Positions 1 to 43,975 of a stretch of 43,975 nt of DNA are shown here, piece by piece. The stretch comes from Candidatus Nomurabacteria bacterium (GTDB lineage: Bacteria; Patescibacteriota; Minisyncoccia; Phycocordibacterales; UBA9973), in assembly GCA_943357245.1 (NCBI GenBank), contig CALRGH010000003.1, forward strand, positions 1-43,975. Reading direction: 5' to 3'. The position numbers and the translations under genes were made by a program. The notes under the pieces were generated by a model. It had not been told where the DNA came from and ran no database searches. It saw nothing but the letters and a program-made list of their open reading frames with translations. The first letter of the stretch is position 1; each line of letters begins with the position of its first letter.

Positions 1-26
1 AAGACTATCATTACTAAAAAATAAAT

Positions 27-947
27 ATGTCCTCACGGCGCAATCTAGAATCGCCTGCGCTTGTGCAGAAAAAACGTCACTCGCGCAGACGAAAAATTCG
101 TATTGGTATGGCACTCGTTGTTGTCTTTTTCGGTGGCCTTGTTGCACTGACACGACTCCCATTAATTCGTGTCTATACAGTGACTGTGCAAGGATCGGAA
201 ACAGTATCAGTTGTTGATGTGCAGACCTATATACAAAGTCGCCTTTCTGGATATTATGCGTGGGTTATTCCTAAAAATAACAGCGTCATTTTTTCATTAC
301 TTCGACGTGAAAAAGTTGCAAGTGGCACACTTGCAACTTTTTCACGCCTCGAGACAGTAGACATGACCCTAGCAACCAAAAAGACAATGACGGTGACTAT
401 TACCGAGCGTAAACCCGCAAATTTATTTTGTGTACCGATGCCAGACGAAGTGATTCCTGAGGAATGTTATTTTGTAGATGATCGTGGATATATTTTTGAT
501 AAGGCGCCGTATTTTTCGGGAAGTGCGTATTTTAAATTTTATAATCCGTTTATATCCGGTGATATTATTACAGAACGAGTGTTTGATCCTGTGTATTTTA
601 GAGACGTGCAAACAATACTCGCATCCCTTAAAGGAACGCTTTTGACACCGATATCAGTTGTTGTGATGAGCGATAAAGAGTACAAGATAGTATTGAAAAA
701 GACATCAAATACACAAATCGATGCACCCTACATGTATATACGAGGTGATGTGCCTGCGTCGCAGACGGTAGACAATATTAAAGCAGTGCTTGCAAGTCCA
801 GAATTTGCTGATAAGCTAAAGACCCGTCAATCATCACTTTTATATCTTGATGTGCGGTACCCAGACCAAGTGTATTTTAAATGGAATGATGGAACACCTA
901 AACCCCCAACAACAGAATCAGCAGCACCAACCGCAAAAGCTCTCTAA
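27..947 (+). CDS. ftsQ: Cell division protein FtsQ/DivIB-like (N-terminal TM helix, POTRA domain)
   Basis: Basic N-tail, one TM segment, POTRA-like V-x-V-x-G segment, ITERKP motif and C-terminal YLDVRYPDQVYFK, typical of FtsQ/DivIB. Confidence 0.75.
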   Translation: MSSRRNLESPALVQKKRHSRRRKIRIGMALVVVFFGGLVALTRLPLIRVYTVTVQGSETVSVVDVQTYIQSRLSGYYAWVIPKNNSVIFSLLRREKVASGTLATFSRLETVDMTLATKKTMTVTITERKPANLFCVPMPDEVIPEECYFVDDRGYIFDKAPYFSGSAYFKFYNPFISGDIITERVFDPVYFRDVQTILASLKGTLLTPISVVVMSDKEYKIVLKKTSNTQIDAPYMYIRGDVPASQTVDNIKAVLASPEFADKLKTRQSSLLYLDVRYPDQVYFKWNDGTPKPPTTESAAPTAKAL

Positions 948-1995
948 TAGTTTTTGGGATAATTTGCCCACGCCGTTTTTTGCTCTTGCGCCGATGGCAG
1001 ATGTCACTGATGCGGCATTTCGACAAATCATTACTAAATACGGTAAGCCAGATGTCTTATGGACAGAATTTGTATCGGCAAATGGATTGAATAGTCCAGG
1101 AAGGGAAGCATTGCTTGTTGATTTGAAATATTCCCCAAATGAGCGACCGATTGTTGCGCAGTTTTTTTCTGCGGATCCTGAAAATATGTACCAAGCGGCG
1201 GTACTGGCACGAGAACTCGGGTTTGATGGTATCGATATCAATATGGGTTGTCCGGATAAATCGATTGAGAAACAAGGTGCAGGTGCGGCGATGATAAAAA
1301 CACCAGAGATTGCAGTAGAAGTGATTCGTGCAGTGAAGCGCGGTGCGGGCGATTTACCTGTGTCAGTGAAAACACGCACTGGATTTACAAAAAATGAAAT
1401 AGATACATGGATTCCGCTTTTGCTTGCGGAAAATCTTGCAGCGCTTACGATTCATGCGCGAACGCGTAAAGAAATGTCGAAAGTACCGGCACAATGGGAG
1501 CATGTGGCTGAAGTGGTGGACATCAGAAATAAGATGGGTGTTGCGACAAAAATAATCGGTAATGGTGATGTCCGAGATATGGCCGATGCAAAACAAAAAG
1601 CAAAAGAAACAGGATGTGATGGCGTGATGATTGGGCGAGCGATTTTTGGAAATCCTTTTCTTTTCTCTGAAAAAGAAGGCGTAGGAGAAGCGCGTAAAAA
1701 ATCCTTCGGATTTTTTACGCGCTTGCTCACCTTGTTGGGTCTTCAAAAACCTCCCAAATACTGGCACGAAACATCATCCCAAATTCCACTCGAAAAACGT
1801 CTCACTGTTTTTGTCGAACACGCGAAGCTTTTTGAAAAACTCCTAGGACATTCAAAAAGCTTCGCCATTATGCGCAAACATGCAAAAGGATACGTGCATG
1901 GATTTCCCGGCGCTTCCGAACTTCGCACCAAAATAATGGAAGCAAATACGGCAGGGGAACTGGAGCTTGCCATCAGGTCATTTTTAGATAGTTGA
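886..1995 (+). CDS. dus: tRNA-dihydrouridine synthase (Dus family)
   Basis: LAPMADVTD, GIDINMGCP, VSVKTR, IHARTR, IGNGDV and GVMIGRA motifs; start uncertain (886 or 889). Confidence 0.93.
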   Translation: MMEHLNPQQQNQQHQPQKLSNSFWDNLPTPFFALAPMADVTDAAFRQIITKYGKPDVLWTEFVSANGLNSPGREALLVDLKYSPNERPIVAQFFSADPENMYQAAVLARELGFDGIDINMGCPDKSIEKQGAGAAMIKTPEIAVEVIRAVKRGAGDLPVSVKTRTGFTKNEIDTWIPLLLAENLAALTIHARTRKEMSKVPAQWEHVAEVVDIRNKMGVATKIIGNGDVRDMADAKQKAKETGCDGVMIGRAIFGNPFLFSEKEGVGEARKKSFGFFTRLLTLLGLQKPPKYWHETSSQIPLEKRLTVFVEHAKLFEKLLGHSKSFAIMRKHAKGYVHGFPGASELRTKIMEANTAGELELAIRSFLDS

Positions 1996-2019
1996 CAAAT
2001 ACCTATAATATGATACAAT
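1992..2019 (+). promoter_or_regulatory. Sigma70-type promoter
   Basis: TTGACA-N16-TACAAT with TG extended -10, upstream of the small ORF at 2042. Confidence 0.7.
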
Positions 2020-2041
2020 GGTTTTAATAAATTGTTGACCT

Positions 2042-2197
2042 ATGAAAAATCTAAAAAGTATCAGCGCATTTGGCAAAGTTATTGTTTCAATAGTTGTGTC
2101 TTTTAAAAATAAATTGAGTACTGGTCGAAAACGCAACATTTCAATGTTGGACAAGTTACTTGAAGAAAACAAAAAATTGATCAATAACCGCCACTGA
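2042..2197 (+). CDS. Small hypothetical protein (51 aa), not in the ORF track
   Basis: MKNLKSISAFGKVIVSIVVSFKNKLSTGRKRNISMLDKLLEENKKLINNRH*, bracketed by a consensus promoter and a terminator. Confidence 0.5.
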   Translation: MKNLKSISAFGKVIVSIVVSFKNKLSTGRKRNISMLDKLLEENKKLINNRH

Positions 2198-2208
2198 TGA
2201 TACACACC

Positions 2209-2249
2209 ACCGCTCACTGAAAACCGTTTTCATTGAGCGGTTTTCTTTT
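2209..2249 (+). terminator. Intrinsic terminator
   Basis: ACCGCTCA..TGAAAA/TTTTCA..TGAGCGGT stem followed by a T-rich tract. Confidence 0.7.
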
Positions 2250-2380
2250 ACCTGCATAAATTTTTTTAAAAATTTTGGCGGGTTTTGATAAAAGTGCTAC
2301 GGCAGGTATAATTCTTTCCATGTCACACCCCAGTAGCAGAGCAGAGCTCGCTACGGGGCGGGCGTATCACTCTATGCATA

Positions 2381-3412
2381 ATGAATAATTTAGTTTTATA
2401 TCGTAAATACAGACCAAGTACTTTCAAGGAAGTCATCGGTCAAGAACGCGTAGTATTACCATTGGTCGCATCGCTCGCGAGCGGCGAAATTGCCCACGCA
2501 TATTTATTGACCGGTTCGCGAGGAGTAGGTAAGACGACGATTGCACGCATCATTGCCCACGAACTTAAAACAAATCCGAACGATATAACCGAAATGGATG
2601 CAGCATCAAACCGCGGTATCGATGATATTCGCGAACTTCGCGATGGCGTTCGTACATTGCCATTTGATTCAAAATACAAAGTCTACATTATCGATGAAGT
2701 GCACATGCTCACCAAAGAAGCATGGGGTGCACTTCTGAAAACACTCGAAGAACCACCTGCACATGTCGTGTTTATTCTCTGTACCACCGAACTTGAAAAA
2801 GTGCCGGAGACTATTGTTTCTCGTTGTCAGACGTACCGATTTACGGCTCCAACAGAAACGGTCCTTGCAAAACTCGCGATGGATGTTGCCAAAAAAGAAG
2901 GCTATACGCTTGATGCAGAAACAAGTGCGCTTATTGCAACACTTGGTGACGGTTCATTTCGCGATACGCTCGGATTATTGCAAAAAGTATTAACGAGTAC
3001 GGATGGGAAAAAGGTGAATATTGATGACGCCGCGAAAGTCCTTGGTGCACCACAAGTGGAAGTGATAGAAACATACATCACCGCGCTCGCGCAAGATTCG
3101 CTTGATGATGCACTCTCTGCACTTCACCAATTCGAACAAGCAGGCGGCGATGCTGGATTGTTTGTAGAATTATTGCTCGGTAAATTACGTCTCATCTTGG
3201 CTGCGCGCTATGCGAAAGGTTACTTTGCTGAACTCAAAAAATCGCACAGCGAGAGGGAAGTGCAGTTCGCCGAAAACTCTGCTGATACCAAAAGCCCTCG
3301 TCTTACCTCAAAAACCCTTGAACTTTTTTTATCTGCATCCCAACAAGTAAAACATTCACCTCTCCCACTTCTCCCTCTCGAACTTGCAACCATGGAATTA
3401 TTCTCTGCGTAA
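2381..3412 (+). CDS. dnaX: DNA polymerase III subunit gamma/tau
   Basis: LYRKYRP, Walker A GSRGVGKT, DAASNRGIDDIR, IIDEVHML, LLKTLEEPP, SRC. Confidence 0.96.
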   Translation: MNNLVLYRKYRPSTFKEVIGQERVVLPLVASLASGEIAHAYLLTGSRGVGKTTIARIIAHELKTNPNDITEMDAASNRGIDDIRELRDGVRTLPFDSKYKVYIIDEVHMLTKEAWGALLKTLEEPPAHVVFILCTTELEKVPETIVSRCQTYRFTAPTETVLAKLAMDVAKKEGYTLDAETSALIATLGDGSFRDTLGLLQKVLTSTDGKKVNIDDAAKVLGAPQVEVIETYITALAQDSLDDALSALHQFEQAGGDAGLFVELLLGKLRLILAARYAKGYFAELKKSHSEREVQFAENSADTKSPRLTSKTLELFLSASQQVKHSPLPLLPLELATMELFSA

Positions 3413-3416
3413 CTTT

Positions 3417-3464
3417 CCTCCACTTTTATAAAAGGGGAGGTGCCGAGTCCTCGAGGCGGAGGGG
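3417..3464. repeat. REP-like palindromic element
   Basis: CCTCCACTTTTA/TAAAAGGGGAGG hairpin followed by the GC tail TGCC..GGCGGAGGGG; architecture resembles the element at 31707-31743 in the opposite orientation. Confidence 0.55.
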
Positions 3465-3489
3465 ATATTTCGCTGTGGATAACCGTACA

Positions 3490-3519
3490 TAGGATACAGG
3501 TTATACTACCTGTATCCTA
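3490..3519. promoter_or_regulatory. Perfect 12 bp inverted repeat with TATACT in the loop (candidate operator/promoter)
   Basis: TAGGATACAGGT-TATACT-ACCTGTATCCTA, 23 nt upstream of the HTH gene. Confidence 0.5.
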
Positions 3520-3542
3520 CCTAGTGTATATTTCTATTTCTT

Positions 3543-4232
3543 ATGATTAAAAAAGAAGAGGAAAAAAGAAAAGCGATTGCGATGCGGAAAAATGGGAAGA
3601 CCTATGCTGAAATTCTTTCGGTGATTCCTGTTGCAAAATCAACCCTCACGCTCTGGCTTCATGATGTCGGTATGGCTATTCATCAGAAGCAACGAATTAC
3701 TGACGCAAGAATCGCCGGACAGAAACGAGGTGCCCTAGCAAAGCACAATATACGCGTGTTACTTCAAAAGAAAATAATAAATACCGCTAAAGCTGAAATT
3801 GGCAAGATTTCAAAAAGAGAACTCTTCTTAATAGGTACTATTTTATACTGGGCCGAGGGTTCCAAAGAAAAAGAGTGGTGTCCTGGCTCCCGATTAGTCT
3901 TTAGTAATATGGATCCGAAGATGATACGAGTATTTTTGAAATGGCTCACTGATATAGCCAAAGTACCTAAAAATATGATAGGATTCCAAATATATTTTCA
4001 CAAAGACCATAAACGAAGGCTTGAAGAGGTTATTAGTTATTGGCAGAAAATAACTGGATTTCCAAGAGAATCTTTGAAAAAAGTATATTTTAAGACCAAT
4101 AAAGTACAGACTACAAACAGAAAAAATGTTGGTGATCAATACTACGGATTATTACGAGTCATTGTCGGTCGAAGCTCTGAACTTGTTCGTAAAGTTGCAG
4201 GATGGACCAAGGGGATAGTAGAAGCTATGTAA
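3543..4232 (+). CDS. HTH plus LAGLIDADG-like domain protein (family common in CPR)
   Basis: N-terminal HTH (GKTYAEI..VAKSTLTLWL), then LYWAEGSK and FSNMDP..FLKWL resembling the LAGLIDADG helix and strand. Confidence 0.65.
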   Translation: MIKKEEEKRKAIAMRKNGKTYAEILSVIPVAKSTLTLWLHDVGMAIHQKQRITDARIAGQKRGALAKHNIRVLLQKKIINTAKAEIGKISKRELFLIGTILYWAEGSKEKEWCPGSRLVFSNMDPKMIRVFLKWLTDIAKVPKNMIGFQIYFHKDHKRRLEEVISYWQKITGFPRESLKKVYFKTNKVQTTNRKNVGDQYYGLLRVIVGRSSELVRKVAGWTKGIVEAM

Positions 4233-4251
4233 TGTGTCATGTGTGTAGAGC

Positions 4252-4322
4252 TGGGGGATCGTCTAACGGCAGGACTTCTCCCTTTGAAGGAGAATATTTA
4301 GGTTCGAGTCCTAATCCCCCAG
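4252..4322 (+). tRNA. tRNA-Gln(TTG)
   Basis: Acceptor stem TGGGGGA/TCCCCCA, anticodon arm TCTCC-CTTTGAA-GGAGA, T-loop GGTTCGAGTCC; CCA not encoded. Confidence 0.95.
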
Positions 4323-4427
4323 CTTTGTACAGATGATGTTGAATTTTTGAACGGAAATCGAAAAGTAAGAGAATTTCGAAGTTGCTAGTCTAGGTTTAAC
4401 CTTAACGTATAGTTTTAAATGTAAATT

Positions 4428-5288
4428 ATGTTAAAGAAGGAACAATTAAAAACAAGTGTGCAGAATATCGAGGAATTTTTAACAAAAACAGGTTTTATTC
4501 TTGAAATGGAAGTTGCAGAGCTTTTAGCAAAAAAAGGCTATAGTGTTGGGGTAAATAAATATTTTCATGATTATGATGAAGACAAAAATAGAGAGATTGA
4601 TATAATTGCAACAAAGAAAGTCGGAGAAGTTCTTTTAGTTTTAGTAATAGAGTGCAAGCAAAGTTTAATTGATGACTGGATTTTTATCTGTTCTGATAAG
4701 AGACCATCGCGATATTATCAGTATCTAAAACATACACCAGAAGCTATAGATAATAGTAAGACAAAGATATTTAATCACTTTTCTGTTTTAGATTATTCAT
4801 CGCAGTTGGCGCAGAATCACATTATCAGGGGTAAATCTAAGAAAAAATCAACCTCAATGCAGATTGACACATGTCTTGAAAAATTACCAAAGGCACTTGT
4901 TGATTTTGTTGATTCAAATAAAGAGATAAATGTCCGTAAAATTTATTTGCCCGTAGCTGTTTTTAGTGGCAACATTTTTACCGCTCAATATAGTAAAAAA
5001 TTACAGGTAAAAAATACGGAATGGGTTCAACATGAATCTTTTTTTGAATCTGAAAATTATTTACATCATTACGAGTCCAGTCTTTTTTTAATGAAGTCCC
5101 CTTATGAAATCTCGCCACCAGAAAAATCAAAACCCAATTCAGCAATAGCTCACACAAGCCAAAATATAGGATATAAATATTTGATTGATTTTACAACAAA
5201 GAAAGGTTTATCTAAATTAATATTAAGAGTTGAGGCCGATATTTCTAAAATAGATTTAACAAAGTGGCCGATTCAAGAGAAAAAATAA
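4428..5288 (+). CDS. PD-(D/E)XK restriction-endonuclease-like protein
   Basis: GFILEMEV helix, REIDIIA and VIECKQ motifs; visibly AT-rich. Confidence 0.65.
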   Translation: MLKKEQLKTSVQNIEEFLTKTGFILEMEVAELLAKKGYSVGVNKYFHDYDEDKNREIDIIATKKVGEVLLVLVIECKQSLIDDWIFICSDKRPSRYYQYLKHTPEAIDNSKTKIFNHFSVLDYSSQLAQNHIIRGKSKKKSTSMQIDTCLEKLPKALVDFVDSNKEINVRKIYLPVAVFSGNIFTAQYSKKLQVKNTEWVQHESFFESENYLHHYESSLFLMKSPYEISPPEKSKPNSAIAHTSQNIGYKYLIDFTTKKGLSKLILRVEADISKIDLTKWPIQEKK

Positions 5289-5357
5289 TTAATGCAAACA
5301 ATCATCAAAAAAGTTGATCCGGGATGGTTTGAGATGACTGTAAAGAAAAAATAATCC

Positions 5358-5876
5358 ATGTCTAAAATAAAACTTCCAAAATCAGATAGAAAAAGAGCGC
5401 TCATTCTCGTTGATATTCAGCACGGATTCATTAAGCGTTGGGACAAATCATTTGAGAAAAATCTAAGATCACTTTTTGCTCAAGAAACATATGATTTGTA
5501 CGTCGAGGCAACATTTCATGCAGAAAAAGGATCGCTCTGGGATAAACAGACCAAGTGGACATTTCCGTACGAGCCGACCGCACCATGGGGGCTAGAGCTA
5601 TTGAAAGGAAAAAAAGTGGTAAAGGTGAAAAAGACTACCCGATCTACGTTTAAAGGCAATATAAAACTCGAGGCTTTACTAAAGAAAAATAAAATTGAGG
5701 AAGTACACATTGTAGGATTTGATACCGGAAGTTGTGTCTACGCAACCGCGCAAGAATCATTCGACAAAGGATTTTTTACGTATGTCATTGAAGAATGCAC
5801 GGGTTCGAGCGACGGACTAAAGATGCACAAAAATGCAATTAGCGTGTTGCGACGACTTGGACTAACGAATCATTAA
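5358..5876 (+). CDS. Isochorismatase/nicotinamidase-like cysteine hydrolase
   Basis: ALILVDIQ, K in KTTRSTF and VGFDTGSCV supply the D-K-C triad. Confidence 0.85.
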   Translation: MSKIKLPKSDRKRALILVDIQHGFIKRWDKSFEKNLRSLFAQETYDLYVEATFHAEKGSLWDKQTKWTFPYEPTAPWGLELLKGKKVVKVKKTTRSTFKGNIKLEALLKKNKIEEVHIVGFDTGSCVYATAQESFDKGFFTYVIEECTGSSDGLKMHKNAISVLRRLGLTNH

Positions 5877-5894
5877 AAATGCTATACTCCATTT

Positions 5895-6638
5895 ATGGAA
5901 AACGAACAAAATTTTTTTGAAAAACGAGGAGATCGCATTTTTACCAAAGAGGAAGTCTTGGCGACCATTGGTCGTTTTGCAGAAGGCAAGGAGGTGACTC
6001 GTGAAAAATCTGACGAGCATGGACTTGCAGTCCTTGAGGTTACCGTAGAAGGAGGAGAAGGCAAAACAACGGAATATCAATATACAAGAAAAGGACGGCT
6101 TTTAAACAGTGGTGGTGCCATAGAAGGATCAACGTCTATTAATGCTTATTATTATGAAGACGGGATGCCAACAGGCACAGAAGTGGTTAGTATGTATAAC
6201 GAGGAAACAGGAGTATGGGAAGATTCAAAAAAAGTAACGATTGATGAAGAAAAAGAAGCACTTGCGGTGTTGCAAGTAAAAAATAAAGAAGAAAGTAATA
6301 CAGCATCCCTTGAACAAACAAGTACAACAGAATCAAAAGAAACTGGGCTGGAAATTGTCGAATTTGAAACGATGATGGCCGATTTTGAGAAGGAACATCC
6401 TTTGGAGGCACTCCTTGCGATTACTGAACTTAAGGTAGAAGATGCTCCCAATCATCCTGTTCGAGAACCAGCAAGAAAAGCGCTCATTCCTATCATTGCA
6501 AAATATGAAGTTTTGAAAAAAGAAACAACTATTACCGATGAGCAATTGGAATTATTGGAAGCTAAGCGTAAGAAATTATCAATGGCAGTTGGTTTGATTG
6601 ATATTAAAACCAATAAAATTGATCACACAAGAATGTAG
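5895..6638 (+). CDS. Hypothetical acidic protein, apparently two domains
   Basis: 247 aa ORF with TATACT 6 nt before ATG; no recognised motif. Confidence 0.7.
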   Translation: MENEQNFFEKRGDRIFTKEEVLATIGRFAEGKEVTREKSDEHGLAVLEVTVEGGEGKTTEYQYTRKGRLLNSGGAIEGSTSINAYYYEDGMPTGTEVVSMYNEETGVWEDSKKVTIDEEKEALAVLQVKNKEESNTASLEQTSTTESKETGLEIVEFETMMADFEKEHPLEALLAITELKVEDAPNHPVREPARKALIPIIAKYEVLKKETTITDEQLELLEAKRKKLSMAVGLIDIKTNKIDHTRM

Positions 6639-6639
6639 T

Positions 6640-6894
6640 ATGTATTTCATCTACATACTCCAATGTGCCGACAAGACATTGTATGTCGGTTCCACGAATA
6701 ATTTAGAGAAGCGACTGCATGCGCACAACAATTTAAAAAACGGTGCGCATTATACAAAAATTCGCCGGCCGGTGACACTTGTGTACTCCGAAAAAGTAAA
6801 AACGTATGCGAAAGCTCGCAAACAGGAGGCTTTATTAAAGCGATTGTCTCGTGCTGAAAAATTGGCACTCATTAAAAAATATAAAAACAAATAG
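6640..6894 (+). CDS. Small GIY-YIG nuclease (UPF0213/YazA-like)
   Basis: YFIYILQC..LYVGSTNNLEKRL..HN..GAHYTK.RRPV.LVYSE..A.K.E. Confidence 0.9.
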   Translation: MYFIYILQCADKTLYVGSTNNLEKRLHAHNNLKNGAHYTKIRRPVTLVYSEKVKTYAKARKQEALLKRLSRAEKLALIKKYKNK

Positions 6895-6946
6895 ATTGTG
6901 TGGATATACCACCAAAAAGAGTTTTTTATTTTGCTAGAATAAGACT

Positions 6947-9900
6947 ATGTCAAGCTTGGTACAAAGATTGACTATGCGCACGAAGCGCTTATTTGGTTTG
7001 TCTAAAAAAAAGCACCATCATATTAATACTGGTGCCTCTTTGTCGATGCACGAAGAAAAAAAGATTTCTCTTTTCCCTCGCATGTCTCATCATGGATTTG
7101 TACATATTCCTCGCCAACATCATCGTCATGTAAAAAATAAATATAAACTGCCACTAAGTATTATGGTGGGGGGAGTGCTACTTCTTGTCATTGTATTTGG
7201 CTATAAAATTCGCGCAGATGTAACAAAAGTAAATTTCTATGCAAGCACTTGTGCTGGTGGATGGGAACATCCTGAATATGCATCAGGCGTTGCTCAAGTA
7301 TTTGAAGGAGGTCAGACTTTTTCAAAAGAAAATTCAGCATTTCTTGCTAATAGTACAGGAGAGATTACCTGTGCTGATTTTAAAGGAGATATTCCTCTCG
7401 ATGCAACTCCTCAAAAAATAGTGGTGAAAATGTCATGGCTTTTGACGGATGACGCGCTTCCTGATAAAGAACCATTTAATACGATTCCTGAAGTAGAGGG
7501 TGGAGAAACACACGAAATTTCAGATACAGATACCGAGGCTACTCCGTCATCAGAAGTTCCACCGTCCGAGTCATCAAGCGACGAAGTTCTTCAAGATACA
7601 ACGGAACAAAAAGAATCACCACAAGAAACACTTCCTGGTCCTGATGCATCCGAGACTCCTGTGGAGGAACAAAATCCTACACCTCCTGATGGTGCTGTGC
7701 AAACATTTTTGTGGAATTCGTTCAAGCCACAGGTAGTATATGCAGAAGATACTCCCGTAGAATCAGTTGTCCAAGAGGAAGTTGTAAGTGATATTCCGTT
7801 AGAAGTTACAGAGGAAATAGTGCCAAGCGATACAGCTGAACAAGGCGATATTGTTCCTGTTCCGGGAGGAGAGGAATCAGTGTCCGAAGTTGCGGTTGCT
7901 GATGATTTTCTAGAAGTGTCGTACAGTCTCGATGAGCTTACTTGGAAAAAAATAGGTACGGTAGGTGGAGCTCATTGGGAAGATGCAACATTTCAAATCG
8001 ATGACCCCGCTATTATACAATCTGGAGATATATCAAACATTAAAATAAAAATTGCTACGTTAGCTACCATAGATACACCTCCTGTTGTGTATTTAGATAG
8101 TGCGTATATAGAAGTCGAATATGAAATAGCGCCTCCTGTTATTGCGCCGACAATCGCGCTTACGGATGCATCGAGTATGATTTTTGGCGTCACTGATTTT
8201 AGTGCACAAGATGCGCCGACATTTACTGTTCGTGACCCTGCACTTTCGGCAATTGAAATTGCTGGTCTCATAGAAAAAGGTGATGCAAAAGTGATTGAAG
8301 ACACAGAAGGCGTATTTGCTGAACTTTTAAATAAACCAGATGCGCCGATGTTTATACCCGCGATTCCTGATGTGTTAGAAGAAATGCTTCCAAAAGCACC
8401 ACTACCAGCGGATTCGTCCGGAGAAACTATTCCTCTTGAAGAAGACATCCTCATTCCTGATGAAATACCGATTGTACCAATCGCGCCCGATGATGCAGCA
8501 CCAGCACCAGAATCAAAATCGAGTGATATTATTTCTCTACTACATCAAACGATCACTAAAAAAATACCAACAATCGCGACAACCGAGATAGTTGTACCAG
8601 ATGCACCTCGCCCGCGGTACACGACTATCACTCATAAAAAAACACCATCGTTTTTTGTAACCAAAAAAGCATTTGCGGAAGATGTAATTGTGCCACCTAC
8701 GCAAGCCGTGGTATTGGATGCAGATGGAGAACTGACTGATATTGTTGCTACGGTGAGTACCAATATTACTGATGGTGTACCACAACAAGAAGTGTCTATT
8801 GAACGGCCGTCGCGATCATTTCGTCCTGGTACCTATATCCTCAGGGTTTCTATGACAACGCCAGACGCTATTATTGTGTCCGAACAGGATTTTACCTGGG
8901 GCGTGCTTGCTATCAATACAGATAAATCATTGTACAAACCAGGTGACACTGCGTATTTACAAATGGGCGTGCTCACTGATCAAGGGCATACTGTTTGTGA
9001 TGCTGATCTTACGCTTGCTATTACGACACCAAGCGGTGCGGTGACTCAGTTGGACACTAGAGATGGATCTATTGTGCGTGAAGAAATGTGTGGGCCGGAT
9101 AATGTGATCAATGTGCCAGATTATTATGGCTATTATCGTGTCGGTGGTGTTGGTACGTATACTATGACCCTCACCGCGACAACAGGAAATGGTACAAAAA
9201 CAATTCAAGATTCGTTTGTCGTTTCTGCTGCGTTTCCTTTTATCGTCAGTCGCACAGGACCGACGCGTATCTATCCGGTCGTAGCATACGCAATGTCTAT
9301 TAATGTTTCTTCGGATGACGCGTGGTCTGGAACTGTCACTGAACGTGTACCGGCAAGCTTTGAAATCATATCGTCGGATGTCGGTTTACCATATGACAAT
9401 ATTGAAAGAGAAGGTGATACTAAAATTATTTCATGGAATGTGTCACTTCTTGCTGGGCAAGAAGTGACACTCGGATATTATTTTAATGCGCCAGACATTA
9501 GTCCAGAATTTTATTTGCTCGGTAAAATAAAATTAACAGACACCAATAGCGCAATTTCGTTCGAAGAATTTCGCAACTGGCAGATCGCATCTGATGCAGC
9601 GTGCAGTTCTCAGTCAGGTGGTGGTAACTGGAGTGACACCAGTAAGTGGTCATGTGGCCACGAACCAACTACTGCTGATGCGGTGACTATTGTTAGTGGT
9701 TCTGATATGACGGTGAATGTTGGTACACAAGCGGTGACAAGTGTCACGATCAATAACGGCGCAACACTGTACGGCGGTTCGAACACACTCACGATTGGCA
9801 CGACGTCGGGAACAGCCTTCACCAACAATGGCACGTTTAATGCAGGAACAGGAACCGTTACCTTTAGTGGTGCAGCAGCGATTACTCTTTTATCTGGTAC

Positions 9901-12900
9901 GTTTACCGGTAGTAGTGCATTTTATAATTTGCAGATGACACCAGCTATCTCGACGACCTCACGTACATACACTGCAGGTACCGCGTTCAATGTTGGTAAT
10001 AATTTGACCGTCAACCCATCATCAGCATCTGTCAGATCGCTCACGCTCACACTCTCTGGTACCACGACAATCACTGGTACACTCACTGTGACAGGGACAA
10101 CTTCTGCCACTGGGACACTCGATACAGCTAGTGGTTCAAACTATGCGCTCTCATTTAATAATATTGTCATTGGCACAGGATCAACAACAACCATCCGCGG
10201 TTCTTTAGTTACTGTGACAGGAACAAGTGGCACACTTATTTCAAATAGTGGTACATGGACTGCTCCAATAACACCATCGACCGTGACCCTTTCCGGTAAT
10301 GGTGATGCGACAGTTTTAAGTGGTACGACAGCAACATTTTTTAATCTTACTTCTTCCGGTACCGGCACAAAAACGCTTGGTGTCGCTATGACGGTGAGTA
10401 ATGTCTTTACTATAAGTGGTGGTACTTTTGCAGCGAGTTCGTATGCGATTACACTTTCTGGTACAACTGGAACACCATTTGTAAATTCGGCGACATTTAG
10501 TGCAGGGACAGGAACTGTCACCTACACAGGAAATAATACAGGTGGCAATACGACTGTCTTGAGTGCAACGTATTATAATGTGACGGTTAATGCCGCAGAG
10601 ACTTTTGTACTTGGTGGTGCGATTGTTGCAAATGTTGCAGGAAAAGTATTAATTACAAATGGTACTCTCGATACTGTTTCGGGAAGCAGTTATGCTATTA
10701 CCGCAGGATTTTTAGAAGTCGCCAATCTTTCAACAGCAATATTTACACCAAATGCCTCAGTTATTACTTTAAACGGCACATCTGGTACACTTTTTACGAA
10801 AGGTGCGAACGGTGTCTATAACGTAGGAACAGCTGAATTTGTTGTGACAAGTGCATCAGGGACACCTATATTTAGTTCTCGTTCACTTTCATATCATAAA
10901 ATAACAATAAATGCTGATGCGACTATTATAAATTCTGGCGCAGCAATTACTATGTCGAGCACTGATGCTAGTAATAAATTTTATGTACAAAAAGGCGTGT
11001 TTAATGCTGCAGAATATGGAGTTACTGGTACAGCAAATGGAACATTTCAAGTAGATGCCGGTGCTGGTTTTTGTGTGATTGGGACAATTGCTTCAACAAA
11101 TGCGACATGTAATAGTGCAGCAGGAAATACGAACATCGCTGCTGTTTTTCCAGCAAACTATACAAATGCAAATATTACTTTAGCGGCGACTTCGACTATT
11201 TATTATAACAATAATCGAAACACGGTATTATCTCCAACGCCAACATATGGAAATGTGACTGTCGCACCCGTAATGACGGCTTCACGAACCGCTACATTTT
11301 CAGCAGGAGCAGTTACAATAAATGGAAATCTCACGGTAAACCCTTCTGGAGGTGGAGTCGCTTATTCAAATACGGTAACCTATGGTTCTGCTGGGCTTAC
11401 TGTTGTGGGTGCGGTCACTTTGAGTGGCACTAGTTCAGGATATTCAATTCTCGATACAGGAAGTGCTTTGAATTACCCTCTCACGGCGGGTTCCGTCAGT
11501 ATTGCTGCTAGTTCAAGTCTTCTGATTAGAAATTCTACATTTACAATCACGGGAACCTCCGGCACACTGCTTGCAAATGCGGGTACATTTACTGCAGGTG
11601 GAACATCGACAACAGTCTTTTCTGGGAATGGTTCTGCTACTATAAATTCTGGAGCACTCGATTTTAATACACTCACATTCTCCGGAACTGGTACGAAAAC
11701 GCTCGGTGCTGCGATTTCAGTTTCAAGTAGTAAGACAATGACTGTGTCTGCAGGGACATTTGATCCAAGTACGTATCTGGTGACAGGTTCCGGTACGAAT
11801 ACGCTCACCGTTTCAAATGCGACAATCGCTGTTGGGGCGTCGACATTCGCAGGAAGTTATTCTGCAGGATTCGGCACGGTGAATTTGAATGCTGGTTCAA
11901 CAGTTGATTATAATTTGGGTGGCACGCAGACAGTGGATAGTTCGAAAACATACGTGAACTTAACCATTTCAACAAGTGGTACAAAAAGTTTGAATGCAAC
12001 GACAACAGTCACCGGCACACTCACCGTAAATGGCGGAACACTTGATACGGTCAATGGATCAGGATATACCGTTACTACGGTCGGGCTTACGATTGGTGCA
12101 TCAGGTACGTTCCGTGCGCGCACTTCCGCAGTTACCGTAACAGGTAGTTGGACAAATGCAGGAACATTTACCGCGGACACTTCGACAGTGACATTCAACG
12201 GTGGCACAACCGCAACAATTTCTGGTACGACATCTTTTTACAATCTTACGATCACGCACTCTGCCGCGAAAGAAGTTAATTTTGCATCTTCCGGTGCGCC
12301 TGTGTATACAATTACGAATACATTTACGGCAACTGGGCATGCTGCTGCGCTTATCAAACTCTATTCCGATGCGACGCCAACTGCATGGCATTTTCATCCG
12401 ACAGGAACGGCCTCCGCTGATTATGTGGATGTGAAAGACAGTACGTGTGATTCTGGTTCAGTGACCGTTGATCCGCTAACGAATTTTACTAACAGTGGCA
12501 ACAACGGATCCTGTTGGGGAACTGTTGTGCCCACCATTACGTTTTCAAACTCTGATGACACGATTGGTTTTGGCCCTCTGACGTCAGGTGCGGTACGATA
12601 TGCGACAGGAGACACCTCTGGTTCTAGTTCTGATTCTGTTGCGCATAGCTTTGTCGTCACGACAAATGCAACAAACGGATACACGCTCACGTATAAAGGA
12701 CCGACACTAACATCCGGTGCAAATACGATTGCTGTCGGAACAGCGCTTGCCACAGGAGGGACTCCTGGAACTGCACAATTTGGAATTTCTGGAGCACTTA
12801 CAGGAAGTGATACTGGCGCAATGGCGACAAATTATAATCATGCGACACCAAAATGGACATATGTTGATAATACAACAACGACTCTTGCAAGTTCAACAGG

Positions 12901-13012
12901 AGCAGTGACGTCCGATACCATAAATATGCATTACCAATCAAATATTTCATCAGTGACACCGGCTGGTTCTTATCAGACAATGATTACGTATATACTTACC
13001 GGAAATTTTTAA
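6947..13012 (+). CDS. Giant surface protein/adhesin (2021 aa): TM anchor, acidic linkers, Ig-like region, T/G/S-rich beta-helix-like repeats, C-terminal WxL/pilin-like domain
   Basis: TM helix near residues 68-85; recurring GTFxAGTxTVTFxG / FYNLT repeats; ends TPAGSYQTMITYILTGNF. Confidence 0.8.
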   Translation: MSSLVQRLTMRTKRLFGLSKKKHHHINTGASLSMHEEKKISLFPRMSHHGFVHIPRQHHRHVKNKYKLPLSIMVGGVLLLVIVFGYKIRADVTKVNFYASTCAGGWEHPEYASGVAQVFEGGQTFSKENSAFLANSTGEITCADFKGDIPLDATPQKIVVKMSWLLTDDALPDKEPFNTIPEVEGGETHEISDTDTEATPSSEVPPSESSSDEVLQDTTEQKESPQETLPGPDASETPVEEQNPTPPDGAVQTFLWNSFKPQVVYAEDTPVESVVQEEVVSDIPLEVTEEIVPSDTAEQGDIVPVPGGEESVSEVAVADDFLEVSYSLDELTWKKIGTVGGAHWEDATFQIDDPAIIQSGDISNIKIKIATLATIDTPPVVYLDSAYIEVEYEIAPPVIAPTIALTDASSMIFGVTDFSAQDAPTFTVRDPALSAIEIAGLIEKGDAKVIEDTEGVFAELLNKPDAPMFIPAIPDVLEEMLPKAPLPADSSGETIPLEEDILIPDEIPIVPIAPDDAAPAPESKSSDIISLLHQTITKKIPTIATTEIVVPDAPRPRYTTITHKKTPSFFVTKKAFAEDVIVPPTQAVVLDADGELTDIVATVSTNITDGVPQQEVSIERPSRSFRPGTYILRVSMTTPDAIIVSEQDFTWGVLAINTDKSLYKPGDTAYLQMGVLTDQGHTVCDADLTLAITTPSGAVTQLDTRDGSIVREEMCGPDNVINVPDYYGYYRVGGVGTYTMTLTATTGNGTKTIQDSFVVSAAFPFIVSRTGPTRIYPVVAYAMSINVSSDDAWSGTVTERVPASFEIISSDVGLPYDNIEREGDTKIISWNVSLLAGQEVTLGYYFNAPDISPEFYLLGKIKLTDTNSAISFEEFRNWQIASDAACSSQSGGGNWSDTSKWSCGHEPTTADAVTIVSGSDMTVNVGTQAVTSVTINNGATLYGGSNTLTIGTTSGTAFTNNGTFNAGTGTVTFSGAAAITLLSGTFTGSSAFYNLQMTPAISTTSRTYTAGTAFNVGNNLTVNPSSASVRSLTLTLSGTTTITGTLTVTGTTSATGTLDTASGSNYALSFNNIVIGTGSTTTIRGSLVTVTGTSGTLISNSGTWTAPITPSTVTLSGNGDATVLSGTTATFFNLTSSGTGTKTLGVAMTVSNVFTISGGTFAASSYAITLSGTTGTPFVNSATFSAGTGTVTYTGNNTGGNTTVLSATYYNVTVNAAETFVLGGAIVANVAGKVLITNGTLDTVSGSSYAITAGFLEVANLSTAIFTPNASVITLNGTSGTLFTKGANGVYNVGTAEFVVTSASGTPIFSSRSLSYHKITINADATIINSGAAITMSSTDASNKFYVQKGVFNAAEYGVTGTANGTFQVDAGAGFCVIGTIASTNATCNSAAGNTNIAAVFPANYTNANITLAATSTIYYNNNRNTVLSPTPTYGNVTVAPVMTASRTATFSAGAVTINGNLTVNPSGGGVAYSNTVTYGSAGLTVVGAVTLSGTSSGYSILDTGSALNYPLTAGSVSIAASSSLLIRNSTFTITGTSGTLLANAGTFTAGGTSTTVFSGNGSATINSGALDFNTLTFSGTGTKTLGAAISVSSSKTMTVSAGTFDPSTYLVTGSGTNTLTVSNATIAVGASTFAGSYSAGFGTVNLNAGSTVDYNLGGTQTVDSSKTYVNLTISTSGTKSLNATTTVTGTLTVNGGTLDTVNGSGYTVTTVGLTIGASGTFRARTSAVTVTGSWTNAGTFTADTSTVTFNGGTTATISGTTSFYNLTITHSAAKEVNFASSGAPVYTITNTFTATGHAAALIKLYSDATPTAWHFHPTGTASADYVDVKDSTCDSGSVTVDPLTNFTNSGNNGSCWGTVVPTITFSNSDDTIGFGPLTSGAVRYATGDTSGSSSDSVAHSFVVTTNATNGYTLTYKGPTLTSGANTIAVGTALATGGTPGTAQFGISGALTGSDTGAMATNYNHATPKWTYVDNTTTTLASSTGAVTSDTINMHYQSNISSVTPAGSYQTMITYILTGNF

Positions 13013-13085
13013 TTTCTGTGTATAACTTTTCAATGTTTTTAAATAAAATACTATATAATTAAACCAATACCAGATAGCATATTTT

Positions 13086-14180
13086 ATGAAATTTATTTTA
13101 GTAACAAAAAACAAAATTATCTCATCGATTCTTATTATCGGGGTCATCTTTCTTACCTCAGGTATTTTTCCGAATATTGTTTTTGCCGCAGCGCTCACGA
13201 GCGTTAAAGATACGATGAGTACGCAAGCAAAAAATACTGCTGCTGACCATACCCTTACGTGGACACTGGCTTCTGGAAGTACAACAGCATTAAATGCAAC
13301 TATTACGGTTGATTTTGTGCAAGCAGATATTGTCGCTTCGGGTACATGGCAGACTACTGATTTTGCATTTACAGATAACGTGCGAAGTGCAGCAGCTCCT
13401 GCTTCTGTTGGCACAGGTGCCGCATCTTGTTCCGGATCTTCGGCAGACAATTATATTGTGAACATTACCGCAGCAACCAGCACCTTTGTCATTACAACAT
13501 GTACAGGGTGGACAACGTCTGCTGCAACGACAGCAACCACTTTTGTTATTAAAGGAGCAACAGGGGGCACAGGTGCGCTTACTAACGCAAACGCTGATAC
13601 GAACTCCTCACTTGTTTCTATTACAAACGGCGTGAACGATACAGATAGCGGTAGTGCAGCTATTGTTATTGAAACTAATGCAGTTGTGACCGTGTCAGCA
13701 ACCGTGAATCCAACACTTACACTCGCTATTGATTCTGCTTCAGTATCGCTCGGTACGCTCTCTACTAGTGCCGCGGGTACGGGAACGAACCAAATCGATA
13801 TTGCCACCAATGCTGGTGGTGGATTTCTCTTAACATATAATGGTGCGACACTCACTTCAGGTGCCAATACCATTGCGGTGTATTCTAGTGCAGCATCAAG
13901 TCCGGGTACTGCTGGTTTTGGGGTAAATCTAAAAGATAATGCAACACCAAACATTGGGTCTGATGCGACAACTAACTCCGGTGCAACCTGTACACCAGCA
14001 GCGAACTATAACACCGCGGACGCTTATAAATTTGTAGCAAGTACGACGACAAATTTGACGAGCATGAGTGCTGCTGCTGATTGCCGATTTATCGTGTCCT
14101 ATGTTGCGAACATTGCGTCAACCACACCAGCAGGTTCATATTCGACCGCAATTACCTATATCGCTTCAGGCACGTTTTAA
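13086..14180 (+). CDS. Secreted T/A/S-rich protein with C-terminal WxL/pilin-like domain
   Basis: Signal peptide ending VFA; C-terminal domain aligns with that of the giant protein and ends TPAGSYSTAITYIASGTF. Confidence 0.75.
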   Translation: MKFILVTKNKIISSILIIGVIFLTSGIFPNIVFAAALTSVKDTMSTQAKNTAADHTLTWTLASGSTTALNATITVDFVQADIVASGTWQTTDFAFTDNVRSAAAPASVGTGAASCSGSSADNYIVNITAATSTFVITTCTGWTTSAATTATTFVIKGATGGTGALTNANADTNSSLVSITNGVNDTDSGSAAIVIETNAVVTVSATVNPTLTLAIDSASVSLGTLSTSAAGTGTNQIDIATNAGGGFLLTYNGATLTSGANTIAVYSSAASSPGTAGFGVNLKDNATPNIGSDATTNSGATCTPAANYNTADAYKFVASTTTNLTSMSAAADCRFIVSYVANIASTTPAGSYSTAITYIASGTF

Positions 14181-14183
14181 CTT

Positions 14184-15212
14184 ATGAAAAAAGTTTTCAG
14201 TACAGCAACACTTTTTCTTATAGTGGCATTCGTTGCTGTCTTGTTACCAATACATCGTACTCATGCGCTCACCATTACGCCTATTCGACTTGAGATTAAT
14301 GGTAATCCCGGTCAGGTGCTCTCACAGCAGATGACGCTTATTAACGAGCAGAATGTGCCCGCGACTTATTATGTGTCGTATGCAAATTTTGAAACACGTG
14401 GAGAGACAGGAAGTCCGTCATTTGTTGATGCTACAGACGATCTCGGTACATGGATGAGTGCTCCTTCCTCTGTTACCGTTCCTGCAAAGACATCAATTAT
14501 CGTGCCGATACAGATTACGATTCCGCGCGATGCAAATCCAGGTGGTCATTTCGCTTCTATTTTTTGGGGGACTGTTGCACCAGATGCTGCATCAGGTCAA
14601 GTGGCTATCGGTACAAAGATGGGTCTACTTGTACTGCTTCGGGTAAACGGTGAAATTAATGAAGAGGGAGGTATTTTGGAATTCTCAACAAAAGACGCAC
14701 GCACATTTTTTACCGCGCTTCCAATTTCGTTTCAATATCGGTTTCAGAACGCTGGTGATGATCGTATCAAACCGACAGGTGATGTGATAATCAAGAATAC
14801 GTTCGGCATGGTGGCAAAAAAAATTTCAGGTAATCCAGTAGAAGGAAATATCTTACCGAGAAGTATTCGAAAATTCGAAACTGTGTGGGAAGGGAAAGAC
14901 GGGGCAACACCAAAAGAAGATATACGCCAGGGAAATTTTTTTACCAAAGCGCAATATGAGTGGCGTAATTTTGCATTTGGACGGTATCGCGCAACAATGG
15001 CACTTTCTTATGGAACAAAAAATGAAGTAGCAACTAGTACATTCGCGTTTTGGGTTTTTCCGTGGCATCTTTCTCTTGTGTCGCTCATCACGGCACTCGT
15101 GCTCTTTTTTATAAGTCGCATGATGATCCGACGATACAATCGATGGGTTATCAAACAAGCGCGAACCATGATGAAGCGTGAATCAGAAAACGCTCATGAA
15201 AAAGAAAAATAA
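14184..15212 (+). CDS. DUF916/DUF3324-like (WxL-interacting, chaperone-like) membrane-anchored protein
   Basis: Signal peptide, LTITPIRLE..PG, IPRDANPGGHFASI, LLRVNGE, FQNAGD..KPTG, C-terminal FWVFPW plus TM helix. Confidence 0.75.
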   Translation: MKKVFSTATLFLIVAFVAVLLPIHRTHALTITPIRLEINGNPGQVLSQQMTLINEQNVPATYYVSYANFETRGETGSPSFVDATDDLGTWMSAPSSVTVPAKTSIIVPIQITIPRDANPGGHFASIFWGTVAPDAASGQVAIGTKMGLLVLLRVNGEINEEGGILEFSTKDARTFFTALPISFQYRFQNAGDDRIKPTGDVIIKNTFGMVAKKISGNPVEGNILPRSIRKFETVWEGKDGATPKEDIRQGNFFTKAQYEWRNFAFGRYRATMALSYGTKNEVATSTFAFWVFPWHLSLVSLITALVLFFISRMMIRRYNRWVIKQARTMMKRESENAHEKEK

Positions 15213-16107
15213 CAATACGCGTACGTTGTTTTTACAGATGTGCTTGTTGTGCGCTTGCGCACTCCTTGTGTATCCTCTTACTTCATTTGGGGACGTGTCT
15301 GTTACTGTTTCTGCTACCGTGCCGGGAGTCGTTGGTGGAGGAGGTGGAGGAGGTGGGGGTGGGGGTGGCGATACATCTCCTACCTCGGTTATTTTTTCTG
15401 GGCGAGCATATCCGCTTTCGCGGGTTATTGTTTTGAAAGATGGACAAGAAATTATTAATACGATAGCTGGCCCTGATGCAAAATTTTCTGTTTCTGTTTC
15501 AGGACTTTCAAGTGGCACGTACACATTTTCTATTTTGAGTGAAGATGGACAAGGGCGTCGTTCAACACTGTTCACTATTCCCATCTTAATTACTGCAAGT
15601 GTAACGACGACTGTCTCTGGTATTTTCTTGGCACCGACCATCGCAATCAATAAACAACAAGTAAAACGCGGTGAGACGCTTACTATTTTTGGTAAAACAA
15701 CTCCAAATGCTTCGGTGTCTATTGAAGTGCATTCAAGTCATGAAATTTTTGCCTCAGTACCCTCAGATGCAAGTGGTGCCTATTTGTACAATTTAAATAC
15801 GATGCCACTAGAATATGGTAGTCATAGTACAAAATCAAAAGCGACACTGCCAACAACCCTAACAAACGAAACAAGTTCATACAGTAATGCGCTCGCCTTC
15901 TCCGTAGGAAATACGACGATTGAAAAAAACGTGCTTTGTCCAGGAAAAGGAGATATCAATAATGATTGTCGAGTCAACCTTCTTGATTTTTCTATTATGG
16001 CGTTCTGGTATCGTCGTCCAGCACCACCACAAAACGTGGATTTAAATACTGACCGTTCAGTGAGCATTGTTGATTTTAGTATTCTTGCGTTTTACTGGAC
16101 GGGGTAG
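15178..16107 (+). CDS. Secreted Ig-like protein with C-terminal dockerin type I domain
   Basis: Poly-Gly linker; duplicated Ca-loop/helix GDINNDCRVNLLDFSIM and VDLNTDRSVSIVDFSIL; start may be 15196. Confidence 0.8.
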   Translation: MNQKTLMKKKNNNTRTLFLQMCLLCACALLVYPLTSFGDVSVTVSATVPGVVGGGGGGGGGGGGDTSPTSVIFSGRAYPLSRVIVLKDGQEIINTIAGPDAKFSVSVSGLSSGTYTFSILSEDGQGRRSTLFTIPILITASVTTTVSGIFLAPTIAINKQQVKRGETLTIFGKTTPNASVSIEVHSSHEIFASVPSDASGAYLYNLNTMPLEYGSHSTKSKATLPTTLTNETSSYSNALAFSVGNTTIEKNVLCPGKGDINNDCRVNLLDFSIMAFWYRRPAPPQNVDLNTDRSVSIVDFSILAFYWTG

Positions 16108-16187
16108 TGAAAGTTGGCAAGGCTCCGACATGAGTCGGAGCGCGCTTCGCGCATTGCCAACTTCTACTACCCCGGGACCCGGGTAGT
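16101..16187. repeat. GC-rich multi-branch palindromic element inside the surface operon
   Basis: GGGGTAGTGAAAGTTGGCAA pairs imperfectly with TTGCCAACTTCTACTACCCC; inner hairpin GCTCCGAC/GTCGGAGC. Confidence 0.6.
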
Positions 16188-16222
16188 TTGGTTAGATACC
16201 AATTTATGAAAAAAGATACACT

Positions 16223-17125
16223 ATGAAAAAATTAATTACAATCACCTGTTGCATTATAGTAAGTACATTCCTTTTCTTTGGAGTGACGTTATCAGTACAT
16301 GCTTCAGAAATTCTTTTTCAAACACCCACACAAACGCTTGGTGTCGGTGATGAATTTGCGGTAACTGTTGTGCTTACGCGTCCAGATGCACAAGTAAATG
16401 CTATTACGGGCGATATTACCTTTGATGATACGACGCTCTCTGTTGTTCGAGTGCTTTCTGCAAATTCCATTGTTACGGGATGGGTAGAGGCACCGCATGT
16501 GTCAGGCAATGCAGTTGTTTTTTCTGGGATTATGCCGGGTGGGTATACATCAGTGATTGACGCGACAACAGGGAAAGATTTACCAGGTACTATTGTCACG
16601 ATTATATTTCGTGTAGAGCAAGCAGGTGTCGGGACACTCCAATTTACTGATGTGCACCTCTACGGTAATGATGGACTAGGTACTGAAATTCCAGCACAAT
16701 CGACAGCACTCAGGATTGCATTTAGTACTGAAGGATCCGGACGCACTGTTGCAAGTAATGACACGATTACACCCGAAACGTTTACTCCAACCATTATGCG
16801 TGATCCAAATCTTTACGCGAACAAGTTTGTTGTTGTCTTCGCTACTACCGACAAACAAACGGGGATTGATTTTTATGAAGTGAAAGAAGGTGATCTCGAA
16901 TGGACACGTGCAGTGAGTCCGTATTTGCTTGTTGATCAAAAAATAAAAGGAATAGTAAAAGTAAAAGCAGTTGATCTTGCAGGAAATTATTACATCAGCA
17001 CAGCAGAAACGCCATCTACATCTTCAAAATCAGTATTTCTTATTCCACTGTTCGCGTTGTTTGTTGTTTGTGTACTGGTATATCGCGCTGTTGTGCGATA
17101 TCATAAAGAGAACAGCACATCATGA
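16223..17125 (+). CDS. Cohesin-domain protein with C-terminal membrane anchor
   Basis: Signal peptide, VGDEFAVTV..VNAITGDITFD..L.V cohesin-like pattern, NDGLGT, C-terminal TM helix. Confidence 0.72.
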   Translation: MKKLITITCCIIVSTFLFFGVTLSVHASEILFQTPTQTLGVGDEFAVTVVLTRPDAQVNAITGDITFDDTTLSVVRVLSANSIVTGWVEAPHVSGNAVVFSGIMPGGYTSVIDATTGKDLPGTIVTIIFRVEQAGVGTLQFTDVHLYGNDGLGTEIPAQSTALRIAFSTEGSGRTVASNDTITPETFTPTIMRDPNLYANKFVVVFATTDKQTGIDFYEVKEGDLEWTRAVSPYLLVDQKIKGIVKVKAVDLAGNYYISTAETPSTSSKSVFLIPLFALFVVCVLVYRAVVRYHKENSTS

Positions 17126-18018
17126 AAGCAAAAATAAGTATTATTGCACTTTTTCTATTCCTCTCACTCATCGCACTGCATGCACATGCGGCAAATTTGA
17201 ATTTCTCGCCTGCATCTGGTACCTATACCGAAGGGAGTACGTTTTCTGTTTCAGTTTCCGTCGTCAGTCCAACACAATCTATCAATGCTGTTTCTGGAAC
17301 GATTACTTTTCCCAATGATAAATTGCAAGTTGTTTCGATTTCAAAATCAAATTCGATTGTCAGTTTTTGGTCACCAGGATTTCCTTCATTCTCAAATAGT
17401 GCGGGGAGTGTTTCGTTTGAAGGCGTGATATTTAATCCTGGATATGTAGGTGCAAATGGAAAAATTATCACCATTACCTTCAAAACCAAAGCATCTGCTG
17501 GTAGTGCAAGCGTGGTATTCGGACGTGGTTCAGTTTTAGCAAACGATGGTCAAGGAACGGAAGTCATCTCGTCACTTGGAAGTGCTGTGTTCTCGTTGAC
17601 AGCTCGTCCTGTTGCAGAACCGAAGGTGATAGAAGAGTCAACGACACCAGAAGAAATTCAATTGCCAATTGAAGAAGTTATTACTGTGTCGCCTGTACTA
17701 CCTGTAGTATCCTCTCCTGTTATCGTACAAGCACCTCTGCCGTGGTATAGCAGTCCTATTGCCATGGCTGTATTTGGTGCTAGTATGTTGCTTTTGCTTC
17801 TCTTGGTAATACATTTCGGTCGCAAATATCATGTATTACGTCGCACTATCGGCGAAGCATTTCTTGAAGAAGAACAGCAAAAAAACAAAGTGTTAAAATT
17901 CTTAAAATCCGATGTCATCAAGCGCATGGCGATAATCAAGAAGTTGAAATATGACAAAAAACTTACGCCGGAAGAACAAGATATTATTCTAGATATTGAG
18001 AAGAAATACGAGATATAA
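17122..18018 (+). CDS. Cohesin-domain protein with C-terminal membrane anchor
   Basis: Signal peptide, GSTFSVSV..SINAVSGTITFP.DKLQV..GKIITITFK, LANDGQGT, TM helix and cytoplasmic tail. Confidence 0.75.
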   Translation: MKAKISIIALFLFLSLIALHAHAANLNFSPASGTYTEGSTFSVSVSVVSPTQSINAVSGTITFPNDKLQVVSISKSNSIVSFWSPGFPSFSNSAGSVSFEGVIFNPGYVGANGKIITITFKTKASAGSASVVFGRGSVLANDGQGTEVISSLGSAVFSLTARPVAEPKVIEESTTPEEIQLPIEEVITVSPVLPVVSSPVIVQAPLPWYSSPIAMAVFGASMLLLLLLVIHFGRKYHVLRRTIGEAFLEEEQQKNKVLKFLKSDVIKRMAIIKKLKYDKKLTPEEQDIILDIEKKYEI

Positions 18019-18072
18019 TACATCTCACCGTTTTTTACAAAAATGTGATGGGGGAGTATACTTTAATTAGAA

Positions 18073-18936
18073 CTATTTTTTATTTTCTCGAAGTTCGTTA
18101 GTGTTCTCGTTCTTTTTCCTCGTAAGATATTTTGATTGTGCCTCAGGAATAAAACGCACCATAATACCTTGTGCCTCTAAATCTTCTTTTTTGAAAAAAC
18201 CATGTTCAATAGAAAAATGTTTTTCTGAAAGAATAATTCCTTCGGCAAATTTTTCTGTTTTAAGTTGGTTGAATAATTGTACTCCCATTTCTGCTACCAG
18301 TTTTTCATCAATTGCCCACGTGTCACCAAAGTCAGGATGGTCGGCTATTTTTTGTGCAGAATCACCAAATGGTCCTGGATAGAGGAGTGCAATGTGTACA
18401 TGCTCTGCTGTCTCATGCAGTGTTCGTAAATATGCATCAACTTCTGCTTTTGTTTTGCCGTATTCGTTACTTGAAGGAAATGCCTCACCACGCTTTTCTG
18501 CGAGAGAAGCCGTAGAGCTTACAAAGACAATTCGAAGGGGGTGGTCTTGTTTTTGTTCGAGTGTTTGTTCAACGAGTGAAGTGTTTCCTCGGACATTAAG
18601 ATCGTGGAGTGCTTTTTTTGAAGTATCATCGGTTAAGTTTTCATCAAATAAAAAATTACCAGCATTTAAGATAAGCCCATCAATAGGTGCGTTAAAAAAA
18701 TCTGTTGCTTCGCCGAGCAATCGTTTAATGTCTTCCTCTTTACTTGCATCGCCTGCGCTGATATGAAGGCGTCCTTGCCACTGCGGCTGTTCAGTAATCA
18801 TTTGCTGCTCCATATCACCAGGTGTGCGAGAAAAACCAAAGACTTGTGCTGTTGGATTTTTTGTGAGAAATGTTTCAAGGAAAGCCTTACCAAGTCCACG
18901 TGAAGCTCCTGAAATAAAAATATGTTCTGTGTGCAT
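18073..18936 (-). CDS. SDR family oxidoreductase
   Basis: SGASRGLG, ILNAG, VSS and YGKTK catalytic motif. Confidence 0.85.
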   Translation of the reverse strand: MHTEHIFISGASRGLGKAFLETFLTKNPTAQVFGFSRTPGDMEQQMITEQPQWQGRLHISAGDASKEEDIKRLLGEATDFFNAPIDGLILNAGNFLFDENLTDDTSKKALHDLNVRGNTSLVEQTLEQKQDHPLRIVFVSSTASLAEKRGEAFPSSNEYGKTKAEVDAYLRTLHETAEHVHIALLYPGPFGDSAQKIADHPDFGDTWAIDEKLVAEMGVQLFNQLKTEKFAEGIILSEKHFSIEHGFFKKEDLEAQGIMVRFIPEAQSKYLTRKKNENTNELRENKK

Positions 18937-18997
18937 GAGTACAGTCTACCGTTTTTGTCACACAACAGAAAGAGCTACAAAATGATATACTTTATAT

Positions 18998-19591
18998 ATG
19001 TCATTTCTTGATCCAACAACTATTCTCACTGCAACTGGTTACGTCGGTCTCTTTTTAGCAGTATTTGCAGAGACAGGACTTTTAATTGGGGTGATGCTCC
19101 CAGGAGATAGTTTATTATTCGTTGCTGGATTTTTGGCGTTCACAAGTAATTTACATATTGTGTGGGTGATCGTCATCGCTTTTACCGCTTCCGTGATTGG
19201 CGATAGTACGGGGTACATGATTGGTAGAAAATATGGTCCTGCGGTTTTTGCTCGAGAAGAATCTTTCTTTTTTAAAAAATCATATGTAGAGCGCGCACGA
19301 CTTTTTTATGAAAAACACGGCGCAAAAACCATTGTCCTTGCGCGATTTATGCCAATCATTCGCACATTCGCGCCATTATTTGCCGGTATCGGAGGAATGA
19401 AGTACTCGCTTTTCTTTTTTTACAATGTTGTTGGTGGTGCATTGTGGACACTCTCGATGTGTCTCTTTGGTTATTTTTTAGGAAAAACAGTACCAAATGC
19501 AGACGCGTATGTATTACCCATCGTGATTGGACTCATTATTGTCTCGATGCTTCCAGGAGTTATCAAGCTTATCATGAGTAGAAATAAATAA
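18998..19591 (+). CDS. dedA: DedA/VTT family membrane protein
   Basis: FAETGLL..LPGDSLL..GDSTGY.IGRKYG..ARFMPIIRTFAP..AG. Confidence 0.92.
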   Translation: MSFLDPTTILTATGYVGLFLAVFAETGLLIGVMLPGDSLLFVAGFLAFTSNLHIVWVIVIAFTASVIGDSTGYMIGRKYGPAVFAREESFFFKKSYVERARLFYEKHGAKTIVLARFMPIIRTFAPLFAGIGGMKYSLFFFYNVVGGALWTLSMCLFGYFLGKTVPNADAYVLPIVIGLIIVSMLPGVIKLIMSRNK

Positions 19592-19649
19592 ACATCGATT
19601 TTTATTACTTGCTAGTACAATAAAGATGGTATACTTATCTTAATACATT

Positions 19650-20516
19650 ATGAAAAAAATTTTTGTAACAATTATTTTAGTCAGCACTTTTTTATCTACC
19701 CATATTGCTTTTGGAGCGGGTTCTATTTCGTTTATCGAACAACCGCTTTGGTTTTCAAGTGACACTTTTACGGAAGGGCAGACCGTTTCTATTTATACAG
19801 CACTTTTTAATCAAGAACCGAGTCATCTTACGGGGACTATTTCTTTTTATGATAGGTCTGTATTGTTGGGTGAAAAACAATTCACCATCAAACCTCGTAC
19901 CGTAGAAACTCTTTCGTTTGATTGGAAAGTAATTCCAGGGGAACATGTTATTTCTATCACTGTTGCAAAACTCTCTCGAATTAATGCGCAGGGAGTAAAA
20001 GAGTCAATTAGCAGTACCCCTATCACTATTGAAAGTAAGAAAATAACAGTTGGAAACACACCGACACAAACAGAGGTACAAGAAACACTTCCAACCACAG
20101 CAACAGAAGTACTTAATCAGGTAGACAATGCTCAAGAGAAAGCTGCCTCATTCATCCCCGCGCCTATTAGAAAAGTTGCTGAGGCTGTTTTTTCTGGTAT
20201 AGAAAAATTTAGAAGTGATACTGCGCTTGCGGTGAGTACAAATCGCAATACATTAAAATCTCAAATAATTGATCAAGAAATAAAAGAAGCTGCAGATAGT
20301 ACAGGAGATAATGCTATTGCTAAATATGAAGGCAATGTCGGTCAACACACCGTAGATGCAAAATCTGCGTTTTCAAAACCATTTGAACAGGTACGATTAT
20401 TTTTTCTCAATCTTGGGACAATGTTTTTCTCAAATAAATTTTTGTTTTATGGCATAAGCGCACTCTTTATCTATATGGGTATTCGAGCAATTGTCTTGTT
20501 TATTCGTTCAAGATAA
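19650..20516 (+). CDS. Secreted CARDB/Ig-like protein with C-terminal TM helix
   Basis: Signal peptide, EGQTVSIY..N..W...PGEH.I pattern, C-terminal hydrophobic segment. Confidence 0.65.
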   Translation: MKKIFVTIILVSTFLSTHIAFGAGSISFIEQPLWFSSDTFTEGQTVSIYTALFNQEPSHLTGTISFYDRSVLLGEKQFTIKPRTVETLSFDWKVIPGEHVISITVAKLSRINAQGVKESISSTPITIESKKITVGNTPTQTEVQETLPTTATEVLNQVDNAQEKAASFIPAPIRKVAEAVFSGIEKFRSDTALAVSTNRNTLKSQIIDQEIKEAADSTGDNAIAKYEGNVGQHTVDAKSAFSKPFEQVRLFFLNLGTMFFSNKFLFYGISALFIYMGIRAIVLFIRSR

Positions 20517-20517
20517 A

Positions 20518-20821
20518 CCTCCACACCAAACAACCTTAAGAATTATGTTCTCGCTGTATATTTTAAAAAGTTTAAAAGACGATAATTTGTACATTGGATC
20601 AACGAACGATTTGAAACGTAGATTGGGAGAACATAATTCAGGAAAAGTGGAATCAACTAGATTTAGGAGACCACTTAAACTCGTATACGCAGAAGCCTAT
20701 TCCGTTGAGGATGAGGCGAGGAAACGTGAACATAATCTTAAGTTGCGTGCAAAAGTGTGGAAACAACTTTCTCTTAGAATAAAGAAATCTCTCGCCTCAT
20801 AAGGTTGTTATGGTGTGGAGG
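20518..20821 (+). mobile_element. Putative GIY-YIG mini-element with terminal inverted repeats and TAAA target-site duplication
   Basis: Left end CCTCCACACCAAACAACCTTA, right end TAAGGTTGTTATGGTGTGGAGG (inverted, one indel); TAAA directly flanks both ends. Confidence 0.7.
20545..20802 (+). CDS. Small GIY-YIG nuclease (85 aa)
   Basis: LYILKS..LYIGSTNDLKRRL.EHN.G...ST..RRPLKLVYAEAY..A..RE..LK. Confidence 0.9.
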   Translation: MFSLYILKSLKDDNLYIGSTNDLKRRLGEHNSGKVESTRFRRPLKLVYAEAYSVEDEARKREHNLKLRAKVWKQLSLRIKKSLAS

Positions 20822-20862
20822 TAAACTTTTTCAATTCTTTATAAAAACTGTATAATGCGTTA

Positions 20863-21126
20863 ATGGTATTACGAATCATCGCCACCATTTGTGTAATCGG
20901 CGCATTACTTCTTGCGCCTTATTGGTTATTTATTGCGCTACTTATACTCGCTTGCCTGCTTCTACCCCTGTATATCGAAGGAGCTATTATCGCACTTGTA
21001 CACGATGCTTTTTTTAGTGCAACAGACGGACAACTGTTTGGTTTCAGATCTCTTACCTTTTTAATTGCCGTCGTGAGTATTACGGTTGTGTATATAGTAC
21101 GTAGAACAGTGCGAAAACGAACATAA
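20863..21126 (+). CDS. Small membrane protein, possibly a reduced MreD
   Basis: Entirely hydrophobic 87 aa; stop overlaps the mrdA start (TAATG). Confidence 0.55.
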   Translation: MVLRIIATICVIGALLLAPYWLFIALLILACLLLPLYIEGAIIALVHDAFFSATDGQLFGFRSLTFLIAVVSITVVYIVRRTVRKRT

Positions 21127-22853
21127 TGATACGATTCAGAAAAAAAAGGAGAATAAGAACAGATTTCGTTGAGCCTGACGAAATTTTTATTGATGCAAAA
21201 AATTTACCTGAATTTGACACACATCAATTTGAGGGTCGCATAGGACAATCGATTAGCAAAAAGACAATCATCACGCTCGGTATTATTTTTTTGATATTAG
21301 GAAGTGTTGGTGTTGGCAAATTAACGCTTTTGCAATTGGTACACGGACAAACCTATTTTGAAAAAAGTGAAAAGAATAGTCTTGATCAGAAACCAATTTT
21401 TGCAAATCGAGGCGTCTTTTATGATCGCAATGGATTGCAATTAGTAAAAAATGTATTTCCAGAAACACGGGCACTTTCGGTAGATGAGGGCATTCGTGCA
21501 TCAACAATGGAAGATGTGCCTAAACGTGATTACTATGATGCACCAGGATTTGCGCACGTGCTTGGCTATGTGAGTTATCCAAAACAGGACAACAATGGTG
21601 CGTATTGGCAAACAGAAGTAATTGGTAAAAGCGGTGCAGAGAAAGAATTTAATGACATGCTTGCAGGGAAAAACGGGAAGACACTTTTTGAACGTGATGC
21701 ACACGGTAACAGTATTTCAGAAAATCAGATTGATGCACCAGAAGATGGTAAAAATATTACCCTTTCTATCGATGCGCAACTGCAGGCAAAACTTTTTAGT
21801 GAGATGCAGTTATTTGCGGAAGCACATGATTTCTCTGGAGGTACAGGTATTATTATGAATGTAGAAAATGGGGAATTACTCGCACTGACAAATTATCCAG
21901 AATTTGATTCCGAAATCGTGTCTCTTGGGCATGATGCAACAAAAATAAAAGAATATCTGACTGATACTAGAACTCCATTTTTAAATCGTGCAATTGCAGG
22001 GCTCTACACACCAGGATCTATTGTGAAGCCATTTGTTGCTATGGGAGTGCTCGAAGAAAATATTATTGATCCGTACAGACAAATTCTCTCAACAGGACAG
22101 ATAGAAATTCCTAATCCGTACGATCCCGAATTGAAAACCATTTTCAAAGATAACAAAGCGCACGGACTTGTTGATTTGCGTCATGCTATTGCGGTGTCTT
22201 CAAACGTATATTTTTATGAAGTCGGAGGTGGCTATAAAGGGCAACAAGGACTCGGTATTGATCGGATTAATAAATATCTGACCCTTTTTGGGTTAGGTGA
22301 AAAAACAGGTACAGACATTGAAGGTGAAGCAGATGGTGTCATTCCAAATCCCGAGTGGAAAGCAAAACGATTTAATGGTGACATATGGCGTATTGGTGAT
22401 ACGTATAACACCGCAATTGGTCAGTATGGAGTGACGGTGACACCGCTTTCTATGGTGCGTGCAGTCGGAGCAATTGCAAATAACGGCACATTACTTACGC
22501 CAGTGATTCAAAAGGAGACAAAAGGAAAAGTTGAAACATTACCGTTTGAGTCTGAGAATTTCAACATAATCCACGAAGCAATGCGTTTGTGTGTGACTGA
22601 CGGCACGGGACAAACATTGAATACTCGTGATGTCGAGGTCGCAGTAAAAACAGGAACCGCGCAAGTTGGTATTTCAAAAAATTTACTTAACTCTTGGAGT
22701 ATGGGATTTTTCCCGTATGAAAATCCGAAGTACGCATTTATTATCATGATGGAACGTGGACCAAAAGAAAATCAGACGGGTTCATCTATTGTGATGCGTC
22801 ATGTGCTTGATTGGATGGCAGTGGAGGCGCCGGAATATTTAAAGAGCGAGTAA
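21126..22853 (+). CDS. mrdA: Penicillin-binding protein 2 (class B transpeptidase)
   Basis: TM helix, RG.FYDRNG, PGSIVKP (SxxK), SSN, KTGT. Confidence 0.9.
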   Translation: MIRFRKKRRIRTDFVEPDEIFIDAKNLPEFDTHQFEGRIGQSISKKTIITLGIIFLILGSVGVGKLTLLQLVHGQTYFEKSEKNSLDQKPIFANRGVFYDRNGLQLVKNVFPETRALSVDEGIRASTMEDVPKRDYYDAPGFAHVLGYVSYPKQDNNGAYWQTEVIGKSGAEKEFNDMLAGKNGKTLFERDAHGNSISENQIDAPEDGKNITLSIDAQLQAKLFSEMQLFAEAHDFSGGTGIIMNVENGELLALTNYPEFDSEIVSLGHDATKIKEYLTDTRTPFLNRAIAGLYTPGSIVKPFVAMGVLEENIIDPYRQILSTGQIEIPNPYDPELKTIFKDNKAHGLVDLRHAIAVSSNVYFYEVGGGYKGQQGLGIDRINKYLTLFGLGEKTGTDIEGEADGVIPNPEWKAKRFNGDIWRIGDTYNTAIGQYGVTVTPLSMVRAVGAIANNGTLLTPVIQKETKGKVETLPFESENFNIIHEAMRLCVTDGTGQTLNTRDVEVAVKTGTAQVGISKNLLNSWSMGFFPYENPKYAFIIMMERGPKENQTGSSIVMRHVLDWMAVEAPEYLKSE

Positions 22854-22930
22854 GTAGATAGTAGTAAATAGTAAATAGGTTCGAACAGAAAACTGTCTCA
22901 GTGTGTCATCCCGGCGGAGGCCGGGAACCA
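22849..22930 (+). repeat. Composite repeat: heptamer array plus GTCATCCC-type REP palindrome
   Basis: 39 nt block matching 25028-25066 with one mismatch, then GTCATCCCGGCGGAGGCCGGGAACCA. Confidence 0.75.
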
Positions 22931-22978
22931 GGCTGTTTTTGTTTGATTTTTATTATCTTTTTTGCTAAAGTACGATTA

Positions 22979-23446
22979 ATGCAAACGACATCAGAATTTA
23001 TATCAAGTGAGCGCCGTATTGAACTTGAAAAAGAGCTCAAAGAACTCCAAACAGTACAACGAAAATCAGTTATCGAAAAACTCGAATTCGCTAAGTCACT
23101 TGGCGACCTTTCAGAAAATGCGGAATATCACAGCGCGCGCGAAGAGCAGGCGCGTCTTGAAGAGCGCATCGCAAAAATAGAATATGTTTTAAAAACATCA
23201 AAAGTGATGGAACGACATTCAAGTTCCACTGTCGAAATCGGTTCGACAATAGTGATTAAAAAAGAAGGTTCGAGTGATCCCCTGAAAGTGTCTGTCGTTG
23301 GGACAGAAGAAACAGACATGCTAAAGGGTTACATCTCGCACCGATCTCCACTCGGTGCGGCTCTTTTAGGAAAGAACAAAGGCGATACAGTGAAAGTAAA
23401 TACACCAAAAGGAGCGATAGGGTATACGATAATTAGCATAGAGTAG
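22979..23446 (+). CDS. greA: Transcription elongation factor GreA
   Basis: GDLSENAEY, IS..SPLG.ALLG; start set at MQTTSEF. Confidence 0.95.
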   Translation: MQTTSEFISSERRIELEKELKELQTVQRKSVIEKLEFAKSLGDLSENAEYHSAREEQARLEERIAKIEYVLKTSKVMERHSSSTVEIGSTIVIKKEGSSDPLKVSVVGTEETDMLKGYISHRSPLGAALLGKNKGDTVKVNTPKGAIGYTIISIE

Positions 23447-23458
23447 GGTTTAGAAAAC

Positions 23459-23518
23459 ACAAAAGTGAGGCAAACTTTGTTTGCCTCACTTTTGTCATTC
23501 CGGACAAGCTTGTCGCCG
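23459..23518. repeat. 17 bp perfect hairpin plus partial GTCATTCCGG REP (may also act as a terminator)
   Basis: ACAAAAGTGAGGCAAAC-TTT-GTTTGCCTCACTTTTGT running into GTCATTCCGG. Confidence 0.65.
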
Positions 23519-23550
23519 TTCACTCTTCACTGTATACTTATCACTATTAT

Positions 23551-25032
23551 ATGGCCTCATTAGAAGAAATGCGCGCAGAGCGCTTGAAGAAATTAGCATT
23601 ATTAAAAACCGCTGGCATGGATGCATATCCTGCATCTATTTCGCGCGATATGAGCATTGCGGATGCAATTGCGCAGTTTGATACACTAGTTGATACTGAC
23701 AAGCAAATCTCGCTCGCAGGACGCGTGATGTCTATTCGCGGGCAAGGTGCGATTTTATTTGCAAACCTTTTTGATGGCACCGGCACTTTCCAGCTCTTTT
23801 TGAAAAAAGATGGCATGCCAGAAGATATCTTCGCCCTTTTTGTAAATACGGTAGACATGGGCGATTTTATTTCTGCCACAGGAACCTTCATCACGAGTAA
23901 AACTGGAGAGAAAACACTTCTTGTTTCCGGTTGGTCCATGGCATCAAAATCACTCCTTCCATTACCAGAAAAGTGGGCAGGACTTTCAGATGAAGATGAA
24001 CGGCTTCGCAAACGATACTTGGATGCTATTGGCAATCCAGAACTCTTTGCACGATTCCACAGTAGAGCAAACATCATCAAATATATCCGTGCATTTTTTG
24101 ATGCAAAAGGGTTTATGGAAATTGAAACACCTATTCTCCAAAATCAAGCTGGTGGTGCGATGGCAAAGACATTCAATACCCATCACAATGATTACGATAT
24201 GGACATGGTACTCCGCATCGCAATGGAGCTTGAGCACAAGATGATGATGGTTGCGGGCTATAATCGCATTTATGAAATCGGCAAAAATTTCCGCAATGAA
24301 GGCTCTGATCCAACACACATCCAAGAATTTACGATGATGGAATGGTATGCCGCGTATGAGACACTTGAGACGAATATAAAGTGGACCGAAGAATTACTCA
24401 AAGGACTCGCAAAAGACGTCATAGGGAAAATGTCTTTTATGATTGCAGGGGAAGATGGCGAAAAAGTCGAAGTGAATTTCGATGGCGTGTGGCCACGCGT
24501 TCGATTTGGTGATTTGCTCAAAGAAAATGCAAATCTTGATATGCAATCTGCAAGTGTGGATGATATCAAAGAATCAGCAAAAAAGTGGGGTATGGATGCC
24601 AAAGAAATCGCAACGACAGGTCGTGCGAATTTGCTCGACTTTATTTATAAAAAATCTTCTCGCAACAAAATAGTCCAACCGACATTTGTCATGGATTATC
24701 CCGGAGAATTAAAACCGCTCGCACAGCAAAATTCGGATGGTACTGCCTGCGTCGCACAGCTCATAATCTGCGGCGCAGAAATCACAAACCAATACGCAGA
24801 GCTTGTAAATCCAATTGTCGAACGCGAACTCTTCGAATCCCAAGCAAAAGCAAAAGCAGATGGAGACGCAGAAGCTATGGGTATGGATGAACGATTCCTT
24901 ACAGCAATGGAGCACGGTATGCCGCCAATGACTGGTTTTGGTCTTGGTATTGATCGTCTCGTTGCACTTCTTACCGAACAAGACAATCTCCGCGAAGTGA
25001 TTTTCTTCCCGATAATGAGACCAAAACAGTAA
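23551..25032 (+). CDS. lysS: Lysine--tRNA ligase (class II)
   Basis: OB-fold AGRVMSIR, EIETPIL..GGAMA, EIGKNFRNEG, GMPPMTGFGLGIDRL. Confidence 0.96.
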   Translation: MASLEEMRAERLKKLALLKTAGMDAYPASISRDMSIADAIAQFDTLVDTDKQISLAGRVMSIRGQGAILFANLFDGTGTFQLFLKKDGMPEDIFALFVNTVDMGDFISATGTFITSKTGEKTLLVSGWSMASKSLLPLPEKWAGLSDEDERLRKRYLDAIGNPELFARFHSRANIIKYIRAFFDAKGFMEIETPILQNQAGGAMAKTFNTHHNDYDMDMVLRIAMELEHKMMMVAGYNRIYEIGKNFRNEGSDPTHIQEFTMMEWYAAYETLETNIKWTEELLKGLAKDVIGKMSFMIAGEDGEKVEVNFDGVWPRVRFGDLLKENANLDMQSASVDDIKESAKKWGMDAKEIATTGRANLLDFIYKKSSRNKIVQPTFVMDYPGELKPLAQQNSDGTACVAQLIICGAEITNQYAELVNPIVERELFESQAKAKADGDAEAMGMDERFLTAMEHGMPPMTGFGLGIDRLVALLTEQDNLREVIFFPIMRPKQ

Positions 25033-25208
25033 GTAGATAGTAGTAAATAGTAAATAGATTCGAACAAAGCACAGAGCGGGAGAAAGCGAAGCTTTCTCCC
25101 GCTCTGTGTCATTCCGGACGCAGCGATAGCGGAGATCCGGAATCCATCGCGAATGAGCGAAGCAATGGATCCCCGGTTCTATCTGCGACAGATAGCCCGA
25201 GGATGACA
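25028..25208 (+). repeat. Composite repeat: heptamer array, 18 bp perfect hairpin, inverted REP pair (REPIN-like)
   Basis: CACAGAGCGGGAGAAAGC-GAA-GCTTTCTCCCGCTCTGTG, then TGTCATTCCGG..CCGGAATCCA and inverted TGGATCCCCGG..CCGAGGATGACA. Confidence 0.8.
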
Positions 25209-25219
25209 GAAAACAAATT

Positions 25220-25251
25220 AAAAAAGCCGAATCAGAGACGATTCGGCTTTT
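25220..25251. terminator. Bidirectional intrinsic terminator
   Basis: AAAAGCCGAATC-N6-GATTCGGCTTTT between convergent genes. Confidence 0.8.
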
Positions 25252-25259
25252 AGTTTTAA

Positions 25260-25568
25260 TTAGTCTGCAATTTCAAATTCTTGGTTTGTAGCAAAATAGA
25301 AAGTAGGATGAAGTCCTTCTTCGAACTTCTTATTTGGATGAAATTCATAACGAGGAAGCCTTTCTCCTGTATTAAAAATAACATCCACAGTATCAAATCC
25401 AAAATTAGATACTGACCCATGTTGAAGTTTCATTTTTACAGTCTCGCCATTTCTAGGCATTTCTAAGAAATGAAGAGTTGGTCCATTTTCATTACCAATC
25501 CCAACAGGACACATAGTTGTTTTCGCACAGAGTGCAATAGTATCAATTTTTATTTTTATTTGTGGCAT
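25260..25568 (-). CDS. Hypothetical protein (about 102 aa)
   Basis: ORF with its own minus-strand TTGACA-N16-TATAGT promoter, which overlaps the upstream ATG and so favours the start at 25568. Confidence 0.55.
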   Translation of the reverse strand: MPQIKIKIDTIALCAKTTMCPVGIGNENGPTLHFLEMPRNGETVKMKLQHGSVSNFGFDTVDVIFNTGERLPRYEFHPNKKFEEGLHPTFYFATNQEFEIAD

Positions 25569-25701
25569 AACAAATGTTTTCTTCACTATACTCATTCTTT
25601 TGTACCTGTCAAATATTTTAGAACCTAACAACTAGAAACTAGAACCTTGCTCTGCTATACTTGTCTTGTCTCTACTTACTACTAACTATTTACTACTTAC
25701 T

Positions 25702-26112
25702 ATGTTGTTACAAATCATCATCGCTGTTATTGTCTCTATGATCCTTGGTTTTATTTGGTACGGACCGCTTTTTGGAAAAGTGTGGGGTAAAATTGTGGGA
25801 GTTGATATGGAGACTGCGAAAAATGATCCAGAAGTGAAAAAGCGTATGCCGTTAATGGCTGCAACTAATATGGCGCTTTCACTTGTTACTATTTTTATGC
25901 TCGCGGTTATTTTCAAACGACTTGACGTTACTGATGTGACAACAGGTGTTCGTGTCGCATTTTTTCTCTTCGTTGGTTTTATTTTTCCTCTCATAGGTAC
26001 GTTTGCTCTTTGGAGTAGTAAATCGCGCCGTCTCGCATGGGAAATGTTTTTCGTGATGATGGGCTATCAGCTTATTATGTTTGTATTTTACGGGATTATT
26101 CTTTCGTTTTAA
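25702..26112 (+). CDS. DUF1761 family membrane protein
   Basis: LGFIWYGPLFGK.W motif and four TM segments. Confidence 0.8.
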   Translation: MLLQIIIAVIVSMILGFIWYGPLFGKVWGKIVGVDMETAKNDPEVKKRMPLMAATNMALSLVTIFMLAVIFKRLDVTDVTTGVRVAFFLFVGFIFPLIGTFALWSSKSRRLAWEMFFVMMGYQLIMFVFYGIILSF

Positions 26113-26167
26113 GGAAACAAAAGAAAGGGTATAGGATTTAGCGTCTAGGGTATAGAAACAATCTACC

Positions 26168-26299
26168 GCGGAAGGATTCTAAAGCCTTGCGCAGTGCGGC
26201 GGCACGAGCAGAGCAATTTTTCAGCAGAAAAATATGCGTGCTTTAAAATCCTTTCGCAAAAACCTTTTTTTGGTTACTTTTTCGCGGAGAAAAAGTGAC
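26168..26299. repeat. MITE-like imperfect palindromic element
   Basis: GCGGAAGGATTCTAAAGC pairs with GCTTTAAAATCCTTTCGC (16/18); inner ATTTTTC/GAAAAAT; trailing GTTACTTTTTC/GAAAAAGTGAC hairpin. Confidence 0.55.
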
Positions 26300-26387
26300 A
26301 AGACTACTTTTTTTGACAAAAAGTCATTTTTGACTCCGAATTATAGAAGCGTTTCCACCGCCAGTGCTACAGTGCTATACTCTCGAC

Positions 26388-27509
26388 ATGAAAACGATTA
26401 TCAAGAAAATAGGTGTGAGCGCTTGCGTAGCACTTGTTGCGGTATTAACCGCATCTCATTTAGTAGTAGCGGAGACAGGTAGTGTAAAAGTTGATACAAA
26501 AGCAGTAGTCGCTGTCCCTACACTTACTAGCGTCGTATCAAACGATGATATTCCTGCAGATTTTAATGGACTTACCTTTCGTTCAAGTGCATTCCACGCG
26601 AAAGCAGTAACTCTTTTTGCTGCATCACTTGCAGCTGAAGTTGCTGGCAAAACAGACGATGCAGAATACTGTGAAGCCGTAGACCGTGCCTTTATGCGCC
26701 AAGCGCCACTTGTCCGTGCATCATTTGCTTGGGATGCAGAAAGTTATAAAGATTCATTTTCCGCTATAGATAAAACTGTCGCTGAAAAACAATATGGCGC
26801 TGATGGGGTAAATGGCTATGTTGCTATTGGGACCGAAGTTGCAGGACTTACTGCAAAAGAAGGTGCACTTGTTGCAATCCAAGCATCTCGCGCAAAAGCA
26901 ATTATGCGTTCAAGCATGCTCGCATTATTACTCGATGGAAAAGCAAATGAGACAACGATTGCAAATTTGAAGTCACTCTATAGTGCAGGAGAACGCTGTG
27001 TAGCTTTTTTCTCAAATGATACAAAAACAACAGAGGTACTTGCAAAAACACACAAAATTGTCCTTGAAGAATCAGTTACTGTTACTGTAGATGAGACAGT
27101 GAGTGTTAGTGCTAAAGATTTGACCGGCGAAGCACGCACTGTTCCAAAAGTAACGTCTGTTGGTACACGTACAGAGCTCCGTGAGTACTCGCTTGCAGTT
27201 CTTGCAAACAATCCTGAAATTCGGAGTATTACTGCCACAAAAGATGTAGTAACGGTAAAATTTGTTGAACGAGGCCGATTCCTTGGATTTATTCCAACGT
27301 GGATTACTCGTAAAGTGACCGTTACACCAACCGATATAAAATTTGCAGGTGCTGCACTTTCCAAAAAATCAGGTAATTATGTACAAGCTGATTTGAAGAC
27401 TGCAATTGATGCTGTTGTAAAATCAGGAGATACATCATTCTCAAATACAACACAAGCAATGATTATCGGTACGGTTGTCGGCTACATCGAAACACCAGTT
27501 ACTAAATAA
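26388..27509 (+). CDS. Secreted hypothetical protein
   Basis: Signal-peptide-like N-terminus; TATACT 6 nt before ATG; downstream terminator. Confidence 0.75.
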   Translation: MKTIIKKIGVSACVALVAVLTASHLVVAETGSVKVDTKAVVAVPTLTSVVSNDDIPADFNGLTFRSSAFHAKAVTLFAASLAAEVAGKTDDAEYCEAVDRAFMRQAPLVRASFAWDAESYKDSFSAIDKTVAEKQYGADGVNGYVAIGTEVAGLTAKEGALVAIQASRAKAIMRSSMLALLLDGKANETTIANLKSLYSAGERCVAFFSNDTKTTEVLAKTHKIVLEESVTVTVDETVSVSAKDLTGEARTVPKVTSVGTRTELREYSLAVLANNPEIRSITATKDVVTVKFVERGRFLGFIPTWITRKVTVTPTDIKFAGAALSKKSGNYVQADLKTAIDAVVKSGDTSFSNTTQAMIIGTVVGYIETPVTK

Positions 27510-27529
27510 ATCCTCATTTCGAAATAGAA

Positions 27530-27570
27530 ATAAAATCCGACACTCGTCAAGAGTGTCGGATTTTATATTT
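27530..27570 (+). terminator. Intrinsic terminator
   Basis: ATAAAATCCGACACTC-N5-GAGTGTCGGATTTTAT. Confidence 0.8.
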
Positions 27571-27633
27571 TGTATTAGAATACTCAGTCGACACTCTTTT
27601 AATTAAAAAACAAATAAAACCCCATAAATAAGT

Positions 27634-28779
27634 ATGACAAAGACAAAAAATTTACTCATCAAAAAAAATGAAAATCACAGTAAAGGATTTTCAAGTGCCA
27701 CTGCACGATACGCGCGCAAATTTTTTAAATCAGAATACGGTGTGCGTATTTCTTTTGACGGCTGTATGGATGGCCGTGTGTATTTTTCAACAATAACTGG
27801 TATACAAGCTGGATATATTGATGAAACATTTAAAGTTGCCGGTACAAAATTTGAACTTGGTCATCCGTATTTTGGGCAGATCAAAGAACAATGGTGCCGT
27901 GGGAATATTTCGCAAGGATTTCGGTCATTGCAAATCATTTCGTACCATTTTTCTGCATCAGACAAACATCTTGGTTGCAAAGGACATGGGTATGACACTG
28001 AAAAAGCGCGACAGTGGACATGTAATCTTGCAGAACAGTATCGTATTATGCACGACACTGAAGGTCAAAGATTTTTGCCGATTGTTGTTGGAATTGAAAC
28101 AGATTCCTGTTCACTTGTTATTCATGGAAAAGATCCAAGTCAGACATTTGAAGTGCTGAAGTATCAAGATGCATCAGCGGAAGACATCAAAGAACAATTA
28201 TTTGATTTATTTCCAGGAGCTGCGGATCAGTTACTCTCTGTTGTTGTTGAATTTATTTTAGGTAATCAAAAATACATTCACACACATTCACAAGCAGTGA
28301 TTAAAAAATTAGTTACTGCTGATCATGCTGAACGGGTACTTGCGCTCGGTCGTGGTATTGAATGGGTTTTTCAAACAACTGATGAACAGGCTGATGCTCC
28401 ACTCAATAATTTTGCGCTTTGGGTGTGTCCGTTTACTGATGATTACAAAGTGCATATCGATGTAGCATTTGATGTATTAGCGGGAAATATTGAAAAAGGG
28501 AATATTGATCCCGAAGATGGTATCGTATTTCTTTCATCAGGTATGTATGGCGCCAAAGAATGGGATCCTAGCAAAGAACACGCATTGTTTAAAGCAGATT
28601 TTTTTGAACGAGTTATAAAAGATCGTTTTAAAGAATCAAAATCTTTTGAGAAATTACTTCCATATGTAACTTTCTTACAAGTGGTGATTAATCGTCAAAC
28701 TCGTGAGATGGAAATTATCAAAGAAGAAATTGCAAAAGAAGTAATGGTCGCAAAGGAGCAATTAGTTGAAGCTAATTAA
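27634..28779 (+). CDS. CsoSCA-like (beta-class) carbonic anhydrase
   Basis: CMDGR and HFS..D.HLGCKGH zinc-ligand motifs with the spacing seen in carboxysome shell carbonic anhydrase. Confidence 0.65.
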   Translation: MTKTKNLLIKKNENHSKGFSSATARYARKFFKSEYGVRISFDGCMDGRVYFSTITGIQAGYIDETFKVAGTKFELGHPYFGQIKEQWCRGNISQGFRSLQIISYHFSASDKHLGCKGHGYDTEKARQWTCNLAEQYRIMHDTEGQRFLPIVVGIETDSCSLVIHGKDPSQTFEVLKYQDASAEDIKEQLFDLFPGAADQLLSVVVEFILGNQKYIHTHSQAVIKKLVTADHAERVLALGRGIEWVFQTTDEQADAPLNNFALWVCPFTDDYKVHIDVAFDVLAGNIEKGNIDPEDGIVFLSSGMYGAKEWDPSKEHALFKADFFERVIKDRFKESKSFEKLLPYVTFLQVVINRQTREMEIIKEEIAKEVMVAKEQLVEAN

Positions 28780-28792
28780 AGACTATCCAAGT

Positions 28793-28828
28793 AAACCCCA
28801 CCGTATACGGTGGGGTTTTTGTTTTTTT
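28793..28828 (+). terminator. Intrinsic terminator
   Basis: Perfect palindrome AAACCCCACCGTATACGGTGGGGTTT followed by T-runs. Confidence 0.8.
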
Positions 28829-28850
28829 GAGATAGCGTATAATCAAATAT

Positions 28851-30776
28851 ATGGAAGCATTTGATGAAGCGTACAAAGAGTTAAACAAAGCCCAAAAAGA
28901 AGCGGTGGATACCATTGAAGGACCAGTCATGGTTATTGCGGGTCCGGGAACAGGGAAGACGCAAATCCTCACGCTTCGTATTGCAAATATTCTTGCGAAG
29001 ACCGACACCGAACCAGAAAATATTTTGGCGCTGACGTTTACCGAAGCCGCGACCCACAACATGCGCCGTCGGTTGGCAGAGCTTATCGGCAATAGCGCCT
29101 ATCGCGTTGTTATAAATACCTTCCATGGATTTTGTAATGATATCATTCGCCGATTTCCAGAAGATTTTCCACGCATCATTGGTTCAAAAAGTATTACTGA
29201 AGTGGATCAAGTTGCAATTATCGAAACCGTCATAGAAGAAGGTGATTTTGTATTACTTAAACCATTCGGTGATAAATTTTTATATGTCCGCGATATTGTC
29301 GGCTCTATTAGTGAGCTCAAACGAGAAGGTGTCACGCCAGAAGATTTTGCAGAGCGTATAAAAGCTGAGCAAAAAGAATTTGCACATATTCCGGATCTTT
29401 ATCACGACAAAGGTGCGCACAAAGGCAAGATGAAAGGCGATTATCAAAAGCTTGAACGAAAATTATTAAAAAATGAAGAACTTGCGCGGGTGTACCAGCT
29501 CTACCAAGATGCGCTTACCGAGAAAAAACAATACGACTTTAATGATATGATTTTGGAAGTCAAAAAGGCATTAGAGCAAAATAAAAGTCTTCTGCAAATA
29601 CTCCAAGAAGAACATCAATATGTGCTTGTCGACGAACATCAAGATACCAACAATGCGCAGAACAAGATTGTAGAGCTTCTGATGAGCTATCACTCCTCAC
29701 CAAACCTATTTGTCGTGGGAGATGAAAAGCAGGCAATCTTCAGGTTCCAAGGTGCGTCACTTGAAAACTTTCAGTATTTTAAACACAGCTATCCGAAGGT
29801 GAAATTAATCACGCTTACGGAAAACTACCGCTCCACCCAAACAGTGCTTGATACGGCGGAGCGGCTCCTTGCTTCGCAATCACCGCTCCGCAAAAATGCT
29901 CCTCATACTGAATTACCTATTCGCATCGCTGAATTTGCGACTGATGCAAGCGAACGATATTTTATTGCGCATGATATACAAGAGAAAATCAATCCGCCAA
30001 ATCCGCCAGCTGGCGGAGGCGGAGGTGTGGCTCCAGAAGATATTGCGATTTTATATAGAAACAACAAAGATGCATTTCCAATTGCGCGAGATCTAGCACG
30101 GCTTGGCATCCCGCACACTATCGAATCTGATCAAGAGTTGTTTACTCAGAGCGATGTGCGCACCCTTTTAATAATACTTGACGCTGTCGCAAATTATGGA
30201 AAAGAAGAAAAGATTACTGCACTTCTTCACTTGCCACTATTTGCTATTGACCCACTTGATACGTACAAAACACTCCGTAAGGCCGCAGATTTGCGAAAAA
30301 ATAATCTTTACGATTTACTTGATACAAGCGAAGTAAAAGATATTGCAGAACTGGGTATCAAATTGAAAAATTGGGTAAAAGAAAGTAAAAAAATAGATCT
30401 GTTGAATTTCTTCGAACACATTATTCGCGATTCAGGATTATTGGAAGATATGCTTGGCTCCGGAAATGCCGGCGAGCGATTTGATGCGGTAAATGCGCTC
30501 TTTGATGAAGTGAAGCAATTAGTTGAAATAAAAAATGACGCAACACTCGCTGACTTCTTTGTCTATATTGAAACAATTAAAAAACACAAACTATTCTTAA
30601 AACGAAAAGCGCAGGGCAATGCAAAAGGCAAAGTCCGTCTCATGACTGCACATCGCTCCAAAGGTCTTGAATTCGCACACGTCTATATCATCCGTGCCCA
30701 AGATGGCATTTGGGGAGGGAAGATAGATAGGGATCGATTGCCGTTGATTGAAAGTGTGTATAAATTGGTAAAATAA
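28851..30776 (+). CDS. UvrD/PcrA-like ATP-dependent helicase, N-terminal part (motifs Q and I-V)
   Basis: LNKAQ, AGPGTGKT, LTFT, LVDEHQD, VGDEKQAIFRFQG, ENYRS, MTAHRSKGLEF; stops before motif VI. Confidence 0.9.
   Translation: MEAFDEAYKELNKAQKEAVDTIEGPVMVIAGPGTGKTQILTLRIANILAKTDTEPENILALTFTEAATHNMRRRLAELIGNSAYRVVINTFHGFCNDIIRRFPEDFPRIIGSKSITEVDQVAIIETVIEEGDFVLLKPFGDKFLYVRDIVGSISELKREGVTPEDFAERIKAEQKEFAHIPDLYHDKGAHKGKMKGDYQKLERKLLKNEELARVYQLYQDALTEKKQYDFNDMILEVKKALEQNKSLLQILQEEHQYVLVDEHQDTNNAQNKIVELLMSYHSSPNLFVVGDEKQAIFRFQGASLENFQYFKHSYPKVKLITLTENYRSTQTVLDTAERLLASQSPLRKNAPHTELPIRIAEFATDASERYFIAHDIQEKINPPNPPAGGGGGVAPEDIAILYRNNKDAFPIARDLARLGIPHTIESDQELFTQSDVRTLLIILDAVANYGKEEKITALLHLPLFAIDPLDTYKTLRKAADLRKNNLYDLLDTSEVKDIAELGIKLKNWVKESKKIDLLNFFEHIIRDSGLLEDMLGSGNAGERFDAVNALFDEVKQLVEIKNDATLADFFVYIETIKKHKLFLKRKAQGNAKGKVRLMTAHRSKGLEFAHVYIIRAQDGIWGGKIDRDRLPLIESVYKLVK
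29993..30023. repeat. Nested in-frame palindromic insertion
   Basis: TCCGCC-AAA-[TCCGCCAGCTGGCGGA]-GGCGGA, read as NPPNPPAGGGG. Confidence 0.75.
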
Positions 30777-30804
30777 AAAACCAGCTTGTATTGCTGGTTT
30801 TTTT
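30775..30804. terminator. Bidirectional intrinsic terminator
   Basis: AAAAAACCAGC-N7-GCTGGTTTTTT. Confidence 0.75.
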
Positions 30805-30822
30805 AACTAATTCAAATTTTGG

Positions 30823-31332
30823 TTATTTTTTTATTACCGCAAAGATCCAGTCATTGTGAAATCCATTTTTAGGGTTCATTGTATTTCCTGCTGAACATAC
30901 AATTCTAAGATTGTCTTCGCCGTGATAATGAATACCATGGGGTGTAAGCCATACCTGTTTACCTTTAGAATTTATTAGTAGATTTTTTTCATCTAAAAAA
31001 GCAGTGTCAAAATAAAATCTAACAGTTTCTCGCGGATATTGTGTGAGAAAACCTAATAAATAAGGTGCTGGTGCAGGTTTAAAGCCTCTTCTATTTATTT
31101 CTATCAAGATTTCTCCCAGCAAAAAAGAATCGTAGCCAGGTTTCTTCATTGAAATAAAAGTAACTAATTCAGGTTTTGTTTCAGGACTTTGAAACTCTAA
31201 TTGAGAGCGCAAAACATTATTGTTTAATCCCCATTTTAGATTAAATTTTTCTAAGTTATCTTTAATATTATTTTCAGGGGTAATCAGAAAACTAGGTTCT
31301 GACTCCCTTAATTTTTCAGTTTCCTTTTCCAT
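30823..31332 (-). CDS. Hypothetical protein inserted between the helicase halves
   Basis: AT-rich 169 aa ORF with its own TTGACA-N17-TACTAT promoter (31390-31362). Confidence 0.7.
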   Translation of the reverse strand: MEKETEKLRESEPSFLITPENNIKDNLEKFNLKWGLNNNVLRSQLEFQSPETKPELVTFISMKKPGYDSFLLGEILIEINRRGFKPAPAPYLLGFLTQYPRETVRFYFDTAFLDEKNLLINSKGKQVWLTPHGIHYHGEDNLRIVCSAGNTMNPKNGFHNDWIFAVIKK

Positions 31333-31427
31333 TTTTTGTTGTTTTAATGAGCTTTGATAATATAGTATCATATTTATGTATAAATGTCAACTAAACCAAA
31401 CATCAATAAAATTGATAGAATAGAGAG

Positions 31428-32558
31428 GTGAAAAAAGAGAGTAAAAAAATAGAAAAGGAAAAGGCGACCCTAAATCCTGTGAGCCCACAGGATCGGGGAA
31501 CCGACGATGAACGACGATTATTTTACGTCGCGCTCACTCGGGCAAAAGAATCGGTGACGATTACCTATGCGCGCGAAGATGCGGAACGACGAGAGACACT
31601 GCCGTCGGCATTTATCGATGAAATTAAATCTGAGCTAGTAGAGCAAGTAGCGACGGAGGAATGGGAGGAGAAATTTAAGGACGATAGAGGGTTTCAGTTT
31701 CAATCTACCTCACCCCAGCCCTCTCCTTATCAAGGAGAGGGGGACGGACAAGACAACAAAGCATTCGTTCAAGAACTATTCGATAAGCAAGGGCTTTCAC
31801 CAACGGCGCTTAATAATTATTTGGAATGTCCATGGAAATATTTTTATCAAAATCTTATTCGTATTCCGTCTGCGCCGACCATCCATCAAGCGTATGGTAT
31901 TGCCGTGCACGCTGCACTCCAAGATCTTTTCTCAATATTAAAGAAGGAAGATAAAGGTAAGTCATTCTTGCTCGACAGTTTTGAAGGACATCTGAATCGC
32001 CAATTCGTATCAGAACGAGATAGAGTGTCACTCCTCGAAAAAGGAAAAAAGTCTCTCGGCGGCTGGTATGACACGTATAGTGAGTCATGGAATATCAATG
32101 TGAACACAGAATTTAGAATTAACGGCATTATGCTTGGTACTGTCCGCCTTACGGGAGTGCTTGATAAAGTAGAATTTATCGAAGACAATATTGTAAACGT
32201 GGTGGATTATAAAACAGGAAAACCAAAGACACGCAATGACGTGATGGGAAATACCAAATCTTCAAACGGTAATTATTATCGTCAGCTCGTGTTTTATAAG
32301 TTACTACTCACACATTTCAATGATGGTGCCTACAGTATGCAATCCGGCACGATTGATTTTATAGAGCCGGATGACAAAGAAAATTATCATAAAGAAACAT
32401 TTGAAATTTCAGATGAAGAAGTTCGTGAGCTTACGACCACAATCCAGAGAGTTGCCGACGAAATTACAACACTCGCATTTTGGGATACAACCTGCGAGAA
32501 TAGTCCGCCAGCTGGCGGATGTGAGTTTTGTAATTTGCGGTCTTTGATGAAAAAATAA
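31428..32558 (+). CDS. Helicase C-terminal part (motif VI) fused to a PD-(D/E)XK nuclease (AddA/AdnB-like)
   Basis: ERRLFYVALTRAKE, LSPTALNNYLECP, G.LDKVE..VVDYKTG, QLVFY, C-terminal C..CEFC. Confidence 0.88.
   Translation: MKKESKKIEKEKATLNPVSPQDRGTDDERRLFYVALTRAKESVTITYAREDAERRETLPSAFIDEIKSELVEQVATEEWEEKFKDDRGFQFQSTSPQPSPYQGEGDGQDNKAFVQELFDKQGLSPTALNNYLECPWKYFYQNLIRIPSAPTIHQAYGIAVHAALQDLFSILKKEDKGKSFLLDSFEGHLNRQFVSERDRVSLLEKGKKSLGGWYDTYSESWNINVNTEFRINGIMLGTVRLTGVLDKVEFIEDNIVNVVDYKTGKPKTRNDVMGNTKSSNGNYYRQLVFYKLLLTHFNDGAYSMQSGTIDFIEPDDKENYHKETFEISDEEVRELTTTIQRVADEITTLAFWDTTCENSPPAGGCEFCNLRSLMKK
31707..31743. repeat. In-frame REP-like palindrome
   Basis: ACCTCACCCCAG-CCCTCTCCTT-ATC-AAGGAGAGGG, read as TSPQPSPYQGEG. 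Confidence 0.7.
32504..32519. repeat. In-frame 16 bp perfect palindrome (second copy)
   Basis: TCCGCCAGCTGGCGGA, identical to 30002-30017, read as SPPAGG. Confidence 0.8.
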
Positions 32559-32575
32559 TTAATTTCTTTGCTATA

Positions 32576-32612
32576 CCCCCACACCAACTTTTAAAAAAGT
32601 CTGGTGTGGGGG
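32576..32612. mobile_element. Non-autonomous 37 bp palindromic element sharing ends with the GIY-YIG mini-element
   Basis: CCCCCACACCA..TGGTGTGGGGG flanked by TATA on both sides. Confidence 0.65.
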
Positions 32613-32626
32613 TATACTATATCTGT

Positions 32627-33799
32627 ATGAATCTTTTTGGTATTTCTTCTAAAAACCACACCGAACTCATCATCGATATCGGCTCTTCGAGTGTCGGTGT
32701 TGGATTTGTCCAATATGCACAAGATGCGCTTCCTCGTATTCTTTTTATCACCCGTAAAGAAGTGCTTTTTGATGAGTCTGTAGACGCAACACATATTTTA
32801 GAAAAAACGGCGAACTTACTCGATATTGCACTCCGCGAGGCAACTACCGGTGCGCATTTTACTCATCCTGACCGCATCACCATTTCACTTGCTGCGCCAT
32901 GGTACGCAAGTCAAGTGCGCAGTGTTCGGTATACCGATGATGGAAAAAAATTTAGAGTGACGAAATCTCTTGCTGAAGGACTCATTCAAACAGAATATAA
33001 AGCATTTCTCAAAGACCTGCAGGCGTCGCCTTTTTTTGATGCACTTAATGCTGAAATAATTACGAACAGTGTTGTGGATTCAAAAATAAATGGGTATAGC
33101 ATCAAAGATCCACTGGGTTCACAAGGCACCTCATGTGCATTTGATGTATATTTTGCAGTAGCTTCACGTGACGCGAATAAACGATTCCACGCGCTTGTGC
33201 AGGAATATTTTCCTCGTGCACGACATATTCGGTTTACTGCATTTGGATTTGCATCATGGCTGGCCTTTCGAACTATATTTCCGCACACCGATGAATATCT
33301 TTTTTTGGATATAGGTGGAGAAATTACTGATGCAATGGTAGTGCGGGACATGGTTCCTCGGAGTGGTGGTTCATTCCCATACGGTAAACACACCATGCTC
33401 CGCGCATTCGCTACGGCAACAGGCTCGGAAGGTGAGCACACACTTTCGTTATGTAATTTGTATCAAACGCACATGCTTGGTGAAAAAGAACGTACCACTA
33501 TCGATGCAGTGCTCCAAACCACTCGCAAAGAATGGCATACCAAACTCGAGACTGCTATTGAGACAATAGAAACAGGGTTGTTGCCGTACAAAGTATTTGT
33601 CACCATCGATGCAGACTGTGCGCCGTGGTTTTTGGAAATGTTACGCAATCAAGCACTTCGACAGTTTGTTGATACGTCGCAACAGTTTGACGTCACCTTA
33701 ATTGATGCAAATGTCGTGCAATCATATGTTACAATAGAAGCACAAGCATCTCCTGACTCGTTTATTATATTGCTCGCCATTGCAAATAACACTCTATAA
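32627..33799 (+). CDS. FtsA/PilM-like actin-fold protein (divergent)
   Basis: IIDIGSSSV and FLDIGGEITD phosphate-loop motifs, SFPYG. Confidence 0.7.
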   Translation: MNLFGISSKNHTELIIDIGSSSVGVGFVQYAQDALPRILFITRKEVLFDESVDATHILEKTANLLDIALREATTGAHFTHPDRITISLAAPWYASQVRSVRYTDDGKKFRVTKSLAEGLIQTEYKAFLKDLQASPFFDALNAEIITNSVVDSKINGYSIKDPLGSQGTSCAFDVYFAVASRDANKRFHALVQEYFPRARHIRFTAFGFASWLAFRTIFPHTDEYLFLDIGGEITDAMVVRDMVPRSGGSFPYGKHTMLRAFATATGSEGEHTLSLCNLYQTHMLGEKERTTIDAVLQTTRKEWHTKLETAIETIETGLLPYKVFVTIDADCAPWFLEMLRNQALRQFVDTSQQFDVTLIDANVVQSYVTIEAQASPDSFIILLAIANNTL

Positions 33800-33804
33800 A
33801 TATT

Positions 33805-35199
33805 ATGCCAAAAAAAATAGAAGATATTATTTCATCATCAAAAAAGCGCACACCCTCAAAATATTTTAGTGAGCTTGCTCGTGCTACGAATAAACATCTT
33901 GAAAAGGAAATTGAACACGCACATCCTCATAGAAGTGTAACCAAAGAACACACTCATGCATTTATCAAAGAAGATGAATTTGGAAATGTAGAAGAAGAAG
34001 TCATTACCCGAAAAGTAACTCGTGAAGCAGTTGATGCAAGTCGCACGGCACCACGAAGTGGTAAGTCTCTCGTCTTTATGGTTACTGGTGCACTCGTTGC
34101 GCTGGTCCTTGGTATCTCGCTCTTTATTTCAGGAGCTACGATTACTATTGTCCCTCGTAGTGCCACGCTTCAACTGGACGATACATTTACTGCGGTTAAG
34201 GATGGAGTAGGAGAAGTCTTGCCGTATGAGATAGTGGCTATTTCTAAAGAAGAAAATGGGACACTTGTATCTAGTGGCTCAACAAATGTTGCAACGAAGG
34301 CAACGGGTAAAGTAATTTTGTACAATGCATTTAGTGCAACTGCTCAAAAGCTACTTATCAATACTCGTTTGACTGCGACAAATGGCAAAATCTATATGAC
34401 GGATACTGCAGTGGCTATTCCAGGGTATAAAAAAGTAGGCACCAAAATTACGCCAGGGGCTGTAGAAATTGCGGTCACTGCACAAGATGCCGGGTCAGGT
34501 GGAAATACAGGATTGACTGATTTTACGATTACTGGATTTAAAGGAACACCAAAAGCAAAAGGATTTTACGGTCGCGGGAAGACAGAAATGACAGGAGGTG
34601 CAGAAGGAGAGCGATTTACCGCGACGACAGAGGAGCTTGCAACTGCACAAAAAGCACTTGGAGCAACGCTGCAGACAACTATTATTGAAAGTCTTACTCA
34701 TGAAATTCCGGAAGGGTACGTACTCTTTCCAAATTCTGTAGTTATTACAGAAGATCCAACTGCCACTTCAATAAATAGCGTGACGAAAGATATTCCTATT
34801 AAAGTAAAAGCAACTGCGTACGCATATATTTTTAATCGAGAAAAGTTGACTGAAAAGATCGCAAAAACACTGCTTCCTGATTATGATAAAGAAGACGTGC
34901 TTCGTATTAGTAATATTGATCAAATTATCTTTACTGGAATTGCTCCTGTGCCAAAGACACCAACGGATACAACTCCGCTTACATTCAAATTATCTGGCAC
35001 CGCAAAATTTATTTGGGATATTGATGTGGAAGCACTTAAAACTGCTGTGGTTAATACAAAAAAGAGCGCCGTGCTTAGTTATTTGACTGAAAATAGAGGC
35101 GTGCTTCGTGCTGATGTTGTAGTCCGACCGTTTTGGCAAAACAAACTACCAAAAACAACAACGCACATTGAGGTGATTATTAAAAACCCCTTTGAATGA
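33805..35199 (+). CDS. Membrane-anchored protein with baseplate J/gp47-like domain
   Basis: TM helix, KATGKVILYN..TRL, V.V.A...G..GN, TGG motifs and C-terminal PFW...LP. Confidence 0.65.
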   Translation: MPKKIEDIISSSKKRTPSKYFSELARATNKHLEKEIEHAHPHRSVTKEHTHAFIKEDEFGNVEEEVITRKVTREAVDASRTAPRSGKSLVFMVTGALVALVLGISLFISGATITIVPRSATLQLDDTFTAVKDGVGEVLPYEIVAISKEENGTLVSSGSTNVATKATGKVILYNAFSATAQKLLINTRLTATNGKIYMTDTAVAIPGYKKVGTKITPGAVEIAVTAQDAGSGGNTGLTDFTITGFKGTPKAKGFYGRGKTEMTGGAEGERFTATTEELATAQKALGATLQTTIIESLTHEIPEGYVLFPNSVVITEDPTATSINSVTKDIPIKVKATAYAYIFNREKLTEKIAKTLLPDYDKEDVLRISNIDQIIFTGIAPVPKTPTDTTPLTFKLSGTAKFIWDIDVEALKTAVVNTKKSAVLSYLTENRGVLRADVVVRPFWQNKLPKTTTHIEVIIKNPFE

Positions 35200-35245
35200 T
35201 GTTGACTCGTCCATTATTTTTTGATAGTATATATTTCGTTCACCG

Positions 35246-35461
35246 ATGAGCGATAAAAGTATTCCAACCGTACGCGGTATTGTCATAGAAGCCCTTCCAA
35301 GCACGCTCTTTCGAGTGCAGCTTGATTCGACTTCGGAGGTACAGCTTGCATACTTGGCGGGGAAGATGCGCATGCATCGGATTAAGATTTTGGTAGGCGA
35401 TAAAGTAGAAGTACTCCTTGACCCCTACGGCGGTAAAGGACGTATTGTCAAAAGATTATAA
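35246..35461 (+). CDS. infA: Translation initiation factor IF-1
   Basis: G.VIEALP..FRV.L..LAYLAGKMR..I.IL.GDKV. Confidence 0.96.
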   Translation: MSDKSIPTVRGIVIEALPSTLFRVQLDSTSEVQLAYLAGKMRMHRIKILVGDKVEVLLDPYGGKGRIVKRL

Positions 35462-35533
35462 GTACGCTATACTAGGGTTCCCGATTTGCCCGAGTGGTAA
35501 TACGCGGTCTAGCCCTCTTTTTTATTTTATATA

Positions 35534-35644
35534 ATGAAAGTACGATCTCGAGTCAAAAAAATGTGTGCTAAATGTAAAATCGTCTCTCGAGGCGGTCATT
35601 TGCGTGTTATTTGCGACAACCCTAAACATAAACAAAAACAATAA
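35534..35644 (+). CDS. rpmJ: 50S ribosomal protein L36 (Zn-binding type), not in the ORF track
   Basis: [36 protein letters not shown]. Confidence 0.95.
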
Positions 35645-35650
35645 AATCCC

Positions 35651-36031
35651 ATGCGTATCCTCGGTATTACTCTCCCAAATGAAAAAAGAATGGAAATTGG
35701 CCTTACTGTCCTTTATGGTATTGGTATTCCTCGTGCTCGCGCTATTTTGAAACAAGCAAAAGTGCCTGTTGCAACGAAAGGTAAAGACCTTACAACTGAT
35801 CAAGAAAACGAGATTCGTAAAATTGTTGAATCACTCAAAATTGAAGGAAACTTGAAGCGTGAAGTATCTGCAAATGTGAAGCGTTTGAAAGATATCAAAG
35901 CATATCGAGGTGTTCGTCATATGCGCCGATTACCTGTTCGTGGCCAACGCACAAAGACAAATTCTCGCACTGTCAGAGGTAATGTTCGTAAGACTATGGG
36001 ATCTGGACGACGTAAAGAATCAAAAACATAA
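35651..36031 (+). CDS. rpsM: 30S ribosomal protein S13
   Basis: YGIG, YRGVRH..LPVRGQRTKTNSRT. Confidence 0.97.
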   Translation: MRILGITLPNEKRMEIGLTVLYGIGIPRARAILKQAKVPVATKGKDLTTDQENEIRKIVESLKIEGNLKREVSANVKRLKDIKAYRGVRHMRRLPVRGQRTKTNSRTVRGNVRKTMGSGRRKESKT

Positions 36032-36039
36032 TTAATACC

Positions 36040-36486
36040 ATGGCCAAGAAAACAACCGCAAAAACAGAAGAAGTAGTAGTCGAAGAAGGAGTTCCAAAAA
36101 CTCCGGAAGTTACCGTTGCAACAAAGACACCAAAGAAGAAAATCACCCAAGCAGTACTTCACATTCAAGCAACATTTAATAACACCAAGGTTGTCCTTAC
36201 TGATAAAGGAGGTAATAGTATTGCATGGAGTTCATCAGGTGCACTTGGTTTTAAAGGTGCAAAAAAGGGAACACCGTTTGCTGCAGCAAAAGTGGGCGAT
36301 ATTCTCGCAGAAAAAGCGGAAGCAATGGGCATTAAAGAAATCGAAGTAATAATCCGTGGTGTTGGTTCAGGTCGTGAATCAGCTATCAGATCATTTATTG
36401 CTCGAGGATTTGATGTAAGTAATATCAAGGACATGACCCCTGTCCCATTTAATGGACCAAAGGCTAAAAAGCCTAGACGAGTATAA
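36040..36486 (+). CDS. rpsK: 30S ribosomal protein S11
   Basis: TFNNT, GFKGAKKGTPFAA, G.GRESAIR, TPVPFNG. Confidence 0.97.
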   Translation: MAKKTTAKTEEVVVEEGVPKTPEVTVATKTPKKKITQAVLHIQATFNNTKVVLTDKGGNSIAWSSSGALGFKGAKKGTPFAAAKVGDILAEKAEAMGIKEIEVIIRGVGSGRESAIRSFIARGFDVSNIKDMTPVPFNGPKAKKPRRV

Positions 36487-36491
36487 TTTTT

Positions 36492-37097
36492 ATGAAAACA
36501 GGTAAACAATACAAAATCTGCCGACGTCTCGGTAGTCCAATATATGAGAAATGCCAAACGGCTAAATTTGCGCAATCAGTAGCGCGCAAAGGTGGTCGTT
36601 CTGACAAAAAGCCAAAGCAGCAAAGTGATTTCGGCTTGCAACTTATCGAAAAACAAAAGGTTCGTTTTTCATATGGTGTCTCAGAAAAACAATTTTCAAA
36701 CTATGTAGAAAAAGCAGTGGAGACAAAAGGAGTTCCTCCAACAGAAAAACTTTTTGAACTTTTGGAACGACGACTCGACAACGTTGTCTACCGATTAGGT
36801 CTCGCATCAACACGCGCACTCGCTCGTCAGTTGGTCTCCCATGGTCACATTACCGCTAATGGACGCAAAGTTACGATTCCTTCATACCAAGTAGTGCACG
36901 GCGATATGATTTCAGTTCGTGATGGTAGTCGTAAAAGTGCACTCTTTACTGATATGGCAAAGAAATACACGACATACACATGGCCAAACTGGCTCACCTT
37001 CGATACAGAAAAGCTTACTGGCACCATTGCAGGCTCACCGAAAAATGCCGACAGTGCGCTCAATTTTAACGCCGTGCTCGAATATTACACTCGTTAA
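36492..37097 (+). CDS. rpsD: 30S ribosomal protein S4
   Basis: QLIEKQKVR..YG, LERRLDNVVYRLG, ARQLVSHGH. Confidence 0.97.
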   Translation: MKTGKQYKICRRLGSPIYEKCQTAKFAQSVARKGGRSDKKPKQQSDFGLQLIEKQKVRFSYGVSEKQFSNYVEKAVETKGVPPTEKLFELLERRLDNVVYRLGLASTRALARQLVSHGHITANGRKVTIPSYQVVHGDMISVRDGSRKSALFTDMAKKYTTYTWPNWLTFDTEKLTGTIAGSPKNADSALNFNAVLEYYTR

Positions 37098-37147
37098 AAC
37101 CCTTTTATTTAGTATCCATTTAGTAATTAATAAGTAACATCAAATTT

Positions 37148-38140
37148 ATGGTAGATCCACAAATTATACTTCCCACAAAACCACGTGTCGTTACCGAAGA
37201 TGGCGCCAAGGGAGTCTATGAGATCGATAACCTATATCCGGGGTATGGACATACGCTCGGCAACAGTCTCCGCCGTATCATCCTCTCCTCACTTCCAGGA
37301 GCGGCTATTACGACTATCAAAATTGATGGCGTCGCCCATGAATTTTCAACAATGGCAGGCGTAAAAGAAGATGTTATTGCTATTATACTCAACCTCAAAA
37401 AAGTGCGATTTAAGATTGCTTCTGAGGGTTCTTTCACAGTGTCGCTTAAAGTAAAAGGTCCTAAAGTATTGACTGCAAAAGATATTGATGTACCAGGACA
37501 AGTAGAAGTCATGAATGAAGAGCAATACATTGCAGAAATCACTGAAAAAGGAAAGTCTCTTGATATCGAACTTACGGTTGAATCAGGTCTTGGGTATGTG
37601 TCAAAAGAAGTCCTCCAAAAAAATAAAATGGAAGTTGGCACCATTGCTGTTGATGCTATTTTTTCACCAATCCGCCGTGTTGCCTACGAAGTAGAAAACA
37701 TGCGCGTTGGCGATAAAACAAACCACAATCGTCTCCGCATTACTATCGAAACAGATGGTAGTTTGACTCCTCGCGAAGCGCTTGATCGTTCTGTTATGAT
37801 CATGATCGAACAACTCCACGCAATGCTCGGTTCTCACATGAATCTTGAAAAAGAAGCTGCAGTTGCAGAAGTTACAGAAGAAGCACCAAAAACAAAGAAG
37901 GCAAAAGAAGAAGTATCTAGTGAAGGAAAAGAAGACATGACAGATGTCTTGAAAACTCGCATCGATACAATGCCACTTCCTGCACGCATTTTGGCATCTC
38001 TCCAAAACGCAAATATCCGAACCATCGGCGGTCTTGCTCGCAAGAAGAAAGAAGACCTGCTTGAAATCGAAGGTATGGGCGAAAAGGGAATTTTAGAAAT
38101 TAAAAAGGCACTCGAAACATTCGGCCTTTCCCTTAAATAA
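37148..38140 (+). CDS. rpoA: RNA polymerase alpha subunit
   Basis: GYGHTLGNSLRRI.LSS, HEFST..GVKED, DAIFSPI, alpha-CTD. Confidence 0.97.
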   Translation: MVDPQIILPTKPRVVTEDGAKGVYEIDNLYPGYGHTLGNSLRRIILSSLPGAAITTIKIDGVAHEFSTMAGVKEDVIAIILNLKKVRFKIASEGSFTVSLKVKGPKVLTAKDIDVPGQVEVMNEEQYIAEITEKGKSLDIELTVESGLGYVSKEVLQKNKMEVGTIAVDAIFSPIRRVAYEVENMRVGDKTNHNRLRITIETDGSLTPREALDRSVMIMIEQLHAMLGSHMNLEKEAAVAEVTEEAPKTKKAKEEVSSEGKEDMTDVLKTRIDTMPLPARILASLQNANIRTIGGLARKKKEDLLEIEGMGEKGILEIKKALETFGLSLK

Positions 38141-38150
38141 TTCTGTATTC

Positions 38151-38185
38151 CTACTTACTACTATCTACTAACTACTTACTAATTT
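38151..38185 (+). repeat. Heptamer tandem repeat (CTACTWW)
   Basis: CTACTTA CTACTAT CTACTAA CTACTTA CTAATTT; related arrays at 25672-25699 and, inverted, at 22851 and 25030. Confidence 0.7.
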
Positions 38186-38539
38186 ATGAGACACCACAAC
38201 AACGTCAGAAAATTTGGAAGAACGAAGAACCAGCGCAGCGCTCTTATGAAAGGGTTGGTGATTTCTCTTGTCCGCCATGAACGTATCACAACCACCGAAG
38301 CAAAAGCTCGTGAACTCCGTCCATACATGGAAAAGTTGGTCACTAAGGCAAAAACAAACACCGTCGCATCAAAGCGTATGGTGCTTGCTCGGGTCTACAA
38401 TTCCCCAACTGCAACAAAGAAACTTTTTGATGTCCTTGCGCCAAAATACGCTGACCGAAAGGGTGGCTATACACGCATCTTGAAATTGCCGGTTCGCAAG
38501 AGCGATGCAAGTAAGATGGCTATCATCGAATTTGTATAA
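38186..38539 (+). CDS. rplQ: 50S ribosomal protein L17
   Basis: MRH..KFGR, ITTTEAKA, R.GGYTRI. Confidence 0.97.
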   Translation: MRHHNNVRKFGRTKNQRSALMKGLVISLVRHERITTTEAKARELRPYMEKLVTKAKTNTVASKRMVLARVYNSPTATKKLFDVLAPKYADRKGGYTRILKLPVRKSDASKMAIIEFV

Positions 38540-38572
38540 TTTCTCATTTTAAGCTAGGATACACATACCCAC

Positions 38573-38920
38573 ATGAAAAACCTCACTATAGACGCAACAG
38601 AAAAATCAATCGGACGAGTCGCTGCAGAAGCGGCGCAATTCCTCATGGGTAAGACAGATCCTTCTTATGAACGTAACAAAGTGAGTGCGGTCAAAGTAGT
38701 TATCGACAATGCAGGTAAGACAAAAGTATCTGACAAGAAGGGAATTGAGAAAGAATACGAACGATACTCTGGTTATCCAGGTGGTTTCCGTACCCTTTCT
38801 CTCGCAGAGACAATCGAGAAAAAAGGTTTTACTGAAGTCTACCGTCTCGCAGTGTACGGCATGCTCCCTCGCAACAAACTCCGCCCAATCATGATGAAGA
38901 ATTTAACTATCAACGAATAA
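38573..38920 (+). CDS. rplM: 50S ribosomal protein L13 (short form)
   Basis: IDA..IGRVA..LMGK, YSGYPGG, AVYGMLP.NKL. Confidence 0.93.
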   Translation: MKNLTIDATEKSIGRVAAEAAQFLMGKTDPSYERNKVSAVKVVIDNAGKTKVSDKKGIEKEYERYSGYPGGFRTLSLAETIEKKGFTEVYRLAVYGMLPRNKLRPIMMKNLTINE

Positions 38921-38924
38921 TACA

Positions 38925-39341
38925 ATGGCTACTGCTACAAAATCAGCAAAGAAATATATCGAAACAATCGGACGCCGTAAGACGTCTACTGCTCGCGTGC
39001 GAGTTACTCCAGGCGGCAAAGGCGCATTTTCAATAAATGATAAAGATGTTGCTACTTATTTTCCAACAAAAGAATTAACAAAAGTAGTGCTCGGTGCATT
39101 CGCAGAAGTTGATGCACTAGATAAATTTGATGTTACCGTAGTCGTACAAGGTGGCGGTAGTCACTCACAAGCAGAAGCAGTCCGTCACGGTATTGCTCGT
39201 GCACTCATCATTGATGATGAAGAAAGTAATAAAAAGAAATTAAAACACGCTGGATTTTTGAAACGCGATCCACGTTCAAAAGAACGCCGCAAGTTCGGTT
39301 TGAAGAAAGCTCGAAAATCACCTCAGTGGTCAAAACGTTAG
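38925..39341 (+). CDS. rpsI: 30S ribosomal protein S9
   Basis: GRRKTS.ARV, GGG..SQA.A.RHGIARAL, ERRKFGLKKARKSPQWSKR. Confidence 0.97.
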   Translation: MATATKSAKKYIETIGRRKTSTARVRVTPGGKGAFSINDKDVATYFPTKELTKVVLGAFAEVDALDKFDVTVVVQGGGSHSQAEAVRHGIARALIIDDEESNKKKLKHAGFLKRDPRSKERRKFGLKKARKSPQWSKR

Positions 39342-39513
39342 CGTAATAAAAACATCTCCGATAGGAGATGTTTTTATTTGGATCACTGAGGTGTGAGAAG
39401 GGGGTCGGGGAAACTCCGGTTTCCCCGTGAAGGAAGGCAGCGAGTGATAACGAGTGTTGGAAAACCGTGGGTTTCCAAGGAGCCGGAGGCGACCTCAGTG
39501 GTCAAAACGTTAG
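39342..39513. mobile_element. Small non-coding element duplicating the rpsI 3' end
   Basis: 22 bp direct repeat ACCTCAGTGGTCAAAACGTTAG (39320-39341 and 39492-39513) plus an inverted partial copy at 39377-39392. Confidence 0.6.
39345..39379 (+). terminator. Intrinsic terminator after rpsI
   Basis: AATAAAAACATCTCC-GATA-GGAGATGTTTTTATT. Confidence 0.85.
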
Positions 39514-39550
39514 ACAACAAAAAATCCCCATTTGGGGATTTTTTGTTGTC
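39513..39550 (+). terminator. Second terminator after the duplicated rpsI end
   Basis: GACAACAAAAAATCCCCA-TT-TGGGGATTTTTTGTTGTC. Confidence 0.85.
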
Positions 39551-39590
39551 ATTTTTTACAATAGTGGTACTATTTCTAAAACCCCTCATC

Positions 39591-39788
39591 ATGGCTACAA
39601 AAAACAAAGAAGAGCAAACTATACAAGTTGTGTATGTTTGCACTCAGTGTGACACTGAAAAAATATATTATGAAAAGGCAGAATGCCTTGGTATCGTAGA
39701 ATCCCAAAAATATTGCACCGGTAAATGTGGCGGAAAATTAATCCTCCACAAAAAGAAAAAAGTCCCCGAGCCGTCGCCCTCTCCGTAG
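39591..39788 (+). CDS. Small zinc-ribbon protein, bL33-like
   Basis: VYVCTQC..KYCTGKC..LHKKKK mirrors the CxxC..KYCxxC..H.E.K pattern of L33. Confidence 0.5.
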   Translation: MATKNKEEQTIQVVYVCTQCDTEKIYYEKAECLGIVESQKYCTGKCGGKLILHKKKKVPEPSPSP

Positions 39789-39860
39789 GGCGACTTGGTT
39801 TTTTAGAATAAAGAAAATAAGACTCATCCAAAAGAAAGAGAATCAAGTATATAGTTGCTG

Positions 39861-39900
39861 TTTATAGCATTCTGACGCGGTCGCGTCAGAATGCTATAAA
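39861..39900. promoter_or_regulatory. 19 bp perfect inverted repeat upstream of grpE (CIRCE-like arms, non-canonical spacer)
   Basis: TTTATAGCATTCTGACGCG-GT-CGCGTCAGAATGCTATAAA. Confidence 0.5.
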
Positions 39901-39944
39901 TAAAGATGGTTGTTTTTTTATAGATTGTAGGTATTATGATAATT

Positions 39945-40583
39945 ATGAAAGATGATGAGATGAAAGAAATCAATACAGAAAATGAGCAGACGGATTCACA
40001 GACAGTAAGTGGTATGACAACTGACATGGCAGATATCGCAGATGCAGATGTTGAATTTGTAGAGGAAGATGGCGAAGGGAATACGAAACCGACGGAAAAG
40101 AAGTTGAAGGAAAAACTCGCCAAGGCGATCGAAGAAAAGCAGGAATATTTGAATAACTGGCAGCGAGAGCGAGCGGATTTTCAAAATTACAAAAAAGACG
40201 AGACAACGCGATTGCTTCGCAATCGCGAGATTGCAACAGAACGATTCATCGAAGAGCTCCTTCCAGTGCTTGATGCGTATGACATGGCATTTGCAAACAA
40301 AGACGCATGGGAAAAGGTTGAGAAAAACTGGCGTGTTGGCGTGGAATACATCCACCAACAGCTTTTGAAGGTGCTTGCCGAAAATGGTGTGACGCCGATT
40401 GATGGGAATGTGGGGGATGTTTTTGACCACAATCTTCATGAATCCATCGAGTCTGTTGAGACCGACGATCAGTCAAAAGATCATACTCTTGCCCAAATTA
40501 TTCAATCTGGCTATAAGATCGGTGAGCGGATTTTGCGACCAGTGCGGGTGAAGGTATTTAAATCTAATGAGAGTTCAATTTAA
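39945..40583 (+). CDS. grpE: Nucleotide exchange factor GrpE
   Basis: QRERADFQNYKK, LLPVLD, FDHNLHESI, GYKIGERILRP..V; start uncertain (39936-39959). Confidence 0.95.
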   Translation: MKDDEMKEINTENEQTDSQTVSGMTTDMADIADADVEFVEEDGEGNTKPTEKKLKEKLAKAIEEKQEYLNNWQRERADFQNYKKDETTRLLRNREIATERFIEELLPVLDAYDMAFANKDAWEKVEKNWRVGVEYIHQQLLKVLAENGVTPIDGNVGDVFDHNLHESIESVETDDQSKDHTLAQIIQSGYKIGERILRPVRVKVFKSNESSI

Positions 40584-40989
40584 AAAATATTACTTTCTTG
40601 TTCACTCTCGTACGTGCATGCGATTGATTGGCAAATTTGCTTCTGTTGGAATCAATCCAGTAGCTGCTGCATTTTGGCCTTTCATCTTTATCAACCCTGA
40701 CACACAACAAGAATCACGATATGAAGAAATTATTCGTCAAGAAATTGAATCACTGGTTATATTTGCAGAAATTCTTTATATAGTTGAATATATCTACGCT
40801 CGATACGTTAAAAAATTAGATGCGAAACAAGCATATTATTGGACATCAATGGAACAAGAAGCGCATCGAAATGCAATGAATCCTAATTATTTGAAAGCAC
40901 GAAAACCCTACGCGACATTTAAATATTTTTTTGATAAAAAGTGGTTAGGGCGCATGGAAGATCATCAATTGATTGTAAAGAATTTTTAA
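40567..40989 (+). CDS. Hypothetical protein resembling a zincin-like family but lacking HExxH
   Basis: WPFIFI..EIIRQEIE..LYIVEY..AY...SMEQEA..N...YL..RK.Y pattern. Confidence 0.6.
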   Translation: MRVQFKKYYFLVHSRTCMRLIGKFASVGINPVAAAFWPFIFINPDTQQESRYEEIIRQEIESLVIFAEILYIVEYIYARYVKKLDAKQAYYWTSMEQEAHRNAMNPNYLKARKPYATFKYFFDKKWLGRMEDHQLIVKNF

Positions 40990-41164
40990 AAGTAAAATCT
41001 TGCATATTTTTAGAATACAAGGTATTGTTTTCTAGGCTTTCGGGGCGTAACCCTTCCTTGACCCAAAGAGGATTTCATTTAAAGATGAGATGCGAAGAGG
41101 AAAAAACAATAGTATGACCTTAATGCTCGGGTCTCTTGCGTGGGTAGAGAGAGCACGTAAATAC

Positions 41165-41195
41165 AACAGTCATTCGGCAACGAATGACTGTTATT
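41165..41195. terminator. Intrinsic terminator, probably bidirectional
   Basis: AACAGTCATTCG-GCAA-CGAATGACTGTT. Confidence 0.8.
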
Positions 41196-41720
41196 TTATT
41201 TCCCAAAAAGTTCAAACAAAACCTTTTTTGTTTCTTCGTCGAGAGTATCCGTCACAATGATCATCAATTCTGTTGAAAGATTGAGATCTTTTTTAATATT
41301 TATGAAGAGGTGTTCGAAAGGGTAAGGAGAAATCCAGGCGGAATTCTTAAGACAGACAAATCCAGCTTTTTTGAGGAGGTAGCGGAGGGATTCGCGTTCG
41401 TTTTTGCGAGACTCGGGAAGATCAAGGAGAATGATGCGCCATTTGCCGTCCCAGTTTGGGGAAACCAAAGAGCTTCTAGCTTCTAGCTTATAGCTGGTAG
41501 CTTTAGCCCGACCTGACTTAGTAAGGCGAGCGTAGTCGTTCTGGCCCGAATGGACATGTTCTACCAATCCAGCCTCGCGGAGGCCTTTTAATGAGCGGGT
41601 GAGGGCATAATTTGCCTTCTGTGAGCCTTTTTCACCCACTTTGCCTGTAAGTTCGGGCAAAGAAACAGCCGGCTTTTCGGCTAGTATTTTAAGGATTTTT
41701 TTGGAGTAGTCGGACTTCAT
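41196..41720 (-). CDS. PaaX-like transcriptional regulator (wHTH plus Cas2-like domain)
   Basis: wHTH ending ARLTKSG, then WDGKWRIILLDLPE..R..LR..L...GF..L.NSAWISP. Confidence 0.8.
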   Translation of the reverse strand: MKSDYSKKILKILAEKPAVSLPELTGKVGEKGSQKANYALTRSLKGLREAGLVEHVHSGQNDYARLTKSGRAKATSYKLEARSSLVSPNWDGKWRIILLDLPESRKNERESLRYLLKKAGFVCLKNSAWISPYPFEHLFINIKKDLNLSTELMIIVTDTLDEETKKVLFELFGK

Positions 41721-41785
41721 TACTTGCTCACTTTACAACAAATCTGATTTTATGCAATATTTTTATTTCGTGTTAAAATGTAAGA

Positions 41786-42352
41786 GTGAAAAATAATGTT
41801 GTATATGTTTTTATTGATGCTTCAAATCTTTGGCAAGCACAGAAAGTCAAAGGGAAGCTTTTTGACTTTGAAAAGCTTAAATCATATTTAAAACAAAAAT
41901 TTAATGCTTTAGAATTAGAAGTTTTCTATTACACAGCATACCCTGCCGAAGGCACTCGGGATTATAGTCAAGACGGGAAACATAAATTTTTTACGTACTT
42001 AAACAAAGGACTTGGTTTTACTGTTCGTAAAAAAGAATTAAAAAGGATTGTAATACATCATAATGATATAGGGGACTCTATTCAAGAAAAGGGAAATATG
42101 GACGTGGAAATGACAATTGACGCTATCCACTATTCTGAAAAATATGCCACAGCCGTCTTCTTTACCGGAGATTCAGATTTTTTATCTTTAATTAGTTATT
42201 TACGCAATAAAAGTAAAAAAGTGTATGTTTTTTCATCGAAAAACAATATTTCACAAGAACTAAAAACTGGGTCTGATGGATATTGCGATGTTCTTCATAT
42301 TACAGAAGATATTTGGGGAAGAGACCTCAAACACAGAGAAGAAAAAGACTAA
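41786..42352 (+). CDS. NYN/LabA-family PIN-fold nuclease
   Basis: VFIDASN, KGNMDVEMTID, TGDSDF, S.EL...D. Confidence 0.88.
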   Translation: MKNNVVYVFIDASNLWQAQKVKGKLFDFEKLKSYLKQKFNALELEVFYYTAYPAEGTRDYSQDGKHKFFTYLNKGLGFTVRKKELKRIVIHHNDIGDSIQEKGNMDVEMTIDAIHYSEKYATAVFFTGDSDFLSLISYLRNKSKKVYVFSSKNNISQELKTGSDGYCDVLHITEDIWGRDLKHREEKD

Positions 42353-42430
42353 GAACGAAAGCAGCCCTCCTTGCGGAGGGCTGCCCTTGGATGTAATACC
42401 CCTAAGGTCTAATTTAAAACCTTAAGACCT
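42352..42430 (-). ncRNA. Candidate small RNA convergent with the NYN gene
   Basis: Minus-strand TTGACT-N16-TATACT (42462-42435), 5' hairpin AAGGTCT/AGACCTT, terminator GCAGCCCTCC/GGAGGGCTGC plus T-tract on the minus strand. Confidence 0.55.
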
Positions 42431-42483
42431 TTAGAGTATATCAAAAATAAATTAAAAGTCAAAGTTATCCCCATGCTTTCCAC

Positions 42484-42771
42484 TTAGCCTTTATTATATA
42501 CAAGTAACCCTAATTCTTTTCTGAGTGAATGACTACTAAAAATGAATTTTGGATCAAACATACATGCTTTAAGATAATGGTTGAGAGCCGAAATTTTGTC
42601 TTTCCTAAGACCATTTAATCCGAGTAGTTTATTAATAGAGAGATCAATCAGACCACTTGCAATTTTACTGTAAAGAGGTGTTTTATTTAAATTATAAAAG
42701 TCAAAGAATTCTCTCTTTTTCTTTAAAAAAGCAGAAAGTTCTTCATCTGTTAATTTTGGAAACTTATACAT
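42484..42771 (-). CDS. Hypothetical protein (about 95 aa)
   Basis: AT-rich ORF starting MYKFPKL; no recognised motif. Confidence 0.4.
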   Translation of the reverse strand: MYKFPKLTDEELSAFLKKKREFFDFYNLNKTPLYSKIASGLIDLSINKLLGLNGLRKDKISALNHYLKACMFDPKFIFSSHSLRKELGLLVYNKG

Positions 42772-42828
42772 AGTATTAATAATAACACGATACTGTTGAT
42801 GCTTCTTGAATAATTCACAGAATATAAC

Positions 42829-42889
42829 TTGACAAAGAGATTCCTGCCTAGTTATACTTACTTTATACAAGTATTTAGCGGTCGCTAAA
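42829..42889 (+). promoter_or_regulatory. Promoter and downstream palindrome for the dnaK transcription unit
   Basis: TTGACA-N18-TATACT followed by TTTAGCG-GT-CGCTAAA. Confidence 0.6.
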
Positions 42890-42909
42890 AGTATGTTAAT
42901 ATATAAAAT

Positions 42910-43056
42910 ATGAAAGAAAAAGAAACCACAAAGTGTTTATGCGAAGATTCTCAATGTGCCAAATGTCTTTTAATAAATTGCAAAGACGAGAATTGTAAGG
43001 TTCACACAAAAGAAAGGAAAGAGAAATTTAGAGAGAGTTATGCAAATAGAAAATAA
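42910..43056 (+). CDS. Cys-rich microprotein (48 aa), not in the ORF track
   Basis: MKEKETTKCLCEDSQCAKCLLINCKDENCKVHTKERKEKFRESYANRK*. Confidence 0.6.
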   Translation: MKEKETTKCLCEDSQCAKCLLINCKDENCKVHTKERKEKFRESYANRK

Positions 43057-43066
43057 TTATATAAAT

Positions 43067-43291
43067 ATGAATAATGAAAAAATACTAGATGAGATTAAAG
43101 AGAGTACATCATCAATAATGCACTTATTGATTGAAAAGACTAATGTTGAGGAAAACGAGATTGGTTATAACAGAATTAAAAAGATTGACGTGAACTCGGA
43201 CAAGATTGTTGAAATATTATTTTTTATTAAAAAATCAATTATCGTTTTAATCTGTGTTTCCTTTGGAATATTGGTCGCACTTATTTTTTAA
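43067..43291 (+). CDS. Small protein with C-terminal TM helix
   Basis: 74 aa ORF from MNNEKIL with a hydrophobic C-terminus. Confidence 0.5.
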   Translation: MNNEKILDEIKESTSSIMHLLIEKTNVEENEIGYNRIKKIDVNSDKIVEILFFIKKSIIVLICVSFGILVALIF

Positions 43292-43313
43292 ATAAACAAT
43301 TTATAATTAATAA

Positions 43314-43975
<662 letters not shown>

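What the first reader, a model, noticed from the sequence alone, without database searches (positions are those of the whole stretch)
20514..20825. GIY-YIG nuclease packaged as a transposon-like mini-element (terminal inverted repeats plus 4 bp duplication)
Seen: an 85 aa GIY-YIG gene fills almost all of a 304 bp unit. Its ends, CCTCCACACCAAACAACCTTA and TAAGGTTGTTATGGTGTGGAGG, are inverted repeats with one indel. TAAA lies directly outside both ends in direct orientation, and the left TAAA includes the upstream gene's stop codon. Known: small GIY-YIG proteins are endonucleases (UvrC, I-TevI, YazA families), not recognised transposases. Inference: this is the autonomous member of a palindromic mobile family mobilised by the GIY-YIG enzyme, analogous to RAYT/REP systems but with a different nuclease fold. 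This is the best candidate for an undescribed system in the window.
Basis: partly seen in the sequence, partly recalled or inferred. Interest (0 to 1): 0.88.

Follow-up and report, generated by a model that had tools for sequence, protein, structure and literature searches.

The report
Tiny GIY-YIG mobile element with inverted ends
A 304-base unit made of one 85-residue GIY-YIG nuclease gene between inverted ends behaves as a mobile element in ultra-small (CPR) bacteria, and may be a new, very small class of transposon.

Summary
Window 20518-20821 is a 304-bp unit with 21/22-nt inverted arms and TAAA on both sides. It holds one 85-aa GIY-YIG gene whose stop codon lies in the right arm.

The unit is mobile. 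Contigs of about 98%-identical strains join 20514 to 20824 without it. The sister species has neither gene nor arms at this site.

The layout is general. Homologues carry arms with the same CCCCCACACC-type core in 67 of 75 genome loci and 53 of 64 metagenome loci. Shifted controls gave 1 of 264 and 1 of 219. Four-base direct repeats flank 42 of 91 units, against 3.9% expected. The gene is under purifying selection, dN/dS 0.04-0.17.

This genome also holds 16 gene-less palindromes with the same core. Several are insertions that duplicate TATA relative to the sister species.

DDE transposases are rare in relatives. The genome's Y1 (RAYT-like) genes carry a different hairpin.

That the Slx1-like nuclease itself moves the unit is inferred, not shown. 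This copy's arms differ from the gene-less copies. Nine paper searches found no description of such an element.

The parts
20514..20517 (.). Left copy of the 4-bp direct repeat TAAA (target-site duplication). Bases 20514-20516 are the stop codon of the upstream ORF.
   Evidence: The empty allele in runs X2 and X3 reads AGAT-AACTTT, with the joint 20514 to 20824.
20518..20538 (.). Left terminal inverted arm, 21 nt, core CCTCCACACC.
   Evidence: Inverted-repeat score z 8.5-9.8. The same kind of core lies at the left end of homologous units in 67 of 75 and 53 of 64 loci.
20545..20802 (+). GIY-YIG nuclease gene, 85 aa plus stop. It is a stand-alone Slx1-like / UPF0213-like domain.
   Evidence: PF01541 E 2.3e-16. 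PDB profile hits to UPF0213 proteins 1zg2 (E 4.7e-12) and 1ywl (E 1.2e-10). AF2 model pLDDT 96.4. Foldseek finds 1zg2 and the Slx1 nuclease domain at TMq 0.59-0.66. dN/dS 0.04-0.17 in related units.
20800..20821 (.). Right terminal inverted arm, 22 nt. It has one extra base after CCACACCA and contains the gene's stop codon.
   Evidence: In most relatives the right arm likewise starts about 4 nt before the end of the stop codon.
20822..20825 (.). Right copy of the 4-bp direct repeat TAAA.
   Evidence: Direct 4-mers flank 42 of 91 distinct related units, against 3.9% in cross-paired controls.
32572..32616 (.). Gene-less palindromic member of the same repeat family: TATA + CCCCCACACCA..TGGTGTGGGGG (37 bp) + TATA. 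It lies 12 nt upstream of the ATG at 32628.
   Evidence: As single-stranded DNA it folds as a hairpin of -19.4 kcal/mol, z -8.5, with one bulge. The sister species carries a different repeat at this intergenic site.

Best explanation
The 304-bp unit is an autonomous, insertion-sequence-like mobile element. Its only gene encodes an 85-aa Slx1-like GIY-YIG nuclease, and that nuclease is the most likely agent of the unit's movement.

Proposed mechanism, inferred rather than shown:
1. The nuclease recognises the outer about 10 nt of both arms (CCCCCACACC type) and cuts at the arm/flank junctions.
2. The target is opened by nicks staggered by 4 nt, here at an A/T-rich TAAA or TATA.
3. Host repair and ligation join the ends and fill the gaps, leaving the 4-bp duplication.

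Gene-less copies made of two arms fused head to head move the same way, using a nuclease supplied in trans.

In relatives the element often lands next to sequences that resemble its own arm tip. Examples are the tRNA-His 3' end, tRNA-Ala/Val 5' ends and DnaA-box-like sites. This suggests that the factor reading the arms also picks the target.

What is shown is the unit, its arms, its duplications, its presence/absence polymorphism, its spread with unrelated flanks, and selection on the gene. Which enzyme cuts, the chemistry of joining, and cut-versus-copy are all inferred.
For: 1. Mobility of this copy. Contigs of runs X2 and X3 (15 and 3-5 differences over the laid parts) join 20514 to 20824 and skip 309 nt. 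The sister species G001 has stop codon + 37 nt + next gene, with no arms and no gene.

2. Arms travel with the gene.
- 18 of 34 small GIY-YIG genes in relatives are bracketed by inverted repeats.
- In this clade the figure is 67 of 75 genome loci, against 1 of 264 shifted controls.
- It is 53 of 64 distinct metagenome units, against 1 of 219 controls.
- Units are 286-356 bp.
- Many units are 80-89% identical between species. Both flanks are alike only in L153/L164; a dozen other pairs share short flank stretches of 47-156 nt, some of them tRNA genes.

3. Target duplication. Direct repeats of 4 bp or more abut 40 of 66 units, against 5.4% in the null. Direct 4-mers flank 42 of 91 units, against 3.9%.

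4. The arms are not a pre-existing repeat. Ten genomes carrying variant-core units have no short palindromes of that core. G018 and G022 have the unit but no short palindrome.

5. The gene is needed. dN/dS is 0.04-0.17 in 10 pairs. Y16, G18, R26, H30, E50, E62 are invariant in 42 sequences.

6. Arm-core type clusters on the protein tree: 18 changes against 32.3 in shuffles, with 0 of 200 shuffles as low. Target type also varies with core type.

7. Other enzymes are unlikely.
- DDE_Tnp_1 was found in 4 of 61 relatives, rve in 10 of 61 and DDE_3 in 2 of 61.
- None passed its cut-off in the six genomes with this clade.
- Y1 genes sit between a different hairpin.

8. The fold is that of Slx1, a structure-specific nuclease.
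Against: - No biochemical datum exists. GIY-YIG enzymes are known as hydrolytic nucleases, and no strand-transfer activity is known for them (my knowledge, not tested).
- An 85-aa domain with no separate DNA-binding domain is very small for sequence-specific recognition of 10 nt.
- G001 has 7 short palindromes, one inserted after the split from G000. It has no gene of this clade in its assembly, which is 87% complete.
- The resident copy's arms differ from the short copies at one core position on both sides and along the whole inner part.
- Only one gene-bearing copy of this clade is present in G000.
- The empty allele lacks 309 nt, not the 308 expected for 304 + 4.
- 46 of 91 units show no exact 4-bp direct repeat. 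A subgroup has TTYA..TRWA flanks that look inverted rather than direct.
- One subclade has 7-bp repeats.
- Assemblies are incomplete, only three DDE families and Y1 were searched, and repeats are often unassembled.
Confidence: 0.62

Rival explanations
1. Homing endonuclease gene inside a target palindrome. The palindromic repeats are an independent family, either mobile by other means or host-functional. The GIY-YIG gene is a selfish homing gene that cuts intact palindromes at their centre and is copied into them. On this view the arms are target halves, not element ends.
For: - GIY-YIG enzymes are classical homing endonucleases (passages read in PMC1564403).
- G000 has 16 gene-less palindromes and one with a gene.
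- G001 has 7 palindromes and no gene of this clade.
- The gene sits exactly where the loop of a short palindrome would be.
Against: - Both kinds of empty site, in close strains and in G001, lack the arms as well as the gene.
- 10 of 10 genomes with variant-core units have no gene-less palindrome to home into. G018 and G022 likewise have none.
- The arms of the resident gene copy do not match the resident palindromes.
- The protein has no DNA-binding domain of the homing type. TIGR01453 scores 20.7 bits against a cut-off of 56.
- Units sit at many unrelated sites.
Confidence: 0.12
2. Passenger gene. The arms and the duplication are made by some other enzyme acting in trans, such as an unassembled or unrecognised transposase or a host junction or repair enzyme. 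The GIY-YIG gene is cargo kept for another reason, for example addiction, defence or end processing.
For: - The protein is tiny and its chemistry is hydrolytic (my knowledge).
- G001 gained a palindrome without a detectable gene of this clade.
- Assemblies are 77-100% complete and repeats assemble badly.
- Only DDE_3, DDE_Tnp_1, rve and Y1_Tnp were searched.
Against: - The unit has room for nothing else (286-356 bp).
- The gene-plus-arms layout holds in 67 of 75 and 53 of 64 loci from many lineages.
- The gene is under strong purifying selection.
- The three DDE families were found in only 2-10 of 61 relatives, and none passed cut-off in the six clade-bearing genomes.
- Other GIY-YIG clades carry their own, different arms. 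That fits an enzyme matched to its ends better than one shared helper.
- Y1 enzymes make no target duplication (my knowledge), and here they flank a different hairpin.
Confidence: 0.2
3. Not mobile. The inverted repeat is an RNA or DNA structure serving expression of the gene, such as an mRNA end-pairing stem, a terminator or an operator, and the TAAA pair is chance.
For: - The arms bracket the transcript closely and the right arm holds the stop codon.
- The short palindromes fold into strong hairpins.
Against: - Presence/absence in near-identical strains.
- Clean single-TATA empty sites for gene-less copies.
- Direct repeats in 42 of 91 units against 3.9% expected.
- Unrelated flanks around 80-89% identical units.
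- Short copies lie in divergent promoter regions, where no terminator is needed.
Confidence: 0.03

Closest known systems
REPIN/RAYT systems (REP-associated Y1 tyrosine transposases of the IS200/IS605 superfamily)
   Same: A single small nuclease gene is bracketed by inverted copies of a repeat. That repeat also occurs many times as short intergenic palindromes in the same genome. The palindromes form hairpins.
   Different: - The enzyme fold is unrelated: GIY-YIG against HUH/Y1.
- These units carry 4-bp target duplications, which Y1 transposition does not make (my knowledge).
- The units spread between species with unrelated flanks.
- This genome's own Y1 genes sit between a different hairpin, CCCAGGAGGC..GCCTCCTGGG.
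Classical insertion sequences with MITE derivatives (for example IS630/Tc1-type with TA targets, IS5-type with 4-bp duplications)
   Same: Terminal inverted repeats, a short target duplication, an A/T-rich target, gene-less derivatives made of the two ends, and insertion polymorphism between strains.
   Different: - There is no DDE, serine, tyrosine or DEDD transposase. The only gene is an 85-aa GIY-YIG domain.
- The unit is about 300 bp, less than half the size I recall for the smallest insertion sequences (IS200-type, about 700 bp; recalled, not checked).
- DDE_3, DDE_Tnp_1 and rve were not found over cut-off in the genomes that carry it.
Free-standing and intron-borne GIY-YIG homing endonucleases (I-TevI, Seg proteins)
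   Same: The same nuclease superfamily, a selfish life style, and small genes wedged between host genes.
   Different: - Homing enzymes have a C-terminal DNA-binding domain, act on one cognate site and have no inverted ends or target duplication (PMC1564403, passages read).
- This protein is the bare Slx1-like domain.
- The units have arms and duplications and sit at many sites.
Prokaryotic stand-alone Slx1-like / UPF0213 proteins (BH0048 1zg2, EF2693 1ywl) and eukaryotic Slx1
   Same: These are the best sequence and fold matches. They are a minimal GIY-YIG domain without the C-terminal Asn of the UvrC/I-TevI lineage; position 64 is not conserved.
   Different: That family was described as vertically inherited and presumed to act in repair (PMC1564403, passages read). 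Here the gene is the sole cargo of a mobile unit. A paralogue without arms (window 6640-6894) is conserved in the sister species and may be the housekeeping form.

Membership tests
GIY-YIG nuclease superfamily (Pfam PF01541) | Sequence match over the curated cut-off, with GIY..YIG tyrosines, central Arg and C-terminal Glu | tested here: met
   60.3 bits against a cut-off of 22.6. Y16, G18, R26, H30, E50 and E62 are invariant, and Y5 nearly so, in 42 sequences.
GIY-YIG nuclease superfamily (Pfam PF01541) | beta-beta-alpha-alpha-beta-alpha fold | tested here: met
   AF2 model pLDDT 96.4 with elements E2-9, E15-20, H23-32, H36-41, E44-52, H55-84. Foldseek hits to 1zg2, Slx1, HIGLE and I-TevI.
Stand-alone Slx1-like / UPF0213 branch | Closest relatives are UPF0213 proteins and Slx1, there is no auxiliary domain, and the UvrC-type Asn is absent | tested here: met
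   1zg2 E 4.7e-12, 1ywl E 1.2e-10, SLX1 E 8e-4. The protein is 85 aa only. Column 64 is not conserved. The defining features are as stated in PMC1564403.
GIY-YIG homing endonuclease | Nuclease domain joined to a sequence-reading DNA-binding domain | tested here: not met
   85 aa, a single domain. TIGR01453 scores 20.7 bits against a cut-off of 56.05 and matches residues 4-32 only.
GIY-YIG homing endonuclease | Occupies one cognate site; the enzyme does not recognise its own element; no inverted ends or target duplication | tested here: not met
   Units have arms and duplications and lie in unrelated flanks.
Insertion sequence (TIR transposon) | Terminal inverted repeats bracketing the coding region | tested here: met
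Insertion sequence (TIR transposon) | Target-site duplication and empty sites in relatives | tested here: met
   TAAA/TAAA. Empty alleles. 42 of 91 units have direct 4-mers. Caveats: the skip is 309 nt rather than 308, and 46 of 91 units lack an exact repeat.
Insertion sequence (TIR transposon) | Encodes a transposase of a recognised class (DDE, DEDD, HUH, serine, tyrosine) | tested here: not met
   The only ORF is GIY-YIG.
Insertion sequence (TIR transposon) | Demonstrated transposition catalysed by the encoded protein | not testable with these tools
   Needs biochemistry or a genetic assay.
MITE (gene-less derivative family) | Short copies with the same ends and the same duplication, polymorphic between genomes | tested here: met
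   16 copies in G000 and 7 in G001. Single-TATA empty sites at four G000 sites and one G001 site. However, the inner arms and one core base differ from the resident gene copy.
REPIN/RAYT | Mobilising enzyme is a Y1 HUH transposase flanked by its REPs | tested here: not met
   Y1 genes exist but are flanked by another hairpin. The gene between CCCCCACACC arms is GIY-YIG.

The most novel reading that the evidence does not exclude
Stand-alone Slx1-like GIY-YIG proteins of Patescibacteria would be the transposases of a large, undescribed superfamily of about 300-bp autonomous elements, the smallest self-mobilising DNA transposons known.

- Each clade would have its own arms and, in some genomes, REP/MITE-like bursts. 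At least two such families coexist in this 0.56-Mb genome.
- Target choice would be by likeness to the arm tip. That lets some lineages insert into tRNA gene ends and rebuild them, and others insert into DnaA-box-like sites.
- This would add a sixth catalytic class to prokaryotic transposons.
- It would also give a function to part of the UPF0213 family.
Probability: 0.5. Interest if true: 0.93.

Novelty: categorically new. Interest (0 to 1): 0.86.

Why it matters
Prokaryotic transposons are classed by their enzyme: DDE, DEDD, HUH, serine or tyrosine. If the inference holds, a GIY-YIG nuclease as the sole protein of a TIR/TSD element would be a new class with a mechanism that must differ from all of these.

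- At about 300 bp it would set a new lower size limit for an autonomous mobile element.
- It would explain why tiny CPR genomes carry up to nine small GIY-YIG genes.
- It would explain families of intergenic palindromes in these genomes.
- It would reassign part of the UPF0213/Slx1-like family from 'repair' to 'mobile'.
- It would offer a minimal sequence-directed nuclease plus DNA-end pair for study.

The hypothesis can be tested with one small protein and a few oligonucleotides.

Tried and rejected
**Considered and rejected**
- Simple terminators were rejected for the short palindromes. They lie in tandem and divergent intergenic regions, often next to gene starts.
- Rfam gave only a tRNA at gathering threshold in the window.
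- The C7 pair of core-like words 944 bp apart lies in 16S rRNA and is chance.

**Negative or uninformative searches**
- NCBIfam gave no family over its cut-off.
- Short palindromes with the variant cores GCCCCTCAC or CACCCAC were found in 0 of 5 and 0 of 5 genomes.
- Homodimer prediction gave no verdict: score 0.80 but one control at 0.63. It is not evidence either way.
- No RNA holder was listed among the sequencing runs, so nothing can be said on expression.
- My first TSD script had a logic error and its counts are void. It was redone.

**Papers**
- Nine full-text searches found no description of a prokaryotic GIY-YIG element with inverted ends, target duplication or REP/MITE derivatives.
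- Of the listed papers I read passages only of PMC1564403 and PMC12455944. All others were seen as search listings and abstract starts.
- Subscription journals and supplements were not visible, and a description there cannot be excluded.

**Not done**
- No search of other transposase families (IS110, ISL3, mutator, TnpB, serine).
- No check of E. coli or Bacillus UPF0213 loci for arms.
- No raw-read analysis, because the runs are kept as contigs.
Full report
**1. The observation**

One search shows the features exactly as described.
- TAAA lies at 20514-17. Its TAA is the stop of the upstream ORF.
- A 21-nt left arm follows at 20518-38.
- An 85-codon ORF runs from 20545 to the stop at 20800-02.
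- A 22-nt right arm lies at 20800-21. It is the reverse complement of the left arm with one extra base.
- TAAA follows again at 20822-25.

The protein is a GIY-YIG domain (PF01541, E 2.3e-16). The inverted repeat scores z 8.5-9.8 against shuffled flanks. The core word is over-represented in the window, with 4 matches against 0.32 expected. The flanking genes gave no Pfam family, so the names 'CARDB' and 'mreD-like' are not confirmed. A PBP2-type transpeptidase follows.

**2. This copy is present in some strains and absent in others**

- Contigs of two other runs of the same study (X2, X3) match the flanks with few differences. They join 20514 directly to 20824, skipping 309 nt.
- The run that holds the whole stretch (X1) may be the source of the window and is not independent.
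- A more distant relative (X5) has 155 other letters there.
- In the sister species G001 (same genus, 79-81% nucleotide identity over the region) the upstream gene ends FIRSR-stop. After 37 nt the next gene starts, with neither arms nor gene.
- Removing the unit and one TAAA from the window leaves a 38-nt spacer.
- One oddity remains: the empty allele reads AGATAACTTT, one A fewer than a clean 304 + 4 removal predicts.

**3. A family of gene-less palindromes**

The genome is 563,906 bp in 33 contigs, 41% G+C and 88.6% complete.
- It holds 16 further copies of TATA-CCCCCACACC..GGTGTGGGGG-TATA. Fourteen are 36-43 bp between the TATAs and two carry 71- and 101-bp bodies. One lies in the window at 32572-32616.
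- They fold as strong hairpins (-19.4 kcal/mol, z -8.5).
- They are not simple terminators. They lie in tandem and divergent intergenic regions, often beside gene starts, and the right flank usually reads TATACT.
- G001 has 7 copies.

Site-by-site comparison gave the following.
- Four G000 copies have clean empty sites in G001 holding a single TATA (C18:5136, C9:12771, C22:4354, C10:4970).
- One site is filled in both genomes (C11:7731 = G001 C21:4922).
- One G001 copy is empty in G000 (C26:862 against G000 C14).
- A 104-bp G001 member has TTTA on both sides.

So the short copies are insertions that duplicate 4 bp.

**4. The gene-plus-arms layout is general**

- Small GIY-YIG genes occur in 53 of 61 related genomes, up to nine per genome.
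- Of 34 such genes with enough flank, 18 are tightly bracketed by inverted repeats. L004 and L006 gave no row.
- The five closest homologues in relatives (53-63% identity, five other genera) have CCCCCACACC-type arms or a one- to two-base variant. More distant clades have other arms.
- A scan of one genome per species with the clade alignment returned 566 relatives. Of the best 80, 75 had enough flank. Of these, 67 show bracketing arms at z >= 4.5, against 1 of 264 shifted controls.
- An independent metagenome scan gave 53 of 64 distinct units, against 1 of 219 controls.
- Units measure 286-356 bp (n = 66).
- The right arm usually begins inside the last codon and stop.
- Many units are 80-89% identical between species. 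Only L153/L164 share both flanks (341 and 244 nt). A dozen other pairs share short flank stretches of 47-156 nt, several of them tRNA genes.
- The ORF is under purifying selection. dN/dS was 0.04-0.17 in 10 pairs; 2 of 12 pairs were skipped for unequal length.
- Arm-core type clusters on the protein tree, with 18 changes against 32.3 in shuffles. This is expected if gene and arms are inherited together.

**5. Target duplications**

- Abutting direct repeats of 4 bp or more occur in 40 of 66 units, against 5.4% in cross-paired controls.
- With ends fixed at the C-run and G-run, 42 of 91 distinct units from both collections have identical direct 4-mers. These include TAAA, TTTA, TTAT, ATAA, TTGA, CCTA, TAGG and CACA. 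Three are inverted and 46 are neither; the null for direct is 3.9%.
- Among the 46, 16 are direct with one mismatch and 14 are inverted with one mismatch. A TTYA..TRWA subgroup is unexplained.

**6. Targets that resemble the arm tip**

- 16 of 66 units abut a tRNA gene.
- The CACCCACACC subclade sits at the 3' end of tRNA-His. There ..TAGG is followed by the arm's CACCC, which completes the tRNA, and TAGGCACCC recurs after the unit.
- The GCCCCTCAC subclade sits after base 10 of tRNA-Ala/Val. The first 10 tRNA bases remain upstream, and the arm's terminal G run plus a 7-bp repeat rebuilds the gene.
- About a dozen units lie in TTAT|CCACA-like sites (rows). I recognise these from memory as DnaA-box-like.
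- In several loci the base run after the right repeat copies the left arm tip.
- This co-variation of target with arm type suggests one element-encoded factor reads both. The only candidate is the GIY-YIG protein. That step is inference.

**7. Other enzymes**

- In G000, G001, G004, G010 and G021, DDE_3 and DDE_Tnp_1 gave no match. rve gave one sub-threshold match, in G004.
- Over 61 relatives, DDE_Tnp_1 was found in 4, rve in 10 and DDE_3 in 2.
- Y1_Tnp genes are present in all five genomes. The 218-aa G000 C6 gene and its G001 counterpart lie between a different hairpin, CCCAGGAGGC..GCCTCCTGGG; the second G000 gene (C2) has a related GC-rich hairpin downstream only. None is flanked by CCCCCACACC arms.
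- Other transposase families were not searched, and the assemblies are incomplete.

**8. The protein**

- The best solved relatives are the UPF0213 proteins 1zg2 and 1ywl, then Slx1.
- The model is confident (pLDDT 96.4) and superposes on Slx1 nuclease domains at TMq 0.59-0.66.
- PMC1564403 (passages read) treats this prokaryotic Slx1 branch as minimal, vertically inherited and presumed to act in repair.
- A paralogue without arms (window 6640-6894) is conserved in G001.

**9. Reading**

- The unit is a mobile element; I put this at about 0.9.
- Its own nuclease is the most likely motor, at about 0.6.
- The main rivals are a passenger gene moved in trans (0.2) and homing into pre-existing palindromes (0.12).

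Points against my reading:
- G001 gained a palindrome without a detectable gene of this clade.
- The resident gene copy (CCTCC core, AACAACCTTA inner arm) does not match the short copies (CCCCC core, ACTTTT or GACTTTT inner arm). The short copies look more like the arms of L140.
- Only one gene copy of this clade is present.
- About half of the units lack an exact repeat.
- No strand-joining chemistry is known for this fold.

**10. Novelty**

Nine searches of the paper library found no description of such an element.

Noticed in passing
window 22902-22932 and 25105-25208; also G000 C1:62235-62593 (outside the window): A second, larger repeat family has units TGTGTCAYCC-hairpin-GGRWCCAGGC. There are about 25 units in G000 and about 55 in G001, single or as inverted doublets. 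A second GIY-YIG clade is bracketed by inverted units of it: G000 C1:62235-62593, which is orthologous to G001 C11:16912-17271, and further G001 copies on C40 and C13. This is a REPIN/RAYT-like layout with a GIY-YIG gene.
   Followed up: partly
window 6640-6894: A third small GIY-YIG gene has no flanking inverted repeat (z -0.1). Its orthologue in G001 (C30:3178-3440) also has none. It may be a stable, housekeeping member of the family.
   Followed up: partly
G000 C10:22342-22594 (outside the window): A fourth small GIY-YIG gene lies inside a 253-bp unit. Its 22-nt arms (95% complementary) overlap the start and stop codons. The orthologous G001 site (C44) holds 118 nt of unrelated sequence instead.
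   Followed up: partly
G000 C6:17780-18436 and C2 (23310-24047 on the reverse strand); G001 C46:1243-1899: Y1 (IS200/RAYT-like) genes of 218-245 aa are flanked by a GC-rich hairpin, CCCAGGAGGC-CTTG-GCCTCCTGGG. The G000 C6 and G001 C46 proteins are identical although neighbouring DNA differs. This makes a third palindrome system in a 0.56-Mb genome.
   Followed up: partly
window 22850-22887 and 25029-25066 (inverted copy near 25671-25707): A repeated motif GTAAGTAGATAGTAGTAAATAGTAAATAG.TTCGAACA lies right after gene ends. It is rich in stop codons in several frames, and a similar run occurs on G000 C2. Its function is unknown.
   Followed up: no
L118, L124, L125, L137, L141 (tRNA-His); L136, L151, L152, L159, L165, L167, L171, L181 (tRNA-Ala/Val); L154, L177, L140: Related units are inserted at tRNA gene ends. 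The arm tip rebuilds the tRNA end and a 9-10-nt tRNA fragment is left on the other side. The true duplication length at these sites (4, 7 or 9-10 nt) is unresolved.
   Followed up: partly
L138, L139, L145, L150, L157, L158, L161, L163, L168, L173, L179, L182: About a dozen related units sit in TTAT|CCACA-type sites with a TTAT/ATAA duplication. From memory I recognise these sites as DnaA-box-like. Whether they lie at replication origins was not checked.
   Followed up: no
window 20514-20825, compared with contigs of runs X2 and X3: The empty allele lacks 309 nt rather than 308, reading TAAC where TAAAC was expected. This could be a strain indel in the A run, an excision footprint, or a junction base added at insertion.
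   Followed up: no
window 20518-20538 / 20800-20821, and short copies such as 32576-32612: The two arms differ by one extra base directly after CCACACCA, both in the gene unit (T) and in most short copies of G000 (G). The hairpin therefore carries a bulge at a fixed place. Relatives in other genera lack it.
   Followed up: no

Follow-up and report, generated by a model that had tools for sequence, protein, structure and literature searches.

A 37-bp palindrome in a promoter hexamer of a Nomurabacteria genome: probably a gene-less member of a mobile family linked to a small GIY-YIG nuclease

A 37-bp palindrome lies between two TATA tetranucleotides, directly upstream of a gene, in a contig of Candidatus Nomurabacteria bacterium. 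Is it an ordinary regulatory hairpin of the host, or is it mobile DNA that has landed in a promoter? The window (the whole stretch of DNA that was analysed, 43,975 nucleotides) also carries a longer element that has nearly the same ends and encodes a GIY-YIG nuclease. We conclude, with a probability of about 0.8, that the palindrome is a gene-less, MITE-like member of a mobile family linked to this type of nuclease, and that it inserted into a −10 box with duplication of TATA. The traits assigned to the family, namely 11-bp terminal inverted repeats (CCCCCACACCA and compensated variants) and a 4-bp target-site duplication, are held with equally good confidence. The full-size form is ~280-320 bp long and has one gene, for a single-domain GIY-YIG nuclease of 84-85 aa.

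Positions 32572-32618 read TATA-CCCCCACACCA-ACTTTTAAAAAAGTC-TGGTGTGGGGG-TATACT, and 8 further nucleotides lead to an ATG at 32627. The palindrome itself (32576-32612, CCCCCACACCA-N15-TGGTGTGGGGG) consists of a left terminal inverted repeat (32576-32586), an inner 15 nt (32587-32601) with a 5-bp secondary stem, a 4-nt loop and an unpaired C (32601) beside the right arm, and a right terminal inverted repeat (32602-32612). The arms are perfect 11-bp inverted repeats, and the left one also ends GIY-YIG-bearing elements in other genomes. The TATA on either side, described in an earlier reading of the sequence alone (the sequence-only reading), is present. The left TATA (32572-32575), together with the preceding TGC, is what is left of the original extended −10 box, and the right TATA (32613-32616) plus CT (to 32618, forward strand) completes the gene-proximal −10 hexamer TATACT. 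Removing the element and one TATA in silico gives TGCTATACT, an extended −10 box 8 nt before the ATG, exactly as that reading had proposed.

The palindrome has a folding energy of −19.4 kcal/mol as single-stranded DNA (z = −7.95; none of 200 shuffles was as stable). The fold has a 15-pair outer stem that includes TATA/TATA, the unpaired C beside the right arm, and a 5-pair inner stem. The window contains 15 matches to the arm CCCCCACACCA at up to two mismatches, where 3.87 would be expected, and none of 100 shuffles reaches 15. Given this excess, the z-score of the fold and zero matches to a reversed paired-arm control, a chance origin of the arm pattern is excluded.

The upstream gene (31428-32558, forward strand) encodes a protein with PD-(D/E)XK nuclease and UvrD_C domains (Pfam), and 17 nt separate the end of its stop codon from the element. 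The downstream gene (32627-33799, forward strand) encodes a protein of 390 aa, for which no match was found in Pfam or PDB sequence searches. In the ESM Atlas, 11-99% of the members of the nearest clusters are annotated with PF14450 FtsA or PilM. Because only this language-model hint points to FtsA/PilM, the earlier label 'FtsA-like' is kept as a lead and not as a finding.

The longer member of the family in the window is a 304-bp element (20518-20821, forward strand) with arms CCTCCACACCA and TGGTGTGGAGG. They differ from the arms of the palindrome by one substitution, compensated on both sides, in agreement with the original description. Its sole gene (20545-20802, forward strand) encodes an 85-aa GIY-YIG nuclease (Pfam PF01541, E = 2.3e-16, 60.3 bits against a cut-off of 22.6, residues 2-67 covered) that retains the positions conserved among 79 homologues; the element encodes no recognised transposase. 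The paired ends extend over ~21 bp, with a 1-nt bulge placed as in the 37-bp copy. The element lies between two TAAA tetranucleotides (20514-20517 and 20822-20825), and the TAA stop of the upstream ORF (19650-20516) falls within the left one. The inner sequences of the short copies (ACTTTT..AAAAGT) and of this resident copy (AACAACCTTA..TAAGGTTGTTA) differ, as does the third base of the arm. On these grounds, the short copies are not recent deletion products of the resident GIY-YIG copy.

We scanned the genome under study (G000; 563,906 bases, 88.55% complete) for the paired arms, as the sequence-only reading had suggested, and found 13 matches, with none for the reversed control. When mismatches are allowed, 16 intact short copies (36-101 bp) are present besides the GIY-YIG copy, and there are at least three further copies that are decayed or truncated. 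All 16 short copies have perfect 11-bp arms, are flanked by TATA/TATA and lie outside long ORFs; the GIY-YIG copy is flanked by TAAA/TAAA. Arm substitutions are compensated in the opposite arm in three of the 16, and a 1-nt bulge lies beside one arm in ten. The bulge is on the side of the gene in six copies and on the opposite side in one, numbers too small to claim a relationship. One copy (C22:4354) sits between a start codon and a tRNA gene. Read depth in contigs of the probable source run (Logan) is ~257 at the palindrome and ~20 in its flanks, which fits a multi-copy repeat with roughly a dozen copies. The palindrome is a member of a multi-copy repeat family, and not a single-copy terminator.

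The family is found in other genomes of the order. In an order-wide sample, the paired-arm pattern was detected in 29 of 401 genomes and 25 of 224 genera, and the reversed control in three genomes. Copy sizes are continuous from 28 to 165 bp, and the inner sequences are unrelated. In two genomes, tRNA genes lie between CCCCCACACCA and TGGTGTGGGGG arms that are not accompanied by a target duplication (G277:C2:1510-1628 and G077:C12:79574-79682). These could be captured cargo, or each could represent two adjacent elements.

TATA is its own reverse complement, so the short copies of G000 alone cannot settle whether their flanks are duplicated. We therefore tabulated the 4-nt flanks of 110 copies pooled from many genomes. 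Identical flanks occur in 63, and in 36 of these the tetranucleotide is not palindromic (TAAA, TTTA, CCTG, TTGA and TTAT, for example). By group, identical flanks were counted for 17/18 copies in G000, 6/8 in a same-genus genome (G001), 18/34 in the order sample and 22/50 at loci of nuclease homologues. Controls in which the flanks were shifted by 4, 8 or 12 nt gave at most one match per group, and for none of 80 non-palindromic left flanks does the right flank give the reverse complement. Among the 47 copies that do not have identical flanks, some are one base off and some have an arm boundary offset by one. The 18 duplications among 32 copies at 31 loci in other genomes include TATA (5), TAAA (4), TTTA (3), CCTG (2) and CTTG, CATG and TTTT (one each), and a 104-bp copy in G001 is flanked by TTTA/TTTA. 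The identical non-palindromic flanks, set against zero or one match in the shifted controls, establish that the 4-bp target duplication is genuine. The targeting of TAWA that had been inferred from the window holds for G000; the duplicated tetranucleotides of the family as a whole are varied, although mostly A/T-rich.

The duplication also depends on size. It is TATA for 23 of the 28 copies of up to 60 bp, and for none of the 21 copies longer than 200 bp, where TTAT/ATAA, TTGA, TTTA and others are found. This may reflect a different specificity or selection, and the comparison is confounded by lineage. Where full-size GIY-YIG elements have duplicated TTGA, one side reads TTGACA (L106, L142, L144 and L192, the last at G021:C24), which looks like a −35 hexamer. 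The TTAT/ATAA duplications (nine cases) read TTATCC.

Comparison with G001 (50 contigs, 565,270 bases, 87% complete; flanks 82-93% identical) provided filled and empty versions of the same sites. For ten of the 17 G000 copies, both flanks could be aligned with G001. The element is missing there at nine of these loci and common to both genomes at one. At two of the nine (C18:5136, cttgcTATACTatacc, and C9:12771) the two genomes differ by precisely the element and one TATA; the G001 sequence at the site orthologous to C18:5136 is caattcttgcTATACTataccc-ATG. The shared filled site (C11:7731 in G000, C21:4922 in G001) has unchanged arms and three changes in the inner 16 nt, and one decayed 71-bp copy is also common to both genomes. 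At the site orthologous to the 37-bp copy, G001 reads ccTTTATACTtatgcatATG, which lacks the element and has a single TATACT, spaced 7 nt from the orthologous ATG; thus, the site is empty and is not conserved there as an ordinary terminator. The GIY-YIG element is likewise missing from its orthologous locus. In the reverse comparison, the G001 copies C26:862 and C17:8635 correspond to empty sites in G000, each with a single TATACT. Thus, each of these two congeneric species has precise empty sites where the other is filled, which implies gains or losses in both lineages since their split. Within the population, no read-through form without the element was seen at the site in Logan contigs from four public runs (window 19500-33500), a type of assembly that drops rare variants.

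Two further observations were made in G001. At ~14316-14345 of contig C8, orthologous to C4:36830 of G000, the sequence TATAccccacacaac is possibly the decayed left arm of an old copy. The spacer orthologous to that of the 37-bp copy (locus L010, contig C19, ~2395-2480) holds a gene-less pair of Ssn-type hairpins (GTGTCATCCCGATGAAAATCGGGAACCAGGC ... GCCTGG...), so a different GIY-YIG-linked repeat occupies the same spacer.

The sites occupied by the short copies are not random with respect to promoters. In G000, the spacing from TATAMT to the ATG of ORFs of at least 80 codons peaks sharply at 6 nt (42 of 76 sites). TATACT is commoner than TATAAT. Among 131 element-free TATAMT promoters, TG occurs 2-3 bases upstream of the hexamer in 56, and no −35 signal was found across the set. 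Judged by these patterns, promoters in this genome look leaderless and of the extended −10 type, with the layout TATAMT-N6-ATG. TATAMT is present on one side of 15 of the 16 short copies (background, 34%). In ten of the 16, a spacer of 4-13 nt separates the flanking hexamer from the start codon (ATG) of an ORF of 80 codons or more, an arrangement that holds for 8.9% of all TATA sites and 14.3% of those outside ORFs (P ~1e-5). A TATA/TATAMT context also surrounds short copies in genomes of five other genera (G004, G128, G176, G270 and G422). The short copies are thus strongly biased toward −10 hexamers beside start codons. The bias may arise from easily melted DNA being the preferred substrate; equally, it may arise from the survival of only those insertions that spare the promoter.

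The claim that the −10 box stays intact after insertion stands for the hexamer and fails for its extension: TATACT is regenerated, and the TG of the extended −10 box is now 41 bp away. The G-rich end of the element places a G at the −14 equivalent, the best-conserved upstream position. A promoter-like match (TTTAAA-17-TATACT) spans the loop of the element. We dropped the loop TTTAAA as a candidate −35 box, given that the 131 natural leaderless promoters have no −35 signal.

How firmly are the ends tied to the nuclease? Copies with exact ends enclose an 84-85 aa GIY-YIG ORF in three other genomes (G303, G064 and G419), with proteins 59.5-65.9% identical to that of the window; the G000 element is a one-substitution variant. 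A scan for homologues, with one genome per species, gave 80 loci (46-77% identity), mostly in Patescibacteria. Both arms, with up to two mismatches, bracket the GIY-YIG ORF at 39 of the 80. Among the remaining loci with enough flanking sequence, ~13 of 34 show variant arms with a C[CG]CACAC core. Arm variants around the homologues are compensated (CCCCCACACCT/AGGTGTGGGGG, CCCGCACACTA/TAGTGTGCGGG and TCCCCACACCA/TGGTGTGGGGA), and the full-size elements have 4-bp duplications that vary in sequence. Since the arms bracket the ORF across genomes, vary in a compensated way and have their own 4-bp duplications, the nuclease gene and the ends form one unit that inserts whole. Among 41 relatives, the exact-end pattern was found in six, a full-length homologue (at least 53% identity) in six, and both in three. 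We did not retain this co-occurrence as a test of the link, as the homologues in G010, G018 and G021 use the CCCCCACACCT variant, which is invisible to the pattern.

Other candidate enzymes were sought. No DDE_Tnp_1, DDE_Tnp_1_2 or DDE_5 domain (IS4/IS5/IS701-type) was detected in G000 (88.55% complete) or G001 (87%), and neither genome has arm pairs 320-4000 bp apart. G000 encodes two HUH Y1 proteins (Y1_Tnp; C6:17966-18208 and C2:26959-27192), and these genes have different, REP-like hairpins (ACCCAGGAGGC..GCCTCCTGGGT on C6, CCTGTGTGAGGC..GCCTCACACAGG on C2).

We propose the following sequence of events. The 37-bp copy probably inserted into the TATA of the extended −10 box TGCTATACT of a leaderless-type promoter, and the duplication rebuilt TATACT next to the gene, with the G-rich end of the element providing a G at the −14 equivalent. 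The GIY-YIG nuclease would recognise the stem that arises when the two ends pair, whether as single-stranded DNA or as an extruded cruciform, cut at the base of this stem and make a 4-nt staggered cut in A/T-rich target DNA. Ligation and gap filling by the host would complete the move, and short copies could thus be mobilised in trans. GIY-YIG enzymes hydrolyse DNA, and no strand-joining or strand-transfer chemistry is known for them, so the host ligation step must be assumed. Granted that the family is mobile and that the palindrome is an insertion, we rate the chances that the nuclease is the mobilising enzyme and that the strands are rejoined in this manner as slightly better than even. The earlier suggestion of a non-autonomous derivative is supported by the multi-copy family, the gene-bearing partners with the same ends, the duplicated flanks and the empty sites; mobilisation in trans by the nuclease is an inference.

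Alternatively, the family could be mobile with the GIY-YIG gene as a cargo, addiction or homing module, the elements being moved in trans by another enzyme (an unrecognised transposase, or host recombination or repair). The chemistry known for GIY-YIG nucleases would suit this explanation. G001 (87% complete) has at least seven short copies, yet no nuclease of the window subfamily was found in it; the duplication spectra of short and full-size copies differ; and the tRNA genes in G277 and G077 indicate that the arms can enclose other cargo. We nevertheless consider it unlikely. The sole protein found inside the ends always belongs to the same GIY-YIG subfamily (the four exact-end cases and 39 of the 80 homologue loci), and the arm variants co-vary with it. 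Moreover, domains of the 4-bp-duplicating DDE families and longer arm pairs were not found in the two genomes, and the HUH genes have hairpins of their own. It is also conceivable that the short palindromes are primary (as elements or as host sites) and that the GIY-YIG ORF arrived later, by homing into the hairpin loop, in which case the 37-bp copy would be an empty target. The ORF is always central in the palindrome, homing endonucleases of the free-standing GIY-YIG kind are well established, and ORF-bearing copies are outnumbered by short ones. But the short copies, which have duplications and empty orthologous sites, are insertions in their own right, and full-size elements have their own non-TATA duplications (0/21 are TATA), which indicates that they insert as whole units. 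The continuous sizes (28-165 bp) and unrelated inner sequences also speak against homing into a loop, and we regard this history as quite improbable.

The question with which we began, whether the palindrome is an ordinary cis-element of the host (a terminator of the upstream gene, or an operator on the promoter side), draws its force from the position of the hairpin just past a stop codon and directly upstream of a −10 box, from the very stable stem, and from the one copy that is kept in both G000 and G001 with invariant arms. An intrinsic terminator was rejected as a candidate: no T-run follows the stem, a terminator scan made no call, and the position is not conserved in G001. The empty site there and the precise indels of an element plus 4 bp at other loci largely refute a host cis-element. 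Together with the non-palindromic duplicated flanks and the patchy occurrence of identical ends across 25 genera, they reduce its probability to a few in a hundred at most, although later co-option of individual copies by the host is possible.

The gene-less, nuclease-linked mobile family that we favour resembles several known systems in part. Bacterial MITEs, such as the Correia/NEMIS elements of Neisseria, are short and gene-less, lie between genes, are bounded by terminal inverted repeats and duplicate their target, and promoter boxes are rebuilt or newly formed by their ends. The palindrome shares all of these features. Unlike those elements, it is far smaller (37 bp), its duplication is of 4 bp and not TA, and its partner encodes a GIY-YIG nuclease and not a DDE transposase. 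REP/REPIN sequences with their RAYT (HUH Y1) proteins, and IS200/IS605, use a tyrosine HUH enzyme and make no target duplication. The likeness lies in extragenic palindromes, probably forming DNA hairpins, that are tied to a small nuclease gene with the same flanking repeats. The differences are the target duplication and the fact that the Y1 genes of G000 are flanked by hairpins of the ACCCAGGAGGC and CCTGTGTGAGGC types. In free-standing GIY-YIG homing, the gene is copied by recombination into one cognate site, and inverted ends and target duplications are lacking. Here too a small nuclease gene would be selfish, but there are many unrelated insertion sites.

The closest published parallel is that of the Ssn proteins, ~94-aa GIY-YIG nucleases (CDD family cd10448) that cleave single-stranded DNA immediately upstream of a hairpin repeat (NTS/SRM), inverted copies of which flank the gene (Chenal et al., Nat Commun 2025; PMC11893778). 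The authors liken this layout to an insertion sequence and offer mobility as a hypothesis only; the sections of the paper drawn on here present no target duplications or empty sites (PMC11893778). As in the Ssn/SRM layout described in those sections, the family reported here has a single-domain GIY-YIG protein of ~90 aa (85 in this case), and its gene is bracketed by an inverted repeat that is scattered mostly in intergenic regions. The difference from what is described there is that the two ends are simple 11-bp repeats that pair with one another, neither being a hairpin by itself. The SRM pattern, as published in the sections used (PMC11893778), matches 0/17 copies, a weak test in that it also missed the Ssn-like flanks on contig C1 of G000. 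By eye, the GTCAT..GGAAT signature of the SRM is absent from the copies. Titles and abstracts retrieved by a full-text literature search describe no GIY-YIG transposon or element with inverted ends and target duplication.

G000 has a classical Ssn/SRM example of its own, the gene at C1:62267-62551 (reverse strand), which is flanked by Ssn-type compound hairpins (GTCATCC-hairpin-GGATCC). The window protein is 38-39% identical to this SRM-flanked paralogue and lacks the C-terminal stretch ending in NPQWEDL. The solved structures nearest to the window protein are UPF0213 proteins (4e-7), which the C1 paralogue matches at only 0.06. Two other small GIY-YIG genes were noted in G000. One (C10:22350-22580, reverse strand) lies between CCCAGCACTTAG and CTAAGTGCTGGG; the other, at 6640-6894 of the window, has no visible inverted repeat around it.

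Known bacterial insertion sequences fall into DDE, HUH, serine, tyrosine and DEDD classes. If the nuclease drives movement, the chemistry of transposition would lie outside these classes. We put forward, tentatively and at somewhat less than even odds, that the family represents a new class of bacterial transposon. An 85-residue GIY-YIG nuclease would be the sole function encoded by the element. It would recognise the stem of the 11-bp ends and, with host repair, move itself and 28-100-bp hairpins into promoter hexamers (TATAMT; TTGACA in relatives), the 4-bp duplication keeping the hexamer readable. If this is true, these gene-less hairpins would be among the smallest mobile DNAs known. A role of the nuclease in movement would also give a concrete, testable case for the idea, raised for Ssn/SRM, that small GIY-YIG genes and hairpin repeats are mobile. 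The family also illustrates how ultra-small genomes of Patescibacteria tolerate mobile DNA: insertions occupy −10 boxes of leaderless genes, where the box is rebuilt by the duplication. For annotation, such 37-bp palindromes should not be called terminators. The 85-aa protein and its 11-bp recognition stem could serve as a small structure- or sequence-specific DNA tool.

Other repeats were identified in the same DNA. A second palindromic repeat, with the core CCCTCTCC-TTATCAA-GGAGAGGG, lies at 31700-31755 of the window, inside the PD-(D/E)XK/UvrD_C ORF. BLAST matches to it number 3 in G000 and 19 in G001, and there are many in G004; the G001 orthologue of the PD-(D/E)XK/UvrD_C gene has the repeat as well (C19:1528-1568). 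A stop-codon-rich 20-mer, TAGTAGATAGTAGTAAGTAG, and variants with up to three mismatches occur at 29 sites in G000, of which those in the window are at 22852, 25031, 25672 (reverse strand) and 38151 (reverse strand). This 20-mer adjoins the hairpin copies C11:7731 and C8:18071, and forms the arms of the longest inverted repeat of the window (25022-25058 and 25671-25707).
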